Source: Escherichia coli
GTDB taxonomy: Bacteria > Pseudomonadota > Gammaproteobacteria > Enterobacterales > Enterobacteriaceae
DNA length: 64,000 bases
Reading direction: 5' to 3' (one strand)
NCBI RefSeq assembly: GCF_013122565.1
Contig: NZ_CP053258.1
Part shown: piece by piece, positions 1 through 64,000 of the stretch
How the letters are laid out: each line of letters opens with the position of its first letter
Position numbering within the stretch: position 1 is the first letter of the stretch
Translations under genes and position numbers: made by a program
The notes under the pieces: generated by a model
The model's database searches: none
Seen by the model: only the letters and a program-made list of their open reading frames with translations
Told to the model about the DNA's origin: nothing

Positions 1-11076: not shown

Positions 11077-12093
11077 ATGTCCACATTACGCCTGCTCATC
11101 TCTGACTCTTACGACCCGTGGTTTAACCTGGCGGTGGAGGAGTGTATTTTTCGCCAAATGCCCGCCACGCAGCGCGTTCTGTTTCTCTGGCGCAATGCCG
11201 ACACGGTAGTAATTGGTCGCGCGCAGAACCCGTGGAAAGAGTGTAATACCCGGCGGATGGAAGAAGATAACGTCCGCCTGGCGCGACGCAGTAGCGGTGG
11301 CGGCGCGGTTTTCCACGATCTCGGCAATACCTGTTTTACCTTTATGGCTGGCAAGCCGGAGTACGATAAAACTATCTCCACGTCGATTGTGCTCAATGCG
11401 CTGAACGCGCTTGGCGTCAGCGCCGAAGCGTCCGGACGTAACGATCTGGTGGTGAAAACCGCCGAAGGCGACCGCAAAGTCTCAGGATCGGCCTATCGCG
11501 AAACCAAAGATCGTGGCTTCCACCACGGCACCTTGCTGCTCAATGCCGACCTTAGCCGCCTGGCAAACTATCTCAATCCGGATAAAAAGAAACTGGCGGC
11601 GAAAGGCATTACCTCAGTGCGTTCCCGCGTGACCAACCTCACCGAGCTGCTGCCGGGGATCACCCATGAGCAGGTTTGCGAGGCCATAACCGAGGCCTTT
11701 TTCGCCCATTATGGCGAGCGCGTGGAAGCGGAAATCATCTCCCCGGACAAAACGCCAGACTTGCCAAACTTCGCCGAAACCTTTGCCCGCCAGAGTAGCT
11801 GGGAATGGAACTTCGGTCAGGCTCCGGCATTCTCGCATCTGCTGGATGAACGCTTTACCTGGGGCGGCGTGGAACTGCATTTCGACGTTGAAAAAGGCCA
11901 TATCACCCGCGCCCAGGTGTTTACCGACAGCCTCAACCCCGCGCCGCTGGAAGCCCTCGCCGGACGACTCCAAGGCTGCCTGTACCGCGCAGATATGCTG
12001 CAACAAGAGTGCGAAGCGCTGTTGGTTGACTTCCCGGACCAGGAAAAAGAGCTACGGGAGTTGTCGACGTGGATAGCGGGGGCGGTAAGGTAA
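11077..12093 (+). CDS. lplA: Lipoate-protein ligase A, 338 aa
   Basis: [31 protein letters not shown] catalytic domain; exact length match. Confidence 0.95.
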
Positions 12094-12124
12094 CTCGCTG
12101 ATTAAAATATCCAGGGAAGGAAAT

Positions 12125-12388
12125 ATGATCGATCTGGAAAACCAGGAACGGGAGATTATCAATTTAATGTTCAGCCAGCGTATTTCCTGGCTAGCCGCCG
12201 TGCGTATCAGGCATAAATTATCGCTTGCTGAAGTAAGTAAAATGTTAGGTATCTCGATTAATTCTCTAAAACAGATCGAAAAGACGGAACGGCTTAGCTC
12301 AAACATCAAAAGCAAAATGGCAGAAATTTATGGTTGTCCACCAGAGTTGCTGATATGCCCTTCCTGGATGACGGCTGAACATAAATGA
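12125..12388 (+). CDS. Small XRE-type HTH protein (87 aa) occupying the position where K-12 has hipH (yjjJ); possibly a truncated N-terminal HTH remnant
   Basis: HTH_3-like LSLAEVSKMLGISINSLKQIE; AT-rich codon usage; starts 32 bp after lplA stop, same strand. Confidence 0.5.
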   Translation: MIDLENQEREIINLMFSQRISWLAAVRIRHKLSLAEVSKMLGISINSLKQIEKTERLSSNIKSKMAEIYGCPPELLICPSWMTAEHK

Positions 12389-12482
12389 ATAGATTCGTGA
12401 ATAGATACTTGAATGTATTTTATTTTCTATCCATATGAAAAATAATAGTAAATCTATAAATCAGTTGCTATTGATGAATAGA

Positions 12483-12513
12483 TACTAAAAACCGGAGCAG
12501 TCCCCCACTCCGG
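12483..12513 (-). terminator. Rho-independent terminator downstream of deoD (deoCABD operon end)
   Basis: Hairpin ccggag-N10-ctccgg followed by T-run on the minus strand. Confidence 0.6.
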
Positions 12514-12547
12514 CTTAACACGACAATCGCCTTTCAGCGAAACACAA

Positions 12548-13267
12548 TTACTCTTTATCGCCCAGCAGAACGGATTCCAGTGCGATTTTGATCATGTCGT
12601 TGAAGGTGGTCTGACGCTCAGCGGCAGTGGTCTGCTCGTGAGTGCGGATGTGGTCAGATACGGTGCAGATGGTCAGGGCTTTCGCGCCAAATTCTGCAGC
12701 GACGCCGTAGATACCAGCCGCTTCCATTTCCACGCCGAGAATGCCGTATTTTTCCATCACGTCGAACATTTCGCCGTCCGGAGAGTAGAACAGGTCAGCG
12801 GAGAACAGGTTACCAACGCGAGCATCAACGCCCAGTGCTTTAGCCGCGTCTACCGCGTTACGCACCATGTCAAAGTCAGCGATAGCCGCAAAGTCATGGT
12901 CTTTAAAACGGATGCGGTTAACTTTGGAATCGGTGCAGGCACCCATACCGATAACGACGTCGCGCAGTTTTACGTGTGGCAGAACAGCGCCACAGGAACC
13001 CACGCGGATAATTTTCTTCACGCCGAAATCGGTGATCAGTTCTTTGGTGTAGATGGAGCAGGACGGGATACCCATACCGTGACCCATTACGGAAATTTTG
13101 CGGCCTTTGTAAGTACCGGTGAAGCCCAGCATACCGCGAACGTTGTTCACTTCACGGGCATCTTCAAGGAAAGTTTCAGCAATATACTTCGCACGCAGCG
13201 GGTCGCCTGGCATCAAAACTACGTCAGCGAAATCGCCCATTTCTGCATTAATGTGTGGGGTAGCCAT
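12548..13267 (-). CDS. deoD: Purine nucleoside phosphorylase DeoD, 239 aa
   Basis: [34 protein letters not shown]. Confidence 0.95.
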
Positions 13268-13279
13268 TGTTTTATCCTT

Positions 13280-13335
13280 ATCAACATGTTTTCACCCTCT
13301 CCCTGTGGGAGAGGGCCGGGGTGAGGGCATCAAGC
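13280..13335. repeat. GC-rich palindromic intergenic element between deoB and deoD
   Basis: Perfect inverted repeat ccctctccc-tgt-gggagaggg followed by ccggggtgagggc. Confidence 0.4.
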
Positions 13336-13346
13336 CGCACCCATTA

Positions 13347-14591
<1,245 letters not shown>

Positions 14592-14621
14592 TCAAATTTA
14601 AATGATCAGATCAGTATACCG

Positions 14622-15944
14622 TTATTCGCTGATACGGCGATAGACAGTTGGTGTGCTTTCCGGTGCTTTATCGGCAAGTTTAATTGCCGCTTTCACCGCT
14701 TTCGCCGCTTCCTGCCAGCTGTTTTCGTCTTTCGCGTGGATAACCGCCAGCGGACGCTGACCGTCTACCTGGTCGCCCAGACGCGCCATATCAGTAAAGC
14801 CGACGCTGTAATCGATGGTGTCAGATGCCTGACGACGACCGCCGCCCATTGCAACCACTGCCATCCCCAGCGCGCGGGTATCCATTTCACTGACAAAACC
14901 TTCGGTATCAGCATAGACTGCTTTCGTCAGCATCGCTGTCGGCAGATACTTCGCGTAGTTCTCAACGAAGTCGGTCGGGCCTTTTTGTGCCGCTACCATA
15001 CGACCAAAGACTTCTGCCGCTTTACCGTTGTCCAGCACCGCCTGCAATTTCGCGCGCGCTTCGGCGTCATCTTTCGCCAGTTTGCCGGAGAGCAGCATCT
15101 CCACGCACAGCGCCATCGTGACATCAAACAGACGCGGGTTACGATACTCACCCGTCAGGAACTGCACCGCTTCACGAACTTCAACCGCGTTACCTGCACT
15201 GGAGGCCAGTACCTGATTCATGTCGGTGAGCAGCGCGGTGGTGCGCACGCCAGCGCCGTTAGCCACGCCAACAATCGCTTCGGCAAGGGCTTCAGAGAGT
15301 TCGTAGGTCGGCATAAACGCGCCGCTACCCACTTTCACGTCCATCACCAGCGCGTCCAGACCTTCCGCCAGTTTCTTCGCCAGAATAGAGGCGGTGATCA
15401 GCGGGATTGAATCCACGGTTGCGGTAATATCGCGGGTCGCGTAGAAACGTTTATCCGCCGGAGCCAGTGAGCTGGTCTGGCCGATAATCGCCACGCCGAC
15501 GTCTTTAATAATTTCGCGGAAACGGTTGTCATCCGGGAAAATGTCGAAGCCAGGGATGGATTCCAGTTTGTCGAGCGTACCGCCAGTATGACCGAGGCCG
15601 CGACCGGAGATCATCGGAATATAGCCGCCGCAGGCAGCGACCATCGGCCCCAACATCAGCGAAGTCACATCGCCGACACCGCCGGTCGAGTGTTTATCAA
15701 CAATCGGGCCATTCAGATGCAGGCTTTTCCAGTCGAGAACGGTTCCTGAATCTCGCATCGCCATGGTCAGCGAGACACGCTCAGGCATTGTCATATCGTG
15801 GAAGAAAATGGTCATCGCGAGGGCGGCAATCTGCCCTTCGGAGATAGTGTTGTCGCGAATACCGTTGATAAAGAAACGAATTTCTTCATCGCTCAGCGCA
15901 TGACCATCACGTTTTTTACGAATAATTTCTTGTGCGAGAAACAA
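14622..15944 (-). CDS. deoA: Thymidine phosphorylase DeoA (TTG start, 440 aa)
   Basis: [36 protein letters not shown] verified at 15942..15944 on minus strand. Confidence 0.95.
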
Positions 15945-16021
15945 GGTAACCTCCCGTGGAAAAGAGACGAGGTAATCGGGGAACCGGATGAGCATCGCTG
16001 CGTCATCCGGCAAATCAAGCC

Positions 16022-16801
16022 TTAGTAGCTGCTGGCGCTCTTACCGTCGCCGTGGCCCAGAGCCTTCAGCAGGCTTGCCAGCAAGCTGGAAGCACCAAAG
16101 CGGTAGTGACGCGCATCAGCCCAGTCAGCACCGAACAGTTCATCGGCGATGGCGAGATATTTCTGCGCATCTTCTGCAGTACGTACGCCGCCCGCCGGTT
16201 TGAAACCAACGGTTTTTTCTACGCCCATATCACGGATCACTTCCATCATGATGCGCGCGCTTTCCGGCGTCGCGTTCACTGCTACTTTACCGGTAGAGGT
16301 TTTGATGAAGTCAGCACCCGCTTTGATGGAGATTTCAGACGCTTTACGGATCAGCGCTTCGTCTTTCAGTTCGCCGGTTTCGATGATCACTTTCAGAAGT
16401 ACATTCGCTGCCGCGCAAGCCTCTTTACAGGCTTTCACCAGGTCAAAACCAACCTGCTCGTTACCCGCCATCAGCGCGCGGTACGGGAACACAACGTCAA
16501 CTTCATCAGCACCGTAGGCGATTGCCGCACGGGTTTCTGCCAGCGCGATTTCGATGTCGTCGTTACCATGTGGGAAGTTGGTTACCGTAGCGATACGGAT
16601 TTCCGGGGTGCCCTGCTCTTTCAGGGTTTTGCGAGCAATCGGAATAAAGCGAGGATAGATACAGATAGCGGCGGTATTGCCGACCGGAGTTTTGGCCTGA
16701 TGACACAGGGCAATCACTTTCTCGTCGGTGTCGTCGTCATTCAGGGTGGTCAGGTCCATCAATTTCAGTGCACGCAGGCTGCTTGCTTTCAGATCAGTCA
16801 T
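16022..16801 (-). CDS. deoC: Deoxyribose-phosphate aldolase DeoC, 259 aa
   Basis: [33 protein letters not shown]. Confidence 0.95.
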
Positions 16802-16845
16802 TTCATTCTCCTGGCTTGTCGCCAATAAAATTCACCTTGCGAGTT

Positions 16846-16861
16846 TGTTAGTATTCTAACA
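16846..16861. promoter_or_regulatory. DeoR operator O2 (deoP2), TGTTAGAATACTAACA
   Basis: 16-bp near-palindrome about 45 bp upstream of deoC ATG; exactly 599 bp from the O1 palindrome. Confidence 0.75.
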
Positions 16862-17058
16862 TCTACTCCGCAACACACTTCGATATACATCACAATTAAG
16901 GAAATCTACTTACAAGTTTGCATCACTGTTATGCGATCTGGTTCAAATAATTCGCTTTCAAATGAATGCGTCAGTGGTGGCAAACGCATCAGGATCAAAG
17001 TGAACATCATGAAACTTCTTACAATGGCGCATCACCTTCGGCATAAAAGGAAAAGAAG

Positions 17059-18609
17059 ATGCCCACTTCTCATGAAAATGCACTGCAACAACGTTGCCAG
17101 CAAATTGTCACCAGTCCAGTGCTTAGCCCGGAGCAGAAGCGCCATTTTCTGGCACTGGAAGCAGAAAACAATCTGCCTTACCCGCAGCTTCCTGCCGAAG
17201 CCCGCCGCGCGCTGGATGAGGGTGTAATCTGCGATATGTTTGAAGGTCATGCGCCGTACAAACCGCGCTATGTCTTACCCGATTACGCCCGTTTTCTGGC
17301 GAACGGTTCCGAATGGCTGGAGCTGGAAGGCGCGAAAGATCTTGATGACGCACTCTCTCTGCTGACCATTCTTTACCACCACGTACCGTCGGTCACATCG
17401 ATGCCGGTCTACCTGGGGCAACTGGATGTGTTGCTGCAACCGTATGTTAGAATTCTAACACAAGACGAGATTGATATTCGAATAAAACGTTTCTGGCGTT
17501 ACCTCGACAGAACCCTGCCAGACGCCTTTATGCACGCCAATATCGGCCCATCTGATTCGCCCATTACCCGCGCGATCTTACGTGCAGACGCAGAGTTGAA
17601 GCAGGTTTCACCGAACCTGACCTTTATCTACGATCCTGAAATCACCCCTGATGACCTGCTGCTGGAAGTGGCGAAGAACATCTGTGAATGTAGCAAACCG
17701 CACATCGCCAACGGTCCGGTGCATGATAAAATTTTCACAAAAGGGGGCTACGGGATTGTGAGCTGTTACAACTCACTGCCGCTGGCAGGTGGTGGCAGCA
17801 CGCTGGTACGCCTTAACCTGAAAGCCATTGCCGAGCGCAGCGAATCGCTGGATGACTTCTTTACGCGCACTCTACCGCACTACTGCCAGCAGCAGATCGC
17901 CATCATCGATGCGCGGTGTGAATTCCTCTATCAACAATCACACTTCTTTGAGAATAGCTTCCTGGTGAAAGAAGGGCTGATTAACCCTGAACGTTTTGTG
18001 CCAATGTTTGGCATGTATGGGCTGGCGGAAGCGGTTAACTTGCTGTGTGAGAAAGAAGGGATTGCCGCGCGCTACGGTAAAGAAGCCGCCGCAAATGAAG
18101 TGGGTTATCGCATCAGCGCGCAACTGGCGGAGTTTGTCGCCAATACCCCCGTGAAATATGGCTGGCAAAAACGCGCCATGTTACACGCACAGTCGGGGAT
18201 CAGTTCCGATATCGGCACCACGCCGGGCGCGCGTTTGCCGTATGGCGATGAGCCAGATCCGATCACCCATCTGCAAACTGTCGCCCCGCATCATGCTTAT
18301 TATTATTCCGGCATCAGCGACATTCTGACGCTCGACGAAACCATCAAACGTAACCCGCAGGCACTGGTACAGCTTTGCCTCGGTGCCTTTAAAGCCGGAA
18401 TGCGTGAATTTACCGCCAATGTCAGCGGTAACGATCTGGTTCGCGTTACCGGTTATATGGTGCGTTTGTCGGATTTAGAAAAATATCGCGCCGAAGGTTC
18501 ACGTACCAACACCACCTGGCTGGGCGAAGAAGCCGCACGCAACACTCGTATTCTGGAACGCCAGCCGCGCGTGATAAGCCATGAACAGCAGATGCGCTTT
18601 AGTCAGTAA
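17059..18609 (+). CDS. yjjI: YjjI, glycine-radical-enzyme-like family protein (DUF3029), 516 aa
   Basis: Length and synteny, divergent from deoC and followed by activase yjjW. Confidence 0.85.
17445..17460. promoter_or_regulatory. DeoR operator O1 (deoP1), perfect palindrome TGTTAGAATTCTAACA, lying inside the annotated yjjI coding region
   Basis: Perfect 16-bp palindrome; spacing to O2 is 599 bp, as known for deoP1-deoP2. Confidence 0.75.
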
Positions 18610-19444
18610 GATTATCCCCTTCTCCTGCGTTGACGGGCCAGGCAGTCGTCTGGCTCTGTTTTTGCAGGGCTGCAATCTGCGCTGCAAAAACTGTCACAAT
18701 CCGTGGACGATGGGACGTTGCAATGACTGCGGGGAGTGCGTGCCACAGTGTCCGCATCAGGCGTTGCAGATTGTTGACGGCAAAGTGGTGTGGAACGCTG
18801 TGGTCTGCGAGCAGTGTGATACCTGCCTGAAGATGTGTCCGCAACATGCCACGCCAATGGCGCAGTCCATGAGCGTGGATGAGGTGCTTAGCCATATCCG
18901 CAAAGCAGTGCTGTTTATCGAAGGGATAACGGTAAGCGGCGGCGAAGCCACGACCCAGCTGCCGTTTGTGGTGGCGCTGTTTACTGTTATCAAAAACGAT
19001 CCGCAACTGCGCCACCTCACCTGCCTGGTGGACAGTAACGGTATGTTGAGCGAAACCGGCTGGGAAAAATTGCTCCCGGTGTGCGACGGCGCAATGCTCG
19101 ATCTCAAAGCGTGGGGGAGCGAATGTCATCAACAACTCACCGGACGCGATAATCAGCAGATTAAGCGCAGCATCTATTTGCTGGCAGAGCGCGGCAAGCT
19201 GGCGGAACTGCGTTTGCTGGTGATCCCTGGCCAGGTGGATTATTTGCAACACATCGAAGAACTGGCGGCGTTTATCAAGGGACTCGGCGATGTTCCGGTA
19301 CGCCTGAACGCGTTTCATGCCCACGGCGTGTATGGCGAGGCGCAAAGCTGGGCGAGCGCCACGCCGGAAGACGTTGAGCCGTTGGCTGATGCGTTAAAGG
19401 TGCGCGGGGTGAGCCGGTTGATATTTCCGGCGCTCTATTTGTGA
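18581..19444 (+). CDS. yjjW: Glycyl-radical enzyme activating (radical SAM) protein YjjW
   Basis: Cys-rich CxxxCxxC radical SAM and ferredoxin-like clusters ([23 protein letters not shown]); overlaps yjjI 3' end. Confidence 0.85.
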
Positions 19445-19705
19445 CATGCCGGATACGGCCTACGGTTCGGCACAGACTTGTAGGCCTGATAAGACGCGTC
19501 AAGCGTCGCATCAGGCATTGTGCGCCAACTGCCGGATGCGGCGTGAACGCCTTATCCGGCCTACGGTTCGGCACAAACCTGTAGGCATGATAAGACGCGA
19601 CAAGCGTCGCATCAGGCATTATGCGCCGACTGCCGGATGCGGCGTAAACGCCTTATCCGGCATTGAGCGCCAACTGCCGGATGCGGCGTGAACGCCTTAT
19701 CCGGC
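19445..19705. repeat. REP/BIME cluster between yjjW and yjjV
   Basis: At least four copies of ccggatgcggcgtgaacgccttatccggcctac-type REP units. Confidence 0.8.
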
Positions 19706-20485
19706 CTACGGCACGTTAAACACCGTATACGTGTTATTAAGCAACGCTTGTGCAATCTCATCCGCGGGTTCCGGGCGCAACTCGCAAAGCACGTCAAACA
19801 CCCGCGCAGCCTGTTCCGGGCGGTTAGGCTGCCCCTGAAAGCCGTTGAGCGGCATATCCGGCGCGTCGGTTTCCAGCAACAACGATGCCAGCGGTAATTT
19901 TGCGATGACATCGCGGGTTTTACTGGCGCGTGGATAGGTGATAGTACCGCCTACGCCGATTTTGTAGCCCAGCTGTACAAACCGTTCAGCCTGTTGCTGG
20001 CTACCAGAAAATCCGTGGACAACACCAGCACGCGGCAAATCGTGGCGTTTAAGATGCATCGCCAGTTTGTCGTGCGTGCGCCGTGAATGCAGGATCACCG
20101 GCAGATCGTAGCGTTTCGCCAGTTTCAGTTGTTCGTCGAGCAACCACTGCTGCCTCTCAAATTGCGGATCGTCGCCAAAGAGATCCAGGCCGATCTCTCC
20201 CACCGCCACCACCTTCGCCGGACGCCTTTCCAGCGCCTGCTGTAGCTGATCAAGAGACACATCGCTATGTTTTTCCAACATACCAGGATGCAAGCCCAAT
20301 GCGGCATACAGCGGTTGATAATTTTCCGCTAACGCCTGCACGCGGGCAAAATTTTCCGCCTCTGTCGCCGGAACAATGATCTTGCCTACGCCCGCTTGTG
20401 CCGCGCGTTGCAGGCTGGCCTCTTCATCGCCACTAAACGGCGGGAAATCAAAATGGCAGTGGGTGTCGATAAAACGGCAAATCAA
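19706..20485 (-). CDS. yjjV: TatD-family metal-dependent hydrolase/DNase YjjV
   Basis: MICRFIDTHCHFDFPPF (TatD HxH motif); synteny. Confidence 0.9.
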   Translation of the reverse strand: MICRFIDTHCHFDFPPFSGDEEASLQRAAQAGVGKIIVPATEAENFARVQALAENYQPLYAALGLHPGMLEKHSDVSLDQLQQALERRPAKVVAVGEIGLDLFGDDPQFERQQWLLDEQLKLAKRYDLPVILHSRRTHDKLAMHLKRHDLPRAGVVHGFSGSQQQAERFVQLGYKIGVGGTITYPRASKTRDVIAKLPLASLLLETDAPDMPLNGFQGQPNRPEQAARVFDVLCELRPEPADEIAQALLNNTYTVFNVP

Positions 20486-21591
20486 GCCAAATCCTCATTG
20501 TTAAATGCCGGGTCGTTCGCCTGTGGAGCATCGCTCACTTCGGCAACCAGCGTATCGTTGGCGACTGGCGCAGGCGGAATAACGATCGATTCCGGCGTCA
20601 CCACCGGCACCAGATGGCGGGTAAGCGGCGCTTTTTCAGTCAATAACTTACCGACCGTTGCCAGAAAATAACGACCGCATAAACGCCCAAGTTTATAGTC
20701 TTCACGCAGCGCCGGAATCCGACTGCCAAGCGCGATACTATGTAATGGCTTCGGCGGATAAATTTCGAATATCCGCAGCTTGCCCGGTGGTTTCTCAATA
20801 AATTGCTGAATGTCACGATAGCTGGTTTCATGATGCTGCACCAGATTGACCAGCGGCTGCAGGCTACTGTCACCCAGCCAGCGTTCCATGCGTTTGAACC
20901 ACTGCGGCGTGTAGTACATTTGTGACGGCACAGTGCGAATGACGACCAACGTTTTAGCGCCCTGCCTTGCCGCCTCTTTAACCGGAATCGCATCACTGAT
21001 CCCGCCATCCAGGTAGTTAATGCCTTCCAGCGACACTCCGCTACGATAAAAGCCAGGTATCGCACTGGAGGCGCGAATCACATCCAGCCAGTTTTGTTTG
21101 GTTGGTAAAAAGTAATTCGGCGCGTAGTCATCCTGACGACAGGCGCACATATAAAACGATTTGCCGCTGTCAAACAACCGCGCGGCGGTATCCATTTGCA
21201 ACGGCATCTGGCTTGCGGTGGCCTCCACCAGCCAGTCGAGATCGATAAGATTTCCTCCACGGACAAAGCGCAATGGATCGAAAAATTCGCGTTTTGTGGT
21301 ATAGCGCATGATGACTTTGCGCGCGTAACCGGGCTGATTGCAGATATACGCCGAGAGGTTCTGCGCCCCGGCAGATGTGCCGAGATAAAGATCGAAAGGA
21401 TTAAACTGCGCGCGCATAAACTCATCCAGCACGCCAGCCGTGAAAATTCCACGCTGCCCGCCGCCTTCGCACACCAGAGCTATTCGTCCAGGCTGGAACG
21501 GCCTTAGCGACAACGGCGCAATATTACCAAGCGTTACAGGTATTCGCTGCCCCACCTCTGCCTTCCTGTTTTTGTTGTGAAAGAATGACAA
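20482..21591 (-). CDS. yjjU: Patatin-like phospholipase YjjU (true start may be an internal GTG)
   Basis: Patatin motifs GGGQRG and GTSAG; synteny. Confidence 0.85.
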   Translation of the reverse strand: MSFFHNKNRKAEVGQRIPVTLGNIAPLSLRPFQPGRIALVCEGGGQRGIFTAGVLDEFMRAQFNPFDLYLGTSAGAQNLSAYICNQPGYARKVIMRYTTKREFFDPLRFVRGGNLIDLDWLVEATASQMPLQMDTAARLFDSGKSFYMCACRQDDYAPNYFLPTKQNWLDVIRASSAIPGFYRSGVSLEGINYLDGGISDAIPVKEAARQGAKTLVVIRTVPSQMYYTPQWFKRMERWLGDSSLQPLVNLVQHHETSYRDIQQFIEKPPGKLRIFEIYPPKPLHSIALGSRIPALREDYKLGRLCGRYFLATVGKLLTEKAPLTRHLVPVVTPESIVIPPAPVANDTLVAEVSDAPQANDPAFNNEDLA

Positions 21592-21676
21592 AGTAACGCA
21601 ATTTATTATTCGCTAAAACCGCAAAAGCCAGTCCGCTGGACTGGCTTTGGATAAAATTTTCTTAATGGTCTGAAAT

Positions 21677-21838
21677 CTAGGGTCGTTTTCGGCCCATGAA
21701 CAAACTCACCAGGAACAGAATAATCCCGACGACAAAGACAATTTTAGCTGCGCCTGCAGCGGTACCGGCCAGACCACCAAACCCAAGTGCGGCGGCGATT
21801 AACGCGATAACCAGAAATATGATGCCCCAACGAAACAT
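21677..21838 (-). CDS. ytjA: Small membrane protein YtjA (DUF1328), 53 aa
   Basis: [53 protein letters not shown]. Confidence 0.7.
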
Positions 21839-21964
21839 AAGCGTCTCCTTTACCATAGTTAATGTCACCGCTTGATATGAGCGTGAAAATCACTCAATGC
21901 GATATTTTTAGTGTGGTGCACATCGCGCCTCCCGACAAAGTTCGGGAGGACGAATTACGACGAA

Positions 21965-22570
21965 TTACTTAGTTTTCAGATCATTTTTAACGCTTTTCAC
22001 ACCATCTACCGCTTTGGCGATACTTTCAGCACGGTCACTTTGTGCCTGAGAATCTACGGTACCGGAGAGCTGAACCACGCCATCGGTGGTTTCAACTTTC
22101 ACATGACGGGAAGGGACGATATCGTCCGCCAGCAGTTTGGCTTTGATTTCACTGGTGGTGGCGGTGTCACCCGCGTAGCCTTTCACCGAGCCTTCTTTAG
22201 CGTCGCGAACGTGCAGTTTGTCGCTGACAGAGGTCACGCCTTCAACGCCTTTCGCCACTTTCACTGCCTCTTCGGCCTGAGCCTGGCTTTCAACGAAACC
22301 GCTCAGGGTCACGACTTTTTGATCGGTTTTGACAGAGATATCGGTGCTCTTGATGTTGTCATGATCCACCAGCGCCGCCTTCACTTTCGCGGTGATGGCG
22401 CTGTCATCCATGAAATTACCGACTTTATTCATAGAGCTATCGACTTTTTGCCCTGCGCTTTCATTGGTAGTCTGCGCGTTGTTTTCCGCGTAGGCAGAGC
22501 CGGTCGCGACGGCAGAGGTCAACATTACAGCCAGCAGAGTTTTCGAAATCTTCAGTCTTGTCATAGTCAT
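21965..22570 (-). CDS. osmY: Osmotically inducible periplasmic protein OsmY (two BON domains), 201 aa
   Basis: [28 protein letters not shown] signal peptide; BON repeats. Confidence 0.9.
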
Positions 22571-22962
22571 CGATTTATTCCTGTATGTTTGCTCGTAATT
22601 TGAGCCTGGCAACACGAGGTTGCATTGCTGAATAGGGAGAGACTTCACCCTCTACAGAAGTCAATGGTCGCCATCACAAAAGCGATGGGTGATGAATAAC
22701 GACCATTACAGCCTCTGAATCAGTTATTAATATCGGTAGAATGACAATCGACGGCTTTAGATACTGATATCTACGCATTGAACGGTATTTAACGCCGTCA
22801 GAAATGTCATCACTTTGTTAAATATAGATCACAATTTTGAAACCGCTCGGGATATCAGCGAAAACATAAGCAAAAGTGAATGTTTTAAGAACATTCCGTA
22901 AGCGGCTAATAAGGAAGGGAAATTGACAGGGCGCAGCGGCTACCGCGCCCTGGAGGCAAGAA

Positions 22963-24552
22963 TTAATGCTCGCGGGTCTGGTGGAACTGAACGTCCGGAT
23001 AACGTTCCTGCGCCAGGCGCAGGTTAACCATGCTGGTAGCGATGTAAGCGAGGTTATCGCCGCCATCAAGCGCCAGTTGGCTTTCGTTCTTACGCTTGAA
23101 CTCTTCGAATTTCTTCGCGTCCGCACATTCTACCCAGCGGGCAGTGGCAACGTTGACTGACTCATACACTGCTTCAACGTTGTATTCGCTCTTCAGGCGC
23201 GCTACCACCACATCAAACTGCAGCACACCAACTGCACCAACGATCAGGTCGTTGTTGGAGATCGGACGGAACACCTGCACCGCGCCCTCTTCGGAAAGCT
23301 GTACCAGCCCTTTGAGTAGCTGTTTTTGCTTCAGCGGATCTTTCAGACGGATACGACGGAACAGTTCTGGCGCGAAGTTCGGAATACCGGTGAACTTCAT
23401 CATCTCACCCTGGGTAAAGGTGTCGCCGATCTGAATGGTGCCGTGGTTGTGCAGACCAAGGATATCGCCAGGATACGCTTCTTCAACGTGCGAACGGTCA
23501 CCCGCCATAAAGGTCAGCGCGTCGGAGATCACCACATCTTTCGCAGTACGCACCTGGCGCAGCTTCATGCCTTTTTCATATTTACCGGACACCACACGCA
23601 TAAACGCCACGCGGTCGCGGTGTTTCGGGTCCATGTTGGCCTGAATTTTAAATACGAAGCCGGTAAATTTATCTTCGCTCGCTTCTACGGTACGGGTATC
23701 GGTCTGACGCGGCATCGGCGCAGGCGCCCACTCCACCAGGCCATCCAGCATATGATCGACGCCGAAGTTACCCAGCGCAGTACCGAAGAATACCGGAGTG
23801 ATTTCGCCCGCAAGGAACAATTCTTTGTCGAACTCGTTAGACGCGCCTTTCACCAGTTCCAGTTCGTCACGCAGCTGCTGTGCCAGATCTTCACCAACCG
23901 CAGCGTCGAGATCCGGGTTGTTCAGCCCTTTAACAATACGGACTTCTTGAATCGTGTGACCTTTACCGCTCTGATAGAGATAGGTTTCGTCTTTATAAAG
24001 GTGGTAAACGCCTTTAAACAGCTTGCCGCAGCCAATCGGCCAGGTGATCGGCGCACAGCCGATTTTCAGCTCGTTCTCAACTTCATCGAGCAGCTCCATC
24101 GGGTCGCGGATATCACGGTCAAGTTTGTTCATAAAGGTGAGGATCGGCGTGTCGCGCAGACGGGTAACTTCCATCAGCTTACGGGTACGATCTTCAACAC
24201 CTTTTGCAGCGTCGATAACCATCAGGCAGCAGTCCACCGCCGTCAGGGTACGATAGGTATCTTCCGAGAAGTCTTCGTGCCCCGGGGTGTCGAGGAGGTT
24301 AACCAGGCAATCGTGATACGGAAACTGCATCACAGACGTAGTAATGGAGATCCCACGCTGCTTTTCCATCTCCATCCAGTCCGACTTAGCGTGCTGGTTG
24401 GAACCACGGCCTTTTACTGTACCGGCGGTCTGAATGGCCTGTCCGAACAGCAGCACCTTCTCGGTGATGGTAGTCTTACCGGCGTCCGGGTGAGAAATAA
24501 TGGCAAAAGTGCGGCGCTTCGCCACCTCTTGCAAATAAGGAGACAACGTCAT
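22963..24552 (-). CDS. prfC: Peptide chain release factor 3 (RF3), 529 aa
   Basis: [31 protein letters not shown]ase G1 motif. Confidence 0.95.
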
Positions 24553-24642
24553 AATTCTTTCTTCTTGAGTAAGCGGCATCGCGCCGCGCTTGTTGAAAAC
24601 GAAAAATTGCGGCTATTTTACCCATCAACGGGGGGGAGGCAA

Positions 24643-25320
24643 TCAGTGTTTACACAGGAGCTGCTCCAGTTCGTGCAACGAAGAAACGGTCCAGGTGGGC
24701 GCGATGCCTTCTGGTTGCTCGCGATTGTGCGCATTCAGCCAGCAGGTCGCAAGCCCGGCGTTGATGCCACCGAGAATATCGGACTCGGCAGTGTCGCCAA
24801 CCATCAGCACGCGTGAACGGTCAGGATTGCCCGCCTGTTCCAGCGCATAATCGAAAATTTTCTTATTCGGTTTAGCAACGCCAACTTCTTCGGAAATCAC
24901 CAGCAAATCGAAATAATCACGCAGGCCCGTGCGTTCCAGACGCACTTGCTGCAAGGCGCTAAAGCCGTTGGTGATGATGCCAATTTTAGCGTTGCCACGA
25001 ATGGCGTTAAGCAGAGAAACCGCGCCCGGCAGCGGCGTACAGATTTCCGCCATCGCATTAATAAAGGCTTCGTTGAGTTTACCCGGCTCGACGTTCAGCC
25101 GTTCGGCCCAGCTCTCAAACCGCCCGTGCTGAAGCTGTAATGAAGTGATCGCGCCGTTTTGATAATCCACCCACAGTGGCTTGTTAACGGCCTGATAGTC
25201 CTGAAAATCTTCAGCGGTAAAGGTGACGCTGTAATCAAGAAACATCCGCTGCAGGCCGGTGAATGAGTCAAAGGTAAACAGCGTTTCATCGGCATCAAAG
25301 AAAATCCAGTCCCACTTCAT
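24643..25320 (-). CDS. yjjG: HAD-family pyrimidine 5'-nucleotidase YjjG
   Basis: [18 protein letters not shown] motif I; synteny. Confidence 0.9.
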
Positions 25321-25334
25321 TATTCCACCTTGTA

Positions 25335-25781
25335 TTACATACTGATTGGCAACGCCATGATGATGGCGTCTTCGCGACCGTCCGTGGTGGGGTAGTAATT
25401 GCGGCGAATTGTCGCCTCGTTAAAGCCTAAACTTTCGTACAGGGCAATGGCGGCAGCATTTGAGGCACGGACTTCCAGCCATAGCGTCGCCACGCCGCGT
25501 TTTTCCAGTTCGTCGATCAGATGTTCCAGCAGCGCCCTTCCCAATCCCTGACGCTGATAGTCAGGATCGACCGCAATATTGAACAATGTAGCTTCATCCA
25601 GCACCACTTGCGTAATCGCAAACGCCGCCATTTTGCCGTTTTGCGTTAACTGAAAGTTGAGATAACGCTCGCCCTGGTTGCTGGCAAAGGTTTTTTCACT
25701 CCACGGAAAGGCGTGGGCGCGTTGTTCAATGTGGTAAGCCGCTGGTAAATCAGTCGTTTCGAGGGAAGAAATCGTGTTCAT
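25335..25781 (-). CDS. rimI: Ribosomal protein S18 alanine N-acetyltransferase RimI
   Basis: GNAT motif [17 protein letters not shown]; 148 aa; synteny. Confidence 0.9.
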
Positions 25782-26163
25782 ATGTGCAAATTTGTTGCCA
25801 TAACGCGGCGCGTGCCGTTGGGTTTGCCCGTAATTCGGTGAGCGCCGGTGATGCCACCTGAGCGCCTTCCAGTGATAGCGGTTCGTCAGTACCCAACCGC
25901 CAGCTGTTGCAGCGACTGCCTTGCGGCAGCATCGCGATTTTTTCTGGCGTCAGTTGCAGCACTTGATCGGGGCTGACGGTTAATGCGCGCAGAACATCAC
26001 TCACTAATGGATCGGTCAGGGCGGGAAGATCGTTTGCCACCATCACCAGACGGACGTGTGCCGGGATCGCAATGGCAATCTCCCCCTGCAACGCGCCAGG
26101 GCGACGCAGCGACCACTGGGTAATGCCCAGTTGCTGTAACTGCCAGTCTCGTCGGGATGTCAT
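25750..26163 (-). CDS. holD: DNA polymerase III psi subunit HolD
   Basis: MTSRRDWQLQQLGITQWSLRRPGALQGEIAIAI; 137 aa; overlaps rimI start. Confidence 0.9.
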   Translation of the reverse strand: MTSRRDWQLQQLGITQWSLRRPGALQGEIAIAIPAHVRLVMVANDLPALTDPLVSDVLRALTVSPDQVLQLTPEKIAMLPQGSRCNSWRLGTDEPLSLEGAQVASPALTELRANPTARAALWQQICTYEHDFFPRND

Positions 26164-26265
26164 AGCGAATCGCTCCTGTTGTCAGGGGCGCAAATATAGC
26201 AAATTCGTCGATACCGCGCCAACATATGGCTATAATCGCCGCCAGTATCAATTGAGGAGCATTCC

Positions 26266-27297
26266 ATGTCTGCATTTACCCCGGCAAGTGAAGTCTTGCT
26301 GCGTCACAGTGATGATTTCGAACAAAGCCGTATTCTGTTTGCCGGAGACTTACAGGATGACCTGCCCGCGCGTTTAGATACCGCGGCCAGCCGTGCTCAT
26401 ACCCAGCAATTCCACCACTGGCAGGTGTTAAGCCGCCAGATGGGGGATAACGCCCGTTTTAGTCTGGTCGCCACGGCGGATGATGTCGCAGATTGCGATA
26501 CGCTGATTTACTACTGGCCGAAGAACAAACCGGAAGCCCAGTTCCAGTTGATGAATTTACTTTCTCTGCTGCCAGTGGGGACAGATATTTTTGTCGTTGG
26601 CGAGAACCGCAGCGGCGTGCGCAGCGCCGAGCAGATGCTGGCTGATTATGCGCCGTTGAATAAAGTCGACAGCGCCCGTCGCTGTGGCCTCTATTTTGGT
26701 CGTCTGGAAAAACAGCCGGTATTTGATGCCGATAAATTCTGGGGCGAATACAGCGTCGATGGCCTGACGGTCAAAACGCTGCCTGGCGTGTTTAGCCGCG
26801 ACGGTCTGGATGTCGGTAGTCAGTTGCTGCTCTCGACGTTAACCCCGCACACGAAAGGTAAAGTGCTGGATGTCGGCTGTGGCGCGGGCGTGCTTTCGGT
26901 TGCCTTTGCGCGCCATTCGCCGAAAATTCGTCTCACTCTGTGCGATGTCTCTGCCCCGGCGGTAGAAGCCAGCCGCGCAACACTTGCGGCCAACGGTGTT
27001 GAAGGTGAAGTCTTTGCCAGCAACGTCTTTTCCGAGGTGAAAGGTCGTTTTGATATGATCATCTCCAACCCGCCGTTCCACGATGGGATGCAAACCAGCC
27101 TCGATGCGGCGCAAACGCTGATTCGCGGCGCGGTGCGTCATCTTAATAGCGGCGGCGAGCTGCGAATTGTAGCGAACGCCTTCCTGCCTTACCCGGACGT
27201 GCTGGATGAGACATTTGGCTTCCATGAAGTTATCGCGCAAACCGGGCGCTTCAAGGTGTATCGCGCCATTATGACCCGCCAGGCGAAGAAAGGTTAA
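26266..27297 (+). CDS. rsmC: 16S rRNA m2G1207 methyltransferase RsmC
   Basis: SAM-binding [11 protein letters not shown] and NPPFH motif; 343 aa. Confidence 0.9.
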
Positions 27298-27299
27298 TT

Positions 27300-27480
<181 letters not shown>

Positions 27481-27528
27481 CCTGATGGACATTTTTCCAG
27501 CAATTACACATCAGGCGATAATTAACTA

Positions 27529-27556
27529 TTGACGAAAAGCTGAAAACCACTAGAAT
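27529..27556 (+). promoter_or_regulatory. Sigma70 promoter of the tRNA-Leu gene (TTGACG-N16-TAGAAT with GC-rich discriminator)
   Basis: -35 TTGACG and -10 TAGAAT followed by gcgcctccg discriminator, about 40 bp upstream of the tRNA 5' end. Confidence 0.6.
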
Positions 27557-27597
27557 GCGCCTCCGTGGTAGCAATTCTTTTTAAGAATTGATGGTAT

Positions 27598-27684
27598 GCG
27601 AAGGTGGCGGAATTGGTAGACGCGCTAGCTTCAGGTGTTAGTGTCCTTACGGACGTGGGGGTTCAAGTCCCCCCCCTCGCACCA
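27598..27684 (+). tRNA. leuQ: tRNA-Leu (anticodon CAG), single copy
   Basis: GCGAAGGTGGCGGAATTGGTAGACGCGCTAGCTTCAGGTG...GGTTCAAGTCCCCCCCCTCGCACCA; long variable arm, CCA end encoded. Confidence 0.9.
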
Positions 27685-27722
27685 ATTATCTTTACTTCCT
27701 TTCTTGTTTCTTCCTTGATTTT

Positions 27723-27959
27723 TCATCCCTGATTCAAATTCATTAGCATCAGCATGATGCCAGCACTAAGCGCCAGGCACGATGGTAGCAAAACGTAATG
27801 CCGTAACTGTTTGTGATACAGCATCACCGGCGTCAATATCAATCCCATCAGAATGACAATCCGCCACTGATCCGGCGATAAATCCGCATACATCAGCCCT
27901 GCAATCAGCAATCCCGGCAGCAACACTCCCCAGCCACTGCCCAGCGTACGTTGCAACAT
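27723..27959 (-). CDS. yjjZ: Small membrane protein YjjZ, 78 aa
   Basis: MLQRTLGSGWGVLLPGLLIAGLMYADLSPDQW... Confidence 0.6.
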   Translation of the reverse strand: MLQRTLGSGWGVLLPGLLIAGLMYADLSPDQWRIVILMGLILTPVMLYHKQLRHYVLLPSCLALSAGIMLMLMNLNQG

Positions 27960-28099
27960 GGTTTCATCTCTTTCATTGATAATGATAACCAATATCATAT
28001 GATAATTTTTATCATTTGCAAGCCAGAGAAATCCCTTGCTATCGGGTAAACCTATCGCTAGGATTAGCAATCATTATCATTTAGATTATTATCACGATT

Positions 28100-28888
28100 A
28101 TGGCCTATCGTTCCGCACCGCTCTATGAAGATATCATCTGGCGAACGCATCTCCAGCCACAGGATGCTGGGCTTGCACAAGCCGTACGTGCGACGATCGC
28201 CGAACATCGTGAACATTTGCTCGAGTTTATCCGCCTGGATGAACCCGCTCCGCTTAACGCCATGACGCTGGCGCAATGGTCATCACCGAATGCGCTAAGT
28301 TCTCTACTCGCGGTCTATTCCGATCATATCTATCGCAACCAACCAACGATGATCCGCGAGAACAAACCGCTGATCTCACTATGGGCACAATGGTATATCG
28401 GCCTGATGGTGCCACCATTAATGCTGGCGCTACTGACGCAGGAAAAAGCATTAGATGTATCGCCGGAACATTTCCATGCTGAGTTTCACGAAACCGGACG
28501 CGTCGCCTGTTTCTGGGTCGATGTGTGTGAAGATAAAAACGCAACACCACATTCGCCGCAGCAGCGAATGGAAACGTTAATCAGCCAGGCGCTGGTTCCG
28601 GTTGTGCAGGCACTAGAAGCGACCGGAGAGATCAACGGCAAACTTATCTGGAGTAATACCGGTTATTTGATCAACTGGTATCTCACTGAGATGAAGCAAC
28701 TGCTCGGCGAGGCGACGGTTGAATCGCTGCGCCATGCCCTCTTTTTTGAGAAAACGCTTACTACCGGTGAAGATAATCCACTCTGGCGTACCGTGGTGCT
28801 ACGCGACGGCCTGCTGGTGCGCCGCACTTGCTGCCAGCGTTATCGCTTACCGGATGTGCAGCAATGTGGCGATTGTACGCTGAAATGA
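28100..28888 (+). CDS. fhuF: Ferric-siderophore reductase FhuF (2Fe-2S, C-terminal C-C-x10-C-x2-C)
   Basis: 262 aa; C-terminal RTCCQRYRLPDVQQCGDCTLK. Confidence 0.9.
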   Translation: MAYRSAPLYEDIIWRTHLQPQDAGLAQAVRATIAEHREHLLEFIRLDEPAPLNAMTLAQWSSPNALSSLLAVYSDHIYRNQPTMIRENKPLISLWAQWYIGLMVPPLMLALLTQEKALDVSPEHFHAEFHETGRVACFWVDVCEDKNATPHSPQQRMETLISQALVPVVQALEATGEINGKLIWSNTGYLINWYLTEMKQLLGEATVESLRHALFFEKTLTTGEDNPLWRTVVLRDGLLVRRTCCQRYRLPDVQQCGDCTLK

Positions 28889-28925
28889 AAGCACTGCCGG
28901 GGAAGTAAACCCGGCATCATGCGGA

Positions 28926-29603
28926 TTAATAGGGATGCAACACATTACTTGTTTCGCAATGCCGCATACATAATAGAATATCTGCGGCCTCCAACAACCC
29001 TGCGTCAGAACTTACGCCCAGTTTCGACATCACATTAAATTTATGTGCACGGATCGTTTTGATATTGCGTTTAAGCTGCTCGGCAATTTGTGTCATTGAG
29101 TAGCCACGCGACATAAAACGCAATATTTCTCTCTCCGTCGGGCTTAACGTCCGGCTTTGGTTAATGTACCACTGATTGTTTAGTCGGTCGGTCGCCTGAC
29201 GTACACCATTTAATGACAAAAAGAGTTCCTGATGAAAAATCTCCAGCGTTGACGCTTTACTTAATACACCGTCCAGCGGTGATGGCGACAATGAACCAAT
29301 CAGCCGAGCTTCAATATCATCATCCGCAATAACTAAACGCCGGGTACGCGGAAACTTAATCGCCAGTTCAGTCAGGCAAGATAATCCCTCTCTGCGCTCA
29401 CTTCTCATGGCAGAAAAAGAAAAAATGACCGCCGCAAACGAGATCCGCGACATGGCATCCTGAAATGACTCCTGACTGGTATAGGTATGGAGCTTATAAG
29501 GGTTACCCGCAAACTTTCTGAATAAACTCTCAATACCGATACTACTCATGACGCATTTTTCTATGAGTGCGACATTTCTCTTCTTAATTCGGCTGTGTTC
29601 CAT
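28926..29603 (-). CDS. bglJ: LuxR-family transcriptional activator BglJ
   Basis: C-terminal LuxR HTH ([25 protein letters not shown]); 225 aa. Confidence 0.9.
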
Positions 29604-30286
29604 TCTGCGGCATCTCCATAAACAGAAGGCAAGTTAAGTTCTCTTGCACCCTGCGCGCTATTTATCCATGCATACATTTCAGCGTTGCTGTGAATTGCCA
29701 GTCGACGCATCGCACTGTTTTTTTGGGCGCTGATAGTTTTATTACTTTTCTTAAGCAATGAAGCTATCTGGTTGATGCCCCATCCTTTACCTAATAGCCG
29801 CAGTACCTTGCGCTCTGAAAGAGTGAGAATGACGGAGCGATAGCTAAAATCATGAGTTTCAGTCATTGCCGGGGAGGTCAGCATAGCGCTGATACGCTCT
29901 GCGTGCGTATTGCCGGAACGTACGGTCTTGACCAGATTCTCAATGGGTTCAACATCAGACAATAACGTCGCCGTAGGGCACATGAGCAGTTCTACTGCCT
30001 GGGAATACCAGGAACGTGACACCATGAAAACCCAGTGAATTTCCCGATATTGTGAGATTAAAGAATAATAATGTTCACAAACAGAACGTGGATCTTCACT
30101 TTCACCGGCTAAATCAGCAATGACTAGTACAGAACGACGTAATTGTAATAAGGTAAGGTCCTCCGCAGAGGCGCTGGATATTATTTCATATTCAGGGAAG
30201 TGAGTCCTCATGACCTCTTTTAACCCTGCTTGCATAACAGGTATTTTACTGATAACAATTCCATTTTTGCAGCATCCTGGCAACAT
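29561..30286 (-). CDS. yjjQ: LuxR-family transcriptional regulator YjjQ
   Basis: C-terminal LuxR HTH ([23 protein letters not shown]); overlaps bglJ start. Confidence 0.9.
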
Positions 30287-30840
30287 ATTTCCTCCACATC
30301 CACTGTCTAAAAATCATGATGGTTTATTCAGGATATTCATTCCTTAAATGTTTCCAGCAAATTAATAGATTAAGCGAATAAATTATCCTTAGCATTCACT
30401 TTCATATCAGCATACTCCTGCTGCACAACAACTCCACTGCATGTGTCAGAAGGTTAGCATCAAATGATAACCTGGTGAAATAGCCTGGAGACATTTAAAA
30501 TATCTACATTATGTTGTTAGAAATACTTAATGAAAAATAGAAATTCCATTCATTTAATTTATAATAAACAATATCCTTTCCCGCAGAATGCGGAATCACA
30601 CAATCAATATTTATTCAATAAAATCTGATAGTTTTAACTTGTTAACATTAAAAAACGCGCCCAGTTATCTATTATCCTGATTCGTAAAGGCTAAATAATG
30701 AATTCATTATAGTGATAATATTCATGTGATAGTTTGTTTGCGGCGAGAGATAATTCGCTTTTTATCACCGTGCTTCTCCCGATAACCAGGATTAATCAGC
30801 GCAATTTTGATCTTAACCTACCGCAAAACAACCGTGCTTC
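30287..30840. promoter_or_regulatory. AT-rich divergent control region of yjjQ-bglJ and yjjP (H-NS-silenced type)
   Basis: About 550 bp of strongly AT-rich sequence upstream of yjjQ; H-NS silencing/LeuO activation is established for this locus in K-12. Confidence 0.5.
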
Positions 30841-30903
30841 ATGATACAAATAGATTCTCATTATCTGAACTATACGCAACACGTCTATGACAAAGGGCGA
30901 GTT

Positions 30904-31674
30904 ATGCAAACTGAGCAACAGCGAGCCGTAACACGGCTTTGTATCCAGTGTGGATTATTTCTTTTGCAACATGGTGCGGAAAGCGCATTGGTGGATGAGC
31001 TTTCCTCACGACTGGGTCGGGCGCTGGGAATGGACAGCGTCGAAAGTTCTATCTCTTCGAACGCCATAGTGCTGACAACCATTAAAGATGGGCAATGCCT
31101 GACATCGACACGAAAAAATCAAGATCGCGGCATTAATATGCATGTGGTGACTGAAGTCCAGCACATTGTGATTCTGGCGGAGCACCATCTGCTGGATTAC
31201 AAAGGCGTAGAGAAACGATTTAGCCAAATTCAGCCATTACGTTACCCAAGATGGCTGGTAGCTTTAATGGTTGGCCTTTCTTGCGCCTGTTTCTGTAAAC
31301 TCAATAAAGGTGGCTGGGATGGTGCCGTCATCACCTTCTTTGCCAGTACGGCCGCGATGTATATCCGCCAGCTACTGGCACAACGTCATCTTCATCCACA
31401 GATCAACTTTTGCCTCACCGCTTTCGCCGCCACCACCATTTCCGGTTTGCTTTTGCAACTTCCCACTTTCAGCAATACCCCCACCATTGCGATGGCCGCC
31501 AGCGTTCTGCTGCTGGTGCCGGGCTTTCCGTTGATTAATGCCGTCGCCGATATGTTTAAAGGCCACATCAATACCGGACTGGCTCGCTGGGCGATCGCCA
31601 GTCTGCTGACACTGGCTACCTGCGTCGGCGTAGTGATGGCACTGACGATTTGGGGGCTACGCGGATGGGTGTGA
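30904..31674 (+). CDS. yjjP: ThrE-family inner membrane protein YjjP
   Basis: Internal ATG giving 256 aa ([12 protein letters not shown]...); ORF track extends to 30841. Confidence 0.8.
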
Positions 31675-32138
31675 TCGAATTTCTGTTAGCGTTGGCGCAG
31701 GATATGATCCTCGCCGCCATTCCTGCGGTCGGCTTTGCGATGGTGTTCAACGTTCCCGTGCGGGCGTTACGCTGGTGTGCGCTGCTTGGCTCGATAGGTC
31801 ATGGTTCCCGAATGATCTTAATGACCAGCGGGCTGAATATTGAGTGGTCAACTTTTATGGCTTCTATGCTGGTCGGCACCATTGGTATTCAATGGTCGCG
31901 CTGGTATCTGGCGCATCCGAAAGTGTTTACCGTGGCGGCCGTTATCCCCATGTTTCCGGGCATATCGGCTTATACCGCAATGATTTCAGCGGTAAAAATC
32001 AGCCAGCTAGGTTACAGCGAACCGTTGATGATTACCCTGTTAACCAACTTTCTTACAGCTTCATCGATTGTTGGTGCGTTATCCATCGGTCTTTCCATTC
32101 CTGGATTATGGTTGTACCGCAAGCGCCCTCGCGTATAA
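31665..32138 (+). CDS. yjjB: Inner membrane protein YjjB
   Basis: [31 protein letters not shown]; overlaps yjjP 3' end. Confidence 0.8.
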
Positions 32139-32245
32139 AATTGCCTCGCTTAAAGCACGCGGATGAGAGACAGCCTCCTCTCCTCCGTGTGTTACTATAA
32201 AAGTTATCTCCCTTCTCGTTCATCGTTCCATATTTGAGAAACAGT

Positions 32246-32785
32246 ATGTCTTCCAGAGTTTTGACCCCGGACGTCGTTGGTATTGACGCCTTGGTACACG
32301 ATCACCAAACCGTTCTGGCAAAAGCTGAAGGCGGTGTGGTTGCCGTATTTGCTAACAATGCCCCGGCGTTTTATGCCGTCACGCCTGCACGCCTGGCTGA
32401 ACTGCTGGCGCTGGAAGAAAAGCTGGCGCGTCCGGGAAGCGATGTCGCTCTGGACGATCAACTCTATCAGGAACCGCAAGCTGCTCCCGTTGCTGTACCC
32501 ATGGGGAAATTCGCCATGTATCCGGACTGGCAACCCGATGCCGACTTTATCCGCCTGGCGGCGCTATGGGGCGTGGCACTAAGAGAGCCGGTGACCCCCG
32601 AAGAACTGGCCTCATTCATTGCCTACTGGCAGGCGGAAGGTAAAGTCTTTCACCATGTACAGTGGCAACAAAAACTGGCGCGCAGCCTGCAAATCGGTCG
32701 TGCCAGCAACGGCGGACTGCCGAAACGAGATGTGAATACGGTCAGCGAACCTGACAGCCAAATTCCACCAGGATTCAGAGGGTAA
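32246..32785 (+). CDS. dnaT: Primosomal protein DnaT, 179 aa
   Basis: [30 protein letters not shown]. Confidence 0.9.
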
Positions 32786-32787
32786 CG

Positions 32788-33525
32788 ATGAAAAACGTTG
32801 GCGACCTGATGCAACGCCTGCAAAAAATGATGCCTGCCCATATCAAACCTGCATTCAAAACGGGTGAAGAACTACTGGCCTGGCAGAAAGAACAAGGGGC
32901 GATCCGCTCCGCCGCTCTCGAACGTGAAAATCGGGCGATGAAAATGCAGCGCACCTTTAACCGCTCCGGTATTCGTCCACTGCATCAGAACTGCTCCTTT
33001 GAGAACTATCGCGTTGAGTGTGAAGGGCAGATGAATGCGTTAAGCAAAGCGCGCCAGTATGTCGAAGAGTTTGACGGCAACATCGCCAGCTTCATCTTTT
33101 CTGGTAAGCCAGGAACCGGCAAAAACCATCTGGCGGCGGCAATCTGCAACGCGCTGCTGCTACGCGGTAAATCCGTATTGATTATCACCGTGGCCGATAT
33201 TATGTCGGCGATGAAAGATACCTTCAGGAATAGCGGTACCAGCGAAGAACAACTGCTTAACGATCTGAGCAATGTTGATCTGCTGGTGATCGATGAGATC
33301 GGCGTGCAAACCGAATCGAAATACGAAAAAGTGATCATTAACCAGATCGTCGATCGCCGCTCTTCTTCCAAACGCCCAACCGGGATGCTGACCAACAGTA
33401 ATATGGAAGAGATGACCAAGTTGCTGGGCGAACGCGTGATGGACCGTATGCGCCTGGGTAACAGTTTGTGGGTGATCTTCAACTGGGATAGCTACCGTAG
33501 CCGGGTAACGGGTAAAGAGTATTAA
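32788..33525 (+). CDS. dnaC: Helicase loader DnaC, 245 aa
   Basis: Walker A GKPGTGKNHLAAAI, Walker B LLVIDEIG. Confidence 0.95.
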   Translation: MKNVGDLMQRLQKMMPAHIKPAFKTGEELLAWQKEQGAIRSAALERENRAMKMQRTFNRSGIRPLHQNCSFENYRVECEGQMNALSKARQYVEEFDGNIASFIFSGKPGTGKNHLAAAICNALLLRGKSVLIITVADIMSAMKDTFRNSGTSEEQLLNDLSNVDLLVIDEIGVQTESKYEKVIINQIVDRRSSSKRPTGMLTNSNMEEMTKLLGERVMDRMRLGNSLWVIFNWDSYRSRVTGKEY

Positions 33526-33570
33526 TCCCCGTTTCTGGCGGTATACTGCGACACAATTCCACCTTGAGTA

Positions 33571-34068
33571 ATGATGATGAAAACTATTAAACATCTTCTG
33601 TGCTGTGCCATTGCCGCCAGTGCATTAATTTCTACCGGGGTGCATGCTGCGTCCTGGAAAGATGCGCTCTCCAGCGCCGCCGGCGAACTTAGCAACCAAA
33701 ACAGCACGACACAGGAAGGCGGTTGGTCGCTCGCGTCATTAACTAACTTGCTTAGCAGCGGAAACCAGGCCTTAAGCGCAGATAACATGAACAATGCCGC
33801 AGGCATTCTGCAATACTGCGCGAAGCAAAAGCTGGCGTCGGTAACCGATGCCGAAAACATCAAGAATCAGGTGCTGGAAAAGCTGGGCCTGAACAGTGAA
33901 GAGCAAAAAGAGGACACCAACTACCTGGACGGCATTCAGGGTTTGCTGAAAACCAAAGATGGTCAGCAACTCAATCTGGATAACATCGGAACGACTCCGC
34001 TGGCAGAAAAGGTGAAAACCAAAGCCTGCGATCTGGTGTTAAAGCAGGGGCTGAACTTCATTTCCTGA
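33571..34068 (+). CDS. yjjA: Periplasmic protein YjjA (DUF2501)
   Basis: Signal peptide MMMKTIKHLLCCAIAASALISTGVHA; synteny. Confidence 0.8.
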   Translation: MMMKTIKHLLCCAIAASALISTGVHAASWKDALSSAAGELSNQNSTTQEGGWSLASLTNLLSSGNQALSADNMNNAAGILQYCAKQKLASVTDAENIKNQVLEKLGLNSEEQKEDTNYLDGIQGLLKTKDGQQLNLDNIGTTPLAEKVKTKACDLVLKQGLNFIS

Positions 34069-34321
34069 ACCGTTAAACGCCGCGTTTTAGCTGTTACCCG
34101 GCTGACGCGGCTCTCTCCTGCCCTTTTCCCTGCTCGTGGACGGTTTTACCCCTGTTACACGGGAAGCGACCGCGATCAAAAAAGTCTGTTTATAAACTAA
34201 TTCCTAACAACATCGCATTTTTTTGACACTAGAATTGCAGCAATATAGCGACGCCATTACATTGTGCTTCTCAAAAAGCTTAAACGTTGGCTAAACGGCC
34301 CGGTTTAGTGAGGATCGCCCG

Positions 34322-36613
34322 TTGTCAGAACTACTCTCTTTCGCCCTTTTTCTCGCCTCTGTGCTGATTTACGCATGGAAAGCGGGACGTAACACCTGGT
34401 GGTTTGCAGCCACGTTAACGGTGCTTGGGCTATTTGTCGTTTTAAATATCACCCTGTTTGCCAGCGACTATTTTACTGGCGATGGTATTAACGACGCGGT
34501 TCTCTATACCTTAACCAACAGCCTGACCGGTGCTGGCGTCAGCAAATACATCCTGCCGGGTATCGGCATTGTGCTGGGGCTGACGGCGGTGTTCGGTGCG
34601 CTGGGCTGGATCCTGCGCCGTCGTCGTCATCATCCGCACCATTTTGGTTACAGCCTGCTGGCGCTCTTACTGGCGCTGGGTTCGGTGGACGCCAGCCCGG
34701 CATTTCGTCAGATAACGGAACTGGTGAAATCCCAGTCACGCGACGGCGACCCGGACTTTGCGGCTTATTATAAAGAGCCGTCGAAAACTATCCCTGACCC
34801 GAAACTCAACCTGGTTTATATCTACGGCGAAAGTCTCGAGCGGACCTATTTTGATAACGAGGCTTTCCCGGATCTCACGCCTGAACTGGGCGCGTTGAAA
34901 AATGAAGGCCTGGATTTCAGCCACACGCAGCAGCTGCCAGGAACGGATTACACGATTGCGGGCATGGTGGCTTCTCAGTGCGGCATACCGCTGTTTGCCC
35001 CCTTTGAAGGCAACGCCTCCGCTTCTGTTTCCAGCTTCTTCCCGCAGAACATCTGTCTGGGCGATATCCTGAAAAACTCGGGTTATCAGAACTATTTCGT
35101 GCAGGGCGCGAATCTGCGTTTTGCCGGTAAAGATGTGTTCCTGAAGTCGCATGGCTTCGACCACTTATATGGCTCAGAAGAGCTGAAAAGTGTGGTGGCC
35201 GACCCGCACTATCGCAACGACTGGGGATTCTACGACGATACCGTTCTCGACGAAGCGTGGAAAAAGTTTGAAGAGCTTTCCCGCTCAGGTCAGCGATTCT
35301 CACTGTTTACCCTGACAGTCGATACCCATCACCCGGATGGTTTTATCTCGCGCACCTGTAACCGCAAAAAATATGATTTTGACGGTAAGCCGAATCAGTC
35401 ATTCAGCGCGGTAAGTTGCAGCCAGGAGAATATCGCGGCGTTTATCAACAAAATCAAAGCGTCACCGTGGTTTAAAGATACTGTCATCGTCGTCTCTTCT
35501 GACCATTTAGCGATGAACAACACGGCGTGGAAATACCTCAATAAGCAGGATCGCAATAACCTGTTTTTTGTCATCCGTGGCGACAAGCCGCAGCAAGAGA
35601 CGCTGGCAGTGAAGCGTAATACGATGGATAACGGCGCGACGGTGCTGGACATTCTCGGTGGCGATAACTATCTCGGACTTGGTCGTAGCAGTTTATCCGG
35701 GCAGTCAATGTCGGAAATCTTCCTCAATATCAAAGAGAAAACATTGGCGTGGAAGCCGGATATCATCCGCCTGTGGAAATTCCCTAAAGAGATGAAAGAG
35801 TTCACCATCGACCAGCAGAAAAACATGATTGCCTTCTCGGGTAGCCATTTCCGTTTGCCGCTGCTGTTGCGGGTTTCAGACAAACGCGTGGAACCGCTGC
35901 CGGAAAGCGAATACTCAGCACCGCTGCGTTTCCAGCTGGCCGATTTCGCTCCACGCGACAATTTCGTCTGGGTTGACCGTTGCTATAAGATGGCACAACT
36001 CTGGGCTCCGGAACTGGCACTTTCCACCGACTGGTGTGTCTCGCAAGGGCAGCTTGGCGGTCAGCAAATTGTCCAGCATGTTGACAAAACAACATGGAAG
36101 GGCAAAACGGCATTTAAAGATACGGTCATCGACATGGCGCGTTACAAAGGCAATGTCGATACGCTGAAGATTGTTGATAACGATATTCGCTACAAAGCCG
36201 ACAGTTTCATCTTCAACGTCGCCGGTGCGCCAGAAGAGGTGAAACAGTTTAGCGGGATTTCCCGTCCGGAGTCGTGGGGCCGCTGGTCCAACGCTCAGCT
36301 GGGCGATGAAGTAAAAATCGAGTACAAGCATCCGCTGCCGAAGAAATTTGACCTGGTGATTACCGCCAAAGCATACGGCAATAACGCCAGCCGTCCTATT
36401 CCGGTACGCGTAGGCAATGAAGAACAAACCCTTGTGCTGGGCAATGAAGTGACCACCACCACGCTGCATTTCGATAACCCAACCGATGCCGACACACTGG
36501 TAATTGTGCCGCCGGAACCTGTCTCAACCAACGAAGGGAATATCCTCGGACACTCGCCGCGTAAGCTCGGGATCGGCATGGTGGAAATTAAAGTGGTAGA
36601 ACGTGAAGGGTAA
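34322..36613 (+). CDS. opgB: Phosphoglycerol transferase I OpgB (MdoB), 763 aa
   Basis: N-terminal TM region plus sulfatase-like domain; exact length and synteny. Confidence 0.95.
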
Positions 36614-36625
36614 TTCCTGACTGAT

Positions 36626-36654
36626 GTGTAGGTCGCATAAGGTGCGACCTACAC
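36626..36654. terminator. Bidirectional terminator hairpin between convergent opgB and lgoD
   Basis: Perfect 12-bp stem gtgtaggtcgca / tgcgacctacac with 5-nt loop. Confidence 0.6.
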
Positions 36655-36749
36655 GCCTTCTCCGGCTTACAACACATTATTAAGAAACAAAAAAACAGCG
36701 CCCAACACTTCCCCGGACGCTGCATGGCAACTTTAATAATCTCGCCTTA

Positions 36750-37772
36750 TCAGAAAGTAATTACACCCTTAATCAACTCACGATTGTTAATCACATCGCG
36801 CTCGTAGGTTTCTGCCAGCGTGGCGAACGGGTAGCGATGGGTTAACATCATGTCGGCAGTGATTTTTCCTTCCGCCATCAGTCGACCGACTTTAGCGAAA
36901 TCTTCCGGCGTGGCGTTGCGGCTGCCCATCATCGTCGTTTCTTTTTTATGGAATTCCGGATCGGAGAACTGCAACTCACCTTTAAACAGACCGACAAATA
37001 CCACCGTGCCGCCGTGACGAATCAGATTCACGGTGTTATTCATCGCATGTTGATTACCTGTCGCGTCGATCACTTTCTGCGCCAGCGAACCACCAAACTG
37101 CGCCCGCAGCTGCGCGTCAAAATCTTCGGCTGACGGGTCCAGCACGGGCAACTCCAGACGCGTTGCCACATGTTCACGGCGCGCCGGACTGGTATCCGCC
37201 ACCACCACCTGTGCGCCATCAGCTTTAGCGATTGCCGCCGCGCCCAGACCGATTGGCCCCGCCCCGACCACCAGCACCTGCTCGCCGGGAGCAATGGCTG
37301 CGCGACGCACCGCATGAGCGCTAATAGCGAAAGGTTCAATCAATGCTGCCGCCTGCGGGTCAATACCATCTGCGGGCAAAATGTTCGCCACCGGCACGCT
37401 CAAATACTCACTAAAACCGCCATCCTGATGCACGCCAATGACTGAAATTTTTTCACAGCAATTGGTACGACCGCTTTTACACGCCGGGCATTGCTGACAG
37501 GCAACATAAGGGATCACAGCAACTTGCTGACCATTTTTAAGATCAGCAATATTTTTACCCAGCCCAACAATCTCCCCACATATTTCATGGCCTAAAACAC
37601 GTGGATAACTAAAAAATGGTTGATTTCCACCCCAGGCATGAATATCGGTACCGCAAATCCCGACAGACTTAATTTTTATTAATGCTTCATTGTCACCCGG
37701 AATAGGTATCTCACGTTGTTTCCAGACTAATTCTTTCGGCTGCTGGCAAATTAAAACATTCATTGTAGACAT
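36750..37772 (-). CDS. lgoD: L-galactonate 5-dehydrogenase LgoD (Zn-dependent MDR family)
   Basis: Zn-ADH motif GHEICGEIV and Rossmann GAGPIGLG; internal ATG gives 340 aa. Confidence 0.85.
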   Translation of the reverse strand: MSTMNVLICQQPKELVWKQREIPIPGDNEALIKIKSVGICGTDIHAWGGNQPFFSYPRVLGHEICGEIVGLGKNIADLKNGQQVAVIPYVACQQCPACKSGRTNCCEKISVIGVHQDGGFSEYLSVPVANILPADGIDPQAAALIEPFAISAHAVRRAAIAPGEQVLVVGAGPIGLGAAAIAKADGAQVVVADTSPARREHVATRLELPVLDPSAEDFDAQLRAQFGGSLAQKVIDATGNQHAMNNTVNLIRHGGTVVFVGLFKGELQFSDPEFHKKETTMMGSRNATPEDFAKVGRLMAEGKITADMMLTHRYPFATLAETYERDVINNRELIKGVITF

Positions 37773-37910
37773 GATTCGGCTCTCCATTTTTTGTTGCCTT
37801 AGATATCAATGAAAATGAAAAATGGCAGCGGAACGGAAAATCTGTTTTGTGAAAACACACGCATAAAAATGTTTTAAATCGGGTTTTAATGGACTCACAA
37901 GGAGGAAAAT

Positions 37911-38825
37911 ATGAGTCGTTCACAAAATTTACGCCACAATGTGATTAACCAGGTCATTGATGATATGGCGCGGGGTCATATCCCTTCCCCACTTCCATCG
38001 CAAAGTGCGCTGGCGGAAATGTACAACATCAGCCGCACCACAGTGCGTCATATTCTCAGCCACTTACGCGAATGCGGCGTCTTAACGCAGGTTGGAAACG
38101 ACTATGTTATTGCGCGTAAACCTGACCATGATGACGGTTTCGCCTGTACTACCGCTTCAATGAGTGAACAAAACAAAGTGTTTGAGCAGGCTTTTTTCAC
38201 GATGATAAACCAGCGTCAGTTACGCCCTGGGGAAACTTTTTCTGAACTGCAACTGGCTCGGGCCGCGGGTGTCAGCCCGGTTGTAGTAAGAGAATATCTT
38301 TTAAAATTCGGCCGTTATAATCTTATTCAAAGCGAAAAGCGCGGCCAGTGGAGCATGAAGCAATTCGATCAATCCTACGCCGAGCAGCTGTTTGAGCTAC
38401 GCGAAATGCTCGAAACACATTCACTTCAGCACTTTCTCAACCTGCCTGATCATGATCCCCGCTGGCTGCAGGCGAAAACCATGCTCGAACGTCATCGGCT
38501 ACTGCGTGACAACATCGGCAATAGCTTTCGCATGTTCTCGCAACTTGACAGAGATTTTCACTCCTTACTGCTTTCAGCTGCCGACAATATCTTTTTTGAT
38601 CAATCGCTTGAGATCATCTCAGTCATCTTTCATTTTCACTATCAATGGGACGAAAGCGATCTTAAACAGCGCAATATCATTGCCGTCGATGAGCATATGA
38701 CCATTCTCAGCGCTCTGATTTGCCGCAGTGACCTTGATGCCACCCTTGCGCTCCGTAACCATTTGAATTCAGCTAAACAATCAATGATTCGATCCATTAA
38801 TGAGAACACGCGTTATGCTCATTAA
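37911..38825 (+). CDS. lgoR: GntR/FadR-family regulator LgoR (YjjM)
   Basis: N-terminal GntR HTH (AEMYNISRTTVRHIL); 304 aa; synteny. Confidence 0.85.
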   Translation: MSRSQNLRHNVINQVIDDMARGHIPSPLPSQSALAEMYNISRTTVRHILSHLRECGVLTQVGNDYVIARKPDHDDGFACTTASMSEQNKVFEQAFFTMINQRQLRPGETFSELQLARAAGVSPVVVREYLLKFGRYNLIQSEKRGQWSMKQFDQSYAEQLFELREMLETHSLQHFLNLPDHDPRWLQAKTMLERHRLLRDNIGNSFRMFSQLDRDFHSLLLSAADNIFFDQSLEIISVIFHFHYQWDESDLKQRNIIAVDEHMTILSALICRSDLDATLALRNHLNSAKQSMIRSINENTRYAH

Positions 38826-39039
38826 GTACGGATTAAAAACAGCAAACTATTAGCGGGTGCACGGTTTTATCAAAAGATAAATACCGGGAAATTCCCGCTT
38901 ACCTATGCTCACAATCAGTCGACTAAAAATGTTTTTGTGAGCGGTAGTAAAGTCCTAAAACTTTAACCTGCCGTTAATGTCAACCTTGCGTAATGCACAA
39001 TTACGTAAACAATTAAAATTATAAATACAGGAGTCCGGC

Positions 39040-40401
39040 GTGGAAAAAGAAAATATCACCCTCGATCCGCGTTCTTCATTTACTCCATCTTCGTCGGCAG
39101 ATATTCCCGTGCCACCAGATGGATTAGTTCAACGCAGTACCCGAATTAAACGCATTCAAACCACCGCCATGTTGTTATTATTTTTTGCGGCGGTAATCAA
39201 TTATCTCGACCGCAGTTCGCTGTCAGTAGCAAATTTAACGATTCGTGAAGAATTGGGATTAAGTGCCACCGAAATCGGCGCTTTGCTCTCCGTGTTTTCA
39301 CTCGCTTACGGGATTGCGCAACTTCCTTGCGGCCCACTATTGGATCGTAAAGGCCCACGCCTGATGCTGGGACTGGGGATGTTCTTCTGGTCACTGTTCC
39401 AGGCAATGTCTGGCATGGTGCACAGCTTTACGCAGTTCGTGTTGGTGCGTATCGGTATGGGGATTGGTGAAGCGCCGATGAACCCATGCGGTGTAAAAGT
39501 CATTAACGACTGGTTCAACATCAAAGAGCGCGGACGCCCGATGGGCTTCTTCAACGCAGCTTCTACCATTGGCGTTGCCGTAAGCCCACCGATTCTGGCG
39601 GCGATGATGCTGGTGATGGGCTGGGGCGGGATGTTTATTACCATTGGTGTACTGGGGATTTTTCTCGCCATCGGCTGGTATATGCTCTATCGCAACCGCG
39701 AGCACGTAGAACTGACTGCCGTTGAACAAGCTTATCTCAATGCAGGTAGCGTCAATGCCCGCCGAGATCCGCTCAGTTTTGCCGAATGGCGCAGCTTGTT
39801 CCGTAACCGCACAATGTGGGGAATGATGCTCGGATTCAGTGGCATCAACTACACTGCGTGGCTGTATCTGGCCTGGCTTCCTGGTTACCTGCAAACAGCC
39901 TATAACCTGGATTTAAAAAGCACAGGGTTGATGGCGGCTATCCCTTTCCTGTTTGGGGCTGCCGGGATGCTGGTCAACGGTTACGTTACTGACTGGCTGG
40001 TCAAAGGGGGAATGGCTCCGATTAAAAGCCGTAAGATCTGCATTATTGCCGGGATGTTCTGTTCTGCCGCCTTTACGCTGATAGTACCACAAGCGACAAC
40101 ATCCATGACGGCGGTTCTGCTGATTGGCATGGCACTGTTCTGTATTCACTTTGCCGGAACATCCTGCTGGGGCTTGATCCACGTCGCAGTTGCTTCTCGC
40201 ATGACTGCGTCGGTGGGCAGTATCCAGAACTTTGCCAGCTTCATCTGCGCCTCTTTCGCGCCGATCATTACTGGTTTTATTGTTGATACCACCCACTCAT
40301 TCCGTCTGGCACTAATCATCTGCGGTTGCGTCACCGCAGCGGGGGCACTGGCATACATCTTCCTGGTTCGTCAGCCGATCAACGACCCACGTAAAGATTA
40401 A
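39040..40401 (+). CDS. lgoT: MFS L-galactonate:H+ symporter LgoT (YjjL)
   Basis: 453 aa, about 12 TM segments, MFS signature; synteny. Confidence 0.85.
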   Translation: MEKENITLDPRSSFTPSSSADIPVPPDGLVQRSTRIKRIQTTAMLLLFFAAVINYLDRSSLSVANLTIREELGLSATEIGALLSVFSLAYGIAQLPCGPLLDRKGPRLMLGLGMFFWSLFQAMSGMVHSFTQFVLVRIGMGIGEAPMNPCGVKVINDWFNIKERGRPMGFFNAASTIGVAVSPPILAAMMLVMGWGGMFITIGVLGIFLAIGWYMLYRNREHVELTAVEQAYLNAGSVNARRDPLSFAEWRSLFRNRTMWGMMLGFSGINYTAWLYLAWLPGYLQTAYNLDLKSTGLMAAIPFLFGAAGMLVNGYVTDWLVKGGMAPIKSRKICIIAGMFCSAAFTLIVPQATTSMTAVLLIGMALFCIHFAGTSCWGLIHVAVASRMTASVGSIQNFASFICASFAPIITGFIVDTTHSFRLALIICGCVTAAGALAYIFLVRQPINDPRKD

Positions 40402-40449
40402 TCTCCTTATGCCCGATAACATTTTGCTTATCGGGCATTTTCATGGCGA

Positions 40450-42114
40450 TTAAAATGTTTCCCAGTTCTCCTCGCTATCTGCCACGGCCATTTTACGCGG
40501 CGTAGCTGGCGTCACGGTTTTTACTACAGCCGATGTTTCACGCTGCTGTTGCTGCTGTTGCTGAATTCGGAACACTGCCACTGCTTCGGTCAGGCGACTG
40601 GCCTGCTCTTCCAGCGCGGCGGCGGCGGCGGCAGATTCTTCCACCAGCGCGGCGTTCTGTTGAGTTACCCGGTCCATCTCAGCAACCGCTAAGCCAACCT
40701 GATCGATACCACGGCTCTGCTCATCAGAAGCAGAAGCTATTTCGCCCATAATGTCCGTCACGCGGGTCACGGCACTGACAATCTCCGCCATTGTTTCCCC
40801 GGCGCTTTCGACCAGCGTAGAGCCAACATCCACTTTCCCCACCGAGTCTTCAATCAGGCTTTTAATTTCACGAGCCGCCTGGGCGCTGCGCTGGGCCAGA
40901 TTACGCACTTCTCCCGCGACCACCGCAAAACCGCGCCCTTGCTCACCCGCACGCGCAGCCTCAACCGCGGCGTTCAAAGCCAGAATATTGGTCTGGAAGG
41001 CAATGCCGTCAATTACGCTGATAATATCGGCGATTTTCTGCGAACTGGTGGAGATATCGCGCATAGTCTGCACCACGTTATCTACCACTTTGCCGCCGCG
41101 TTGCGCCGTTTCAGAAGCACTTAATGCCAGATGGCTGGCCTGGCGCGCATTCTCGGCGTTCTGTTTCACCGTTGCGGTCAGTTGCTCCATGCTGGCTGCA
41201 GTCTCTTCCAGCGAAGCGGCCTGTTGCTCGGTGCGCGAAGAGAGATCGTTATTGCCGGTAGCGATTTCGCTGGCACCGCTATAGATGGCATTGGCCCCGT
41301 TGCGCACATCACCGACGGTACGCATCAGCTCTCCCTGCATATGGCGCAAACTCTCAGCCAGTTGCCCCATCTCATTAGAGCCATCCACCTCAATCGGTTT
41401 CACCAGATCGCCGCTTGCAATATGACGAATGCTGTCAATCAGGCGATTCATTGGCGCTACCAACGAGGCTTTAATACCGAACCAGACGGCGAAGATGACC
41501 GCCAGTACGGCGATCATCACGCCCACCAGAATCCACATCGCCTGGCTGTAGGAGGCATGGTTATCGCTGACGGCGATATCATAGAGCCGATCGTTTTGCT
41601 CCATGTAAGCCACATACTGCTTCTCGAAACCGTCCTGATATCCCTGGGTCGGCTGATCAAAGAACTCGTTGATTTTGCCTGCACCTAACAGTTGGATCAG
41701 CTCCGCCAGCGCATTGTGATAAATATCGTAATTACGTTTGATCTCTGCCGCTGCGGCGGTGCTCTGACGCGGGTCACGCGGCAACGCTTCGTAATCCGCC
41801 CAGTTTTTTTCCGCCTGTTTCAGCGAAATACTGGCACTCTGCATCAGCTCAGCAACGGTTGAACCGCTACCAATATTGTTCTGATCCATCATGTAGCGGA
41901 TACCCGCGCGGTTGAGGGTGTTACGCGTCTGCAACAACGCGACCCAGCTGCCATTCAGCGTGGATTGCTGCTGGCGAATGGTTTGTAAAACAGTGAAATT
42001 TTCTTTGTCATTCTTTAAGGCATTAAAGAACAGACCGCCTGATGTCAGTTGTAAAAGGCCAAAAACGGCCAAAACCAGCAGTAAGCTGGTCACGATCTTG
42101 ATACGTTTTAACAT
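40450..42114 (-). CDS. tsr: Methyl-accepting chemotaxis protein I (serine chemoreceptor) Tsr, with expanded poly-Gln tract
   Basis: [27 protein letters not shown] and MCP signalling domains; C-terminal NWETF pentapeptide. Confidence 0.95.
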
Positions 42115-42144
42115 GGTTTCTCTTTCCTGTGGACCGATGCAAGA

Positions 42145-42171
42145 TTTTCGGCCTGAAATGAGAAAACTTTA
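42145..42171 (-). promoter_or_regulatory. Sigma28 (FliA)-type promoter for tsr: TAAA-N15-GCCGAAAA
   Basis: Minus-strand TAAA (42171..42168), 15-nt spacer, GCCGAAAA (42152..42145), one mismatch to the GCCGATAA consensus; about 30 bp upstream of the tsr ATG. Confidence 0.55.
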
Positions 42172-42341
42172 TAGGTAGCGACTTGAAACTGGTTAATTTT
42201 ACCTCACTTTTTTAATTTTTGTTCAAAAATACAATAACCACTTATTGATACATTTTCTTTTCTTATTTTTTTCACACGAATTGTATCTATTTTGAACGAA
42301 ATATTTTATAGAGTGTGGAATTTTAAGAAAGGACATCTGAA

Positions 42342-42884
42342 ATGTTAAACCGTGACTTCGATCATCTCTCAACGCTATTACATCTCTTTTTTGAACGTGA
42401 GGATATTTGCCAAAAGCTTAATATTATTGACCAAAACAATATCACCGGTTGGGAAGTGTGGTTCCAGGTAGAGTTTGCTAATATGCTCTGCTCAACAGAC
42501 CATGAATGGTGGCGTGAACAAGCACTTTCCTGTGATATGCGCAAAAAACCTGAGCGCCCGACACTACGCACAGATTTCTTACTACGTAAAAAAGGCTGGG
42601 CACAAGATAGCTATATCGCGCTTGAAATAAAACAAAACAGAGACGCGACCAGTTGTGTTAAAAATATGATCGCAGACTTAGAAAAAAGCGCAAAAATAAA
42701 ACGTTCCGAACTCGATTTACGCAGTTTCTGGACCTTGGGTATCACCCCTATGATAGACAGGGAAAGGCTGGACTCTCTCATCGATTGCTATTTAGATGAG
42801 AAATTTTATCTTACTAAATCTCGTAAAAAACACGTTTTACTTAAAGAAATAAATAACACACCATATTGCTATATTGTTATTTAA
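42342..42884 (+). CDS. Hypothetical 180-aa protein, AT-rich, with PD-(D/E)xK-like motif arrangement
   Basis: SD AAGGA 8 nt upstream of ATG; candidate motifs E (WEVWFQVEF), D (LRTDFLL), ExK (IALEIKQ); low GC versus flanking genes. Confidence 0.5.
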   Translation: MLNRDFDHLSTLLHLFFEREDICQKLNIIDQNNITGWEVWFQVEFANMLCSTDHEWWREQALSCDMRKKPERPTLRTDFLLRKKGWAQDSYIALEIKQNRDATSCVKNMIADLEKSAKIKRSELDLRSFWTLGITPMIDRERLDSLIDCYLDEKFYLTKSRKKHVLLKEINNTPYCYIVI

Positions 42885-42992
42885 TATTTATAGCATGAAT
42901 ATAATTTTTAAATGAGTTACACAACCGAGGGCTAAAAATCGCTTCGGTTGTGATCATCATCACATAAATAACCTTCATAAACCTTGCTCAAA

Positions 42993-43020
42993 ACCGCTCA
43001 ACCGCAAAACTGACCGCTTA
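42993..43020. promoter_or_regulatory. Putative BtsR (YehT) binding site: direct repeat ACCGCTCA-N12-ACCGCTTA upstream of btsT
   Basis: Two copies of ACC(G)CT(C/T)A about 160 bp upstream of the btsT start, matching the recalled LytTR direct-repeat motif. Confidence 0.5.
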
Positions 43021-43176
43021 CGTCCCTAAAATAACCACTCAGTTATTTACCTTACTTTACGCGCGCGTAACTCTGGCAACATCACTGCAGGATAGCGGTC
43101 AATTTACCTCCTCAAACGCAACGCAAACCTAGAACGGCTTCGGCCAACTATTAATCAATACATGCCAGGTTTTACT

Positions 43177-45327
43177 ATGGATACTAAAAAGATATTCAAG
43201 CACATACCCTGGGTGATTCTCGGAATCATCGGTGCATTCTGCCTCGCGGTAGTTGCATTACGTCGGGGGGAGCACGTCAGCGCCCTGTGGATCGTGGTCG
43301 CCTCTGTGTCGGTGTATCTGGTGGCGTATCGCTACTACAGTTTGTACATCGCCCAGAAGGTGATGAAACTCGACCCCACGCGCGCGACGCCTGCGGTTAT
43401 TAACAACGACGGTCTGAACTACGTTCCGACCAACCGTTACGTGTTGTTTGGTCACCACTTCGCCGCTATCGCCGGTGCTGGTCCGCTGGTTGGTCCGGTT
43501 CTCGCCGCGCAGATGGGCTACTTGCCTGGCACGCTGTGGCTGCTGGCGGGGGTAGTGCTGGCCGGTGCGGTACAGGACTTTATGGTGCTGTTTATCTCCT
43601 CTCGCCGTAACGGCGCATCTCTCGGTGAGATGATCAAAGAAGAGATGGGACCAGTACCGGGGACTATCGCGCTGTTTGGCTGTTTCTTAATCATGATCAT
43701 CATCCTCGCCGTCCTGGCGCTGATTGTGGTTAAAGCCCTGGCCGAAAGTCCGTGGGGTGTCTTCACCGTTTGCTCAACCGTACCGATTGCGCTGTTTATG
43801 GGTATCTACATGCGCTTTATCCGTCCGGGGCGTGTGGGTGAAGTCTCTGTCATTGGTATCGTGCTGCTGGTTGCCTCTATCTACTTCGGTGGCGTGATTG
43901 CTCACGATCCGTACTGGGGTCCGGCACTGACCTTTAAAGACACCACCATTACCTTCGCGCTGATTGGCTATGCGTTTGTTTCCGCACTGCTGCCGGTGTG
44001 GCTGATCCTCGCGCCGCGCGACTATCTGGCAACCTTCCTGAAAATCGGCGTTATCGTCGGCCTGGCGCTGGGTATCGTGGTGCTGAACCCGGAACTGAAA
44101 ATGCCTGCGATGACCCAGTACATTGACGGTACTGGCCCGCTGTGGAAAGGCGCTTTGTTCCCGTTCCTGTTCATCACCATCGCCTGTGGTGCGGTATCTG
44201 GCTTCCACGCGCTGATCTCTTCCGGTACAACGCCGAAACTGCTGGCTAACGAAACCGACGCGCGTTTCATTGGCTACGGCGCAATGCTGATGGAGTCCTT
44301 CGTGGCGATTATGGCGCTGGTTGCAGCGTCCATCATCGAACCGGGTCTTTACTTCGCGATGAATACCCCGCCTGCTGGCCTTGGCATCACCATGCCTAAC
44401 CTGCATGAAATGGGTGGCGAGAACGCGCCGATCATCATGGCGCAGCTGAAAGACGTTACCGCACACGCGGCAGCGACCGTCAGCTCCTGGGGCTTCGTGA
44501 TTTCGCCAGAGCAGATCCTGCAAACCGCGAAAGACATTGGTGAGCCTTCTGTCCTGAACCGTGCAGGTGGTGCGCCGACGCTGGCGGTAGGTATCGCTCA
44601 TGTGTTCCACAAAGTGCTGCCGATGGCTGACATGGGCTTCTGGTATCACTTCGGTATTCTGTTCGAAGCCCTGTTCATCCTGACCGCGCTGGATGCGGGT
44701 ACCCGTTCTGGCCGCTTTATGCTGCAAGACCTGCTGGGTAACTTCATCCCGTTCCTGAAAAAAACCGACTCTCTGGTTGCTGGTATCATCGGTACTGCGG
44801 GCTGTGTGGGTCTGTGGGGCTACCTGCTGTATCAGGGCGTGGTCGATCCGCTGGGCGGCGTTAAGAGCCTGTGGCCGCTGTTCGGTATTTCCAACCAGAT
44901 GCTGGCAGCCGTAGCGCTGGTACTGGGCACCGTTGTGCTGATTAAGATGAAGCGCACCCAATACATCTGGGTAACTGTTGTTCCGGCTGTATGGCTGCTT
45001 ATCTGCACCACCTGGGCGCTGGGTCTGAAACTGTTCAGCACCAACCCGCAGATGGAAGGCTTCTTCTACATGGCAAGCCAGTACAAAGAGAAGATTGCTA
45101 ACGGTACTGACCTGACGGCGCAGCAGATTGCCAACATGAACCACATCGTTGTGAATAACTACACCAACGCAGGCCTGAGTATTCTGTTCCTGATTGTGGT
45201 GTACAGCATCATCTTCTACGGTTTCAAAACCTGGCTTGCGGTGCGTAACAGCGACAAACGTACTGACAAAGAAACTCCGTACGTTCCAATCCCGGAAGGC
45301 GGCGTGAAGATCTCTTCGCACCACTAA
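43177..45327 (+). CDS. btsT: Pyruvate/H+ symporter BtsT (YjiY), CstA family, 716 aa
   Basis: MDTKKIFKHIPWVILGIIGAFCLAVV; CstA-family multi-TM; ORF track extends to 43162. Confidence 0.9.
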   Translation: MDTKKIFKHIPWVILGIIGAFCLAVVALRRGEHVSALWIVVASVSVYLVAYRYYSLYIAQKVMKLDPTRATPAVINNDGLNYVPTNRYVLFGHHFAAIAGAGPLVGPVLAAQMGYLPGTLWLLAGVVLAGAVQDFMVLFISSRRNGASLGEMIKEEMGPVPGTIALFGCFLIMIIILAVLALIVVKALAESPWGVFTVCSTVPIALFMGIYMRFIRPGRVGEVSVIGIVLLVASIYFGGVIAHDPYWGPALTFKDTTITFALIGYAFVSALLPVWLILAPRDYLATFLKIGVIVGLALGIVVLNPELKMPAMTQYIDGTGPLWKGALFPFLFITIACGAVSGFHALISSGTTPKLLANETDARFIGYGAMLMESFVAIMALVAASIIEPGLYFAMNTPPAGLGITMPNLHEMGGENAPIIMAQLKDVTAHAAATVSSWGFVISPEQILQTAKDIGEPSVLNRAGGAPTLAVGIAHVFHKVLPMADMGFWYHFGILFEALFILTALDAGTRSGRFMLQDLLGNFIPFLKKTDSLVAGIIGTAGCVGLWGYLLYQGVVDPLGGVKSLWPLFGISNQMLAAVALVLGTVVLIKMKRTQYIWVTVVPAVWLLICTTWALGLKLFSTNPQMEGFFYMASQYKEKIANGTDLTAQQIANMNHIVVNNYTNAGLSILFLIVVYSIIFYGFKTWLAVRNSDKRTDKETPYVPIPEGGVKISSHH

Positions 45328-45376
45328 CCGTGTTTAGCCCCGCTTCGGCGGGGCTTTGTTCTTATCAGAGTGAACT

Positions 45377-45580
45377 ATGTTTGGTAACTTAGGACAGGCA
45401 AAAAAATATCTCGGCCAGGCGGCGAAGATGTTGATTGGCATTCCAGACTACGACAACTACGTCGAGCATATGAAGACCAACCATCCCGATAAGCCGTACA
45501 TGAGCTATGAAGAATTCTTCCGCGAACGCCAGAACGCACGCTACGGCGGCGATGGTAAAGGCGGTATGCGCTGTTGTTAA
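45377..45580 (+). CDS. yjiX: YjiX (DUF466 small protein), 67 aa
   Basis: [58 protein letters not shown]. Confidence 0.85.
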
Positions 45581-45590
45581 TGGAGAGAGC

Positions 45591-46547
45591 ATGAACCCGA
45601 TTGCAGTTACCCTACTCACCGGTTTTTTAGGCGCGGGCAAAACTACCCTGCTGCGCCATATTCTTAACGAACAACACGGCTACAAGATTGCCGTGATTGA
45701 AAACGAATTCGGCGAAGTCTCCGTTGATGATCAACTAATTGGCGACCGCGCCACGCAGATCAAAACGCTGACCAACGGCTGCATCTGCTGTTCGCGCTCC
45801 AACGAGCTGGAAGACGCACTACTCGACCTGCTGGATAATCTCGACAAGGGTAATATTCAGTTCGATCGTCTGGTGATTGAATGCACCGGCATGGCCGATC
45901 CCGGCCCGATTATTCAGACCTTTTTCTCCCATGAGATTTTATGCCAGCGCTACCTGCTGGACGGGGTGATTGCGCTGGTGGATGCGGTACATGCCGATGA
46001 GCAGATGAACCAGTTCACCATCGCCCAGTCCCAGGTTGGCTACGCCGACCGTATTCTGCTGACTAAAACCGACGTCGCAGGCGAAGCAGAAAAACTGCGT
46101 GAACGTCTGGCGCGCATCAACGCCCGCGCACCGGTCTACACCGTTACCCACGGCGACATCGACCTGGGCCTGCTGTTCAACACCAACGGTTTTATGCTGG
46201 AAGAAAACGTCGTCAGCACCAAACCGCGTTTCCACTTTATCGCGGACAAACAAAACGATATTTCGTCGATTGTGGTGGAACTGGATTACCCGGTAGATAT
46301 CAGCGAAGTTTCCCGGGTGATGGAAAACCTGCTGCTGGAATCGGCAGATAAACTGCTGCGTTACAAAGGGATGCTATGGATTGACGGCGAACCTAACCGC
46401 CTGCTGTTCCAGGGCGTCCAGCGCCTCTACAGCGCCGACTGGGACCGCCCGTGGGGCGATGAAAAACCGCATAGCACGATGGTGTTTATTGGGATTCAGC
46501 TGCCGGAGGATGAGATAAGGGCAGCGTTTGCGGGGTTGAGGAAGTAA
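45591..46547 (+). CDS. yjiA: CobW/YjiA-family metal-binding GTPase YjiA, 318 aa
   Basis: MNPIAVTLLTGFLGAGKTTLLRHIL (P-loop); CxCC motif GCICCS. Confidence 0.85.
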   Translation: MNPIAVTLLTGFLGAGKTTLLRHILNEQHGYKIAVIENEFGEVSVDDQLIGDRATQIKTLTNGCICCSRSNELEDALLDLLDNLDKGNIQFDRLVIECTGMADPGPIIQTFFSHEILCQRYLLDGVIALVDAVHADEQMNQFTIAQSQVGYADRILLTKTDVAGEAEKLRERLARINARAPVYTVTHGDIDLGLLFNTNGFMLEENVVSTKPRFHFIADKQNDISSIVVELDYPVDISEVSRVMENLLLESADKLLRYKGMLWIDGEPNRLLFQGVQRLYSADWDRPWGDEKPHSTMVFIGIQLPEDEIRAAFAGLRK

Positions 46548-46558
46548 TTTTGGATGAT

Positions 46559-46589
46559 GGCCGCCATGTGGCGGCCTGAATTATTTTTT
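46559..46589. terminator. Rho-independent terminator after yjiA
   Basis: Hairpin ggccgccatgtggcggcc followed by ttattttttg. Confidence 0.6.
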
Positions 46590-46883
46590 GTTCTGATCGC
46601 GCAGCATCGCTTCACGTAAAATTGCGTTCAGGCGAGTTTGATAGCCTTTACCAGGTCGCTTCAGCCATTCCATCACATCAGCATCAATACGCACCGAAGC
46701 CTGGGTTTTCAATGGCCGATAAAACTTACCGCGTTCTGCGTTAGACCATTGCTCATCGCTGGAAGGAGGGATATCGCTGTAATCAATATCTTCGTCGGAC
46801 TTATTCGCCAGTGCCTTCAGTTCGGCCTCATGCTGCACATCGAGTGTAGAGGAGGTCCCTCGTTTATGTTTAACCATGCTCAT
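46581..46883 (-). CDS. brnA: BrnA-like antitoxin (ribbon-helix-helix, DUF4415 type)
   Basis: DIDYSDIPPSSDEQWSNAERGKFYRPLKTQASVRIDADVMEWLKRPGKGYQTRLNAILREAM; start overlaps brnT 3' end; the 148-aa ORF-track model is an upstream extension. Confidence 0.75.
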   Translation of the reverse strand: MSMVKHKRGTSSTLDVQHEAELKALANKSDEDIDYSDIPPSSDEQWSNAERGKFYRPLKTQASVRIDADVMEWLKRPGKGYQTRLNAILREAMLRDQNKK

Positions 46884-47157
46884 AGCGACTCCTCTCTTTA
46901 CGATCTGCTTTTCGTGCACTGATGATGCGAATAATTTCATTTCCGCTTTCGAAACGGATGGTATGCGCAGCCAGAATAACCACGATACCGTGAACCACGC
47001 CGATAGTCTGCCAGCGATACTCACCATTTTCTATGCGATCTTGCTGTGACAAATGTTGTAGATCATCAAACACTAACACCGCATCTTCAAAGCGGATGCC
47101 ATGTTTCACCCGATTACTTTTGGCCTTGTTTGCATCCCATTCAAACTCCATTGGCAT
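46870..47157 (-). CDS. brnT: BrnT-like toxin (DUF497, RelE-fold ribonuclease)
   Basis: MEFEWDANKAKSNRVKHGIRFEDAVLVFDD signature; exact start (47151/47157/47166) uncertain. Confidence 0.8.
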   Translation of the reverse strand: MPMEFEWDANKAKSNRVKHGIRFEDAVLVFDDLQHLSQQDRIENGEYRWQTIGVVHGIVVILAAHTIRFESGNEIIRIISARKADRKERSRYEHG

Positions 47158-47172
47158 AGTTGCCATCCCTAA

Positions 47173-47215
47173 TTGTATATACAAAAATGTATCTACAATT
47201 ATTCTGCAATTATAG
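47173..47215 (-). promoter_or_regulatory. Putative brnTA promoter/operator (TATAAT plus palindromes TTGTATATACAA and TTGTAGATACA)
   Basis: Minus-strand TATAAT at 47212..47207 followed by two related palindromic sites immediately before the brnT start. Confidence 0.4.
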
Positions 47216-47311
47216 CGTTGATGTTGGAAATAGCATCACGTTTTAGGAAAAGATGGGGAAGTTGATATGAAGGGGCTGGATGGCAACATTGGGACACCAT
47301 CCAGCACTTAT

Positions 47312-48046
47312 TCAAACCTGATAGCAATCCACCAAAAATGCCATCATTTCACTGGCATCTTTGCTGTGATAAAAGCGCACCATTTTGCTGTTGAACTCCA
47401 GCGCACGAGCTGCGGGTACACTAATGGGATTGTAACCGTGGCGCATTAACCAGCCGTTCATCATATGGCGACTGGTACGCTTGTTGCCATCAAAGAAAAA
47501 CTGAAAATAAGCACCAAATAAAAACATTGCCAGCGCCCCTTCGAACGGTGGCATCTCTTTTATTTGTGCCACACCTGCGGCGAATATTCGATTCAGTTCA
47601 GGTGCACCTGCTTCAGTGGCTGGTGGAAAATGAGTGCCCAGTTCACCGAGATGAACGCGCGTATTGTAATGTAACTCTTCACCTTCGCCGCGAAAAACGC
47701 CCCACTCCAGCGCCTCATTACGCGCAATAATGCCGTTAAGCAACGTGAACGTTTTCTTATCAAGGTCGAAACGCCCGGATTGCACAAGTTCAATCAGTTT
47801 TTTTGCGCTATCTGCCAGGTTCAACACCTGCTCAGTATCACTGACCTTATGCCCGCCAACGGTGACACCATCGAGCAGCGTTTTAACTTCAACAAAGGTA
47901 TAGGGGTTATTTTCCAGTTGCGCGGCATCCCAGACAAACCCTGCCATATGCGTTTTGAAGGTAAACAAGGCTGCGCGCGTACCGACAATTTGCATCGCCG
48001 GGATGGCATTTGCATTCCAGCTCAGGTCCAGTAGTTTGGTTGTCAT
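47312..48046 (-). CDS. Fic/Doc-fold protein with non-canonical active-site motif QFFFDGNKRTSR (Gln in place of the catalytic His)
   Basis: QFFFDGNKRTSRHMMNGWLMRHGY aligns to the Fic motif HPFx[DE]GNGRxxR...GY; N-terminal AAQLENN resembles the inhibitory-helix motif; SD AAGGA before ATG; 43 bp downstream of the GmrSD-like gene. Confidence 0.7.
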   Translation of the reverse strand: MTTKLLDLSWNANAIPAMQIVGTRAALFTFKTHMAGFVWDAAQLENNPYTFVEVKTLLDGVTVGGHKVSDTEQVLNLADSAKKLIELVQSGRFDLDKKTFTLLNGIIARNEALEWGVFRGEGEELHYNTRVHLGELGTHFPPATEAGAPELNRIFAAGVAQIKEMPPFEGALAMFLFGAYFQFFFDGNKRTSRHMMNGWLMRHGYNPISVPAARALEFNSKMVRFYHSKDASEMMAFLVDCYQV

Positions 48047-48089
48047 TAGAGGATCCTTGATTGCATGGTAAAGAGGATATTATTCCATA

Positions 48090-50189
48090 TTAAGCCATCG
48101 CGTTATCCATCTGCTTTTCAAATGCCTGACGAATTAATCCCATCACATAAGGAAGCTCAGAAAGATCGCTGAAACCTACTTCAACATCGCCATTGCCCCA
48201 ACGGCCTATATCTGTGACATCTTTAGCCATACATTTTGGGTCAACCAGTTCATGGAATGGCATATTTAGTGATAAACGTAAGCGACTTTTTTGCGGCACC
48301 ACATCAACAAAATTCGTCTCCGCTTTGAAGGCAACATAGAGCTTCAATATTTCTCGCGTAACCCCAGCGTCCAGCGCCATAACGGCATCAGAAAGGCTGT
48401 CAAAAAGTACGCGGATATGCGTACCTTCTTCAAGTTGCGGGAAATCAGCAAGGATATATCCCGTTCCTCGTTCAATGACGGTGCGATAACGAGCCAACAC
48501 GTCTTCCGAAAGTTTGGGGATCGCCCAGACGTCTATTGCCAGCTCGGCCAGACGTTCCGCTCTCTTTTGTATCGCTGCACGATCCCATATTTCACATTGC
48601 CCTAACCCCGTGTTCAGGCGTAATGGACTTTCCTTAAAGCCACCTTTTATATCTCGCTTCTTCGTAAATGGACGGTCGCTGTAGCTTGAGTTATAGCCAG
48701 TTAACGTTAAATTACCCAACGTATGGAGCCACTTTTTATGGATACGCTTCCATTCCGGGCCAAGGTCATCGCGCCACTTCGCCGATAAATTAGGGTTCTG
48801 CGGCATGATATGTTCAATCGTATAAGTGTCAACATAGACCCGTTCTTTACGACCGTGGTTTTCAAATCTGCGTAGCCAATAGCTGCGATTACGGAAGTTG
48901 TAGAGGTCGCGAGTTTTCAGTTCACGTTGAAATTCATCATCATCCGGGAAACGACGGTAGGAAGGCAGTTCCAGCAAATGCGCCGCAATGCTCTCCAGAT
49001 AACGCTCTTTATCCAGCACTTTGTAAAACGTGGCGAAGGTTTTGGTAAATGAGTTGGTGGGAATGGCACAGACTGCGCGCCGGAAGATATACGACTCAAT
49101 TAAACGCGTGGCACTTAAAAAATCCGCGGCAGAAAGAATTCCCTGTTTATAGTCGTGATAAAGCACCAACAGGAACGGCCATGCAGCATCAACTTTCAGT
49201 TCCCGCAGATCCTGAAACGCCATCTTTAATATTTTGTCTTTTTCGCTATCCAGCGCCATCGCACAAAAATAATCCGCATAGGTACGAATATCCGCAACCA
49301 GCGCCTCCATCCCGCTATCCATCACTCCTGGTTTTCGCGCATAGCGTTTAAAGGCTTCATAGACATCACCAATTCGCGGAATCTCACCTGTTTTTACCGT
49401 CAGGTAATTACGCATAAAACTGTCGAAATAGTCAGTGTATCCCTTCTGACCAAACGCCAGCTCCATGGGCCGCCAGTAATCGTCGTACAGTTGGCTTTGA
49501 TGTTCTGGCTCCAGCCCCATCAAAACATAGTTGCGTACCAGATCCGCCTGACTCAGCGCTTTCCCTGTAGAGTTCATACTTTCGAAGATAAGTTGCGGAT
49601 TATCCTGACCGCGGTTCAAGGCGACATCCACAATCAGCAGTTTTGAAAGGCCCTGACATAACGCGGTGAAATTGCCGTGGAGTTTGCCTATTTGCTCATG
49701 GAAAAACTCAAAATTCTCTTTCACGCGTAGAGAGCAATTTTCTGCCAGCGGTTTTTGCCTAATCAATGCCAGCAGGCTCTCTCTGTCCGTTTGCGTAAGA
49801 AGTAACTTAAAACCACGCTCGCCCGATTCATACGGATTGAGCAGATAATAGTTTCGTAATTTCATGGCGGAGAAACCATCCATCACCTCGTCATCACCAA
49901 GATGTCTGGACAACGCTTCCAGCAATAACATCGCCGTTGTCAGGCGTTGCTGACCGTCAATCACCAGTAAGGGAGAGATCCCCGAAACCTGATATAGGCC
50001 CTGTTCGATATACACCACCGAGCCGATGAAATGCGCCGGGATATCATCACGCTGCCCGGCACGTATTACATCGTCCCAGAGCTGGCGGCACTGTTCCTCT
50101 GACCATGAATAAGTACGCTGATAAATGGGAATAACGAATTGCTGAGAGCGTTTTAGAAAATCGAGTAATCGGGCTTCGGTGGCTTTCAT
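48090..50189 (-). CDS. GmrSD-family Type IV (modification-dependent) restriction endonuclease, DUF262 + DUF1524 with extra C-terminal domain, 699 aa
   Basis: DUF262 motifs IPIYQRTYSW and DGQQRLTT; DUF1524 His-Me motifs EHIMPQ and HTLGNLTLT; SD AGGAG before ATG. Confidence 0.8.
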   Translation of the reverse strand: MKATEARLLDFLKRSQQFVIPIYQRTYSWSEEQCRQLWDDVIRAGQRDDIPAHFIGSVVYIEQGLYQVSGISPLLVIDGQQRLTTAMLLLEALSRHLGDDEVMDGFSAMKLRNYYLLNPYESGERGFKLLLTQTDRESLLALIRQKPLAENCSLRVKENFEFFHEQIGKLHGNFTALCQGLSKLLIVDVALNRGQDNPQLIFESMNSTGKALSQADLVRNYVLMGLEPEHQSQLYDDYWRPMELAFGQKGYTDYFDSFMRNYLTVKTGEIPRIGDVYEAFKRYARKPGVMDSGMEALVADIRTYADYFCAMALDSEKDKILKMAFQDLRELKVDAAWPFLLVLYHDYKQGILSAADFLSATRLIESYIFRRAVCAIPTNSFTKTFATFYKVLDKERYLESIAAHLLELPSYRRFPDDDEFQRELKTRDLYNFRNRSYWLRRFENHGRKERVYVDTYTIEHIMPQNPNLSAKWRDDLGPEWKRIHKKWLHTLGNLTLTGYNSSYSDRPFTKKRDIKGGFKESPLRLNTGLGQCEIWDRAAIQKRAERLAELAIDVWAIPKLSEDVLARYRTVIERGTGYILADFPQLEEGTHIRVLFDSLSDAVMALDAGVTREILKLYVAFKAETNFVDVVPQKSRLRLSLNMPFHELVDPKCMAKDVTDIGRWGNGDVEVGFSDLSELPYVMGLIRQAFEKQMDNAMA

Positions 50190-50473
50190 GAATGACTCCT
50201 GTCAAATTGCACTGGCAAACGGCGTCATTATGCTGCGAATAAAAAATAAAAGTTAGCGTCTTTGTTTCTGCAAAAATACCATTCCAGGATAAATCAAAAT
50301 ATATTAAGAAACACCTCAGAACGCATTCATTAGAACAATTAATACTTCCAACCAATATTTATAACGCATTGAAAATGATCATGTTTTTGATTGTGTTGAC
50401 GATAGTTTGATATAACAAAGCATTCACTTCACATTGAATACCTCCCTCTTTTTCAGGGCAAGGAATGCTTTTT

Positions 50474-52819
50474 ATGACATCAACTAATTTCAGCCAGATT
50501 GCAGCCTTCCTGTGGTCTGTCGCCGACCTGTTACGCGGCGATTTTAAACAATCACAATATGGACGAATTATTCTTCCTTTTACCCTTTTGCGTCGTCTGG
50601 AATGCGTACTCGAAACAACGAAAGACGCGGTCATTGCTGAGGCGCAAAAAGTAAAAGCCATGAAACTGCCGGAGGAAGCCCAGGAGAAAATGATCCTGCG
50701 GGCGACTAATGGCCTGACGTTCTTTAACGCCTCAGCGATGGACCTCAGCAAAATGGGGCAAAATGGCATACAGGACAACCTGGAAAACTACATCCAGTCG
50801 TTCTCTTCGGATGCCCGCGAAATTTTCGAACACTTCAAGTTCAGCGAGTTTGTCGGACAGCTGGCGGATGCGAACTTGCTGTTCAAAGTGGTGCAAATAT
50901 TCGCTAAAGCAGATTTATACCCGGAGCATGTCACCAACCACGATATGGGGCTGGTGTTTGAGGAGCTGATCCGCCGTTTTGCCGAGAGTTCTAACGAAAC
51001 CGCCGGGGAGCACTTTACCCCGCGTGATATCGTCAATCTGACCACCTCGCTGGTGTTTTTCGATGATGATGACGCGCTCAATAAAGACGGCATCATCCGC
51101 ACCATTTACGACCCAACAGCGGGAACCGGCGGCTTTCTCTCCTCCGGCATGGAGTTCGTCCACAAACAAAACCCCAATGCCGTGATGCGCGCGTTTGGTC
51201 AGGAGTTAAACCCGGAATCCTACGCCATCTGTAAAGCCGACATGCTGATTAAGGGCCAGGACGTCAGCCTTATCAAACTCGGCAACACCCTGTCCAACGA
51301 TCAGCTCCCCGCAGAAAAATTCGATTACATGCTTTCTAATCCACCTTTCGGCGTGGACTGGAAAAAGATAGAAACCGACATCAACAACGAGCACAAACTC
51401 AAAGGTGCCGATGGTCGCTTTGGCCCCGGCCTGCCCCGCGTCTCTGACGGTTCGTTGCTGTTTCTGCTGCACCTGATCAGCAAAATGCGCGATGCCAAAA
51501 GCGGTGGCGGGCGGATCGGCATCATTCTTAATGGTTCGCCGTTATTCACCGGCGGTGCAGGAAGCGGTGAAAGCGAGATCCGCCGCTACATTCTGGAAGC
51601 GGATTTGCTGGAAGGCATTATCGCCCTGCCCACCGACATGTTTTACAACACCGGTATCGCTACCTATGTTTGGGTGCTGTCCAACAAAAAAGCGCCAGAA
51701 CGCAAAGGTAAAGTCCAGCTTATCGACGCCAGCAACCTGTGCGGCAAAATGCGTAAGTCGCTGGGATCAAAACGTAATATTCTCGGGGAGGAGGATATTG
51801 GTTTAATCACCCGCACGTTTGGCGATTTCGAACCCGTTGCCACCACCACGCTCGCGGCGTTAGGCCTGGAGAAAGCACCTGAACAAAAATCCAGCCGGGG
51901 ACGCCAGCCGACCACAACCAAAGCTGAGGCGGCAAAAACCTTTGCCAGCAAAGTCTTTTACAGCACCGAATTTGGCTATCGACGCATCACCGTTGAGCGC
52001 CCGTTGCGCCTGTCGTCTCAGATCACCGATGACGCTATTGCCACATTGCGCTTTGCGCCGAAGCCGTTTAACGCGCCGATGGCACAACTGTATGACGCCT
52101 TTGCTTTCCAGTGGCAGGACGGTAATTACGGCGACTTAACAGCGGTAGAAAGTGAAGCACGCGCCATTCTTAAAGCCGATTTTAGCGAGCTGAAAGAGAA
52201 GCAAATTAAAGATCTGCTCGACAGCAAATTATGGCTGGCCCAGCGCGGGTTAATGGAAAAAGCGCGGCGTATACAGGCGGCGATGGGGATGCTGGCGGGT
52301 GGCAAAGAGACCGTTAGCAATGACTTTAATCAGTTCCAGTTGACGCTGAAAGAGGCGTTCAAAACCGCAGGCGTGAAGCTGGATGCGAAAGAGAACAAGC
52401 AGTTTATCGATGCTATCACCCGCAAAAACCCGGACGCCGAGCCGGTAGTCAGCAAGGTACTGAAAGAAGCGGCACAACCGCTGTATGGCGCGTTTGAGTA
52501 CCACGGAAAGGTTGTGGAGTTTGAGCCGGATGGCGACCTGCGCGATAACGTGAATGTGCCGCTGAACCCGACGGTATCTACCAGCGAGTTGATCGAGGGT
52601 TACTTCAAAGCGGAAGTATTGCCGCACGTCGCGGATGCGTGGATTAACGCCGATAAGCGCGATGCGAAAGATGGGGATATCGGGATTGTGGGGTATGAAA
52701 TTCCGTTTAACCGCCATTTTTATGTTTATCAGCCGCCGAGGCCGCTGGAGGAGATTGATGCGGATCTGGATGCGGTAAGCGCTGAGATTATGAAACTGTT
52801 GCAGGAGGTACATTCCTGA
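50474..52819 (+). CDS. hsdM: Type I restriction-modification N6-adenine DNA methyltransferase subunit HsdM (long form, about 780 aa)
   Basis: AdoMet motif [11 protein letters not shown] and catalytic NPPFG; stop overlaps hsdS start; ORF track extends to 50465. Confidence 0.9.
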
Positions 52820-54240
52820 TGGCAGGGTTAAATAAATATCAGGCGTATCCGGAGTATAGGGATTCTGGGGTGGAGTGGTTGGGGGAGATACCCTCACACT
52901 GGAGCGTTAGCAAGCCCCGTTATATGTTTAATTTCGGCAAAGGGCTTACAATTACCAAAGAGAATCTCCAGGACGACGGGATACCTTGCATTAACTACGG
53001 TGAAATCCATTCAAAATATGGTTTTGAAGTATCCCCCAAAATTCACCCATTGAAATGCGTTGATGAGAAGTATATAAAAGATAATTCAGGCTCATTACTT
53101 TTAAAAGGAGACATTATTTTTGCAGACACATCTGAAGATATTGATGGTTCCGGTAATTTCTCACAACTAATCAGCGATAATATTTCATTCGCTGGTTATC
53201 ATACAATTATTGCCAAACCACTTAATAGAAGAAATTGGCGATTTTATGCTTATCTTCTTGATTGCAAAGAGTTGCGAACCCAAGTTAGACATGCAGTTAA
53301 GGGAGTAAAGGTATTTAGCATTACACAAGCTATTTTACGCGGCCTTTCTATTTGGCTCCCTACGGATGATGAACAGAGTAAAATAGCTGATTTCCTCGAC
53401 CACGAAACTGTAAAAATCGACAACCTAATCAAGAAACAACAACAACTCATTGAACTACTGAAAGAAAAACGTCAGGCAGTGATTAGCCATGCGGTGACCA
53501 AAGGGCTAAATCCTGATGTGCCGATGAAAGATTCTGGGGTTGCGTGGTTGGGGAAAATACCAAAACATTGGGAAATGAGTAAACTACGCTACATGTTTCG
53601 CTTCGGAAAAGGTCTAACAATTACAAAAGAACATCTGCACGATGAGGGGGTTCCATGTGTTAACTATGGCGAAATACATTCTAAATTTGGTTTCGAAATC
53701 GACCCTCAAATTCACAAATTAAAATGTGTTGATGAATCGTACATTCTAAATAACCCCGACTCATTGATCTATAAAGGAGATATTATATTTGCAGATACAT
53801 CTGAAGACATTGACGGCGCTGGTAATTTTACACAATTGATTAGCGATAACCAAATATTTGCCGGTTATCACACTATTATATTACGCCCTCTTAATAGAGA
53901 GTCCTTAAGGTTTTATGCATATATATTTGATAGCAAAGCACTACGGGCACAAATTAGTAATGCAGTGAAAGGCGTGAAAGTATTTAGTATTACTCAAGCC
54001 ATTCTTCGAAGTACATCGATATGGTTTCCACCATTATCAGAACGAGAACGTATTGTTGCATTTCTCGATAACCAAACAATAAAAATCGATACCCTAATTG
54101 AGAAACAACTCCACCAAATAGCTCTCCTAAAAGAACGCCGCACCGCCCTTATCTCCGCTGCCGTCACCGGAAAAATCGACCTACGCAACTGGACCGCCCC
54201 CATCCCCGAAGCGGAAACACCCACGGAGGCCAGCGCATGA
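52819..54240 (+). CDS. hsdS: Type I R-M specificity subunit HsdS with two near-identical target-recognition halves
   Basis: Two tandem TRD-plus-conserved-helix units (KPRYMFNFGKGLTITKENL... and KLRYMFRFGKGLTITKEHL...); ATGA overlap with hsdR. Confidence 0.9.
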   Translation: MAGLNKYQAYPEYRDSGVEWLGEIPSHWSVSKPRYMFNFGKGLTITKENLQDDGIPCINYGEIHSKYGFEVSPKIHPLKCVDEKYIKDNSGSLLLKGDIIFADTSEDIDGSGNFSQLISDNISFAGYHTIIAKPLNRRNWRFYAYLLDCKELRTQVRHAVKGVKVFSITQAILRGLSIWLPTDDEQSKIADFLDHETVKIDNLIKKQQQLIELLKEKRQAVISHAVTKGLNPDVPMKDSGVAWLGKIPKHWEMSKLRYMFRFGKGLTITKEHLHDEGVPCVNYGEIHSKFGFEIDPQIHKLKCVDESYILNNPDSLIYKGDIIFADTSEDIDGAGNFTQLISDNQIFAGYHTIILRPLNRESLRFYAYIFDSKALRAQISNAVKGVKVFSITQAILRSTSIWFPPLSERERIVAFLDNQTIKIDTLIEKQLHQIALLKERRTALISAAVTGKIDLRNWTAPIPEAETPTEASA

Positions 54241-57200
54241 ACCACGACATTACAAAAGAGGTTAACCTGCAAAACGACATTATCGCGCAGATGGTGGAAA
54301 AAGGCTGGATTGTCGGCAAAGGTGACGGCTACGACCGGGAACGTGCGCTATACGCACAAGACACCTTAAACTTCGTAAAAACCACCCAACCGCAGGAGTG
54401 GGAGAAATTCGCACGCGTTTATCCCAACGACACCGAGCGCCATTTCCTCGACGCGCTGGTCGCGCAGCTTAAAAAAGCCGACAGCAACGCCACTGATATT
54501 CAGTCGCGCACCTGGGGTACGCTCGGCGTACTTCGCCACGGCCTGAAAATTCGCAATGCCCGTTTTTCGCTGTGCCAGTTTAAACCGGAACATAATCTCA
54601 ACCCGGAAACGCTGGCGCGCTATCAGCAGAATATCTGCCGTATTGTGCCGGAACTGGTCTACAGCCCGTATGCCTCAAATAGCGTCTTTGCAGAAACGGG
54701 CGTGAAAGCCAAAAAATGGCGTATCGATCTGGTGCTGTTTATCAACGGCCTGCCGGTTGCCACGCTGGAGCTAAAATCCGAATTTAAACAGGCGGTGCAG
54801 AACGCCATTGCCCAGTACAAAAAGACCCGCCTGCCGAAAGATCCCGCGACCAATAAACCTGAACCGCTGCTGACCTTTAAGCGCGGCGCGCTGGTACATT
54901 TTGCCGTCAGCCAGTATGACGTCTTTATGACCACCAAACTCGCCGGTGACAGCACCTTCTTCCTGCCGTTTAACAAAGGCACCAAAGACGGCGGCGCAGG
55001 CAACGAGATCCCCGAAGATACTCGCCGCTACGCCACAGATTATCTGTGGAATGAAGTGCTGCTGCCGGACAACTTATTAAAAATCCTCGCCAGTTTTGTC
55101 CATTTGCAGATTGAAGAAAAAGAGGACTGGAACGGGCTGAAAGCGAAGAAAGAGAGCCTGATTTTCCCGCGCTATCACCAGTGGGATGTGGTCAATAAAC
55201 TGCTGGAGGCCGCGACGATTGAAGGCACCGGCCACAAATACCTGATTCAGCACAGCGCCGGTTCCGGTAAATCGAACTCCATTGCCTGGACCGCCCACCA
55301 GCTTTCTCGTCTATACGACGTTAACGGGGAAAAACTGTTCCACTCCGTTATCGTGGTGACGGACCGTACGGTGCTGGACGACCAGCTTCAGGACACCATC
55401 TGGCAGTTCGAACATGCCGACGGCGTGGTCGGGCGCATCAATAACAGAGAGGGCGACGGCTCCAAATCGGAAAAGCTCGCCAGCGCGCTGGAAAACTCGC
55501 AGCCGATAATCATCGTCACCATCCAGACATTCCCGTTCGTACTGAAAGCTATCGAAAACAGCATCAGCCTGAAGCAGCGTAAATATGCGGTGATTGCCGA
55601 CGAAGCGCACTCATCGCAGAGCGGTTCCACCGCCCGTCAGCTTAAAGAAGTGCTGATGAGCGAAGAGATGGATGATGACGTGGTGCTGTCGTCAGAAGAT
55701 ATTCTGGATGCGACCATTGCCGCCCGGAAAGGCAGCAGTAACCTGAACTACTACGCCTTTACCGCCACGCCAAAATCCAAAACCCTGGAACTCTTTGGTC
55801 GCTGTCCGCGTCCCGATGAACCGGCCTCAAAAACCAATAAACCTGAGGCCTTCCACGTCTACTCCATGCGCCAGGCAATCGAAGAAGGCTTTATCCTCGA
55901 CGTGCTGAAAAACTACACCAACTACAAAGTGGCGTATCAGTTGCTGCAAAAGCTGGAAGATGAAAACCGCGAAGTCGATAGCAAACGGGCGAAGGTAAAA
56001 CTCAATCAGTGGGTGACGCTGCACGACCACAATATCTCGCAGAAGGTGAAGGTGATTGTGGAGCACTTCCGCAAACATGTGATGCATCTGCTTGGCGGCC
56101 AGGCTAAAGCGATGGTGGTCACCAGTTCACGCAAAGCCGCCGTGCGCTACAAGCTGGCGTTTGATAAATACATTAGCGAGAACAATTACCAGAAAATCAG
56201 CGCGATGGTGGCGTTTTCCGGGGAAGTTGAATTCCGGGAAGGCGACCATAACAGCCTGGCATTGTTAAACCAGAAATTTACTGAAATAAACATGAACCCC
56301 GGCCTGAAAGGGCGGGATATGCGCAAAGCCTTCGACAGCGATGATTATCAGGTCATGCTGGTTGCCAATAAATTCCAGACCGGTTTTGACCAGCCGAAGC
56401 TGTGCGCGATGTACGTGGATAAACCCCTCGGTGGCGTCGAGTGCGTGCAGACACTCTCCCGCCTGAACCGCACCTATCCGGGCAAAGCGGAATCAGGCAC
56501 TTTTGTCCTCGATTTTTATAACGATCCAGACGAGATCCTCGGCGCATTCCAGCCCTATTTCCAGACGGCGGAACTGACCGATGTCAGCGATCCGCAGCAG
56601 GTGTTCGATCTGTTTGAAAAACTGCGCGCCACGCAGATTTTCCAGTGGCATGAAGTCGAGCAGTTCTGCGAGGCATACTTCATCAAAAATAAATCGAATG
56701 CGGCGATCAGTAATATCTGCAAACCGGCGGTCGAACGCTGGAAAAAGCGTTATCTGATGGCGATAGACGCCTATTTGACCGCCAAAGAGATGTTCGAGCG
56801 CACCAAAAAAACGGGCGATACAGTATTAATCACCAATGCGGAAAACAGCTTTAAAGCCTGTAAGCAGGAGAAAGATCGTCTGGAGATTTTCAAGAAAGAT
56901 CTCGGCAGCTTTGTTCGTTTTTATGAATTTATGTCGCAGATCGTTGAATACGATGACAAGGATCTGGAAAAGCTAAGCCTGTTTGCTCGTCATCTGCGTC
57001 CGCTGCTGCATGAGCAACGTCTGGAAGAGGATGAAATTGATCTCAGTAATGTGGAGATGAGTCACTATCGTTTATCGAAAATCCATGAGCAAGATTTACG
57101 CTTACAGGAAGAAACGCCTGACTATACGCTGGATGCAAGTAATAATATTGGTACGGCAAAAGCGAAAGATAAAAAAGAGGAGTTTTTATCGCAGGTGCTT

Positions 57201-57500
57201 TCTCGGATGAATGAATTATTCATTAGCGACCATTTGACCGACAAAGATATGATCAGCAATGCTTTTGCGGTGTATAACAAAATAACTGAAAATGAAAATG
57301 TTATGACACAAATTAAAAACAATCCCCCAGAACAAGCGATTCTTGGTGATTTCCTCCAGGCAGTTGATAATGCTGTAATGGACAGTAATGACGCTCGGCA
57401 AGAATTTATGTTGCAATATTTATCCGATCCAGCTCGGGCAAAGGGCTTTGCTTATCTGATGTTTGATATGCTAACGGGGAAAATTGCTTTACCAACATAA
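54237..57500 (+). CDS. hsdR: Type I R-M restriction subunit HsdR (helicase/endonuclease), 1087 aa
   Basis: N-terminal PD-(D/E)xK (IDLVLF...LELK), helicase motif I QHSAGSGKS, motif II IADEAHSS. Confidence 0.9.
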   Translation: MNHDITKEVNLQNDIIAQMVEKGWIVGKGDGYDRERALYAQDTLNFVKTTQPQEWEKFARVYPNDTERHFLDALVAQLKKADSNATDIQSRTWGTLGVLRHGLKIRNARFSLCQFKPEHNLNPETLARYQQNICRIVPELVYSPYASNSVFAETGVKAKKWRIDLVLFINGLPVATLELKSEFKQAVQNAIAQYKKTRLPKDPATNKPEPLLTFKRGALVHFAVSQYDVFMTTKLAGDSTFFLPFNKGTKDGGAGNEIPEDTRRYATDYLWNEVLLPDNLLKILASFVHLQIEEKEDWNGLKAKKESLIFPRYHQWDVVNKLLEAATIEGTGHKYLIQHSAGSGKSNSIAWTAHQLSRLYDVNGEKLFHSVIVVTDRTVLDDQLQDTIWQFEHADGVVGRINNREGDGSKSEKLASALENSQPIIIVTIQTFPFVLKAIENSISLKQRKYAVIADEAHSSQSGSTARQLKEVLMSEEMDDDVVLSSEDILDATIAARKGSSNLNYYAFTATPKSKTLELFGRCPRPDEPASKTNKPEAFHVYSMRQAIEEGFILDVLKNYTNYKVAYQLLQKLEDENREVDSKRAKVKLNQWVTLHDHNISQKVKVIVEHFRKHVMHLLGGQAKAMVVTSSRKAAVRYKLAFDKYISENNYQKISAMVAFSGEVEFREGDHNSLALLNQKFTEINMNPGLKGRDMRKAFDSDDYQVMLVANKFQTGFDQPKLCAMYVDKPLGGVECVQTLSRLNRTYPGKAESGTFVLDFYNDPDEILGAFQPYFQTAELTDVSDPQQVFDLFEKLRATQIFQWHEVEQFCEAYFIKNKSNAAISNICKPAVERWKKRYLMAIDAYLTAKEMFERTKKTGDTVLITNAENSFKACKQEKDRLEIFKKDLGSFVRFYEFMSQIVEYDDKDLEKLSLFARHLRPLLHEQRLEEDEIDLSNVEMSHYRLSKIHEQDLRLQEETPDYTLDASNNIGTAKAKDKKEEFLSQVLSRMNELFISDHLTDKDMISNAFAVYNKITENENVMTQIKNNPPEQAILGDFLQAVDNAVMDSNDARQEFMLQYLSDPARAKGFAYLMFDMLTGKIALPT

Positions 57501-57565
57501 AAATACGTTGATAGCCGGGGTCGCACTTTCTACCCCGGCCATATTATTTACAATAAGGAATAGCT

Positions 57566-64000: not shown

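Follow-up and report, generated by a model that had tools for sequence, protein, structure and literature searches.

The deoCABD control region of Escherichia coli and its overlap with the divergent gene yjjI

Introduction

Auxiliary operators can lie within coding sequence and loop to the operator at the promoter, as do lac O2 in lacZ and gal OI in galE. For the deo region of Escherichia coli K-12, Valentin-Hansen, Dandanell, Hammer and colleagues reportedly described, between 1982 and 1989, the promoters deoP1 and deoP2 with the DeoR operators O1, O2 and OE; the third operator, OE, is said to have been placed upstream of O1 by Valentin-Hansen in 1986 and Dandanell in 1987. This classical work reportedly predates the annotation of yjjI, and the operators were therefore not described as coding sequence. 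In the literature, K-12 DeoR is a multimeric repressor that is released by deoxyribose-5-phosphate. The DeoR system has "three operator sequences" (PMC2222622), and deoP1 and deoP2, which are 599 bp apart, are locked by DeoR looping (PMC3334521); natural DNA looping spans up to about 900 bp (PMC4217526). A deoCABD promoter has also been placed "in an upstream gene, yjjI" (PMC6389913, 2019).

Here we analyse the corresponding region in a window of E. coli DNA, by which we mean the whole stretch of 64,000 nucleotides under study. The region is very probably the thoroughly studied one that controls the deoCABD operon through tandem promoters, with deoP1, O1 and OE inside the translated yjjI gene. 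Compared with the deo region of K-12 it is the same locus and nothing functional differs: O1, O2 and OE are identical, with the same 599- and 279-bp spacings and the same yjjI-deoC order. The likeness to lac and gal is that a repressor operator embedded in a translated gene cooperates by looping with a promoter-proximal operator. In lac and gal, however, these operators lie in the first gene of their own operon, whereas in deo a whole promoter and two operators lie in the divergent and unrelated yjjI. Because deoP1 is within a divergent gene, the deo transcript that starts there would be antisense to its host gene, and the loop would enclose the promoter of yjjI itself.

The promoter-in-yjjI layout is already known (PMC6389913), the system is textbook DeoR looping and its rediscovery adds little. 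What is added here, going by the literature searched, is the synonymous invariance of the embedded sites, their rare codons, the amino-acid accommodation in YjjI, the strict co-occurrence with deoC and the range of O1-O2 spacings from 567 to 612 bp.

Results

The deo locus and its operators

Positions 16000..19500 of the window match 5423 of 5426 complete E. coli genomes at 95-99% identity, and deoC, yjjI and yjjW are annotated there. On the minus strand, deoC (16022..16801; TIGR00126, 294.7 bits) is the first gene of deoCABD. Its ATG is the complement of 16799..16801 and the first intergenic base is 16802. The genes deoA (14622..16013), deoB (13347..14570) and deoD (12548..13267) lie on the same strand; the coordinates of deoA are those of its longest open reading frame, which has a TTG start and in which the family model begins at residue 25. 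The gene set under control is thus deoC-deoA-deoB-deoD, all four of which match equivalog models. On the plus strand, yjjI (17059..18609) encodes a glycyl radical enzyme of 516 residues that belongs to the YjjI family (TIGR04040 / PF11230). It is adjoined by the gene for a dedicated radical-SAM activase of the YjjW family, yjjW (18581..19444; TIGR04041, 397 bits), which overlaps the end of yjjI. The neighbours of yjjI here also include a TatD-family hydrolase; deoR itself is not near this locus. An Rfam search of 16000..19500 at E<=1 found no known RNA element in the P1-P2 leader.

We searched for DeoR operators with the 16-bp palindromic consensus TGTTAGAA-TTCTAACA. The search returned four strand-matches, against 0.03 expected by chance, and at least four were seen in none of 100 shuffles. 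O2 (16846..16861) lies 44 bp upstream of deoC and reads TGTTAGTATTCTAACA on the plus strand and TGTTAGAATACTAACA on the minus strand, which is the deo strand, with one mismatch to the consensus. O1 (17445..17460) is the perfect palindrome TGTTAGAATTCTAACA. The two are 599 bp apart, both start-to-start and centre-to-centre (17445 minus 16846). These matches confirm two claims of an earlier note on this DNA, namely that O2 and a perfectly palindromic O1 stand at these positions with this distance between them, and that O1 lies within the yjjI reading frame as modelled from 17059. Indeed, O1 consists of the third base of yjjI codon 129 together with codons 130-134 (TA[T GTT AGA ATT CTA ACA], encoding Y V R I L T), and these codons include the rare AGA and CTA.

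The earlier note had further spoken of "both DeoR operators". O1 and O2 are both real, but the total is three, with another operator-like 16-mer, TGATAAAATTTTCACA, at 17724..17739, also in yjjI. This sequence is unique in the window and present in K-12, and it covers yjjI codons 222 (third base) to 227, at 279 bp from O1 and 878 bp from O2. We take 17724..17739 to be the position of the classical third DeoR operator OE, 279 bp beyond O1.

Promoters and other sites around the operators

On the deo strand O1 and O2 have the hexamer TAGAAT in common, such that both operators overlap predicted -10 regions. In O2 it is the -10 hexamer of deoP2 (16858->16853), as read from the sequence. In O1, where the hexamer also has TGT upstream, it forms the extended -10 of deoP1, TGT-TAGAAT (17452..17460, minus strand), likewise as read. 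Transcription from deoP1 would start near 17445 and head for deoC, on the strand antisense to yjjI. The -35/UP-like part of deoP1, which lies upstream (17473..17490, minus strand), includes the invariant ATAAAACG; this part corresponds to yjjI codons 139-144 and contains the rare codons CGA and ATA. A consensus promoter and terminator scan of 16780..17800 called neither deoP1 nor deoP2 and gave chance-level matches only; it is uninformative here, since both promoters have weak -35 elements and would be expected to escape it. The -10 and start assignments therefore rest on reading of the sequence and on the literature.

In the published account of the system, three 16-bp operators are bound by DeoR, and both promoters are shut at once when the DNA between these operators loops. 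In the window O2 lies over the predicted deoP2 -10 just upstream of deoC and O1 over the predicted extended -10 of deoP1, with OE another 279 bp up. Since deoP1, O1 and OE fall in yjjI codons 129-144 and 222-227, this DNA very probably has a dual use, as code for parts of YjjI that are variable and as the site of a deo promoter and two operators.

In an alignment of 70 intergenic regions O2 stands out as a conserved block, with variants across genera. The promoter-proximal CRP site of deoP2 (CRP-1; 16879..16894, minus strand), which reads TGTGATGTATATCGAA on the deo strand, is a further conserved block. It is centred about 40 bp upstream of the predicted P2 start and is identical to the ChIP-seq motif for the yjjI/deoC intergenic region of ETEC H10407 (PMC4287617). 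Upstream of CRP-1, another block conserved in the 70 regions (16899..16934, minus strand) presumably comprises the CytR operator and the distal CRP site of deoP2, which we assign by position only, from what is known of deoP2 architecture (PMC3454398). CRP ChIP peaks have been reported both at deoP2 and inside yjjI (PMC4287617). We considered the ChIP-seq motif in yjjI (CGTACCGTCGGTCACA, 17384..17399) as a conserved site and rejected it, as it covers codons 109-114, which are without excess synonymous constraint; the peak within yjjI may be due to weak binding or to cross-linking by way of the DeoR loop.

The gene yjjI is directly activated by FNR, and ChIP places an FNR peak about 93 bp ahead of the yjjI ATG (PMC3688515). 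An FNR-like site, CGCAT-CAGG-ATCAA (CGCATCAGGATCAA; 16985..16998, plus strand), which is probably the FNR site of yjjI, is marked by the conserved block ATCAAAGTG, with only the ATCAA half conserved. The predicted yjjI transcription start is about 41 bp downstream of the centre of this site. The putative yjjI -10, TACAAT (17020..17025, plus strand), is conserved in the 70 intergenic regions. Because of the FNR ChIP peak, and because the spacing between the FNR-like site and TACAAT fits, we infer that yjjI has a class II FNR promoter that starts near 17032. This predicted promoter lies inside the O1-O2 loop interval and faces deoP1, which would fire towards it, from about 410 bp away.

Distribution across species and stepwise origin of the sites

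From 295 confirmed relatives we kept 80 yjjI loci, ranging from Escherichia to Proteus. Among the Enterobacteriaceae, Hafnia and Edwardsiella loci, all 74 that extend far enough upstream have a divergent deoC next to yjjI; none of the four Proteus loci does. O1 is found at CDS offset 386 in 75/75 non-Proteus loci; in a tally of 75 loci that includes the window, it is perfect in 53 and has one or two changes in the rest. OE, at CDS offset 665, is identical in 63 of 75 loci, and the O1-OE distance is 279 bp in 74/74. Both operators are present in all 74 loci with divergent deoC and also in two loci with more distant YjjI proteins (L082 and L083, 66% identical). Both are missing from the four Proteus loci, from two loci that have no deo neighbour (L084 and L085) and from one that neighbours deoB-deoD with no deoC (L086). 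In L082, yjjI (66% identical to that of the window) adjoins deoCAB and carries O1, an identical OE, and O2 at 612 bp from O1; a nucleoside transporter is also part of this neighbourhood. A yjjI with 66% identity next to deoCAB thus has the sites and a yjjI without deoC has none, which argues that the sites track the deoC neighbour and not the protein.

The 599-bp O1-O2 spacing described in the earlier note is exact in the window, but it does not hold generally: it is specific to Escherichia, against 567-612 bp in other genera. As a side observation, the O1-O2 distances across loci give a hint of 11.2-bp helical phasing, with shared ancestry uncorrected.

Where O1 varies, the changes fall in the half that follows the P1 -10 on the deo strand; the -10 half keeps its sequence in all but Edwardsiella (TAAAAT). 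At the O1 codons, L084, L086 and Proteus encode V-G-[E/N/S]-L-[T/S]. The outgroup state is T GTN GGN AAT YTN ACN, which matches 10 of the 16 operator positions, and 14 are reachable by synonymous changes alone. Hafnia, Edwardsiella and L082 have GTT GGA ATT CTA ACA, which matches 15 of 16, with TTA for CTA in Edwardsiella (14 of 16). In Enterobacteriaceae codon 131 is mostly AGA and less often AAA, which corresponds to G131R/K, and it is AGA that makes the palindrome perfect. This series suggests that O1 arose stepwise, with the encoded peptide passing from V-G-N/S/E-L-T through V-G-I-L-T to V-R/K-I-L-T. At the OE codons Proteus encodes D-A-V-F-G, and the corresponding amino-acid change was probably from D-A-V-F-G to D-K-I-F-T.

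The YjjI protein and possible control of yjjIW

An AlphaFold2 model of YjjI (pLDDT 91.8) has its best PDB matches among class III ribonucleotide reductases (TM 0.65-0.75); other glycyl radical enzymes come next. We searched for homologues among 1.8 billion representative proteins and aligned 19 diverse ones. R462 and G465 of the glycyl-radical motif VRVTGY, which fits RVxG[FWY], are invariant in these 19, as are S235-C236, which include the conserved active-site cysteine.

This relationship bears on a reading that is compatible with the best explanation of the locus, namely that the embedded module also controls yjjIW, and that YjjI expression is set by the supply of deoxynucleosides as well as by FNR. 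The parts of such control would be that DeoR at O1 (about +412) and OE (about +691) blocks the elongating polymerase, that the loop traps the yjjI promoter, and that upon DeoR release transcription from deoP1 collides with, and runs antisense to, that of yjjI. The geometry is in keeping with this, as the promoters face each other about 410 bp apart and that of yjjI falls within the O1-O2 loop. So are the FNR activation of yjjI (PMC3688515), the retention of the yjjI-deoC arrangement in all 74 loci with upstream sequence, the NrdD-like fold of YjjI, and the TatD-family hydrolase and, in L082, nucleoside transporter among its neighbours. Against it, our search of the literature for an expression link found none between DeoR or deoxynucleosides and yjjI, and the mere fact that deo control DNA is trapped within yjjI could account for the conserved gene order. 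We therefore regard control of yjjIW by the module as a tentative possibility, and on balance an unlikely one.

Synonymous constraint and rare codons

The sites within yjjI are set apart from the rest of the gene by their codon usage. Relative codon entropy is 0.65 gene-wide, against 0.035 for the O1 codons 129-134, 0.011 for the OE codons 222-227 and 0.20 for the upstream block of deoP1 at codons 139-144. In permutations, O1 and OE each reach p<5e-6 and the P1 upstream block p=5.5e-5, values that overstate independence because the loci are related. Synonymous sites are otherwise saturated, with dS above 1 in comparisons with Citrobacter, Salmonella and Enterobacter; against K-12 yjjI, which is from a different E. 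coli lineage, dS for the window is about 0.03-0.04. A stretch of 12 codons holds four rare ones (AGA131, CTA133, CGA141 and ATA142), and each of AGA, CTA, CGA and ATA makes up 3-8% of its own amino-acid class in the long open reading frames of the window. The only other segment of comparably low entropy at the end of the gene is codons 507-514, which contain the yjjW ribosome-binding site and start; its constraint is explained by the overlap of yjjW with the end of yjjI. A weaker low-entropy block at codons 296-301 (17944..17961) was considered as a fourth operator and rejected, as only its left half is DeoR-like and its conservation fades in Atlantibacter and Edwardsiella.

The sites sit in parts of the protein that can vary. 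In the AlphaFold2 model O1 encodes the end of a helix and the inter-helix loop that comes next, and OE encodes a helix end and the following turn; the residues encoded by both fall in variable, indel-prone columns of the YjjI family alignment. These positions bear on the idea that the invariance of O1 and OE stems from protein-level or translational constraint on YjjI (codon choice or mRNA structure) and not from binding of DeoR or RNA polymerase. Both blocks do encode residues that are conserved within Enterobacteriaceae, as this idea would have it. The fixed codons, however, are the rarest available (AGA, CTA, CGA and ATA), and the encoded residues belong to regions in which the family varies. 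Moreover, in yjjI genes with no deoC neighbour these codons vary without restraint and specify different amino acids, and what the fixed DNA reads is the known DeoR palindrome together with a -10 hexamer. Constraint from YjjI itself is thus a very improbable source of the invariance. We infer instead that at the operator and promoter codons regulatory need dominates, and that it would have fixed synonymous sites, forced rare codons and changed amino acids.

Translation of yjjI across the sites

The earlier note had left two alternatives, that the 5' coding region of yjjI doubles as deoP1 regulatory DNA or that the true yjjI start lies downstream of O1. The first is supported, and the second refuted, by several kinds of evidence. 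YjjI matches TIGR04040 with 787.5 bits, against a curated cut-off of 498.3, and model positions 1-497 are covered by its residues 11-504. For full-length homologues as distant as about 35% identity, the alignment begins at their own N-termini, and nine residues encoded upstream of O1 (E62, R70, Y71, P74, G83, L102, Y106, G120 and D123) are invariant in the 19 homologues. A check of conservation in yjjI codons 2-128 gave majority-base frequencies of 0.90/0.93/0.61 at positions 1/2/3 over 75 orthologues, as in the rest of the gene, and dN/dS in this segment is about 0.04-0.1. By sequence comparison, O1 and OE are each flanked on either side by a coding signature and by residues conserved in the family, which indicates that yjjI is translated across the sites. 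In the AlphaFold2 model the first 130 residues are confidently built into the barrel, as helices and strands, and the fold to which the N-terminus belongs is that of an NrdD-like glycyl-radical enzyme. The start of yjjI at 17059 is therefore genuine. That the annotation is wrong and translation begins downstream of O1, leaving O1 and deoP1 in non-coding DNA, is hardly credible: some database entries do hold shorter YjjI proteins of 391-476 residues (P0161, P0228 and P0261-P0263), but the family model, the nine invariant residues before O1, the 3-periodic conservation and the confidently folded N-terminus all contradict it, the first in-frame Met past O1 is at about codon 158, and OE would stay within coding sequence.

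Discussion

The evolutionary imprint of the deo sites on yjjI is unusually clear, and the locus offers a very clean natural case in which regulatory sequence takes precedence over the choice of codons, and even of amino acids, in a host gene. The species comparison also lets one trace a plausible path by which the operator arose step by step from codons already in place.

The overlap also has a practical side. Any deletion or recoding of yjjI would inevitably affect deo regulation as well, and deletion of the whole reading frame removes deoP1, O1 and OE. Phenotypes ascribed to yjjI in genome-wide screens may thus reflect altered deo expression. If the embedded module does control yjjIW, yjjI deletion strains would be deo-regulation mutants.

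The arrangement of deoP1 and the predicted yjjI promoter, face-to-face and about 410 bp apart, resembles that of pR and pL of coliphage 186, a geometry that gives collision and antisense effects. The difference from coliphage 186 is that interference for the deoP1/yjjI pair is proposed from the layout only. It is conceivable, and in our view doubtful, that the module makes the orphan YjjI and its partner YjjW respond to deoxyribonucleosides via roadblocks, loop trapping and antisense transcription, and that YjjI has a role in anaerobic (deoxy)nucleoside or deoxyribose metabolism. The facing promoters within a repressor loop nevertheless lead to a testable hypothesis on the control of the uncharacterised YjjI.

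Operator spacing and gene order

The distance between O1, the DeoR operator within yjjI, and O2, the DeoR operator upstream of deoC, varies across the 71 loci compared (16846..17460 in the window and the orthologous positions), and the 599 bp spacing is not universal. The distances group near 568, 590, 600 and 612 bp. They give a hint of a periodicity of 11.2 bp, with a resultant length of 0.56-0.62 (p ~0.003 against random spacings, a value that ignores shared ancestry).

The L086 locus (L086:1-4428), from one metagenome-assembled Enterobacteriaceae-like genome, places yjjI divergent from deoB-deoD, with deoC and deoA missing. Both O1 and the second embedded operator, OE, are absent from its yjjI. 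This arrangement indicates that yjjI can adjoin deo genes without embedded operators.

Other candidate sites within yjjI

Synonymous sites in yjjI codons 296-301 (TTC TTT GAG AAT AGC TTC; window 17944..17961) are almost fixed across Enterobacteriaceae, with weaker invariance in Atlantibacter and Edwardsiella. On its left side this block is similar to a DeoR half-site (TTTGAGAA). A CRP ChIP-seq peak inside yjjI has been reported in ETEC and attributed to CGTACCGTCGGTCACA (PMC4287617), which falls at 17384..17399 in the window (codons 109-114). No excess synonymous constraint was found at these codons, which suggests that the peak may reflect weak binding, or indirect cross-linking through a DeoR loop near deoP1. 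On the minus strand at 17085..17097, within the deoP1-to-deoP2 leader and yjjI codons 9-13, a short hairpin precedes a T-run (GCAACGTTGTTGC AGTGCATTTT); the count of such matches equals the chance expectation.

YjjI structure and genomic neighbourhood

The predicted structure of YjjI (window 17059..18609) has its nearest counterparts in the anaerobic ribonucleotide reductases of class III, at TM 0.65-0.75 and 13-15% identity. The neighbours of yjjI function in nucleic-acid catabolism, namely deoCABD and the TatD-family hydrolase gene yjjV (19706..20485), and at the L082 locus they include a NupC-type nucleoside transporter gene. Among the public database entries P0154, P0161, P0228 and P0261-P0263 are YjjI proteins of 391-476 aa whose starts are shortened. 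One entry of this group, 574 aa long, joins YjjI and DeoC domains on a 2.9 kb contig, probably through an error of annotation or assembly.

A conserved deoC leader in relatives

Locus comparison revealed a conserved leader of ~180-200 nt, located between an O2-like operator and the deoC start, in Hafnia, Edwardsiella and the L082 relative (L072:3537-3760, L073:3514-3735, L075:3528-3720, L077:3528-3720 and L082:2598-2800, all on the minus strand). The window, like Escherichia, lacks it. No Rfam match was found for the leader of these relatives. Within it CCAAGTCCGCTCGCCAACG is invariant, and its predicted pairing partner, GTTGGAGAG, is the deoC ribosome-binding site. The leader may represent a translational control element that has not been described before.

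Follow-up and report, generated by a model that had tools for sequence, protein, structure and literature searches.

A one-copy variant of the leuQPV tRNA operon in Escherichia coli and its probable origin by contraction between direct repeats

The 64-kb stretch of Escherichia coli DNA analysed here (the window) carries one tRNA-Leu(CAG) gene at the leuQPV locus, where K-12 MG1655 carries three. This one-copy locus is an already known, already annotated and common copy-number variant of a classic tRNA operon, called the 'leuV' operon in the older literature, and it belongs to a natural polymorphism in copy number that recurs among E. coli and its relatives. We consider it very likely that the locus arose through a real contraction of the operon from three genes to one, with a loss of 236 bp between the leuQ and leuV repeats.

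Anatomy of the single-gene operon

The preliminary description of this DNA had placed a single 87-nt tRNA-Leu(CAG) gene behind TTGACG-N16-TAGAAT and ahead of yjjZ/fhuF, and ARAGORN, Rfam and a promoter scan agree on this arrangement. The interval described (27481-27722) begins at the end of the last REP element, reaches to the yjjZ stop codon and holds the whole transcription unit. The stop codons of rsmC and yjjZ are 425 bp apart in the window. The features of the locus and its neighbours are as follows.

26266-27297, + strand: rsmC, 16S rRNA m2G1207 methyltransferase, 343 aa (ORF, colinearity with K-12)
27313-27477, no strand assigned: REP/BIME cluster from rsmC to the tRNA promoter, in which two direct 54-nt REP-containing units flank a REP of opposite orientation
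27529-27556, + strand: predicted sigma-70 promoter of the leuQPV operon, with -35 TTGACG, a 16-nt spacer and -10 TAGAAT (promoter scan, 10 of 12 consensus matches)
27557-27597, + strand: GC-rich discriminator GCGCCTCC and 5' leader of about 33 nt, with the sequence found ahead of leuQ in K-12
27598-27684, + strand: tRNA-Leu(CAG), 87 nt, with a long variable arm and encoded CCA (ARAGORN, Rfam, identity to leuQ/leuV)
27685-27722, + strand: 3' trailer, the same as the K-12 leuV trailer, unstructured and running into the convergent yjjZ
27723-27959, - strand: yjjZ, DUF1435, 78 aa, the convergent downstream neighbour (Pfam PF07256, E = 8.3e-36; synteny with K-12)
28100-28888, + strand: fhuF, ferric-siderophore reductase, 262 aa (ORF, synteny with K-12)

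Run on the whole window, ARAGORN identifies tRNA-Leu(CAG) at 27598-27684 (+) as the sole tRNA gene of the 64 kb. The Rfam tRNA model scores 48.5 bits over the same interval (gathering score 29). The gene is identical to K-12 leuQ and leuV at 87 of 87 nt; it has a C at position 48, where leuP has a T, and its run of eight C is intact. A search that allowed up to three mismatches found no second tRNA-Leu(CAG) copy within the 64-kb window. The minimum free energy fold of the isolated tRNA is not a cloverleaf (z = -1.4), a result that is uninformative for tRNAs, and the identity of the gene is based on ARAGORN, Rfam and the match to leuQ rather than on this fold.

The promoter scan places the -35 element at 27529-27534 and the -10 element at 27551-27556, and in the alignment with K-12 positions 27517-27597 are identical. 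Transcription would start at about 27565. The leader, which extends from +1 to +33 (PMC2965240), is taken off by RNase P (PMC2190699). Downstream of the CCA, the first 59 nt are identical to the K-12 leuV trailer. The terminator scan found no intrinsic terminator or terminator-like hairpin 3' of the tRNA on the + strand; termination in the trailer is presumably Rho-dependent, and Rho-dependent termination followed by trimming of the trailer by PNPase and RNase II has been described for this operon (PMC2190699).

Comparison with K-12

The window is colinear with K-12 MG1655 from 4,635,002 to 4,566,256, in reverse orientation and at 95-99% identity. At this locus annotated MG1655 has leuQ, leuP and leuV in tandem (b4370-b4368), as the preliminary description had correctly stated, with 28-nt and 34-nt spacers (AAAACCACGTTGATATTGCTCGCACTGG and AACGAGGCGATATCAAAAAAAGTAAGATGACTGT) between them. 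The leuQ and leuV genes have the same sequence, and leuP differs from them at position 48 (T for C). Neither spacer 1 nor spacer 2 occurs in the 64-kb window with up to three mismatches allowed.

Two alignments to K-12 cover the locus, one of which stops at the leuQ 3' end while the other begins at the leuV 5' end; in the window they overlap by 88-89 nt, inside the tRNA. A comparison of length with K-12, which had been proposed along with the initial observation, shows the window to be shorter by exactly 236 bp at the tRNA array. This is the distance from the start of leuQ to the start of leuV, that is, two tRNA-plus-spacer units. The junction consists of the leuQ leader, the tRNA and the leuV trailer: the end points are at equivalent places in the repeat, one copy of the repeat is retained and foreign sequence is absent, as for a deletion between direct repeats.

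Like K-12 leuQPV, the locus in the window has the same chromosomal position, promoter, discriminator, 33-nt leader and trailer, and its tRNA is of the tRNA-Leu(CAG) type and equal to leuQ/leuV. Unlike K-12 leuQPV, it has one tRNA gene instead of three, with both the 28-nt and the 34-nt spacer absent, as is the leuP variant (T48). The upstream REP cluster differs as well, comprising three units in a 300-nt interval in the window versus a 267-nt version in K-12.

Copy number among complete E. coli genomes

Three diagnostic queries derived from K-12 were run against 5,426 complete E. coli genomes from RefSeq and matched as follows.

leuQ-leuP junction: 4,980 of 5,426 genomes
leuP-leuV junction: 4,985 of 5,426 genomes
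spacer1-tRNA-spacer2 core: 4,977 of 5,426 genomes

The final copy classes were drawn from the core query and the two junction queries together. At least three copies are present in 4,977 of the 5,426 genomes (91.7%), two in about 3 + 8 = 11 and one in about 437 (8%), and one genome has no match to the queries; these counts assume that divergence hides no spacer, and identities are at least 95% throughout. A first estimate of 508 genomes, covered to at least 80% by a leader+tRNA+trailer query, was dropped, since that class admits some three-copy genomes (the O111 lineage and strain 10153, where alignment pieces had been joined).

One copy is annotated in O157:H7 RIMD 0509939 and in strain 143, both with a rsmC-tRNA interval of 189 nt, in turkey strain 3908 (300-nt interval), in the K-12 derivative ME8067 (NZ_CP028703.1), whose flanks are 99.94-100% identical to MG1655, and in NissleGFP_pZE21 (NZ_CP035486.1), a derivative of Nissle 1917. 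The identical one-copy join is also found on eight metagenome contigs. Strains 167, Z1323CEC0018 and AVS0747 have two copies with spacer 2 kept, and ECCTRSRTH03 has two with spacer 1 kept. Such two-copy alleles (about 11 of 5,426 genomes) reflect the same kind of unequal exchange in the array, but with one unit lost. Strain 10153 and O55:H7 CB9615 have three copies. In published gene counts, EDL933 has two CTG-Leu tRNA genes and MG1655 four (PMC4539685, Table S1).

The one-copy allele of O157:H7 is built like that of the window, with leader, single tRNA and leuV trailer and free of spacers, and both have the variant ACACATCAGGCG upstream of the -35 element. They differ in the REP cluster, which has one unit in O157:H7 (189-nt interval) and three in the window (300 nt), and in their flanks, with 17 differences over the 1,032 nt of rsmC and 20 over 1,200 nt on the downstream side. 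Because the flanks differ to this extent, the window lies outside the O157:H7 clone.

Two further loci deviate from these arrangements. Strain Br_112_kylling (NZ_CP182371.1) has two annotated tRNA-Leu genes and then, at 603-753, 151 nt free of annotation up to yjjZ. The size of this gap is about that of spacer 2, a third tRNA and the trailer, minus 8 nt, and it may contain a damaged third tRNA copy. On the human-gut metagenome contig OPSK01001816 (13600-13923), 51 nt of leuQ promoter and leader (from -17) stand after thrP-argX-hisR. Next come one tRNA-Leu(CAG) and 73 nt covering the leuV trailer and the 3' end of yjjZ, and beyond these lie 13.6 kb with no relation to the window. This arrangement is found in 0 of the 5,426 complete E. 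coli genomes, and the join reflects either an assembly chimera (coverage 9x) or a true leuT-leuQPV rearrangement.

Ancestral state of the operon

The 20-mer ACTAGAATGCGCCTCCGTGG, which spans the -10 element and the discriminator, is shared by 61 species representatives of GTDB, most of them Enterobacteriaceae, and 52 of these 61 loci carry enough downstream DNA for a copy-number call. Three tandem tRNA-Leu(CAG) genes with similar spacer lengths stand behind the same promoter in 48 of the 52 informative representatives, from Enterobacteriaceae and related families, including E. albertii, Escherichia sp. MOD1-EC7003, Citrobacter, Klebsiella, Raoultella, Kluyvera and Salmonella arizonae. Of the other four, E. 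whittamii and Winslowiella iniecta have one copy each, and two copies are present in K. pneumoniae ATCC 13883 and in a Pluralibacter MAG. By this distribution the triplet is the ancestral arrangement, and the one-copy state is derived.

The one-copy haplotypes in turn vary, with 189, 267 or 300 nt between rsmC and the tRNA and with 14-20 differences per 1.2 kb downstream. As one-copy alleles are found on different haplotypes, even within the K-12 lineage, contraction has occurred repeatedly. The reverse polarity, with one copy ancestral in the lineage of the window and the triplet amplified in other E. coli, could draw on the lack of a close relative of the window among the sampled E. coli and on E. 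whittamii, which shares both the one-copy state and the same three-REP upstream architecture. We regard it as highly improbable, given the triplets of the representatives above and the presence of one-copy alleles on several unrelated E. coli haplotypes, a K-12 derivative included. E. whittamii as the source of the window, or introgression from it, was rejected, the identity being only 93.4%.

Contraction or assembly collapse

The preliminary description had offered two explanations for the single gene, a copy-number contraction between repeats or an assembly collapse; these are the right pair, and the evidence favours contraction. If the array had collapsed, the organism would have three copies, and the assembler would have gone from the leader via the repeated tRNA to the trailer, leaving out the two spacers. 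A path that skips the internal units would indeed be consistent with the sequence, as leuQ and leuV match at all 87 nt, and the searches found no close relative of the window to serve as an independent check, its best match being 98.5% among the 5,426 complete genomes and at most 98.9% in other collections. One-copy calls also come from single assemblies of laboratory lineages with three-copy parents (ME8067 and NissleGFP_pZE21), where they represent either deletion on a laboratory timescale or assembly collapse, and the one-copy representative of E. whittamii is a short-read draft of about 9x coverage. A second tandem array in the window, with a 101-nt BIME unit at 19456-19705 between yjjV and yjjW, is likewise below the K-12 copy number (2.0 versus 4.1). 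However, the length of this array varies widely among complete genomes (spans of 461-723 nt), so the short BIME array is not a sign of collapse.

Other assemblies also speak against a collapse. Public short-read contigs break inside the tRNA instead of collapsing the array, and the 48 representative assemblies (of 52 informative ones) in which three copies are resolved include many short-read drafts. Moreover, many complete O157:H7 genomes, assembled independently, show one copy as well. Assembly collapse is therefore the less likely reading, and we judge it unlikely for this window.

In a real contraction, the direct repeats leuQ and leuV, identical over their 87 bp, would have undergone homologous recombination with each other, or replication would have slipped between them; we infer this mechanism from the geometry of the 236-bp loss. 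The crossover point has left no trace because the two repeats are identical. Uninterrupted identity extends over 87 bp between leuQ and leuV and over only 47 and 39 bp in exchanges with leuP. The full identity of leuQ and leuV, together with the mismatch in leuP, would explain the excess of one-copy (about 437) over two-copy genomes (about 11), although the one-copy count is also inflated by clonal sampling, of O157:H7 especially.

The leuQPV operon is highly transcribed and oriented head-on to replication (PMC8510543), and both properties may favour such deletions. The copy number of another tandem tRNA operon, serV-argVYZQ, shifted spontaneously in laboratory Salmonella (bioRxiv 10.1101/2024.04.04.588050). 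In this case, as in Pseudomonas fluorescens SBW25, tRNA dosage was likewise altered via recombination of repeated tRNA genes, on laboratory to population timescales, but other genes and other organisms than those of the window were involved. In P. fluorescens SBW25 large duplications were selected after deletion of a tRNA gene, in contrast to the small contraction within an operon seen here.

Flanking genes and the window at large

Along the locus rsmC is followed by the REP/BIME cluster, the promoter, the tRNA and then yjjZ/fhuF, colinear with annotated K-12, and the order rsmC - tRNA - yjjZ/fhuF is common to every E. coli locus fetched. Within the cluster, the direct repeat family D1 comprises 27313-27366 and 27424-27477, which are 89% identical. 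The Rfam model naRNA4 matches 27376-27458 (-) with 70.7 bits, probably as a generic match to REP sequence. The interval from rsmC to the tRNA measures 300 nt in the window, 267 in K-12 and 189 in O157:H7, and the three upstream REP units that go with the 300-nt interval are present in E. albertii and E. whittamii as well. Between the divergent yjjZ and fhuF, the promoter region (27965-28095) contains AT-rich GATAAT/ATCATT repeats resembling Fur boxes, and the promoter scan marks several promoter-like hexamer pairs there on both strands.

The exact RsmC protein sequence is widespread among public assemblies, and the exact FhuF protein occurs on public contigs that carry the FhuF Pfam annotation. 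Contigs sharing either exact protein with the window are at most 98.9% identical to it, with synonymous differences in rsmC. Among the 5,426 complete RefSeq E. coli genomes, the 98.5% identity of the nearest match was obtained over 7-8 kb of core genes. The lineage of the window appears to be poorly sampled and deep-branching.

Compared with K-12, no IS-sized insertions were found across the colinear 64 kb, and Shigella was rejected as a source on this ground. The window has an AT-rich insertion of about 0.8 kb between tsr and btsT (42172-42994), which contains an unrelated ORF and is not IS1; this ORF of 180 aa (42342-42884) has no Pfam match. The gene for the K-12 toxin kinase HipH (hipH, yjjJ; about 1.3 kb) is absent at 12092-12380, where 288 nt with a small ORF (about 12126-12388) replace it between deoD and lplA. 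The immigration-control region (46547-58347) differs from the mrr-hsdRMS-symE-mcrBC region of K-12 and encodes a protein with a BrnA-like antitoxin domain, another with weak similarity to Fic proteins, a type IV restriction enzyme of the GmrSD family (699 aa) and the HsdM (784 aa), HsdS (473 aa) and HsdR (1087 aa) subunits of a type I restriction-modification system.

Discussion

Judging from its sequence, the remaining gene should be expressed and processed normally. The one-gene operon is intact and retains the predicted strong stable-RNA promoter, the discriminator, the 33-nt leader cut by RNase P, the encoded CCA and the unstructured trailer; RNase P would be able to remove the leader, and PNPase with RNase II would be able to trim the trailer. 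Each transcript of the locus would carry one tRNA instead of three. Unlike that of K-12 leuQPV, this monocistronic transcript would not require RNase P to separate genes. Assuming the usual leuT outside the window, the genomic dose of tRNA-Leu(CAG) genes has likely fallen from four to two. CUG, the codon read by tRNA-Leu(CAG), is the commonest codon in the window, accounting for 5.46% of 16,280 codons.

That the contraction represents a repeatedly selected cut in the supply of tRNA-Leu(CAG), rather than neutral noise, seems to us doubtful. Under such selection, O157:H7, environmental or avian lineages and the deep-branching lineage of the window could be the ones concerned. Selection would fit the occurrence of one-copy alleles on many backgrounds and the numbers of one-copy and two-copy genomes (about 437 versus about 11). 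It would also fit an experimental-evolution preprint in which inactivating indels in leuQ, leuP, leuV or leuT were linked to faster colony expansion.

Taken alone, the one-copy variant is of small importance, and it cautions that a tandem tRNA array departing from the K-12 form is usually a case of ordinary polymorphism. The two spacer sequences can be used against reads as a check of assembly quality. The variant also amounts to a natural tRNA-dosage experiment, in which whole lineages survive on half the usual number of tRNA-Leu(CAG) genes.

Follow-up and report, generated by a model that had tools for sequence, protein, structure and literature searches.

The C-terminal tether of the serine chemoreceptor Tsr is described as an unstructured linker of approximately 30–35 residues, which keeps CheR and phospho-CheB docked on the NWETF pentapeptide close to the methylation sites (PMC7390727, PMC10561060). 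EPR evidence for the disorder of the tether comes from Tar (Bartelli & Hazelbauer, 2011, as cited in PMC7390727). The length of the tether has been altered in Tar: in chains of 22, 29, 34 and 46 residues the peak of the CheR position shifts linearly, by 0.128 ± 0.048 nm per residue (PMC10561060), and the linker truncations of Li & Hazelbauer (2006), as cited in PMC10561060, belong with these engineered tether-length variants. Like the Tar variants, the alleles of tsr described here alter how many residues separate the receptor body from NWETF. The Tar variants, however, are laboratory constructs with changes of 5–12 residues, whereas the tsr alleles are natural, move in steps of three residues and are known here from sequence.

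The Tsr protein of K-12 (MCP-I, 551 aa), the tether of which is printed as IQQQQRETS... in a 2023 paper that is independent of this analysis (PMC10561060), is like the Tsr encoded in the 64-kb stretch of DNA that we analysed (the window) in its gene, in the order of its TarH, HAMP and MCPsignal domains, in its pentapeptide and in its position beside lgoT. The window protein differs from it in having one additional 9-bp unit in a glutamine tract (7 Gln as against 4), a tether of 33 rather than 30 residues, and the substitutions N186H, V202A and G234S, which are private to the window. A Tsr of 554 aa with 7 Gln is already known from many RefSeq protein accessions and from the PDB, and the window tract adds nothing new to these. 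In the RefSeq and PDB alleles (such as WP_000919544.1, from JJ1886, and the Tsr portion of 3ZX6) the Gln tract and the tether length are identical to those of the window and elsewhere there are only scattered point substitutions.

Among PDB entries, 3ZX6, an Af1503-HAMP/Tsr chimera, has the 7-Gln tether with ...ADSGENWETF, and 6S1K, an array model, has the K-12 four-Gln sequence; published Tsr constructs are thus not all of the K-12 type. The Tsr chains of 1QU7 and 8C5V stop at residues 520 and 516, respectively, so that most or all of the tract lies outside them.

The in-frame coding VNTRs of bacteria that are used in MLVA typing share with the tsr tract short head-to-tail units, whole-unit variation between strains and recurrent change. 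In comparison with these VNTRs the copy number of the tsr tract is very low (1–4). A full-text literature search found no description of a glutamine or VNTR polymorphism in tsr or of the 4/7/10/13 series reported below, although this is not proof that it is undescribed.

The tsr gene and its glutamine tract

The features of the gene and of the tract within it are as follows.

40450..42114, minus strand: tsr CDS, serine chemoreceptor MCP-I, 554 aa plus stop (ORF, Pfam, NCBIfam NF011615, 99 % identity to K-12 Tsr)
40543..40563, minus strand: Gln tract of seven codons, CAG CAA CAG CAG CAA CAG CAG, Q518–Q524 (sequence read, Tandem Repeats Finder, allele series)
40555..40563, minus strand: 9-bp repeat unit 1, CAGCAACAG (Tandem Repeats Finder, period 9, 100 % match; allele series)
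40546..40554, minus strand: 9-bp repeat unit 2, CAGCAACAG (K-12 alignment with a single 9-bp gap)
40543..40545, minus strand: trailing partial unit CAG, common to every allele (allele series)
40468..40566, minus strand: C-terminal tether I517–E549, 33 residues, from the end of the signalling bundle to the pentapeptide (sequence; I517 boundary according to PMC10561060 and PMC7390727)
40453..40467, minus strand: NWETF pentapeptide, CheR/CheB docking site (sequence; function from PMC7390727)

Pfam analysis of the window protein shows PF02203 (TarH, residues 1–176), PF00672 (HAMP, 217–263) and PF00015 (MCPsignal, 327–484), all far above the cut-offs. The NCBIfam Tsr equivalog NF011615 gives 1222.5 bits against a cut-off of 947 and aligns over residues 1–554 on a profile of 554 positions. 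The Tar model NF011622 gives 751 bits, which is under its cut-off of 900 and lower than the score of the Tsr model. The gene is convergent with lgoT, as it is in K-12, O157:H7 and JJ1886 (the orthologous chromosomal position), and the protein ends in the NWETF pentapeptide on a 33-residue linker counted from I517. By these matches the gene is tsr, with the Gln tract opening the predicted C-terminal tether; serine binding and CheA/CheW signalling are its assigned, putative functions. A 72-aa ORF on the plus strand (40533..40751), antisense to tsr, is without support and was treated as spurious. In a scan for promoters and terminators around tsr the number of sites was no higher than in shuffled sequence.

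The reverse complement of 40543..40563 reads seven Gln codons of the CAG/CAA type, as the initial annotation of this DNA had stated. The tract is flanked by ATT (Ile517, 40564..40566) and CGT (Arg, 40540..40542), and the range given earlier, 40541..40566, comprises the Ile codon, the seven Gln codons and part (two bases) of the Arg codon. The placing of the tract in the flexible tether before NWETF was also correct, and more precisely it lies at the start of the tether (I517 on). Tandem Repeats Finder describes the tract with a period of 9, 2.4 copies and a 100 % match, whereas a fit with period 3 matches just 78 %. Nowhere else in the 64-kb window is there a perfect run of period 9 that reaches 21 nt, and Markov simulations give an expectation of 0.01 such runs. 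The repeat structure is (CAG CAA CAG)n followed by CAG, a perfect 9-bp unit, with n=2 in the window.

In the K-12 derivative TOP10 the tract is CAG CAA CAG CAG, which encodes four Gln in a Tsr of 551 aa. Alignment of TOP10 with the window leaves one 9-bp gap at the tract and cannot tell which of the two 9-bp copies K-12 is without. The span at the tract in MG1655 is 117 bp, the same as in TOP10, which gives four Gln. The four Gln that the annotation had given for K-12 Tsr are therefore found in TOP10, in MG1655 and in the published tether (PMC10561060).

A series of alleles in 9-bp steps

Test sequences of 126–135 nt were built around the tract and searched against all complete E. coli genomes, 5,342 of which have allele counts. 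The 7-codon test sequence matches 4,056 genomes at 95 % identity or more (without a gap), 1,283 at 90–95 % (with one 9-bp gap) and 3 at 80–90 %. The 10-codon test sequence matches 72 genomes at 95 % or more, 4,059 at 90–95 % and 1,211 at 80–90 %. The two sets of counts agree (4,056+3 = 4,059; 1,283−72 = 1,211). They give the four alleles listed here, with percentages that describe the database and not nature, the genome collection having a clonal bias and a high share of laboratory strains, including many of K-12; the ranking of the allele frequencies is robust despite this bias.

4 Gln: 1,211 of 5,342 complete E. coli genomes, 22.7 %, K-12 and the type strain among them
7 Gln: 4,056 of 5,342 complete E. 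coli genomes, 75.9 %, the allele of the window
10 Gln: 72 of 5,342 complete E. coli genomes, 1.3 %
13 Gln: 3 of 5,342 complete E. coli genomes, <0.1 % (RM14723, A13 and Z1323HEC0355)

The sequences that were read directly form a strict series of 4, 7, 10 and 13 Gln, namely (CAGCAACAG)1-4 + CAG. Alleles with 5, 6 or 8 Gln are absent from the 5,342 complete E. coli genomes; the best matches to these lengths are 4- and 7-codon alleles aligned with a 3-bp gap. We also scanned 109 metagenome contigs with a pattern that allows a free gap of 0–30 nt. Seven Gln are present in 76 of these contigs (70 %), four in 29 and ten in 4, and the scan returned no intermediate length among the 109. The repeat-length polymorphism for which a comparison of tsr alleles across E. 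coli had been proposed is thus present, with 4, 7, 10 or 13 Gln in the 5,342 genomes. A trinucleotide (CAG) microsatellite or polyQ expansion locus was considered and rejected, as the alleles do not move in 3-bp steps in either the 5,342 genomes or the 109 contigs. A phase-variable contingency locus was rejected as well: the 9-bp unit is in frame, and the reading frame through NWETF is intact in all sampled alleles.

Point substitutions are seen inside the tract. Strain 06-00048 has CAT (His) as the seventh codon of the tract, 2014C-3338 has CAT as the ninth of its ten tract codons, and in one metagenome contig codon 4 of the tract is CAA, not CAG. Interruptions of this kind should damp further slippage.

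Recurrence of length change, its probable mechanism and the tether

We placed the tract lengths of 23 tsr genes, a sample deliberately enriched for rare alleles, on a neighbour-joining tree made with the tract removed. Fitch parsimony gives at least 10 changes in tract length. Pairs of genes with different tract lengths can be closely similar over 1,644 nt: O111:H8 (7 Gln) and HS (10 Gln) have 2 differences, 8178 (10 Gln) and RM14723 (13 Gln) have 5, 94-3024 (10 Gln) and 3PT (7 Gln) have 6, and CP53 (7 Gln) and 58-3 (4 Gln) have 10. Over the same 1,644 nt HS and LF82, both with 10 Gln, have 25 differences, and K-12 and 58-3, both with 4 Gln, have 30. All four tract lengths are found inside one closely related tsr haplotype group. 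Intragenic recombination in tsr is evident from mosaic differences among the aligned genes, and part of the scatter in tract length could be due to allele transfer rather than new slippage. Recombination is nevertheless insufficient as the full cause because near-identical backgrounds carry different lengths. The scattered tract lengths fit recurrent slippage or unequal exchange between 9-bp units.

Taken together, the data make it highly probable that the tract is a coding VNTR with a 9-bp unit, that the window carries the commonest, two-unit allele with a typical tether of 33 residues, that whole units are gained and lost by slippage or unequal exchange, and that K-12 has undergone a one-unit contraction. 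The tract has at least two head-to-tail units (Tandem Repeats Finder), strains differ from one another by whole units and the change is recurrent, which are the properties of a coding VNTR. Copy number moves by whole units, with 1, 2, 3 and 4 units corresponding to 4, 7, 10 and 13 Gln. The 9-bp copies would most likely change in number by replication slippage (slipped-strand mispairing) or by unequal exchange with one another. Pure CAG runs are limited to two codons by the intervening CAA, which would be the reason why there are no 3-bp steps. In the two-unit allele a 9-bp misalignment finds 12 nt of homology and a 3-bp misalignment almost none. The one-unit allele, which has 3 nt of repeated homology as against 12 nt in the two-unit allele, would re-expand less readily. 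The tract may be regarded as a clean natural case in which a potential triplet microsatellite becomes a repeat with 9-bp steps through CAA interruptions within CAG. The initial annotation had called the trinucleotide repeat a likely slippage hotspot. The hotspot part of this stands in so far as length change is recurrent (at least 10 changes among the 23 genes), with slippage as its probable mechanism, but the trinucleotide unit does not stand, as the alleles step by 9 bp.

The tether would act as an unstructured leash that keeps CheR and CheB close to the methylation sites, so that a gain or loss of three residues would be tolerated. By analogy with Tar, each 9-bp unit should correspond to approximately 1.1 nm of contour length and approximately 0.4 nm in the most probable position of CheR. 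The predicted effect of copy number on the tethering of CheR and CheB is small and graded, and we infer that the changes are near neutral or of small kinetic effect.

A different possibility, which we consider quite unlikely, is that the repeat is an adaptive tuning knob, in which tether length sets the reach and kinetics of CheR and CheB and is selected by niche in the manner of a slow, graded contingency locus. The frequency of change (at least 10 changes among 23 genes, with four lengths in one haplotype group) would be in keeping with this, as would the finding that adaptation kinetics in Tar measurably depend on tether length (PMC10561060). Additionally, the tethers of the orthologues are kept within 32–36 residues among the matches listed, which suggests that length matters. 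However, 1–4 copies of a 9-bp unit are far below the numbers in classical contingency loci, and a unit that is in frame cannot give on/off switching. The three 13-Gln alleles come from different hosts and have identical proteins, which suggests that the locus is stable on an epidemiological time scale. The match lists, on inspection, showed no association with host or niche, and the predicted effect of approximately 0.4 nm per step is small. A selected, graded adjuster of the tether, with lineages of 30, 33, 36 and 39 residues that differ measurably in the kinetics of serine and AI-2 adaptation, is an idea that we hold to be unlikely. If it were true, K-12, the basis of quantitative chemotaxis models, would stand apart functionally, its leash being unusually short.

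Direction of length change and the surroundings of tsr

The direction of change between the two-unit and one-unit alleles of the 9-bp VNTR was assessed with a scan of species-representative genomes for outgroups. The matches listed were from Citrobacter, Enterobacter, Leclercia and one divergent Escherichia, and E. albertii, E. fergusonii and Salmonella were not among them; the polarity given here is accordingly that of one near outgroup together with the conservation of tether length. The closest outgroup among the matches listed is the divergent Escherichia, deposited as E. coli SCPM-O-B-8794, with a Tsr of 554 aa and 94 % amino acid identity. At the tract this protein reads RIQQAQQRQHE, which is equal in length to the window and aligns without a gap. 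The DNA of its tract is imperfectly periodic (CAG CAA GCG CAA CAG CGT CAG).

Tether residues were counted from the equivalent of R516 to NWETF. The tether is 33 residues in the window, 33 in SCPM-O-B-8794 and 30 in K-12. The other 14 Enterobacteriaceae orthologues with at least 82 % identity among the matches listed have tethers of 32–36 residues, most commonly 33, and the K-12 tether is below those of all 15 orthologues with at least 82 % identity among the matches listed. The Fitch root state of the tract on the neighbour-joining tree of the 23 tsr genes, made with the tract removed, is 7.

The initial annotation had described the window tract as expanded. Given that most genomes (76 %) and most of the 109 contigs (70 %) have 7 Gln, and given the outgroup tether length and the Fitch root state, it appears instead that the window is not expanded and that K-12, like the other 4-Gln genomes (23 % in all), is contracted by one unit; the term has the polarity the wrong way round. 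For single events the direction is one that we infer. An ancestral 7-Gln sequence is a weaker claim than an ancestral length: the outgroup tract, although equal in length, lacks the perfect 9-bp periodicity and point changes alone are insufficient to relate the two, so the perfect 9-bp duplication could equally have originated in the E. coli stem by contraction and subsequent re-expansion.

The reading in which the window allele arose by expansion from a K-12-like ancestor with four Gln, through slippage of CAG/CAA triplets, is very improbable on these data. It would account for the four Gln of K-12 and for a tract composed of CAG and CAA triplets, and the 10- and 13-Gln alleles prove that expansions happen. 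It is opposed by the position of 7 Gln as both majority allele and Fitch root state, and by tether length, since the 7-Gln tether has the outgroup length and the 30 residues of K-12 are fewer than in every orthologue among the matches listed. The absence of 5-, 6- and 8-Gln alleles from the 5,342 genomes and the 109 metagenome contigs also indicates a unit of 9 bp and not of 3 bp. Finally, sequencing or assembly artefacts in a low-complexity stretch can hardly be the source of the length differences: some long-read assemblies can miscall short repeats, but the lengths differ by exact multiples of 9 bp, unlike homopolymer-type errors, and many laboratories have obtained the same alleles in thousands of finished genomes. 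The alleles are replicated in independent resequencings of HS, LF82 and K-12, and are also present in short-read metagenome assemblies and in PDB constructs (3ZX6, 7 Gln; 6S1K, 4 Gln).

With the K-12 allele read as a one-unit contraction of the 9-bp VNTR, the K-12 Tsr tether is three residues shorter than that of 76 % of sequenced E. coli, which is relevant to K-12-calibrated models and to tether-length experiments. The window carries the standard E. coli allele and so the result has little significance for the window itself.

K-12 TOP10 and the type strain ATCC 11775 have identical tsr genes (0 differences over 1,644 nt) and the same Tsr and LgoT protein accessions. We take K-12 and ATCC 11775 to belong to different phylogroups; if they do, the identity of tsr would point to recombinational transfer of the region.

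There is a second triplet repeat in tsr, at 40615..40632 on the minus strand, where five GCC codons and one GCG encode AAAAAA (residues 495–500) in the structured C-terminal helix. This poly-Ala repeat is 60 bp upstream of the length-variable Gln tract. No length variants of it were found among the 23 aligned tsr genes and the further rows that were sampled, with the exception of a deletion in E. coli 3PT (mink). The tsr gene of 3PT (137..1768) has an in-frame deletion of 33 bp (11 codons) that spans the poly-Ala repeat, encodes 543 aa and lacks approximately residues 487–498. The deleted region presumably holds the methylation-site glutamate E493, and the 3PT receptor is probably defective because the deletion would remove this residue. 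The disordered linker thus tolerates changes in length, in contrast with the nearby (GCC)5 in a structured helix, for which no whole-codon variants were sampled save that of 3PT.

Compared with 22 E. coli tsr genes, the window gene has three private amino acid changes (N186H, V202A and G234S in the HAMP region) and three private synonymous changes. This 3:3 ratio hints at relaxed constraint on the window Tsr, on numbers that are tiny. The exact window Tsr protein has no record in a collection of 15 billion proteins.

Among 5,426 complete E. coli genomes the best match to each of two separate 22-kb parts of the window has 98.2 % identity, and the best metagenome contig has 99.1 % identity to the window. 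The best genome matches span approximately 32.6 kb for a 22-kb query and so carry approximately 10.6 kb that is absent from the window. A search of the window for IS-like internal repeats found none.

E. coli is polymorphic downstream of tsr, where there is either lgoT, which encodes an MFS transporter (39040..40401 in the window, and also in K-12), or a TRAP-transporter operon. In some E. coli strains hpaR and the hpa operon lie upstream of tsr. In the window the convergent genes lgoT and tsr are 48 bp apart, and the gap contains a perfect 11-bp inverted repeat at 40409..40441, ATGCCCGATAA-N8-TTATCGGGCAT, followed by TTT. A simple terminator scan did not flag 40409..40441 because the T-run is short. 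To judge from its sequence and position, this inverted repeat is probably a bidirectional terminator shared by lgoT and tsr.

Follow-up and report, generated by a model that had tools for sequence, protein, structure and literature searches.

A 180-residue protein with a predicted PD-(D/E)xK nuclease fold, encoded at a polymorphic site between tsr and btsT in Escherichia coli

An open reading frame (ORF) in the intergenic region between the genes tsr and btsT of Escherichia coli encodes a 180-residue protein whose predicted restriction-endonuclease-like fold and active site are well supported. We studied it in a stretch of 64,000 nucleotides (NCBI RefSeq assembly GCF_013122565.1, contig NZ_CP053258.1), referred to here as the window, to which all coordinates apply. 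From comparison with related sequences we are nearly certain that the ORF is a genuine gene whose protein product is under selection, and we consider it quite likely that this product is a catalytically competent PD-(D/E)xK phosphodiesterase. That this is a functional, monocistronic accessory gene for a small PD-(D/E)xK enzyme acting as a solitary endonuclease in genome conflict is, taken as a single statement, a tentative proposal to which we would give slightly less than an even chance. The existence of the gene is already known. A preliminary description of this DNA had wondered whether it might have been overlooked, which is not the case, since RefSeq carries it as a 'hypothetical protein' (WP_000934391.1); it is found in essentially the whole O157:H7 lineage and has been called hypothetical since the first annotation of that genome. 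What is new is the assignment of a fold and active site, the recognition of a compact and uncurated protein family, and evidence that the gene is strongly constrained and has long resided at a site that exists in three states.

The ORF sits between tsr (40450..42114, minus strand) and btsT (plus strand, RefSeq start at window position 43177). The features of the interval are as follows:

42145..42172, minus strand: left boundary, the tsr promoter TAAAGTTT-N11-GCCGAAAA, assigned to the FliA (sigma-28) type by its consensus (-35 element 42171-42164, -10 element 42152-42145)
42173..42341, plus strand: upstream non-coding stretch, AT-rich (~28-30% GC), specific to the ORF-bearing allele
42329..42333, plus strand: Shine-Dalgarno sequence AAGGA, 8 nt 5' of the ATG
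42342..42884, plus strand: coding sequence with an ATG start, for the 180-residue predicted stand-alone PD-(D/E)xK nuclease-fold protein
~42920..42952, plus strand: hairpin with an 11-bp stem and no U-tract, ~36 nt past the stop codon
42949..43046, plus strand: right boundary, the btsT control region, where homology with K-12 and BL21 resumes
42949-42964, plus strand: CRP-type palindrome TGTGATCATCATCACA in the retained btsT control region
42993-43000 and 43013-43020, plus strand: BtsR/YehT fragment repeats ACCGCTCA and ACCGCTTA

The protein was modeled with AlphaFold2 using 18 homologs (pLDDT 88.2, pTM 0.85). In the model, two N-terminal helices are followed by a helix at residues 38-50, three strands (54-64, 74-83 and 91-98), a second core helix (102-116) and a final strand (126-136), giving an alpha-beta-beta-beta-alpha-beta core that is the canonical arrangement of the PD-(D/E)xK superfamily. 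Fold search and structure prediction both support this assignment, and comparison with BFVD structures returned generic superfamily similarity only. The preliminary description had proposed a candidate active site within the motifs WEVWFQVEF, LRTDFLL and IALEIKQ. All three are found in the protein, and the residues it named are exactly those that proved nearly invariant when conservation was scored in 83 diverse family members with 23-46% identity to the query: E38 in 82 of the 83, E44 in every one, D78 in 82, E95 in 81 (the other two carrying D) and K97 in 81, with the complete set present in 80. E38 and E44 fall on the first core helix (38-50), D78 on the second strand (74-83) and E95-x-K97 on the third (91-98), which is the catalytic signature of the superfamily. 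D112 and K115 on helix 102-116, as well as G133, are also invariant or nearly so, and C105, M109, E59 and R127 are further conserved positions.

The fold and the pattern of conservation suggest a mechanism in which one or two Mg2+ ions would be bound by E44 (perhaps assisted by E38), D78 and E95, while K97 would position and activate the attacking water as a general-base helper. The bond hydrolyzed would be a phosphodiester of nucleic acid, most probably DNA, with the conserved basic hairpin R82-K83-K84 and R127 presumably contacting the backbone.

Homologs covering the full 180 residues, at 38-99% identity, were found in Escherichia, Citrobacter, Enterobacter, Serratia and Pseudomonas among 5.8 billion proteins searched, and searching 1.84 billion cluster representatives exhaustively with a profile recovered 322 clusters at E<=1e-3 (clusters defined at 50% identity, mostly from Gammaproteobacteria). 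Nearly all of the 39 close and ~322 distant cluster representatives are single-domain proteins of 175-195 residues. The start codon and N-terminus align across genera, and the reading frame is kept from Escherichia to Pseudomonas, Vibrio, Acinetobacter and the Campylobacterota. Between genera, pN is 0.10-0.18 against a saturated pS of 0.72-0.97. To compare alleles within the species, the window was set against E. coli strain 18KM2445: 55 of the 543 nucleotides of the ORF differ, yet only 6 of the 180 residues do (dS 0.68, dN 0.019, dN/dS 0.028). For the same pair of strains dS is 0.061 in tsr and 0.028 in btsT, so that synonymous divergence in the ORF exceeds theirs by a factor of 11-24.

The local signals reported earlier are likewise all present in the sequence, at the coordinates given. 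The Shine-Dalgarno sequence with its 8-nt spacing is one, and a GAAGGA/GAAGGAC-like version of it is the sole upstream element that can be aligned across genera. The ORF is indeed AT-rich, with a GC content of 38.5% as opposed to 54% in tsr and 56% in btsT. The upstream stretch at 42173..42341 lacks conservation between genera, and its identity between the two E. coli alleles is only 72%; a promoter for the gene itself would be expected here. No consensus sigma-70 promoter was found on the plus strand of this stretch, so the gene may be silent in laboratory conditions. The hairpin that had been noticed 3' of the ORF is also there, with its 11-bp stem scoring z = -4.2 to -4.5 against shuffled sequences. 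Its 3' arm adjoins the btsT CRP palindrome, and strong hairpins unrelated to it in sequence occupy the equivalent position in the second E. coli allele and in Citrobacter, Enterobacter and Serratia, which suggests a local terminator or insulator ahead of the downstream promoter.

The family as a whole is without a significant match in Pfam, NCBIfam, PADLOC, PHROGs or the sequences of the PDB, although it comprises ~320 clusters with a confident predicted fold and a complete active site. NCBIfam gave no match to the protein, the best PHROGs match had an E-value of 0.21, and PDB sequences gave only chance matches to transthyretin at E ~1, the family profile finding nothing there. None of the 83 members matched any Pfam family at E<=0.001. 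In PADLOC-DB v2 no defense-profile match was reproducible across the family. A match to the PADLOC 'oMTase' (orphan methyltransferase) profile, at E = 9e-4 for the E. coli protein and 9e-5 for that of Citrobacter, was followed up in 10 family members and was absent from all 8 distant ones; because it recurs only in Citrobacter, it was rejected as family-level homology.

Among complete E. coli genomes, 362 of 5,426 (6.7%) carry the ORF, mostly O157:H7, and K-12 does not, so the earlier suspicion that the gene is strain-specific was well founded. In all 362 carriers it is a single, full-length chromosomal copy, and 355 of these copies are at least 99% identical. E. marmotae and E. ruysiae carry variants with 93-94% identity, which makes three allelic lineages in Escherichia when these two species are included. 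Searches with tblastn against 50,697 phage records and 72,556 plasmid records found no match.

K-12 lacks the ORF, in agreement with the preliminary description, which named no annotated gene at this place in that strain: window positions 42173..42948 (~776 bp) are replaced there by 91 bp of unrelated sequence. A remnant of the ORF was sought in this filler and rejected (local alignment score 22, versus 21 +/- 2.4 for shuffled sequences). In BL21 the site holds the hpa operon. A rough estimate, from 30 rows sampled evenly down the match ranking, is that the K-12-like state accounts for about half of E. coli and the ORF-bearing state for ~7%, while in ~40% just the piece next to btsT is kept, in an hpa-type or other arrangement. 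On the left, homology with K-12 stops 1 nt upstream of the tsr -35 element. On the right, the apparent BtsR repeat of btsT is still in place downstream of the ORF, as had been stated, in that the K-12 fragment used experimentally as a YehT/BtsR binding site (PMC4847170) is kept at 42989-43046 with one substitution; control of yjiY by cAMP/CRP is also documented (PMC5431176). Since the breakpoints lie at the tsr promoter and the CRP palindrome, the variable segment is exactly the span between the control regions of its two neighbors. The locus is a clean three-state polymorphism (short filler, nuclease gene or hpa operon), its breakpoints falling at the functional promoters of the genes on either side.

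The preliminary description regarded the gene as an insertion, possibly acquired horizontally. Its restriction to some strains agrees with this, but the same tsr-ORF-btsT arrangement occurs in Citrobacter (80% amino acid identity), Enterobacter and Phytobacter, and the divergent second allele of E. coli lies at this site too. The boundaries of the variable segment show neither element ends nor target duplications, and no terminal repeats in inverted or direct orientation; as the flanks also share no DNA between contexts, a mobile element was rejected. Because these genera and the divergent allele share the site, and because variants exist in E. marmotae and E. ruysiae, the gene is probably an old resident of the tsr-btsT interval that has been lost from most E. 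coli, and not a recent insertion; long residence followed by loss explains the data at least as well as recent insertion does. The 227 bp upstream of the ORF are 72% identical between the window and 18KM2445, and the contrast in dS marks this segment and the ORF as an old, strongly constrained allele pair set in recently shared flanks. As the dS of the ORF exceeds that of the flanks, exchange of alleles by recombination through the conserved flanking genes is likely.

To view the gene in other settings, we collected 51 reference-genome loci by a scan with an alignment of the closer homologs. They span the Enterobacterales, Vibrionaceae, Pseudomonas, Halomonadaceae, Acinetobacter, Pasteurellaceae, Neisseria, other Betaproteobacteria and the Campylobacterota. 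Clustering of neighbors over the 51 loci yielded genus-level synteny only and no conserved partner. The gene is monocistronic, with median gaps of ~140 bp on either side and arbitrary orientation of its neighbors; in 41 of 45 loci it is poorer in GC than its flanks (mean difference 8 points), and the copy is truncated or decayed in ~8 of the 51. Similarity of DNA between contexts runs from the Shine-Dalgarno sequence to the stop codon only, with no relationship between the flanks even where the tsr-btsT site is shared. Core or metabolic genes make up most of the nearest neighbors (acnD, gnd, ispD, queG, rtcB, and those for citramalate synthase, fuculokinase and transporters), with ~3 of 30 related to defense. 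There is no methyltransferase among the 30 nearest neighbors and none recurs in the 51 loci, nor is there conserved linkage to an antitoxin, transposase or cyclic-nucleotide synthase in the loci examined. The gene is, in short, genetically solitary.

A minority of loci do have mobile or defense genes nearby, including those for a SIR2 defense protein (a strong match), a retron-type reverse transcriptase, an AbiJ-like protein (a weak match) and an IS630 transposase. The Serratia copy lies inside an island with an integrase and a type I restriction-modification system, and a copy on a metagenomic contig is beside AbiEi/WYL genes. In one lineage the gene is found between dinI and bssS, adjoining a tRNA-Thr gene. 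The E. coli copy is 3.5 kb from yjiA, the anchor of the immigration control region (PMC12707154), which in the window holds a DUF262/GmrSD-type (type IV) enzyme and a type I restriction-modification system.

Against this background the protein can be set beside known enzymes of the same superfamily. The N-terminal domain of TnsA from Tn7-like transposons (PF08722) has a catalytic fold in common with the family and is the only Pfam family to give any signal; automatic annotation in UniProt even names some members after TnsA. The TnsA_N profile is the best Pfam match of the E. coli protein, at a sub-threshold i-E of 0.11, and reaches 5e-3 for the best member; of the 83 members, none falls at E<=0.001 and four at E<=0.1. 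The family lacks the TnsA C-terminal domain and has no tnsB, tnsC or tnsD as neighbors, and the E. coli segment has no terminal repeats. As the profile threshold is not reached and transposon genes are missing, we do not place these proteins in the TnsA_N family.

Solitary type IV enzymes of the Mrr kind offer a closer parallel in organization, being likewise stand-alone PD-(D/E)xK enzymes that are free of a methyltransferase, accessory, and located in or near defense islands. Type IV enzymes are expected to act with no methyltransferase and to be accessory, and the gene described here is solitary and patchily distributed, its nuclease activity being predicted. Mrr-type enzymes differ in having a separate N-terminal domain that recognizes DNA or its modification, whereas the family consists of a single 180-residue domain, and no type IV reader domain or profile was matched (mREase_IV models of PADLOC; Mrr_cat in PADLOC and Pfam; NCBIfam). 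The small type IIP enzymes BamHI, BglII, BstYI and OkrAI, and R.SwaI, show only 7-11% identity with no match at the sequence level, and the new family differs from them in having no adjacent methyltransferase in any of the 51 loci. With no linked methyltransferase, and with tsr and btsT as its E. coli neighbors, the gene is not part of a classical type II restriction-modification system. NucC, an effector of CBASS and type III CRISPR systems, has a cA3 pocket and CD-NTase or CRISPR neighbors; the family is without such neighbors and gave no match to the PADLOC NucC profile, and neither Shedu nor other PADLOC families were matched. The nuclease domains of Wolbachia CinB and CidB share 8-9% identity with the protein. 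These cytoplasmic incompatibility factors are multidomain effectors of 660-730 residues that target eukaryotes and have a cognate CinA or CidA partner, and their context and biology are unrelated.

The most likely function, as far as a role can be inferred, is that of a solitary Mg2+-dependent DNA endonuclease serving in genome conflict or defense. Such a protein would act without a linked methyltransferase, antitoxin, transposase or signaling partner and would attack foreign or abnormal DNA while sparing the host chromosome, by a logic like that of a type IV enzyme or a self-restrained restriction factor. We rank defense first because of the patchy, AT-rich and decay-prone distribution of the gene, its occasional occurrence in defense islands, and its location 3.5 kb from the yjiA anchor. 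Several observations count against it: most immediate neighbors are core or metabolic genes, a dN/dS of 0.03 is below what arms-race genes typically show, PADLOC has no family-level match, the protein has no recognizable reader domain, there are no phage or plasmid copies, and the upstream stretch shows no consensus sigma-70 promoter. Weighing these, we regard a role in defense or conflict as possible, with the balance somewhat against it.

A lone restriction-fold nuclease gene under strong purifying selection and with no protective partner raises the question of how the host chromosome is avoided, and a single 180-residue domain with no recognizable modification-reader or specificity domain leaves that avoidance without an explanation. 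One answer would be a minimal single-gene immunity or conflict nuclease that tells self from foreign DNA without a methyltransferase, reader or signaling partner, for example by recognizing a DNA structure, a modification or a replication intermediate, and that has persisted over a very long period at one chromosomal position beside the enterobacterial immigration control region. This more specific version strikes us as rather unlikely. Were the gene to function in defense, it would add a minimal single-gene system and widen the variable defense neighborhood of the immigration control region.

Some of the same observations can be turned toward a dispensable enzyme serving host DNA metabolism, namely a structure-specific nuclease or one for repair or recombination, in the manner of Holliday-junction resolvases, Vsr or MutH. 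An enzyme of this kind needs no methyltransferase, and it would fit with the very strong purifying selection (dN/dS 0.028), the stable single-copy chromosomal position between core genes in many genera, and the absence from phage and plasmid records. The lineage in which the gene lies between dinI and umuDC-region genes, and the Xenorhabdus copies that adjoin a LexA/UmuD-like gene, point the same way. A role of this sort sits poorly, however, with a gene that is present in 6.7% of E. coli, truncated in some copies from other genera and consistently lower in GC than its hosts; moreover, the upstream regions across loci contain no LexA box and no shared regulatory motif, and no k-mer is enriched in them besides the shared tsr promoter. 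A repair or recombination nuclease is therefore distinctly improbable in our estimate; if it were correct, a major pathogen would have gained a new accessory enzyme in its known repertoire of DNA metabolism.

We consider it very unlikely that the protein is an orphan type II restriction endonuclease, with a cognate methyltransferase that is encoded elsewhere, provided by the host, or no longer present (the last case implying an attenuated enzyme). No methyltransferase is a conserved neighbor in the 51 loci, the weak oMTase match is missing from 8 of 8 distant members, and the hosts of the family differ greatly in their methylomes; a sequence-specific enzyme with no protection against it would kill the cell, and a dN/dS of 0.03 is not what a decaying remnant would show.

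A selfish, free-standing endonuclease of the homing type, which would cut its own empty allele and be copied in by repair, would account for a lone intergenic nuclease gene at the same site in several genera. The gene is indeed partnerless, lies between core genes and is AT-rich relative to its hosts; the tsr-btsT site is occupied in four genera, and in E. coli the ORF and its upstream segment are far more diverged than the flanks, as expected of an independently moving cassette. Homing should nevertheless move a gene together with flanking homology into a conserved target, and here DNA homology between contexts ends at the Shine-Dalgarno sequence and the stop codon. Sequences around the insertion are not conserved between genera, which leaves no common target, and the insertion contexts are many and unrelated. 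Together with the confinement of the gene in E. coli essentially to one lineage, as an identical single copy, the lack of phage or plasmid copies, and the lack of terminal repeats or duplications, this leaves little probability for homing.

An equally small share goes to a toxin-like or RNA-targeting nuclease restrained through H-NS silencing, a factor encoded elsewhere, or a small antitoxin or RNA that has escaped recognition. An AT-rich upstream region with no consensus promoter is compatible with silencing, but no conserved neighboring ORF of at least 70 residues was found that could be an antitoxin (smaller ORFs were judged indirectly), and an Rfam search of the tsr-btsT interval gave no match at E<=1. 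As the flanks show no DNA conservation between genera, a conserved small antitoxin gene or RNA is unlikely.

The literature and its supplements yielded no biochemical, genetic or expression data for any member of the family. WP_000934391.1 and the likely O157 locus tags were absent from main texts and from O157 transcriptome and Ribo-seq supplements, a negative result that is weak because the EDL933 tag is uncertain. A chance open frame in AT-rich regulatory DNA, with no gene at all, could be argued from this lack of expression evidence and from the missing consensus promoter, but it has next to no probability left, being effectively refuted by a 180-residue frame conserved across bacterial classes, a dN/dS of 0.028 between E. 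coli alleles, a confident predicted fold and catalytic residues that are near-invariant in homologs. The preliminary description had said that loss of the frame in relatives and failure to predict a fold would speak for such a chance ORF; instead, the frame spans genera and the fold is predicted. By our own calculation, the chance of a 180-codon open frame at 38.5% GC is ~5e-6 per start.

In Escherichia coli, the interval between tsr and btsT is polymorphic, with three states represented by K-12, the window, and BL21, and the CRP palindrome and BtsR site of btsT are retained in all three.
K-12 3001-3377 (locus L002): K-12 type, an unrelated filler of 91 bp
window 42115-43176: window type, the 776-bp segment with the nuclease gene
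BL21 2917-3308 (locus L003): BL21 type, the hpa (4-hydroxyphenylacetate) operon

The left breakpoint of the variable segment falls 1 nt upstream of the -35 element of the sigma-28-type tsr promoter (window 42145-42172, - strand), and the right breakpoint falls directly before the CRP palindrome of btsT (window 42949-42964). Because both breakpoints abut these promoter elements, selection on the promoters of the neighboring genes, rather than mobile-element ends, seems to determine the boundaries of the segment.

The stop codon of the nuclease gene is followed by a strong hairpin in two E. coli alleles and in Citrobacter, Enterobacter, and Serratia, with hairpin sequences that are unrelated to one another.
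window 42920-42952: hairpin after the stop codon
L015 ~4579-4611: the same position in another locus bearing the gene
L004 ~6579-6614: likewise
L008 ~6577-6603: likewise
L007 ~6574-6600: likewise
None of these five hairpins has a clear U-tract; they may serve as terminators, or as insulators that shield the downstream promoter.

Homologues of the nuclease gene are placed elsewhere in other lineages. One of them (locus L013) carries it between dinI and bssS, 100 bp upstream of a tRNA gene, with umuDC and a gene for a SRAP-domain protein no more than 4 kb away.
L013 6643-6718, - strand: tRNA-Thr(TGT)
In five Acinetobacter genomes (L052, L056, and L058-L060), the homologue lies on the same strand as acnD (2-methylisocitrate dehydratase), 50-140 bp downstream of it, which is a second case in which placement adjoining a core gene is fixed at the level of the genus. 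In L052 the protein encoded after it shows a weak AbiJ-like (HEPN) match.

The immigration control region of the window strain, downstream of yjiA, encodes a 699-aa DUF262/GmrSD-like type IV enzyme (PADLOC Orf5/HEC-06/mREase_IV) as well as a type I restriction-modification system, with methyltransferase, specificity, and restriction subunits of 784, 473, and 1087 aa.
window 48090-50189 (-) and 50465-57500 (+): genes of the immigration control region

Tsr is 554 aa long in the window (tsr 40450-42114, - strand) versus 551 aa in K-12, a difference of 9 nt, and eight consecutive glutamines toward the C-terminus, close to the 3' end of tsr, are a likely site of this variation. The first 12 nt of the divergent tsr and nuclease genes are almost identical, ATGTTAAAACGT and ATGTTAAACCGT (window 42103-42114 and 42342-42353; MLKR and MLNR at the N-termini), and make up a 12-nt inverted repeat that spans the intergenic region and is probably coincidental. 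The longest btsT reading frame opens at an ATG at window 43162 (MPGFTMDTKK…), and the RefSeq start lies 15 nt downstream, at 43177 (MDTKK…). The btsT leader of BL21 carries an additional insertion of ~125 bp, …GTGAATCCCCGGGAGCTTACAACAGTAAGTGACAGGGGTGAACG… (L003 ~3190-3310), shortly before the btsT start; missing from both K-12 and the window, it presumably resembles an ERIC/IRU repeat element.

Follow-up and report, generated by a model that had tools for sequence, protein, structure and literature searches.

The btsT gene (formerly yjiY), which encodes a pyruvate/H+ symporter, is preceded by a series of short direct repeats in the 64-kb stretch of E. coli DNA analysed here (the window). Which of these repeats make up the operator of the response regulator BtsR (YehT), and how are they arranged with respect to the promoter that they would serve? 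The BtsR operator upstream of btsT is an already described site, and btsT is the single BtsR target (PMC5936718). The main value of the present analysis therefore lies in the correct annotation of a known, re-identified operator, with the BtsR site at 42993-43041 and the published pair at 43013-43041. We assign a probability of about 0.9 to the reading that positions 42949-43176 are the btsT (yjiY) promoter and control region, composed of a three-repeat BtsR array, an extended -10 promoter and a CRP site. The array, and the degeneracy of its distal copy in K-12, may also be of use to pyruvate-sensing research.

A phased array and the published pair

The features discussed below are as follows.

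40450-42114, minus strand: tsr, the gene upstream in the window
42342-42884, plus strand: 180-aa ORF between tsr and btsT
42949-42964, no strand assigned: perfect CRP consensus TGTGA-N6-TCACA (TGTGATCATCATCACA), at the upstream edge of the conserved control region
42965-42992, plus strand: variable spacer from the CRP site to the repeats, holding ACCTTC (42971-42976) and ACCTTG (42981-42986)
42993-43000, plus strand: distal copy 1, ACCGCTCA, from the window sequence and a pattern scan; the first motif of an earlier note on this DNA
43013-43020, plus strand: middle copy 2, ACCGCTTA, from the scan; the second motif of the earlier note and upstream half of the presumed published pair
43034-43041, plus strand: proximal copy 3, ACCACTCA, from the scan; overlooked by the earlier note, downstream half of the presumed published pair
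43046-43066, plus strand: conserved block TTTACCTTACTTTACGCGCGC in the -35 zone, with no good -35 hexamer
43074-43082, plus strand: putative extended -10, TG (43074-75), G, CAACAT (43077-82), from conservation
43089-43176, plus strand: putative 5′ UTR of about 88 nt, with the GGCTTCGGCC hairpin (43136-43145) and the Shine-Dalgarno AGG (43167-43169)
43177-45327, plus strand: btsT, the regulated gene, from the ORF list and the RefSeq start

The earlier note had picked out ACCGCTCA and ACCGCTTA, 12 bp apart and about 160 bp ahead of btsT, as a LytTR-type direct repeat like that reported for yjiY/btsT. Sequence and scan confirm both octamers and their spacing, and they begin 184 and 164 nt upstream of the ATG at 43177. 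This start agrees with the RefSeq annotation in identical genomes, and an in-frame ATG further upstream (43162) was not conserved in an alignment of 29 Enterobacteriaceae. The third copy begins 143 nt ahead of the start codon. All three copies read along the btsT strand; their starts are 20 nt (copies 1 to 2) and 21 nt (copies 2 to 3) apart, leaving spacers of 12 bp (43001-43012) and 13 bp; octamers with 12- and 13-nt spacers fit the general layout of LytTR operators. Because a period of 20/21 nt is about two helical turns, the three repeats would lie on one face of the DNA.

An array of this kind is not expected by chance. The motif ACCRCTYA has 11 matches on both strands of the window, against 5.9 expected, and the three copies ahead of btsT are its only phased run there. 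When the window was locally shuffled 1000 times, a phased run of two or more copies arose in 6 shuffles and a run of three or more in 0.

For the YehT/BtsR site of K-12, Kraxenberger et al. (2012, J Bacteriol 194:4272) reportedly describe ACC[G/A]CT[C/T]A as a direct repeat whose two halves are separated by 13 bp, and the mutagenesis in that study is said to name only two repeat copies. The ACCGCTTA/ACCACTCA pair agrees with this motif and spacer; the pair at 42993/43013 is spaced by 12 bp and lacks the G/A alternation. Given the G/A alternative, ACCACTCA must be one of the two copies, and its sole partner at 13 bp is ACCGCTTA. We therefore take copies 2 and 3 (43013-43041), which alone match the motif with its 13-bp spacer, to be the published YehT pair.

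The oligonucleotide called 'yjiY YehT bs', used experimentally as a YehT binding site, spans all three copies (PMC4847170). Window positions 42988-43045 are identical to it at 52 of 58 nt. Five of the six mismatches fall in the 5′ flank, the fifth being position 1 of copy 1, and the other falls in a spacer; copies 2 and 3 have none. In the oligonucleotide, ACCGCTTA-N13-ACCACTCA stands at the 3′ end behind about 25 nt of upstream flank, and the parallel YpdB oligonucleotide likewise carries its named sites A and B at the 3′ end (PMC4847170). Oligonucleotide design, the site as reportedly described, and the precise agreement of these copies with its degenerate motif and spacer length all point to copies 2 and 3. 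The earlier note had the right locus, as the 52/58 match confirms, and mispaired the repeats, since three conserved copies at even spacing make up the site. It had named a published footprint lying elsewhere as a refutation, and this holds by half: the two sites overlap at one copy, and the published site extends downstream from there, not upstream.

LytTR sites are described as two repeats of 9-11 nt with spacers of 11-13 nt, and flanking DNA affects binding (PMC4847170). The 12-bp spacer of copies 1 and 2 is inside this range, both copies are perfect ACCRCTYA in this strain, and both are conserved across genera. It is nonetheless improbable that the functional repeat is ACCGCTCA/ACCGCTTA (42993-43020), aided by ACCttc and ACCttg upstream. 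Such a pairing omits ACCACTCA at 43034, which the reported G/A motif and 13-bp spacer require; K-12, in which the site was defined, carries GCCGCTCA at the upstream position; and it is the proximal copy that is held at a fixed distance from the -10. The proposed half-sites are present upstream of the repeats, but they find no support as sites. They start 22 and 12 nt ahead of copy 1, out of phase, agree with the motif in ACC alone, and occur neither in the three further E. coli haplotypes compared nor in other genera. Being out of phase and not conserved, they are probably chance occurrences. The sequence ACCGCAAA (43001-08), which abuts copy 1, was ruled out as a repeat site, as it too is out of phase and unconserved.

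Conservation of the three copies and the role of copy 1

Four E. coli haplotypes with unrelated upstream sequence were compared: the 180-aa ORF type of the window, the bare spacer of K-12, and types with hpaBC or an amino-acid deaminase gene. All four have in common the CRP consensus, the three repeats and all the sequence that follows. Copies 2 and 3 do not vary among them, and copy 1 hardly does; the haplotypes differ from the CRP site up to copy 1 and in the spacer between copies 1 and 2. Between the CRP site and copy 1, positions 42965-42992 are only about 40% identical to K-12 (by eye, in an ungapped comparison), and the hpa- and deaminase-type haplotypes differ here too. The length of 28-29 nt is kept among them, and the sequence is not conserved across genera. 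Copy 1 is GCCGCTCA (A to G at position 1) in K-12 and E. albertii and ACCGCTCA in the other E. coli haplotypes.

The window thus resembles the K-12 yjiY YehT/BtsR site in locus, orientation, copies 2 and 3, the 13-bp spacer length, and the downstream promoter and 5′ UTR. It differs in having a perfect ACCGCTCA in place of GCCGCTCA, G instead of A at spacer position 43021, another haplotype in the 28 nt that separate copy 1 from the CRP site, and the 180-aa ORF where K-12 has a bare tsr-btsT spacer. To our knowledge, BtsR binding and BtsSR- and pyruvate-dependent activation have been published for the K-12 allele only. Haplotypes were counted with short specific queries, at a coverage of at least 80%, in 5426 complete E. 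coli genomes; the counts are lower bounds. The K-12 haplotype was found in at least 2029 genomes, the hpa/deaminase haplotype in at least 2252 and the window haplotype in 361, O157:H7 strains among them. Haplotypes with a perfect copy 1 are therefore carried by at least 2613 of the 5426 genomes, about half.

A broader scan for btsT, with one genome per species, gave 80 loci, from which 67 upstream regions (Enterobacterales plus Gilliamella) were used. Phased copies were defined as ACCRCTYA with at most one mismatch, 19-22 nt apart. Two or more were present in 63 of the 67 regions, three or more in 46 and four in 12. Among 13,400 shuffles of these upstream regions, 0.5% had two or more phased copies and 0 had three or more. 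No phased ACCRCTYA array was found upstream of the btsT homologue in Rosenbergiella or in the Pseudomonas loci scanned.

The pattern was recovered by a MAFFT alignment of 29 Enterobacteriaceae made blind to the motif. Conserved islands, split by freely varying spacers, correspond to the CRP site (GTGAT-N-ATCACAT), copy 1 (AACCGCTyA), copy 2 (gACCGCTTA), copy 3 (AACCrCTCA), CTTTACGCGCG, TCTGGCAnGAT and the Shine-Dalgarno sequence. Copy 2 is the best conserved copy across genera, and copy 3 is also conserved. The copy 1 columns AACCGCT are at least 90% conserved between two variable flanking spacers, which argues that copy 1 is under constraint like that of the two published copies. A table of information content was excluded from the evidence as circular, since its sites had been picked by motif. 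Others have noted that BtsR motifs are conserved and that the E. coli promoter functions in other genera (PMC5552118). Enterobacter sp. Ag1 and Cedecea neteri keep three phased copies, with a different and longer leader and the start context ATGAAT.

What, then, does copy 1 do? It is probably an auxiliary site, and the odds that it contributes to regulation are roughly even. In the fuller form of this idea, the natural BtsR operator is a three-site array (four in some genera) that repeats every 20-21 nt and is conserved across Enterobacterales, and its distal site is functional in nucleation or cooperativity; we rate this tentatively, at slightly below an even chance. It is also possible, at a level well short of even, that only copies 2 and 3 matter and that copy 1 is a non-functional relic or a by-product of duplication. 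K-12 and E. albertii tolerate the A to G change at position 1 of copy 1, 17 of the 67 regions have just two phased copies at the one-mismatch limit, and the K-12 study reportedly named two copies. This naming suggests that copy 1 may be dispensable, at least as the G variant. A relic would, however, hardly be expected to show the 90% column conservation between free spacers, the three or more phased copies in 46 of 67 regions and in none of the shuffles, or the prevalence of a perfect copy 1 relative to the K-12 haplotype given above.

The conservation of a distal copy that is degenerate in K-12 appears to be a modest new point beyond the textbook two-repeat site. If the three-site operator is correct, E. 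coli alleles with ACCGCTCA and those of the K-12 type with GCCGCTCA would differ in pyruvate sensitivity or in the shape of the induction pulse. Because the laboratory strain K-12 has a degenerate distal copy, work in it may underestimate the cooperativity of wild alleles.

A fourth phased copy occurs in Citrobacter, some Enterobacter, Phytobacter, Proteus and Budvicia, in the stretch equivalent to window positions 42965-42992. In K-12 the same position (its locus ~1780-1810) holds GTCACTTA, a 6/8 match exactly 20 nt upstream of GCCGCTCA by eye; the window haplotype has no fourth copy.

Among known LytTR systems, the classical operators (AgrA P2/P3, ComE, PlnC/D, VirR, FsrA) have two imperfect direct repeats, each of 8-13 bp, separated by about 12 bp and followed by a weak promoter (PMC4064291, PMC4847170). 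The btsT array differs from these in having three copies, or four in some genera, with conserved phase. A LytTR regulator with three sites at one promoter is known from Pseudomonas aeruginosa, where AlgR binds RB1-RB3 at algD; two of those sites are far upstream of the promoter, whereas the btsT array is contiguous and phased at 20-21 nt (PMC4064291).

The closest comparison is with the paralogous LytTR regulator YpdB (PyrR). Its site at the yhjX promoter, GGCATTTCAT-N11-GGCATTTCAT, has a 21-nt period and lies just upstream of the core promoter (PMC4847170). Its recognition sequence is unrelated to that at btsT, YpdB does not bind yjiY DNA, and two sites are named for yhjX (PMC4847170). YpdB follows an 'AB-BA' scheme in which upstream site A is filled first and promoter-proximal site B second; site B is thought to contact RNA polymerase and to clear quickly, giving pulsed expression (PMC4847170). 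YpdB is likely a model, by analogy, for sequential and cooperative binding of BtsR. By eye, the yhjX oligonucleotide in the same paper carries a degenerate third copy, GTCATTCAT (compare GGCATTTCAT), 20-21 nt upstream of site A (PMC4847170). The YpdB system may thus also use a three-copy phased array.

Could YpdB itself, rather than BtsR, bind the btsT repeats? This would explain the published cross-talk of the two systems, and btsT expression does fall in ypdA, ypdB and yhjX mutants (PMC5936718). We consider it very unlikely. The PyjiY oligonucleotide, which contains all three copies, served as the no-binding reference for YpdB-D53E in SPR (PMC4847170), the YpdB motif GGCATTTCAT is unrelated, and species that lack YpdAB (Salmonella, for example) still control btsT via BtsSR (PMC9504724).

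Core promoter, CRP site and leader

A consensus scan found no strong sigma-70 promoter on the plus strand here. This absence is what an activator-dependent promoter would lead one to expect. The TTTACCTTACTTTACGCGCGC block in the -35 zone is kept in Escherichia, Citrobacter, Enterobacter, Klebsiella and Kluyvera. Downstream of it, CAACAT (43077-82) appears to be a weak, TG-extended -10. The distances from the proximal copy and from the CRP site to this element are fixed. In 25 of the 63 regions with at least two phased copies, TGnCAnnAT starts 38-40 nt past the first base of the proximal copy. A -10-like hexamer, with A second, A or T fifth and T last, is offset by 42-43 nt in 43 of the 63 regions and by 41-45 nt in 49; in the window the distance from the start of the proximal copy to the -10 hexamer is 43 nt.

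The btsT transcription start would then be near 43089. A full-text literature search for a measured btsT transcription start returned nothing relevant. Relative to the putative start, the repeats are centred at about -51.5 (copy 3), -72.5 (copy 2) and -92.5 (copy 1). Another pairing, TAACTC (43068-73) as the -10 with TTTACC (43046-51) as the -35, was rejected because TAACTC is not conserved in the alignment.

Transcription of btsT from a sigma-54 promoter is also very improbable. The sequence TGGCAACATCACTGCA (43074-43089) has GG (43075-76) and GC (43087-88) at a -24/-12 spacing that fits TGGCAC-N5-TTGCW. In E. albertii, Citrobacter, Enterobacter and Klebsiella, however, TGnCAnnAT is kept and the GC is not. 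As the GC is unconserved outside E. coli, the spacing is probably a coincidence. Moreover, BtsR is a REC-LytTR protein without an AAA+ domain, and therefore cannot activate sigma-54.

The most economical model, with BtsR as the activator of a sigma-70 promoter, would run as follows. BtsR, a response regulator of the LytTR type that the pyruvate sensor BtsS phosphorylates, would bind the ACCRCTYA repeats on the btsT strand. By analogy with its paralogue YpdB, it would fill the same-face array from distal to proximal, sequentially and cooperatively; occupancy of copy 1 and this order of binding are putative. The proximal BtsR monomer would then contact polymerase at the extended -10 promoter. 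With an extended -10 this weak and no good -35, the most likely task of bound BtsR is to recruit or position sigma-70 RNA polymerase.

The CRP site, whose centre is some 120 nt ahead of the -10, could provide the published catabolite control. The 64-kb window contains TGTGA-N6-TCACA only here, with 0.07 matches expected. The four E. coli haplotypes, which have unrelated sequence further upstream, all keep TGTGAT..ATCACATA unchanged. The site is also conserved in the alignment of 29 Enterobacteriaceae, and in 31 species a CRP-like site precedes the start of the -10 by 118-121 nt. Deletion of crp abolishes btsT expression (PMC7730263), and btsT is controlled by CRP, LeuO and CsrA (PMC5936718). 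On this evidence CRP probably occupies 42949-42964. Its centre would be at about -132.5 relative to the putative start, and some 130 nt upstream is an unusual position for direct activation, which counts against such a role.

CsrA control of btsT is published (PMC5936718). In the putative leader, the hairpin at 43136-43145 (GGCUUCGGCC) has a UUCG loop, and the stem reads GGC/GCC in E. coli and AGC/GCT in Kluyvera, Pseudocitrobacter, Superficieibacter and others, one compensatory pair. The 5′ UTR as a whole folds no better than its shuffles (z = +0.73), and an Rfam scan of 42100-43400 gave no match.

Hpa-type E. coli (2012EL-2448, locus ~1369-1491) and E. albertii have a 123-nt insertion in the btsT 5′ UTR, placed between the UTR hairpin and the Shine-Dalgarno sequence. 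The insertion (..GTGAATCCCCGGGAGCTTACAACAGTAAGTGACAGGGGTGAACG..) may be an ERIC/IRU repeat, which its sequence resembles. Such an insertion would make the leader of this CsrA-controlled mRNA longer and change its structure.

A variable cassette site beside the control region

The conserved btsT control region begins exactly at the CRP site, beside a variable gene-cassette site, which we regard as a second modest new point. Because conservation starts at the CRP site, the promoter would be insulated from very different upstream contexts. From tsr to the CRP site (42115-42948), E. coli lineages carry different cassettes: the 180-aa ORF, nothing (K-12), hpaBC or a deaminase gene.

The 180-aa ORF does end at 42884, directly ahead of the region considered by the earlier note. 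It had been called unannotated there, and RefSeq in fact lists it as a hypothetical protein (WP_000934391.1). Its GC content is 0.385, compared with 0.54-0.56 in the neighbouring genes, and it is present in about 361-362 of the 5426 complete genomes. It has weak, sub-threshold similarity to a TnsA-like endonuclease N-terminal domain (Pfam E = 0.068) and a weak, sub-threshold match to the PADLOC 'orphan methyltransferase' model (E = 9e-4).

A hairpin follows the ORF at 42920-42952, with an 11-bp stem (CACAACCGAGG / CTTCGGTTGTG) and no T-run; the 91-nt fold has z = -4.9. The right arm of this hairpin shares sequence with the left half of the CRP site. At the same place in the hpa and deaminase haplotypes, the CRP site is abutted by a GC-rich hairpin with a T-run behind it, which by eye resembles an intrinsic terminator.

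What the first reader, a model, noticed from the sequence alone, without database searches (positions are those of the whole stretch)
46581..47215. BrnT/BrnA-like toxin-antitoxin pair at the island boundary, with palindromic operator
The toxin ORF carries the DUF497/BrnT signature (MEFEWDANKAKSNRVKHGIRFEDAVLVFDD). The overlapping downstream ORF has the BrnA-like C-terminal region (...GKGYQTRLNAILREAM). The promoter region contains palindromes TTGTATATACAA and TTGTAGATACA next to a TATAAT box, consistent with autoregulation. The ORF-track model of a 148-aa antitoxin is probably an artefactual upstream extension overlapping brnT.
Basis: partly seen in the sequence, partly recalled or inferred. 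Interest (0 to 1): 0.45.

Follow-up and report, generated by a model that had tools for sequence, protein, structure and literature searches.

The report
Ordinary BrnT/BrnA toxin-antitoxin operon
This is a standard, already annotated two-gene toxin-antitoxin cassette (BrnT RNase toxin and BrnA antidote/repressor) that sits next to yjiA in about 39% of complete E. coli genomes; it is real but ordinary.

Summary
On the minus strand lie brnT (47157..46870, 95 aa; Pfam BrnT_toxin PF04365, E 5.9e-23) and brnA (46883..46581, 100 aa; Pfam BrnA_antitoxin PF14384, E 3.1e-17). They overlap by 14 nt.

RefSeq annotates exactly these two genes in 2,111 of 5,426 complete E. coli genomes, always beside yjiA. 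Both exact proteins are already in NCBI under these names. A Salmonella Typhimurium orthologue complex is solved (PDB 7VD7; toxin about 83% identical).

Small corrections:
- The two "palindromes" are two TGTA-NN-TACA subsites 14 bp apart, inside a 32-bp palindrome just downstream of TATAAT.

This motif is about 1,200-fold enriched upstream of brnT in 80 loci from other species, and it covaries with the BrnA ribbon sequence. That supports the operator reading.

Extras:
- The window's toxin allele is rare and carries P33L at a conserved proline.
- About 16% of brnA-positive E. coli genomes have lost brnT.
- The cassette edge is fixed while the neighbouring restriction island varies.

Novelty is low and no activity was tested.

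The parts
46870..47157 (-). brnT, 95-aa toxin (MPMEFEWDANK...RYEHG), stop TAA at 46872..46870
   Evidence: Pfam PF04365, E 5.9e-23. PHROG 4399 'ribonuclease toxin of AT system', E 5.6e-22. PDB 7VD7_A, E 1.6e-50 over the full length. The RefSeq gene model has the same length. The ATGCC start is invariant in 15 loci.
46581..46883 (-). brnA, 100-aa antitoxin (MSMVKHKRG...LRDQNKK); N-terminal toxin-binding part and C-terminal putative ribbon-helix-helix
   Evidence: Pfam PF14384, E 3.1e-17. PDB 7VD7_B matches residues 14-57, E 1.4e-16. The RefSeq model is 100 aa. The exact sequence is seen on at least 1000 contigs. The AF2 model has helices 68-75 and 81-99.
46889..46896 (-). Shine-Dalgarno GAGAGGAG for brnA, 5 nt before ATG 46883, inside the end of brnT (translational coupling)
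   Evidence: Read directly from the sequence.
47166..47170 (-). Shine-Dalgarno AGGGA for brnT, 8 nt before ATG 47157
   Evidence: Read from the sequence. AGG(G/A) is conserved in the alignment of 15 loci.
47174..47183 (-).
   Evidence: Present upstream of brnT in all Enterobacterales loci examined.
47188..47197 (-). Operator subsite 1, TGTAGATACA, 14 bp upstream of subsite 2
   Evidence: The 14-bp spacing is seen in 13 of 15 site pairs. This subsite is more variable among orthologues.
47170..47201 (.). 32-bp composite palindrome TAATTGTAGATACA-TTTT-TGTATATACAATTA holding both subsites
   Evidence: Inverted repeat I1: 14-nt arms, 93% complementary.
47209..47214 (-). Candidate -10 box TATAAT; the predicted transcription start falls at about the operator edge
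   Evidence: Read from the sequence. TATnnT is invariant in 15 diverged loci. No good -35 was found, and the scan did not call a promoter.
47223..47244 (-). Conserved block AAAACGTGATGCTATTTCCAAC at the outer edge of the cassette; role unknown
   Evidence: Invariant columns in alignment A2. Homology with other contexts ends at 47243/47244.
46559..46576 (.). GC-rich hairpin GGCCGCCATGTGGCGGCC between the convergent yjiA and brnA; likely a shared terminator
   Evidence: Terminator scan. RNA fold -16.5 kcal/mol, z -4.25. The T-run is on the yjiA side only.
46548..47244 (-). Whole brnTA cassette (about 700 bp) between the yjiA stop codon and the variable restriction island
   Evidence: Breakpoints.

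Best explanation
This is a canonical type II toxin-antitoxin operon of the BrnT/BrnA family, transcribed on the minus strand from a promoter at about 47214.

Proposed mechanism:
1. BrnT (95 aa) is a small RelE-like ribonuclease that would arrest translation if free.
2. BrnA (100 aa) is translated from a start that overlaps the end of brnT.
3. BrnA's N-terminal half wraps the toxin and neutralises it.
4. BrnA's C-terminal ribbon-helix-helix part dimerises and binds two TGTA-NN-TACA subsites, 14 bp apart, that cover the transcription start region. The complex therefore represses its own operon.
5. If synthesis stops and the antitoxin is degraded, the toxin is freed.

Shown here: family membership by sequence, gene order and overlap, retention of four of the five residues reported as needed for RNase activity, purifying selection on both genes, and deep conservation of the operator motif.

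Inferred from the Brucella and Salmonella relatives: RNase activity, neutralisation, 2:2 complex formation, DNA binding and antitoxin lability.

The cassette is an old resident of the yjiA edge of the E. coli immigration-control (restriction) region. It is kept, eroded or lost lineage by lineage, and its most likely role is selfish persistence (addiction).
For: - Family: Pfam full-length matches. PHROG toxin and antitoxin families. RefSeq names and gene models.
- Solved relatives: PDB 7VD7, a Salmonella Typhimurium toxin-antitoxin complex. BrnT matches at E 1.6e-50 and about 83% identity; BrnA residues 14-57 match at E 1.4e-16. Brucella BrnT 3U97 matches at E 6e-4.
- Catalytic residues: the review PMC5086665 lists Brucella D6, E7, K9, R41 and E78. 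In the alignment these correspond to D8, A9, K11, R48 and E88 here. D8, K11, R48 and E88 are conserved in 65-69 of 69 homologues.
- Selection: Ka/Ks is 0.04-0.09 for both genes against Citrobacter, Klebsiella and other Enterobacteriaceae orthologues, wherever Ks could be estimated.
- Gene arrangement: toxin-first order with the antitoxin ORF starting at or just inside the toxin's end is kept in most loci where the BrnA N-terminus aligned.
- Operator: 50 hits in 8.8 kb of upstream windows against 2 in 431 kb of flanks, with 14-bp spacing.
- Covariation: BrnA ribbon ASVRI goes with TGTATATACA in 33 of 33 loci, and LTLRL with TGTAGTTACA in 7 of 7.
- Promoter: TATnnT is invariant in 15 loci.
- Plasmids: homologues occur on 785 plasmids, 564 of them Acinetobacter, which fits an addiction role.
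Against: - No experiment of any kind was done.
- NCBIfam has no model hit.
- No acceptable -35 hexamer exists, and the promoter scan is silent on this strand.
- The residue matching Brucella E7 is Ala here. That position is variable in this clade.
- The window's BrnT allele is rare (one contig) and carries P33L, where 60 of 69 homologues have Pro. This copy may be attenuated.
- The ribbon-helix-helix fold of BrnA rests on the Pfam family, the predicted strand-helix-helix order (monomer model, pLDDT 75) and a weak NikR match (E 0.57). Foldseek found no RHH structure.
Confidence: 0.9

Rival explanations
1. The module in this strain is a decaying remnant. The rare P33L/V63A toxin allele is attenuated or dead, so the locus now works only as an autoregulated antitoxin. 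It could act as an anti-addiction module against incoming brnTA-bearing plasmids, or it may have no function.
For: - The exact BrnT sequence is seen on a single contig, whereas the BrnA sequence is seen on at least 1000 contigs.
- P33 is Pro in 60 of 69 homologues and in all 13 close alleles examined.
- About 331 of 2,111 brnA-positive E. coli genomes have brnT deleted or truncated with brnA intact.
- A further roughly 410-514 genomes keep only a 63-aa brnA relic at the same site.
Against: - The ORF is intact.
- All four conserved RNase-linked residues are present.
- Position 33 is not invariant: E, K, G and even L occur in distant homologues.
- The operator, Shine-Dalgarno sequences and -10 box are all intact.
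Confidence: 0.2
2. The pair acts as a phage-defence (abortive infection) or island-anchoring module for the adjacent restriction island, rather than being merely selfish.
For: - It sits at the first position of the hypervariable restriction region, next to Fic, GmrSD and type I R-M genes.
- The yjiA region is listed as an integration hotspot for defence-carrying elements in E. coli (bioRxiv 10.1101/2022.06.09.495481).
- In five loci from uncultured proteobacteria, brnTA is embedded between hsdM and hsdS.
Against: - PADLOC has no model for either protein.
- No paper in the held library reports BrnTA defence activity.
- The cassette persists unchanged when the island cargo differs, and even when the island is deleted, as in ETEC H10407. 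So it neither travels with the island nor protects it.
- The same position next to yjiA in Citrobacter suggests vertical residence.
Confidence: 0.15
3. The two ORFs and the palindromes are chance features of an intergenic stretch.
For: None beyond the general fact that ORF lists contain spurious ORFs.
Against: - E-values of 1e-17 to 1e-50 against Pfam and PDB.
- Ka/Ks well below 0.1.
- About 1,200-fold motif enrichment.
Confidence: 0.01

Closest known systems
Salmonella enterica serovar Typhimurium toxin-antitoxin complex, PDB 7VD7 (released 2022)
   Same: Orthologous pair. The toxin aligns end to end (E 1.6e-50, about 83% identical), including the PMEFEWDANK N-terminus. Antitoxin residues 14-57 align at E 1.4e-16. 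Its sequences are nearest to the Citrobacter loci among those fetched, most of which lie next to yjiA.
   Different: It comes from a different species. The crystal holds only the N-terminal 44-residue toxin-binding fragment of the antitoxin, so the DNA-binding domain and operator are not covered. I could not read the associated paper.
BrnT/BrnA of Brucella abortus (Heaton et al. 2012, J Biol Chem 287:12098; PDB 3U97), the founding member
   Same: Same two Pfam families, toxin-first operon, and antitoxin with a C-terminal RHH that autoregulates (as summarised in PMC5086665 and PMC11980606). The residues equivalent to D6, K9, R41 and E78 are conserved here.
   Different: Only distant sequence similarity (E 6e-4; 33% identity in alignment A3). 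The E7 equivalent is Ala here. The Brucella toxin lacks the DDPxHLS segment. I did not examine the operator sequence of the Brucella system.
Plasmid-borne BrnTA pairs of Acinetobacter (RefSeq 'BrnT family toxin / BrnA antitoxin family protein')
   Same: Same family and gene order, about 55-58% toxin identity. They are found on 564 Acinetobacter plasmids, many small, which fits a plasmid-addiction role.
   Different: These are plasmid-borne, whereas this pair is fixed at one chromosomal site. I did not examine their promoters.
RelE/ParE-superfamily type II modules with RHH antitoxins (for example RelBE, ParDE)
   Same: Small BECR/RelE-like RNase toxin, RHH antitoxin, and autorepression through palindromic operators overlapping the promoter (PMC11980606; general knowledge).
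   Different: Gene order is toxin-first rather than antitoxin-first. They belong to separate Pfam families. Whether BrnT depends on the ribosome is unknown.

Membership tests
BrnT/BrnA type II toxin-antitoxin family | Toxin carries the BrnT_toxin (PF04365, ex-DUF497) domain | tested here: met
   E 5.9e-23, model positions 1-77 of 77. PDB 7VD7_A E 1.6e-50 and 3U97 E 6e-4.
BrnT/BrnA type II toxin-antitoxin family | Antitoxin carries the BrnA_antitoxin (PF14384, ex-DUF4415) domain | tested here: met
   E 3.1e-17, model positions 1-68 of 68. Source names include 'DUF4415 family'.
BrnT/BrnA type II toxin-antitoxin family | Two-gene operon, toxin first, antitoxin immediately downstream or overlapping | tested here: met
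   14-nt overlap with a Shine-Dalgarno sequence inside brnT. The same arrangement, with the antitoxin ORF starting at or just inside the toxin's end, is seen in most of the loci where the BrnA N-terminus aligned.
BrnT/BrnA type II toxin-antitoxin family | Residues required for RNase activity in Brucella BrnT (D6, E7, K9, R41, E78; PMC5086665) | tested here: inconclusive
   Four of five are kept (D8, K11, R48, E88). The E7 equivalent is A9, a position that varies across 69 homologues. The window allele also has P33L at a conserved Pro.
BrnT/BrnA type II toxin-antitoxin family | Antitoxin C-terminal ribbon-helix-helix DNA-binding fold | tested here: inconclusive
   The AF2 monomer (pLDDT 75) gives coil 60-66, helix 68-75 and helix 81-99, the order expected for RHH. 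A profile search gives only a weak match to the NikR RHH (E 0.57). Foldseek found no RHH hit.
BrnT/BrnA type II toxin-antitoxin family | Autoregulation by binding of the complex to its own promoter | not testable with these tools
   Indirect support only: the conserved TGTA-NN-TACA pair over the predicted transcription start, its enrichment, and its covariation with the BrnA ribbon.
BrnT/BrnA type II toxin-antitoxin family | Toxicity of BrnT and neutralisation by BrnA; 2:2 complex | not testable with these tools
   Inferred from the Brucella work and the existence of the Salmonella co-crystal 7VD7.
Recognised anti-phage defence systems (PADLOC-DB 2.0) | Match to a PADLOC protein model | tested here: not met
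   No family matched BrnT or BrnA. The neighbouring GmrSD-like protein does match (E 3e-216).

The most novel reading that the evidence does not exclude
BrnTA is not just a selfish passenger. On this reading it is functionally tied to type I restriction-modification loci. It is anchored at the yjiA edge of the E. coli/Citrobacter restriction region, and in some uncultured proteobacteria it is inserted between hsdM and hsdS without its own operator. It would act as a latent RNase back-up (PrrC-like abortive infection) or as a stabiliser of the restriction locus. A smaller novel element is that the BrnA ribbon reads a TGTA-NN-TACA code that covaries with ribbon sequence across Proteobacteria. 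I did not find this described in the held literature.
Probability: 0.1. Interest if true: 0.5.

Novelty: already known. Interest (0 to 1): 0.15.

Why it matters
It matters little beyond correct annotation.

- It confirms that a raw-sequence reader can recognise a BrnTA module, its true antitoxin start and its operator.
- Useful by-products:
  - A defined operator consensus: two TGTA-NN-TACA sites 14 bp apart.
  - Fixed cassette borders (46548-47244).
  - A population picture in E. coli: 39% carry brnA; about 16% of those have lost the toxin; roughly 8-9% more of all complete genomes keep only a relic.
- These could serve anyone who wants to test BrnTA regulation, or TA decay at the edge of the immigration-control region.

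Tried and rejected
- NCBIfam scan of both proteins and of the 148-aa ORF: no hits, so naming rests on Pfam, PHROG and PDB.
- PADLOC: nothing for BrnT or BrnA.
- Rfam scan of 46300-47500: only a sub-threshold chance hit, drz-agam-1 at 21.5 bits against a gathering score of 37. No known RNA element or antisense RNA.
- Sigma-70 scan: no promoter called on the minus strand. I considered an alternative promoter inside the operator (TTGTAG, 15 nt, TACAAT). I rejected it for this locus because it would cut off the Shine-Dalgarno sequence.
- CRP-site reading of the conserved TGTGA block: rejected, because its spacing to the -10 box does not fit class I or class II geometry.
- Foldseek of the BrnA model against PDB: only 7VD7_B was returned, no RHH structure.
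- Literature: Heaton et al. 2012 (PMC3320955) is not held. No held paper mentions 7VD7 in context, the E. coli pair, or the operator sequence.
- The third TGTANNTACA match in the window (4287-4296) is isolated. I treated it as chance.

Full report
**What is there.** The feature lies on the minus strand of 46548-47244, between the convergent gene yjiA (45591..46547, +) and a Fic-family gene (47312..48046, -).

- brnT runs 47157..46870 (95 aa, MPMEFEWDANKAKSNRVKHGIRFEDAVLVFDDLQHL...RYEHG).
- brnA runs 46883..46581 (100 aa, MSMVKHKRG...GKGYQTRLNAILREAMLRDQNKK).
- brnA's ATG lies 14 nt inside brnT and is preceded by GAGAGGAG at a 5-nt distance.
- brnT's ATG is preceded by AGGGA at 8 nt.
- A GC-rich hairpin (46559-46576; -16.5 kcal/mol, z -4.25) sits between brnA and yjiA.

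**Family assignment.**

- BrnT matches Pfam PF04365 BrnT_toxin over the whole model (E 5.9e-23) and PHROG 4399 "ribonuclease toxin of AT system".
- BrnA matches PF14384 BrnA_antitoxin over the whole model (E 3.1e-17).
- Against solved structures, BrnT aligns end to end with chain A of 7VD7 (E 1.6e-50, about 83% identical). BrnA residues 14-57 align with chain B (E 1.4e-16). The fold search identifies 7VD7 as a toxin-antitoxin complex from Salmonella Typhimurium, released 2022.
- The founding member, Brucella BrnT (3U97), matches weakly (E 6e-4).
- NCBIfam and PADLOC have no model for either protein.

**It is already annotated.**

- Megablast finds the cassette in 2,111 of 5,426 complete E. coli genomes. 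It occurs once per genome, and every record listed shows it next to yjiA. It is annotated "BrnT family toxin" (95 aa) and "BrnA antitoxin family protein" (100 aa).
- The exact window BrnT is WP_171459872.1.
- The exact window BrnA is a MULTISPECIES Enterobacteriaceae protein seen on at least 1000 contigs.
ATG-CCN at 47157 is invariant in 15 orthologous loci, whereas the third codon is ACG, TTA or ATA in several.

**The operator.**

- With the second site it forms two TGTA-NN-TACA subsites (47197..47188 and 47183..47174). Their starts are 14 bp apart, and they are embedded in a 32-bp palindrome (47170-47201).
- I fetched 80 brnT loci from other species and scanned them. TGTA-NN-TACA occurs 50 times in the 8.8 kb of -100..+10 windows, against twice in 431 kb of flanks. 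That is roughly 1,200-fold enrichment. Thirteen of 15 site pairs are spaced 14 bp apart.
- The motif persists in Enterobacter, Xenorhabdus, Photorhabdus, Erwinia and Pantoea loci whose remaining upstream DNA is unrelated. It appears as TGTAGTTACA, TGTAATTACA or TGTAGTAACA in alpha- and beta-proteobacteria.
- The central bases covary with the predicted BrnA ribbon. ASVRI goes with TGTATATACA in 33 of 33 loci, and LTLRL with TGTAGTTACA in 7 of 7. Three loci with the ribbon ITNVSV have no site. These groups are phylogenetically correlated, so this is supportive rather than proof.
- TATAAT (47214..47209) lies immediately upstream, and TATnnT is invariant in 15 diverged loci. A start about 7 nt downstream would place the operator at roughly +1 to +32.
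- No acceptable -35 hexamer exists and the consensus scan is silent.
- A conserved 22-bp block (47244..47223) upstream of the -10 box is unexplained.

**Is the toxin likely active?**

- A review of the Brucella work lists D6, E7, K9, R41 and E78 as needed for RNase activity (PMC5086665).
- In the alignment these correspond to D8, A9, K11, R48 and E88 here.
- D8, K11, R48 and E88 are present and conserved in 65-69 of 69 homologues. The A9 position is variable throughout the clade.
- Ka/Ks for both genes against other Enterobacteriaceae is 0.04-0.09.
- Caveat: the window's allele differs from the common E. coli allele by P33L and V63A. Pro33 is present in 60 of 69 homologues and in all 13 close alleles I aligned. 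This exact protein is recorded on a single contig. It may be attenuated, but I cannot tell.

**BrnA's DNA-binding domain.** An AlphaFold2 monomer built from 37 homologues (pLDDT 75) gives coil 60-66, helix 68-75 and helix 81-99. That order is expected for a ribbon-helix-helix, whose strand forms only in the dimer. A profile search of PDB gives only a weak NikR RHH match (E 0.57), and Foldseek gives none. I therefore mark the fold as inconclusive by direct test and rely on the Pfam family.

**Context and population picture.**

- The window carries tsr, btsT, yjiX and yjiA, then brnA and brnT. Next come Fic, a GmrSD-like DUF262 enzyme (PADLOC hit E 3e-216), type I hsdM/S/R, yjiR, an Rpn nuclease and mdtM. 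This is the immigration-control region of E. coli.
- Nearly all genomes (5,382 of 5,426) share yjiA. In those without brnTA, homology stops at or just short of the yjiA stop codon.
- The other cassette edge is 47243/47244 in E. coli strains with three different neighbours: Fic/GmrSD/type I R-M; a restriction endonuclease plus another type I R-M in ST131; and IS1 with deletion through to mdtM in ETEC H10407. The edge is the same in E. albertii and Citrobacter.
- Seven Citrobacter or related loci, and a Pluralibacter locus, also have brnTA next to yjiA.
- The cassette therefore behaves as an old resident of the yjiA flank, not as cargo of the variable island.
- It also decays. About 331 of the 2,111 genomes carry one of two deletions that remove or truncate brnT but keep brnA: 46933-47220 or 46893-47054. 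A further roughly 410-514 genomes retain only a 63-aa brnA relic lacking the C-terminal domain.
- Homologues are abundant on plasmids: 785 records, 564 of them Acinetobacter.

**Mechanism (best estimate).** This is a standard type II module.

1. BrnT is an RNase.
2. BrnA's N-terminal half neutralises it, as in 7VD7.
3. BrnA's RHH dimers sit on the two subsites and repress the operon.
4. Loss of antitoxin frees the toxin.

Family membership, architecture, residue conservation, selection and the operator footprint are shown here. Enzymatic activity, neutralisation, DNA binding and antitoxin lability are inferred from relatives. A defence or island-anchoring role is possible but unsupported. PADLOC lacks the family, and the island changes or disappears while the cassette stays. 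The one hint is that in five uncultured-proteobacterial loci brnTA sits between hsdM and hsdS without an operator.

**Verdict.** The feature is already known and annotated, so interest is low.

Noticed in passing
window 47059-47061 (codon 33 of brnT) and 46969-46971 (codon 63): The window's BrnT allele (WP_171459872.1, seen on one contig) has P33L and V63A relative to the common E. coli allele. Pro33 is present in 60 of 69 homologues. This may be an attenuating change.
   Followed up: partly
L084 (deletion of window 46933-47220); L085 and L086 (deletion of window 46893-47054): About 331 of 2,111 brnA-positive complete E. coli genomes have lost or truncated brnT through two recurrent deletions while keeping an intact brnA, leaving orphan antitoxins.
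   Followed up: partly
L089 4385-5584 (E. coli FORC_028, same slot next to yjiA): Some 'brnTA-negative' genomes (about 410-514) carry a 63-aa 'antitoxin' that is a diverged BrnA N-terminus without the DNA-binding domain. Next to it is a 322-aa hypothetical protein with no Pfam match.
   Followed up: partly
window 47223-47244 (minus strand): A conserved block AAAACGTGATGCTATTTCCAAC forms the outer edge of the cassette. It is nearly invariant in 15 enterobacterial loci but does not look like a -35 box. Its role is unknown.
   Followed up: partly
L043 578-5165; also L044, L047, L051, L066: In uncultured proteobacteria brnT starts at the stop codon of a type I hsdM gene. In the three loci where the downstream DNA was recovered (L043, L047, L051), brnTA lies between hsdM and hsdS. 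There is no TGTA-NN-TACA operator, and where brnA was recovered it has a different ribbon (ITNVSV).
   Followed up: partly
window 47312-50189 (minus strand): A Fic-family protein (244 aa; PHROG 11900 E 2.8e-43; weak PADLOC PDC-S24) lies directly downstream of a 699-aa GmrSD-like DUF262 enzyme (PADLOC 'Orf5' E 3e-216). They may be co-transcribed. This brnTA/Fic/GmrSD/type I R-M arrangement covers at least 80% of window 40000-64000 in only 51 genomes.
   Followed up: no
window 47275-47305: A perfect 9-bp inverted repeat GCTGGATGG / CCATCCAGC with a 13-nt loop lies just after the Fic stop codon and outside the brnTA cassette edge. It may be the Fic terminator or a junction scar.
   Followed up: no
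window 42342-42884 (+): A 180-aa low-GC (about 36-44%) hypothetical ORF lies between tsr and btsT. It is present in 362 E. coli genomes and has no Pfam, NCBIfam or PHROG family. The window lacks the 11-kb hpa cluster that other strains carry at this position.
   Followed up: partly
window 57566-58279 (+): A 237-aa hypothetical ORF with about 33% GC lies immediately after hsdR. It has no family match and is annotated 'hypothetical protein' in the related genome.
   Followed up: no
window 52819-54240 (+): The hsdS specificity gene is 473 aa here, against 446 aa in the closest syntenic genome (L083). It has a low-GC core (0.37), so the window probably encodes a different type I target specificity.
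   Followed up: no
whole window: Core genes are only about 97-98% identical to the best complete E. coli genomes over 24-25 kb stretches. This is somewhat divergent for E. coli. The exact BrnT protein points to a single 4.82-Mb E. coli contig.
   Followed up: no

Follow-up and report, generated by a model that had tools for sequence, protein, structure and literature searches.

A mosaic Type I specificity gene in Escherichia coli that pairs two diverged target-recognition domains of one family

The hsd operon and its specificity subunit

The window, a stretch of 64,000 nucleotides (nt) from Escherichia coli contig NZ_CP053258.1, carries the genes hsdM, hsdS, and hsdR on the same strand (Table 1). 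All three are full-length open reading frames (ORFs) with overlapping stop and start codons, the hsdM stop and the hsdS start overlapping by 1 nt (TGATG), and on this arrangement they read as an intact, translationally coupled Type I operon. HsdM contains HsdM_N and N6_Mtase domains, followed by an unassigned C-terminal extension of about 320 amino acids (aa). At the nucleotide level, hsdM is 95 to 96% identical, and hsdR 92 to 96% identical, to the corresponding genes of three comparison loci (L001 to L003).

The operon lies in the yjiA-yjiN immigration control region (ICR), beside a GmrSD-type Type IV enzyme and brnAT, a context that is the same in other E. coli strains. HsdM and HsdR have only remote similarity to EcoKI (Type IA) and EcoR124 (Type IC), and the ICR island is reported to contain no Type I families other than IA, IB, and ID (EcoSal review, PMC12707154). 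Its location in the ICR, together with this remoteness from EcoKI and EcoR124, suggests that the operon is probably Type ID, a family marked by >90% identity of HsdM and HsdR to the prototype or by subunit complementation, and by methylated adenines 6 bp apart.

The HsdS sequence exactly matches WP_171459876.1/QJU25683.1 of E. coli (P0121 in our set of relatives). It contains two Methylase_S domains (PF01420; residues 25 to 211, E value of 1.1e-07, and residues 248 to 433, 4.5e-11), is labeled Specificity_I by PADLOC (4.8e-128), and can be aligned over its full length (residues 22 to 464) with the EcoKI HsdS (2y7c_A). Protein alignment and a nucleotide profile both show that conserved regions (83 to 100% identity) alternate with variable target-recognition domains (TRDs; 34 to 54% identity to unrelated alleles). 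The first 20 residues are 95 to 100% identical to those of relatives P0006, P0010, P0004, and P0007, and the N-terminal conserved region is 95 to 97% identical in nucleotide sequence to L001 to L003; the central conserved region is 83 to 99% identical to all three of these alleles and, in amino acids, 90 to 100% identical to all aligned alleles.

Table 1. Coordinates of the hsd genes and of the segments of hsdS within the window
Feature	Position	Strand	Description
hsdM	50474..52819	+	781 aa from the start annotated in relatives; ORF reaches back to 50465
hsdS	52819..54240	+	Type I specificity subunit, 473 aa; ORF
N-terminal conserved region	52819..52890	+	aa 1-24; common to alleles of the HsdS family
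TRD1 core	52891..53358	+	aa 25-180; "X1" cassette; GC 37.6%
Central conserved region	53359..53559	+	aa 181-247; coiled-coil helix and linker
TRD2 core	53560..54027	+	aa 248-403; "X2" cassette; TRD1 paralogue (73% aa identity); GC 35.7%
C-terminal conserved region	54028..54240	+	aa 404-473 and stop codon; overlaps hsdR start (ATGA)
hsdR	54237..57500	+	1087 aa; TIGR00348 hsdR (6e-53); PADLOC REase_I

Similarity and divergence of the two HsdS halves

HsdS aligns with itself without gaps, residues 14 to 227 against residues 237 to 450, at an offset of 223 aa (669 nt), with identity at 148 of 214 positions (69%) and a BLOSUM62 local score of 793, against 32 ± 5 (maximum, 49) for 200 shuffled sequences. 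The identical 669-nt register is recovered by a repeat search on the DNA. An earlier note on this DNA had described the halves as alike along their whole length, TRDs included, and in this it was right: identity in the TRD cores (residues 25 to 180 versus 248 to 403; 114/156, or 73%) exceeds that in the conserved helices (residues 181 to 227; just 55%), such that the likeness is not a matter of the inter-TRD helices only, and both peptides that it quoted are present, at residues 35 to 71 and 258 to 294. Long blocks are invariant between TRD1 and TRD2 (e.g., FADTSEDIDG and KGVKVFSITQ), and the inter-half identity in family members with unrelated TRDs is 22 to 35%.

The TRDs had also been called near-identical, which overstates the resemblance of two cores that differ at 42 of 156 positions. 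At the DNA level, the halves are 68% identical, with about 45 to 46% identity at third codon positions and a longest common exact word of 11 nt, and the comparison of TRD1 with TRD2 gives a pS of 0.78 to 0.83 (i.e., saturated synonymous sites) and a dN of about 0.19. The two TRDs are old, diverged paralogues of a single TRD family.

Efficient RecA-dependent exchange in E. coli requires roughly 20 to 30 nt of perfect identity. What stands of the proposed direct repeat of roughly 700 bp is its in-frame 669-nt register; its low DNA identity, saturated synonymous sites, and 11-nt longest word make it a poor substrate for recombination, contrary to the suggestion that it could recombine to produce a half-size HsdS. 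Gene conversion, considered as a source of the half-to-half similarity, was rejected on account of the saturated synonymous sites.

hsdS is a mosaic of two TRD cassettes

Both halves of HsdS have close relatives that are joined elsewhere to unrelated partners. The N half is 95 to 97% identical to P0006 and P0010, both of which have unrelated C-TRDs, and the C half is 96 to 97% identical to P0004 and P0007, both of which have unrelated N-TRDs; in amino acids, TRD1 is 97% identical to the N-TRD of P0006, and TRD2 is 97% and 96% identical to the C-TRDs of P0004 and P0007, respectively. Nucleotide comparisons give the same partition. TRD1 is 96 to 98% identical to L002 (dS, 0.073; dN, 0.016) and 34 to 54% identical to L001 and L003, and TRD2 is 96 to 99% identical to L003 (dS, 0.075; dN, 0.011) and 37 to 47% identical to L002; along the gene, the profile is 96 to 98% identical to L002 at positions 52865 to 53465 and 96 to 99% identical to L003 at positions 53565 to 54065. 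The alleles carrying X1-like or X2-like cassettes with unrelated partners are other enterobacterial hsdS alleles.

Because each TRD is 96 to 99% identical in nucleotide sequence to a cassette with a foreign partner, yet TRD1 and TRD2 are saturated with respect to one another, recombination within conserved regions must have put the gene together: hsdS is a mosaic in which an X1 N-TRD and an X2 C-TRD were joined by ordinary cassette shuffling, and not the internal tandem duplication that had been proposed. Judging from the profile, the breakpoints must have lain in conserved regions common to the alleles, with the joining exchange within positions 53359 to 53559. X1 and X2 are ready-made cassettes that circulate among enterobacterial hsdS alleles, and homologous recombination in the conserved regions flanking the TRDs happened to link the one to the other.

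A recent in situ tandem duplication of one hsdS half would leave near-identical TRDs and a recombinable 700-bp repeat from which a half-size HsdS could arise; it would also explain why the halves are in exact, in-frame register and alike throughout, and genuine cases exist among the relatives, the nucleotide identity between halves and the length of their exact run being 98.7% and 578 nt in P0043 (L005) and 96.3% and 529 nt in P0032 (L006). hsdS itself, at 68% against the 96 to 99% of L005 and L006, does not qualify as a recent within-gene TRD duplication, and its third codon positions, saturated synonymous sites, short exact words, and cassette relatives with unrelated partner TRDs all point away from such an event. 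Nucleotide divergence and the cassette relatives together refute a recent duplication for this gene, and we regard it as scarcely credible. As a general lesson, synonymous sites are to be examined before protein self-similarity is called a recent or recombinogenic duplication. Both P0043 and P0032 are metagenomic relatives.

The mosaic allele is rare. A megablast search with the gene did not find it in 5,426 complete RefSeq E. coli genomes, of which 114 contain the HsdS family at a query coverage of ≤31% (conserved regions only), and the 90% cluster of HsdS consists of three sequences. Since the allele is absent from these genomes, X1 plus X2 is not seen as an ancestral, widespread pairing. 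Rarity would also suit a nonfunctional recombinant, i.e., a decaying or orphaned hsdS in which the odd TRD pairing is inconsequential, but the full-length, overlapping reading frames of the operon, the 92 to 96% nucleotide identity of hsdM and hsdR to the genes of other strains, and a dN/dS of 0.15 to 0.22 (at a dS of about 0.07) relative to the closest, donor-like cassettes, a value that denotes purifying selection, make decay very improbable.

The mosaic resembles the products of domain movement (DoMo) and TRD shuffling in Helicobacter pylori, Moraxella catarrhalis, and Staphylococcus aureus (TRDs B and P), in which a given TRD family serves as TRD1 in some alleles and as TRD2 in others, and cassette exchange proceeds through conserved flanks (PMC3077401, PMC3983042, PMC6241649, PMC5399793). 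It differs from DoMo in that its TRDs are old paralogues brought together by shuffling between alleles; fresh within-gene copies are seen in L005 and L006. What the gene exemplifies is already familiar: TRD cassettes are shuffled, TRDs are interchangeable between positions, and HsdS is rotationally symmetric. It reveals no new mechanism.

X1 and X2 form separate clades, and the nearest relatives of X2 from outside its clade are 72 to 76% identical; TRDs of the X1 clade occur at the C position as well, with 89 to 90% identity (P0022, P0047, and P0076). The TRD family is found widely across Enterobacteriaceae and marine Gammaproteobacteria. In a set of representatives clustered at 50% identity, it occupies the N position only in 62, the C position only in 56, and both in 3, and it is thus about equally common at the two positions, with same-family pairs a small minority. 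The higher proportion in the relative set (26/120) is an overestimate, since the query carries the family twice, once at each position. By rough estimate, 3 pairs among 121 full-length matches are compatible with random pairing among many TRD families, and a same-family TRD pair within one HsdS, though uncommon, is already known. The idea that selection for palindromic targets has enriched same-family pairs was rejected, given that the less biased representative library contains just these three.

Predicted symmetry of the target

HsdS is rotationally symmetric, such that a TRD transferred to the opposite position recognizes the reverse-complementary sequence (PMC3874165, PMC3983042). In the M2S and R2M2S complexes, the antiparallel conserved helices keep both TRDs inverted, and two TRDs of the same family would thus be expected to recognize the same 3- to 4-bp half-site, or closely related ones, as an inverted repeat with a fixed spacer. 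Such a target would be bipartite and palindromic or nearly so, and each half-site would contain one methylated adenine, the two being on opposite strands. Given one TRD family, whole-length similarity, and the rotational symmetry of HsdS, an inverted-repeat-like site is a reasonable prediction, and to this extent the palindromic target suggested by the earlier note is retained; strict palindromy is not implied by TRDs that are 73% identical, because a few substitutions can alter a half-site (PMC3983042). The target is probably symmetric or nearly so, its symmetry and its spacing both being inferred.

Half-size HsdS proteins, whose single TRDs are brought together in homodimers, offer a precedent: two TRDs of the same kind, in inverted orientation, recognize an interrupted palindrome, as in the natural enzyme NgoAV (GCA N8 TGC), EcoR124I delta50 (GAA N7 TTC), truncations of EcoDXXI, the S. 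aureus CC398-1 half-S, and a lactococcal truncated S (PMC3874165, PMC6158711, PMC12418389). Where a family is given for these half-size systems, it is Type IC (PMC3874165), a statement that does not extend to the staphylococcal and lactococcal ones. In the present case, however, both TRDs reside in one full-length chain and are not identical, so that symmetry is possible and not guaranteed. The characterized Type ID enzymes StySBLI, EcoR9I, and KpnAI, which are likewise encoded by chromosomal hsd operons in the ICR, differ in having asymmetric targets with unrelated half-sites, namely, CGA(N6)TACC, AGCA(N6)TGA, and GGCA(N6)TTC, respectively.

The two specificities may alternatively have diverged, the enzyme then reading a bipartite site of the usual asymmetric kind, in which neither half-site is the reverse complement of the other. 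The 42 differing core positions and the separation of X1 and X2 into distinct clades would suit such divergence, as would the ease with which a half-site changes: H. pylori TRDs of the same group that are a few residues apart read different half-sites (CTA versus CCA and RTAY versus VTAY), and no identity threshold predicts specificity among them (PMC3983042). Against this, both TRDs retain the long invariant blocks, and far more divergent TRDs, with as little as about 36% identity, may have a common target (PMC5399793), and we consider diverged specificities somewhat unlikely. An intact Type I HsdS in the ICR, with shuffled TRDs that are old paralogues and a palindromic or near-palindromic target, is the best joint explanation, and we hold it to be fairly likely.

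Searching PDB sequences for a relative that matches in the TRDs themselves and has a known specificity returned framework-level matches only (the HsdS proteins of EcoKI, T. tengcongensis, and M. jannaschii), from which no half-site can be inferred. Literature searches by the protein accessions of the allele and its relatives gave no match, and one on identical TRDs in HsdS returned only domain-movement papers. The closest lead is Eco851I, a Type I enzyme from a clinical isolate of E. coli that recognizes GTCA(N6)TGAY and methylates at an interval of 6 bp (PMC3874165, Table 1): its target is near-palindromic, the half-sites differing in degeneracy only (GTCA versus RTCA), and its spacing fits the Type ID interval. 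A target of this type is what would be expected of two diverged TRDs of the same family, and we treat it as a lead only, to which the present allele is not linked. The sole enteric match in the literature on Eco851I and on GTCA/RTCA N6 motifs was a KpnBI-type CAAA(N6)RTCA in Klebsiella pneumoniae, with no tie to the X1 or X2 TRDs.

The practical value of the allele is modest: it predicts, for a rare E. coli lineage, a methylation and restriction motif that is symmetric or nearly so. Because near-identical X1 and X2 cassettes exist elsewhere, a single methylome experiment comparing them with this allele could assign half-sites to the TRD family. It is conceivable, though improbable, that the allele represents a naturally occurring HsdS outside Type IC, full length and in a single chain, that reads a palindromic or near-palindromic site through TRDs differing perhaps only in degeneracy, after the manner of Eco851I, an orphan E. 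coli specificity; if so, the allele and its P0006-like and P0004-like relatives would form a natural series for mapping the 42 TRD differences to half-site degeneracy.

The hsd operon and its specificity subunit

The hsd locus lies in the yjiA-yjiN immigration control region (ICR), flanked by E. coli chromosome (btsT-yjiX-yjiA of the window is 98.9% identical to that of many strains), with the gene order btsT, yjiX, yjiA, brnA/brnT, a Fic protein, a GmrSD-family enzyme, hsdM, hsdS, hsdR, a hypothetical protein, yjiR, rpn, and mdtM, a layout that recurs in E. coli 32F4 and in contigs with related alleles. This region is described as a defence island, in which Type IV enzymes and the brnAT, symE, and rpn loci accompany Type I families IA, IB, and ID (PMC12707154). 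The hsdM product has HsdM_N and N6_Mtase domains and is spanned entirely by the PADLOC Type I methyltransferase model PDLC03029 (1.5e-279), hsdR matches TIGR00348, and translational coupling links the three genes (TGATG where hsdM meets hsdS, ATGA where hsdS meets hsdR). Given an ICR that holds IA, IB, and ID, and since EcoKI (IA) and EcoR124 (IC) are only remotely related to HsdM and HsdR of the window, we infer from this location and remoteness that the operon is probably Type ID.

HsdS contains two Pfam Methylase_S domains (residues 25-211 and 248-433), is matched over its full length by the EcoKI specificity subunit (2y7c_A; E = 4e-11 in a PDB sequence search), and scores 4.8e-128 against the PADLOC Type I specificity model. 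It is identical to E. coli WP_171459876.1/QJU25683.1; in some comparisons it was represented by its cluster representative P0001, which differs from it by 2 residues. The allele occurs in 0 of 5,426 complete RefSeq E. coli genomes. The gene is a rare allele of a known system, produced through a known mechanism.

Features of the hsd locus and of two metagenomic relatives (TRD, target-recognition domain)
Feature	Coordinates	Strand	Details
BrnT/BrnA toxin-antitoxin pair	46581-47184	-	upstream of hsd operon
Fic-family protein gene	47312-48046	-	upstream of hsd operon
GmrSD-family (DUF262/DUF1524) Type IV-like enzyme	48090-50189	-	699 aa; PADLOC 3e-216; upstream of hsd operon
hsdM	50474-52819		C-terminal extension of ~320 aa past N6_Mtase (HsdM residues about 460-784), without Pfam assignment; GC 52.5%
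hsdS	52819-54240	+	473-aa product
TRD1 region	52865-53465		DNA identity 96-98% to P0006 allele, 36-54% to P0004 allele
TRD1 core cassette (X1)	52891-53358		GC 37.6%
Central conserved region of hsdS	53365-53565		DNA identity 95-97% to P0006 allele, 85-99% to P0004 allele
TRD2 core cassette (X2)	53560-54027		GC 35.7%
TRD2 region	53565-54065		DNA identity 37-47% to P0006 allele, 96-99% to P0004 allele
ORF directly downstream of hsdR	57566-58279	+	237 aa; GC 26%
rpn-family gene (recombination-promoting nuclease/transposase_31)	60350-61270	-	intact, 306 aa
hsdS of P0043	L005 5001-6431		
hsdS of P0032	L006 3235-4617		

Divergence between the two halves of HsdS

Residues 14-227 and 237-450 of HsdS align without gaps at an offset of exactly 223 aa (669 nt, a register also recovered by a repeat search), with 148 of 214 positions identical (69%) and a local score of 793. 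Shuffling one half 200 times gave scores of 32 +/- 5 (at most 49), and in family members whose TRDs are unrelated, the baseline identity between halves is 22-35%. The similarity between halves described in the earlier note is thus real and not confined to the conserved helices, as the TRD cores (residues 25-180 and 248-403) are 73% identical (114/156) and the helices (from residues 181-227) are 55% identical (26/47).

The same note took the TRDs to be near-identical and the repeat to be an internal tandem duplication open to recombination; near-identity, a recent date for the duplication, and recombination potential are not supported. Nucleotide identity between the aligned halves is 68% (76%, 83%, and 45% at codon positions 1, 2, and 3), synonymous differences are saturated (proportion, 0.78-0.83), and dN is 0.19-0.23. 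The duplication is ancient, and TRD1 and TRD2 are paralogues that split long before the window allele arose. In E. coli, RecA-dependent recombination becomes sharply less efficient once perfectly matched stretches are shorter than about 20-30 nt, and the two halves have no exact word longer than 11 nt in common, whatever the register; this makes the repeat very poorly suited to the deletion proposed in the earlier note. Recent within-gene duplications do exist in the HsdS family, and the earlier description fits these genes, not the window hsdS: two metagenomic relatives, P0043 and P0032, have halves 98.7% and 96.3% identical in nucleotide sequence, with exact runs of 578 and 529 nt, respectively. 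At the P0043 locus, transposase fragments lie on both sides of the operon; at that of P0032, a GmrSD gene sits between hsdS and hsdR.

Cassette origin and predicted target

The gene is a mosaic of cassettes in circulation, and close relatives of its two halves occur in different proteins. The N-terminal half is 95-97% identical in protein sequence to P0006 and about 90% identical to P0010 and P0012, all three with unrelated C-TRDs; for the C-terminal half, the close matches are P0004 and P0007 (96-97% identity), both with unrelated N-TRDs. Across hsdM and hsdR, DNA identity to every comparison allele is 92-96%, and relative to their nearest cassettes, TRD1 has a dS of 0.073 (dN/dS, 0.22) and TRD2 a dS of 0.075 (dN/dS, 0.15). 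The simplest history is one in which homologous exchange within conserved regions joined a pre-existing X1 N-TRD to a pre-existing X2 C-TRD; such exchange is the classical source of new Type I specificities (PMC3874165). Both cassettes are far richer in AT than hsdM, hsdR (50.0% GC), and the stretch of hsdS that encodes its conserved C-terminal region (50.7%), which suggests a compositional history other than that of the operon backbone.

The TRD family is widespread. A search with the TRD1 core of a library of 50%-identity representatives returned 222 clusters at E <= 1e-30. Of 121 full-length proteins from the best 150 of these, 62 carry the family solely at the N position, 56 carry it solely at the C position, and 3 have it at both, and X1-clade TRDs (89-90% identity) sit at the C position in P0022, P0047, and P0076; the family therefore shifts freely between positions, a movement known from H. 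pylori, M. catarrhalis, and S. aureus (PMC3077401, PMC3983042, PMC6241649, PMC5399793). Same-family pairs are a small minority, which by a rough estimate is consistent with random pairing.

HsdS is rotationally symmetric, such that a TRD moved to the opposite position recognizes its half-site as the reverse complement (PMC3874165, PMC3983042), and two same-family TRDs therefore predict an inverted-repeat-like target; to this extent the symmetry proposed in the earlier note is reasonable. Interrupted palindromes are the targets of single-TRD homodimers such as NgoAV, truncations of EcoR124I and EcoDXXI, S. aureus half-S, and lactococcal truncated S (PMC3874165, PMC6158711, PMC12418389). Sequence alone does not settle strict palindromy: TRDs of only about 36% identity can share a target (PMC5399793), and differences of a few residues within one TRD homology group, with no identity threshold, can give different half-sites (PMC3983042). 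We consider a palindrome, or half-sites differing in degeneracy only, the probable outcome, and half-sites unrelated to each other the less likely one. Eco851I, from an E. coli clinical isolate, recognizes the near-palindrome GTCA(N6)TGAY, and its methylation interval of 6 bp is the usual one for Type ID (PMC3874165, PMC12707154); this is the kind of target that would be expected from two diverged same-family TRDs, which makes Eco851I a possible lead.

Neighbouring genes

The 237-aa ORF after hsdR, which has no match in NCBIfam or PADLOC, encodes a product that looks hydrophobic and resembles a membrane protein; it also follows hsdR in E. coli 32F4, and a SymE toxin gene takes its place at the loci of the P0006 and P0004 alleles. 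The counterpart of the rpn-family gene in E. coli 32F4 is an annotated pseudogene with an internal stop.

Follow-up and report, generated by a model that had tools for sequence, protein, structure and literature searches.

The window analysed here, a stretch of 64,000 nucleotides of the Escherichia coli contig NZ_CP053258.1 (assembly GCF_013122565.1), carries three co-directional open reading frames at positions 50465 to 57500 that encode the methyltransferase (HsdM), specificity (HsdS) and restriction (HsdR) subunits of a Type I restriction-modification system (Table 1). In Type I systems, two HsdM subunits and one HsdS subunit form a methylase that marks the host sites, and the addition of HsdR yields an ATP-driven translocating nuclease. 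The hsdM product of this locus is 781 residues long, and the part of it that follows the catalytic domain is the main subject of this study.

Table 1. Features of the hsdMSR locus (positions in the window) and of the HsdM protein (aa).
Feature	Position	Strand	Description
AT-rich intergenic region between hsdM and the divergently transcribed GmrSD gene	50190..50473	.	sequence read
hsdM (long form), methyltransferase subunit	50474..52819	+	781 aa; ORF 50465-52819, ATG at 50474
HsdM N-terminal helical domain, aa 1-150	50474..50923	+	Pfam HsdM_N aa 9-143, E 3.7e-27
N6-adenine methyltransferase catalytic domain, aa 151-455	50924..51838	+	Pfam N6_Mtase aa 155-455, E 1.8e-58
Basic low-complexity linker, aa 456-488	51839..51937	+	net charge +3; lowest model confidence
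Conserved beta segment, aa 489-516	51938..52021	+	14-letter motif; strands 489-516 in model
Variable helical insertion, aa 517-683	52022..52522	+	about eight helices plus short strands; pLDDT >90
Conserved C-terminal module, aa 684-781	52523..52816	+	motifs of 23 and 11 letters, then amphipathic helix aa 758-780
hsdM stop / hsdS start overlap	52817..52821	+	TGATG, one base in common
hsdS, specificity subunit, two target recognition domains	52819..54240	+	473 aa; Pfam Methylase_S; PADLOC Specificity_I, E 4.8e-128
hsdS stop / hsdR start overlap	54237..54240	+	ATGA, four bases in common
hsdR, restriction/translocase subunit	54237..57500	+	1087 aa; Pfam HSDR_N, ResIII/SWI2_SNF2, T1R_D3-like; TIGR00348 hsdR subfamily

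Integrity and chromosomal site of the operon

All three subunits were recognised by Pfam, NCBIfam and PADLOC, and the E. coli orthologues are annotated by RefSeq as subunits M, S and R. The elements that define each Type I subunit were found: HsdM contains motif I (aa 212-222) and motif IV (NPPFG, aa 289-293), HsdS has two target recognition domains, and HsdR combines a nuclease of the PD-(D/E)xK type with an SF2 ATPase, the motifs of which are intact (D...ELK at aa 163-180, GSGKS at aa 342-346 and DEAH at aa 455-458). A GGAGG sequence is present upstream of both the hsdS and the hsdR start codons. The AT-rich region upstream of hsdM presumably holds the operon promoter, although a simple σ70 scan of this region revealed no convincing site. 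As judged from the sequence, hsdM-hsdS-hsdR is an intact and conventional Type I operon. The 237-aa gene located 3' of hsdR was considered as a conserved fourth subunit and was rejected, as it bears no relation to the gene of 239 aa that occupies the corresponding place in a relative from a metagenome.

The initial annotation had described an M-S-R gene order with start/stop overlaps, and both were found, the overlaps being of 1 nt and 4 nt. Neither feature distinguishes the system as had been proposed, since the hsdMSR organisation is also that of Type IC systems, for example EcoprrI, and in EcoKI hsdM and hsdS likewise overlap by 1 nt and are translationally coupled (PMC3510504).

The operon lies between yjiA and yjiS, in the E. 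coli immigration control region, a known enteric defence island (PMC12707154; PMC3874165). Its neighbours are btsT, yjiX and yjiA at one end and, at the other, yjiS, yjiR, a member of the rpn family and mdtM. With no complete E. coli genome do these flanks exceed about 98.7% identity, which places the source in Escherichia but outside those strains. It was found at the same site in 116 of the 5426 complete E. coli genomes, which contain a Type IA hsdM in 929 cases and a Type IB hsdM in 966. The ten E. coli loci that were inspected were occupied by a Type IA system, a Type IB system or the present system, or were devoid of any Type I system. The length of 781 aa is shared by the RefSeq orthologue of E. 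coli PapRG-06-5 and by the closest homologs. As hsdM is conserved in these 116 genomes and has at least 8000 homologs in databases, it is not a chance open reading frame.

Architecture of the long HsdM

Pfam leaves aa 456-781 of HsdM, about 326 residues, without annotation, and the excess over the HsdM proteins of solved structure (497-529 aa) amounts to about 250-285 residues, so that the initial estimate of a 280-residue extension beyond the methyltransferase core was a fair one. It had also been stated that this extra region has no known function, and in agreement with this, no match to aa 456-781 was found in Pfam, NCBIfam or the PDB sequences, while searches of Pfam and NCBIfam with sub-pieces of the region returned nothing or noise. 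The Pfam and NCBIfam profiles gave no link between this tail and the tails of standard HsdM proteins, and no catalytic or ligand-binding motif was found in the extension. A PDB sequence search with the region gave weak hits only, and with the last 110 residues it returned designed TPR proteins; these matches were dismissed as spurious, their scores being summed from many weak repeats.

AlphaFold2 modelled the full-length HsdM with a pLDDT of 93.1 and a pTM of 0.87, and aa 484-781 alone with a pLDDT of 94.8. When the full model was compared with solved structures by Foldseek, it matched the HsdM subunits of PacII, 3lkd, EcoKI and EcoR124I over about 470 columns only, corresponding to the first 470 residues or so. 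The extension is thus predicted to be well folded, and it has no counterpart among the solved structures.

The four parts of this region differ in their conservation. The linker that follows the catalytic domain, with a pLDDT of about 60 around aa 470-480, is missing from distant homologs (94-97% gaps). The beta segment is 54% identical even among homologs that are less than 50% identical overall, and its residues F500, R509 and P510 are invariant in an alignment of 16 diverse members. The helical part, aa 517-683, is only 18% identical in distant homologs; in the same alignment it is shortened in the forms of 644-684 aa, the long forms being of 725-799 aa, and it is within these residues that short and long forms differ. 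The size of the insert depends on the clade, being 0, about 60-100 or about 170 aa. By contrast, the C-terminal part is the best conserved of the protein: among homologs of about 82% identity, aa 651-781 are 89% identical, compared to 87% for the catalytic domain, and nearly all homologs have their GYE motif 42 residues before the C-terminus. These two values suggest that the C-terminal tail is under purifying selection. The module is acidic, with net charges of -8 and -5, and in its terminal helix the residues I761, L765, V768, I772, L775 and V779 could be read from the sequence in heptad spacing. Among the matches examined, the module was not found outside HsdM-like proteins, the shorter matches being truncated HsdM proteins or fragments.

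A natural form that lacks the helical part is carried by a lambdoid prophage of E. coli STEC379. This methylase of 510 aa is 44% identical to the present HsdM over the core, and its beta segment (FGFRRITVKRP) runs directly into a tail with 61% identity to aa 684-781. Since the beta segment and the module are joined directly in this homolog, the helical part is best described as an insertion and the module as the constant element. The extension is consequently not the simple C-terminal add-on that had been assumed; it consists of an insertion (aa 517-683) placed before a conserved module (aa 684-781). The 212-aa gene located 3' of the prophage methylase was considered as a half-size HsdS, which it is not. 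Close copies of the prophage methylase are rare in GenBank phages, where 57 records match it, all at less than 60% identity, and only two of them cover at least 80% of the protein.

Natural fusions between HsdM and HsdS were also found among the homologs, as in P0032 (1021 aa), which has a Methylase_S match, and in P0123, P0197 and P0206, which extend for 259-435 residues beyond the GYE motif.

Relatives of the system and the named Type I families

HsdM was aligned from aa 2 to aa 780 with positions 2-660 of the 661 positions of PDLC03029, a PADLOC model of Type I methylases derived from REBASE (E 1.5e-279), and the other PADLOC models of Type I methylases with a match to HsdM are for the most part 630-1240 positions long. 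A word-indexed search returned at least 8000 homologs of HsdM, the best 120 of which are 759-1021 aa long, nearly all of them being of 780-790 aa and 81-98% identical. Close homologs were from E. coli, Salmonella, Citrobacter, Klebsiella, Serratia, Yersinia, Xenorhabdus and Pseudomonas, and also from Vibrio. With the C-terminal 326 residues alone, 2329 cluster representatives were matched (E up to 0.001). The relatives keep the M-S-R order, some of them with another gene between hsdS and hsdR. The marks of the long-HsdM clade, namely FGYRxITVERP after the catalytic domain and a module that ends with GYEIxFNRxFY and a 42-residue tail, were both found in the present protein. The initial annotation had called this HsdM unusually long; the end-to-end match to PDLC03029 and the lengths of the best 120 homologs show that this length is normal for the family. 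The system is a member of a widespread clade in which a long HsdM is the rule, and no structural difference was seen with respect to PDLC03029 or to the enterobacterial cluster of 780-790-aa HsdM proteins. Only the hsdS allele is new, as at most about 31% of it is covered by any complete E. coli genome.

One relative has been studied experimentally. The VPI-2 system of Vibrio cholerae, described as a classical Type I system with the gene order VC1769 (hsdM) - VC1768 (hsdS) - tgvAB - VC1765 (hsdR), methylates GATG(N6)CTT and restricts plasmids (PMC11411939). The first 399 residues of VC1769 (Table S3 of PMC11411939) are 81% identical to P0229, a cluster representative of 799 aa, to which aa 1-779 of the present HsdM, and hence the whole extension, could be aligned with about 36% identity (E 1e-153). 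The first 399 residues of VC1765 are 37% identical to the present HsdR. Both systems have hsdM, hsdS and hsdR in this order and a long HsdM, and the conserved regions of the VC1768 HsdS are of the same length and of similar sequence. They differ in that an HsdM identity of about 36% would correspond to a different family by the classical complementation and high-identity criteria, that the GmrSD-like tgvAB genes are located between hsdS and hsdR in VPI-2 whereas the GmrSD gene lies upstream and on the other strand here, and that VPI-2 is a pathogenicity island whereas the present operon is in the immigration control region. As the representative of the VPI-2 HsdM aligns end to end and the VPI-2 system methylates and restricts, the long-HsdM design is that of a working, classical Type I enzyme. 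The initial annotation had set as its own counter-case a common, characterised Type I family with a defined function for the extension: the family is indeed common, and its distant VPI-2 member works (PMC11411939), but no defined function for the extension was found.

Type I families are defined by complementation. Type IA was rejected for the present system, as HsdM is 28% identical to an E. coli Type IA HsdM in a stretch of 260 aa confined to the catalytic core, and the EcoKI M subunit in the PDB likewise matched the core only (E 4e-11); the view that the system belongs to a family other than that of EcoKI was thereby upheld. The HsdM of EcoKI is of 529 aa, and the gene order and sizes that had been given for EcoKI were seen in the EcoKI-type locus sampled, which is organised as R (1170 aa) - M (529 aa) - S, compared to M-S-R here. 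Type IA systems resemble the present one in their chromosomal site, their allelic position and the overall Type I logic, and differ in their neighbours (mrr, symE and mcrBC). Type IB was rejected on similar grounds, HsdM being 25% identical over 306 aa to an E. coli Type IB HsdM. The gene order of Type IB (EcoAI) is R-M-S, and in the Type IB locus sampled the R, M and S subunits are of 810, 489 and 589 aa, compared to 1087, 781 and 473 aa here.

Type IC has the hsdM-hsdS-hsdR order and a recognisably related HsdM catalytic core, and the EcoR124I HsdR was the best match to the present HsdR among solved structures. Nevertheless, this assignment was also rejected: the match to the EcoR124II M subunit (E 7.4e-26) is confined to aa 151-457, and that of HsdR to 65 residues only. 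Furthermore, the EcoR124 M subunit is of 520 aa, and the Type IC HsdS has tetrapeptide repeats in the central conserved region, whereas reading of the present HsdS revealed no tandem repeats of the TAEL, LEAT, SEAL or TSEL type. The present system is also chromosomal and located in the immigration control region, for which an EcoSal review gives families IA, IB and ID only, Type IC not being among them (PMC12707154).

Proposed role of the C-terminal region

The reading that we favour, to which we assign a probability of about 0.7, is that of a conventional hsdMSR operon of the long-HsdM clade, in which the HsdM tail docks on HsdS, the helical insert is a family-specific decoration or scaffold, and the target is near-palindromic. 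In known Type I systems, the methylase has the composition M2S1 and the restriction enzyme the composition R2M2S1 (PMC12707154). Here, M2S1 would methylate the host sites, and the complex completed by HsdR would cut DNA that carries unmethylated sites. In EcoKI HsdM, the N-terminal domain is followed by a catalytic domain and by a helical tail at the C-terminus, and the C-terminus of M adjoins the N-terminus of S (PMC3510504; PMC12707154). By analogy, we infer that the tail of the long HsdM anchors it to HsdS: the helix 758-780, probably together with the acidic module that precedes it, would hold each HsdM on the conserved coiled-coil of HsdS and may be the equivalent of the short C-terminal helical tail of the EcoKI and EcoR124I HsdM proteins. 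This docking is suggested by the extreme C-terminal position of the helix, its heptad spacing, the fixed length of the tail, its acidity, the 1-nt overlap with hsdS and the M-S fusions. The acidity of the module favours protein contacts over DNA contacts. The helical insert, for its part, would be a surface decoration or a scaffold specific to the family that the core methylase architecture does not require, and contacts of the insert with HsdR or with the second HsdM are possible. It should be noted that the insert is 75% conserved in close homologs, a value equal to that of the N-terminal domain and higher than expected of a purely idle decoration.

Regarding HsdS, Pfam detected two Methylase_S stretches, and the motif DSGV.WLG.IP.HW occurs twice, at aa 15 and at aa 238, which would fit two HsdM subunits per HsdS. 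Comparison of the two halves of HsdS with each other gave 69% identity, and because of this resemblance the system probably recognises a bipartite, near-palindromic sequence.

Several other readings were considered. The extension might add a function beyond assembly, such as docking or regulation of HsdR, sensing of phage anti-restriction proteins, or escape from DNA mimics such as Ocr and ArdA, in which case the clade would differ in its behaviour from EcoKI or EcoR124I. Such a role could account for a confidently predicted fold with no solved neighbour and for an insert that varies in size between clades and yet is 75% identical within the enterobacterial clade; it is also in line with the other defence genes that relatives often carry between hsdS and hsdR, for example tgvAB in V. 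cholerae, and with the presence of an orphan copy with the same tail in a prophage. However, the extension has neither a catalytic or ligand-binding motif nor a match in Pfam, NCBIfam or the PDB, the V. cholerae relative is presented in PMC11411939 as a classical Type I system, and the module was seen in HsdM-like proteins only among the matches examined, so that we regard an added function as rather unlikely. More speculative still is the proposal that the C-terminal module, alone or together with the helical insert, is an undescribed fold forming an HsdM-HsdS (or HsdM-HsdR) interface unlike those of EcoKI, EcoR124I and PacII, and that phages exploit it, the orphan 510-aa prophage methylase, which retains the core and the module only, plugging into the host HsdS of this family so that phage DNA is methylated and protected or restriction is poisoned; we give it a small chance. 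Lastly, a long frame created by a frameshift fusion, a sequencing error or a decaying pseudogene would explain the unusual length, and the M-S fusion seen in the close homolog P0032 could reflect such an error. But the same 781-aa product is present in hundreds of independent assemblies, its C-terminal module is its best conserved part and the whole chain is modelled with a pLDDT of 93 and a pTM of 0.87; the conservation across independent assemblies refutes this reading, the probability of which we consider negligible.

The system may also belong to one of the lettered families, Type IE (KpnBI) being the most likely and Type ID (StySBLI/EcoR9I/KpnAI) the alternative; such a membership is a tentative proposal, with somewhat less than an even chance of being correct. 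The hsdM gene of the Type IE system KpnBI is long (2631 bp), overlaps hsdS by one base and is of enterobacterial origin, two traits of which, the length and the one-base overlap, speak for Type IE, as do Klebsiella homologs of HsdM of 786 aa (2361 bp). The Type ID systems StySBLI, EcoR9I and KpnAI have six base pairs between the methylated adenines. In favour of Type ID, only families IA, IB and ID are given for the immigration control region (PMC12707154) and the ten inspected loci showed only IA, IB and the present system; the rarity of the latter in E. coli (116 genomes, compared to 929 for IA and 966 for IB) points the same way. Against it, the hsdM genes of Staphylococcus xylosus, reported to be 50% identical to M.StySBLI, are of only 1515 nt, which implies that a Type ID HsdM is of ordinary size.

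With respect to annotation, the locus is routine: its sequence is that of a Type I system that looks functional, belongs to a common family and lies in a known defence island. From the duplication of the recognition domains, a near-palindromic target is predicted, and methylome analysis could confirm it. The broader point concerns the family, as in a large share of Type I methylases there are about 250-330 extra residues that are confidently folded and that have no solved counterpart or described role; the current structural models of Type I assemblies therefore all come from families with a short HsdM. The natural variants, namely the prophage form without the insert and the short and long forms, would allow a clean experiment on the role of the insert.

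Specificity subunit of the long-HsdM system

The two halves of HsdS, the specificity subunit of the Type I operon, were compared with each other. They are 69% identical over 213 aa, recognition domains included, and a near-palindromic bipartite target is therefore predicted from the sequence. Coverage of hsdS in any complete E. coli genome reached at most about 31%, and this was limited to conserved regions. On these coverage values, the specificity allele is thus new to the collection of complete E. coli genomes.

Features of the window and of compared loci
Feature	Location	Strand	Detail
BrnT/BrnA toxin-antitoxin pair	window 46581-47184	-	adjoins yjiA
Hypothetical protein, 244 aa	window 47312-48046	-	between brnT and GmrSD gene
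GmrSD-family Type IV restriction enzyme, 699 aa	window 48090-50189	-	GmrSD_N, GmrSD_C
hsdS	window 52819-54240		halves 52819-53529 and 53530-54237
Predicted membrane protein, 237 aa	window 57566-58279		AT-rich; directly 3' of hsdR
Hairpin	window 58282-58319		16-bp stem; 3' of 237-aa gene
Rpn/YhgA-like (Transposase_31) gene	window 60350-61270	-	between yjiR and mdtM
SLFN_AlbA_2/HATPase_c_4 gene	L002:11766-13409		inside hsdS-hsdR interval of a relative
Short-form relative, E. coli TOK-001	L015:8164-16065		NZ_AP018395.1; order M-S-R
Orphan HsdM-like methylase, 510 aa	L016:7670-9202		E. coli STEC379, NZ_CP091024.1; lambdoid prophage

Genes flanking the operon

The GmrSD gene, whose product carries an additional DUF5655 domain at its C-terminal end, is transcribed divergently from hsdM, and the locus therefore pairs a cutter of modified DNA with a cutter of unmodified DNA. 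For the neighbouring 244-aa protein, the only matches were weak ones, to Fic/DOC in Pfam (E 2e-4, under the cut-off) and to PDC-S24 in PADLOC; the E. coli form of the island retains its gene. The BrnT/BrnA pair is found also in L006, a version of the island that is otherwise empty.

On the other side of the operon, the 237-aa gene is kept in orthologous E. coli loci. The gene at the equivalent position in a metagenomic relative is unrelated to it, and the predicted membrane protein is therefore probably separate cargo, outside the Type I system. Regarding the Rpn/YhgA-like gene, an EcoSal review (PMC12707154) lists rpn with the toxin-antitoxin and recombination elements of the island.

Relatives at other sites and a prophage methylase

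The TOK-001 system (HsdM 675 aa, HsdS 448 aa and HsdR 1085 aa) is accompanied by an ISL3 transposase and interrupts a gene for a transporter close to ibpAB, showing that the long-HsdM clade moves to further chromosomal sites too. Two kinds of rearrangement were found among the relatives: the SLFN_AlbA_2/HATPase_c_4 gene insertion and, in the homologs P0032, P0123, P0197 and P0206, in-frame fusion of hsdM with downstream sequence, yielding M-S fusions that extend 259-435 residues beyond the GYE motif.

The STEC379 prophage methylase has no adjoining hsdS or hsdR. Relative to the window HsdM, both the catalytic core (44% identity) and the long-HsdM clade's C-terminal module (61% identity) are retained, and the helical insert is absent. 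Few close copies are present in GenBank phages. This methylase could protect phage DNA by borrowing a host HsdS.
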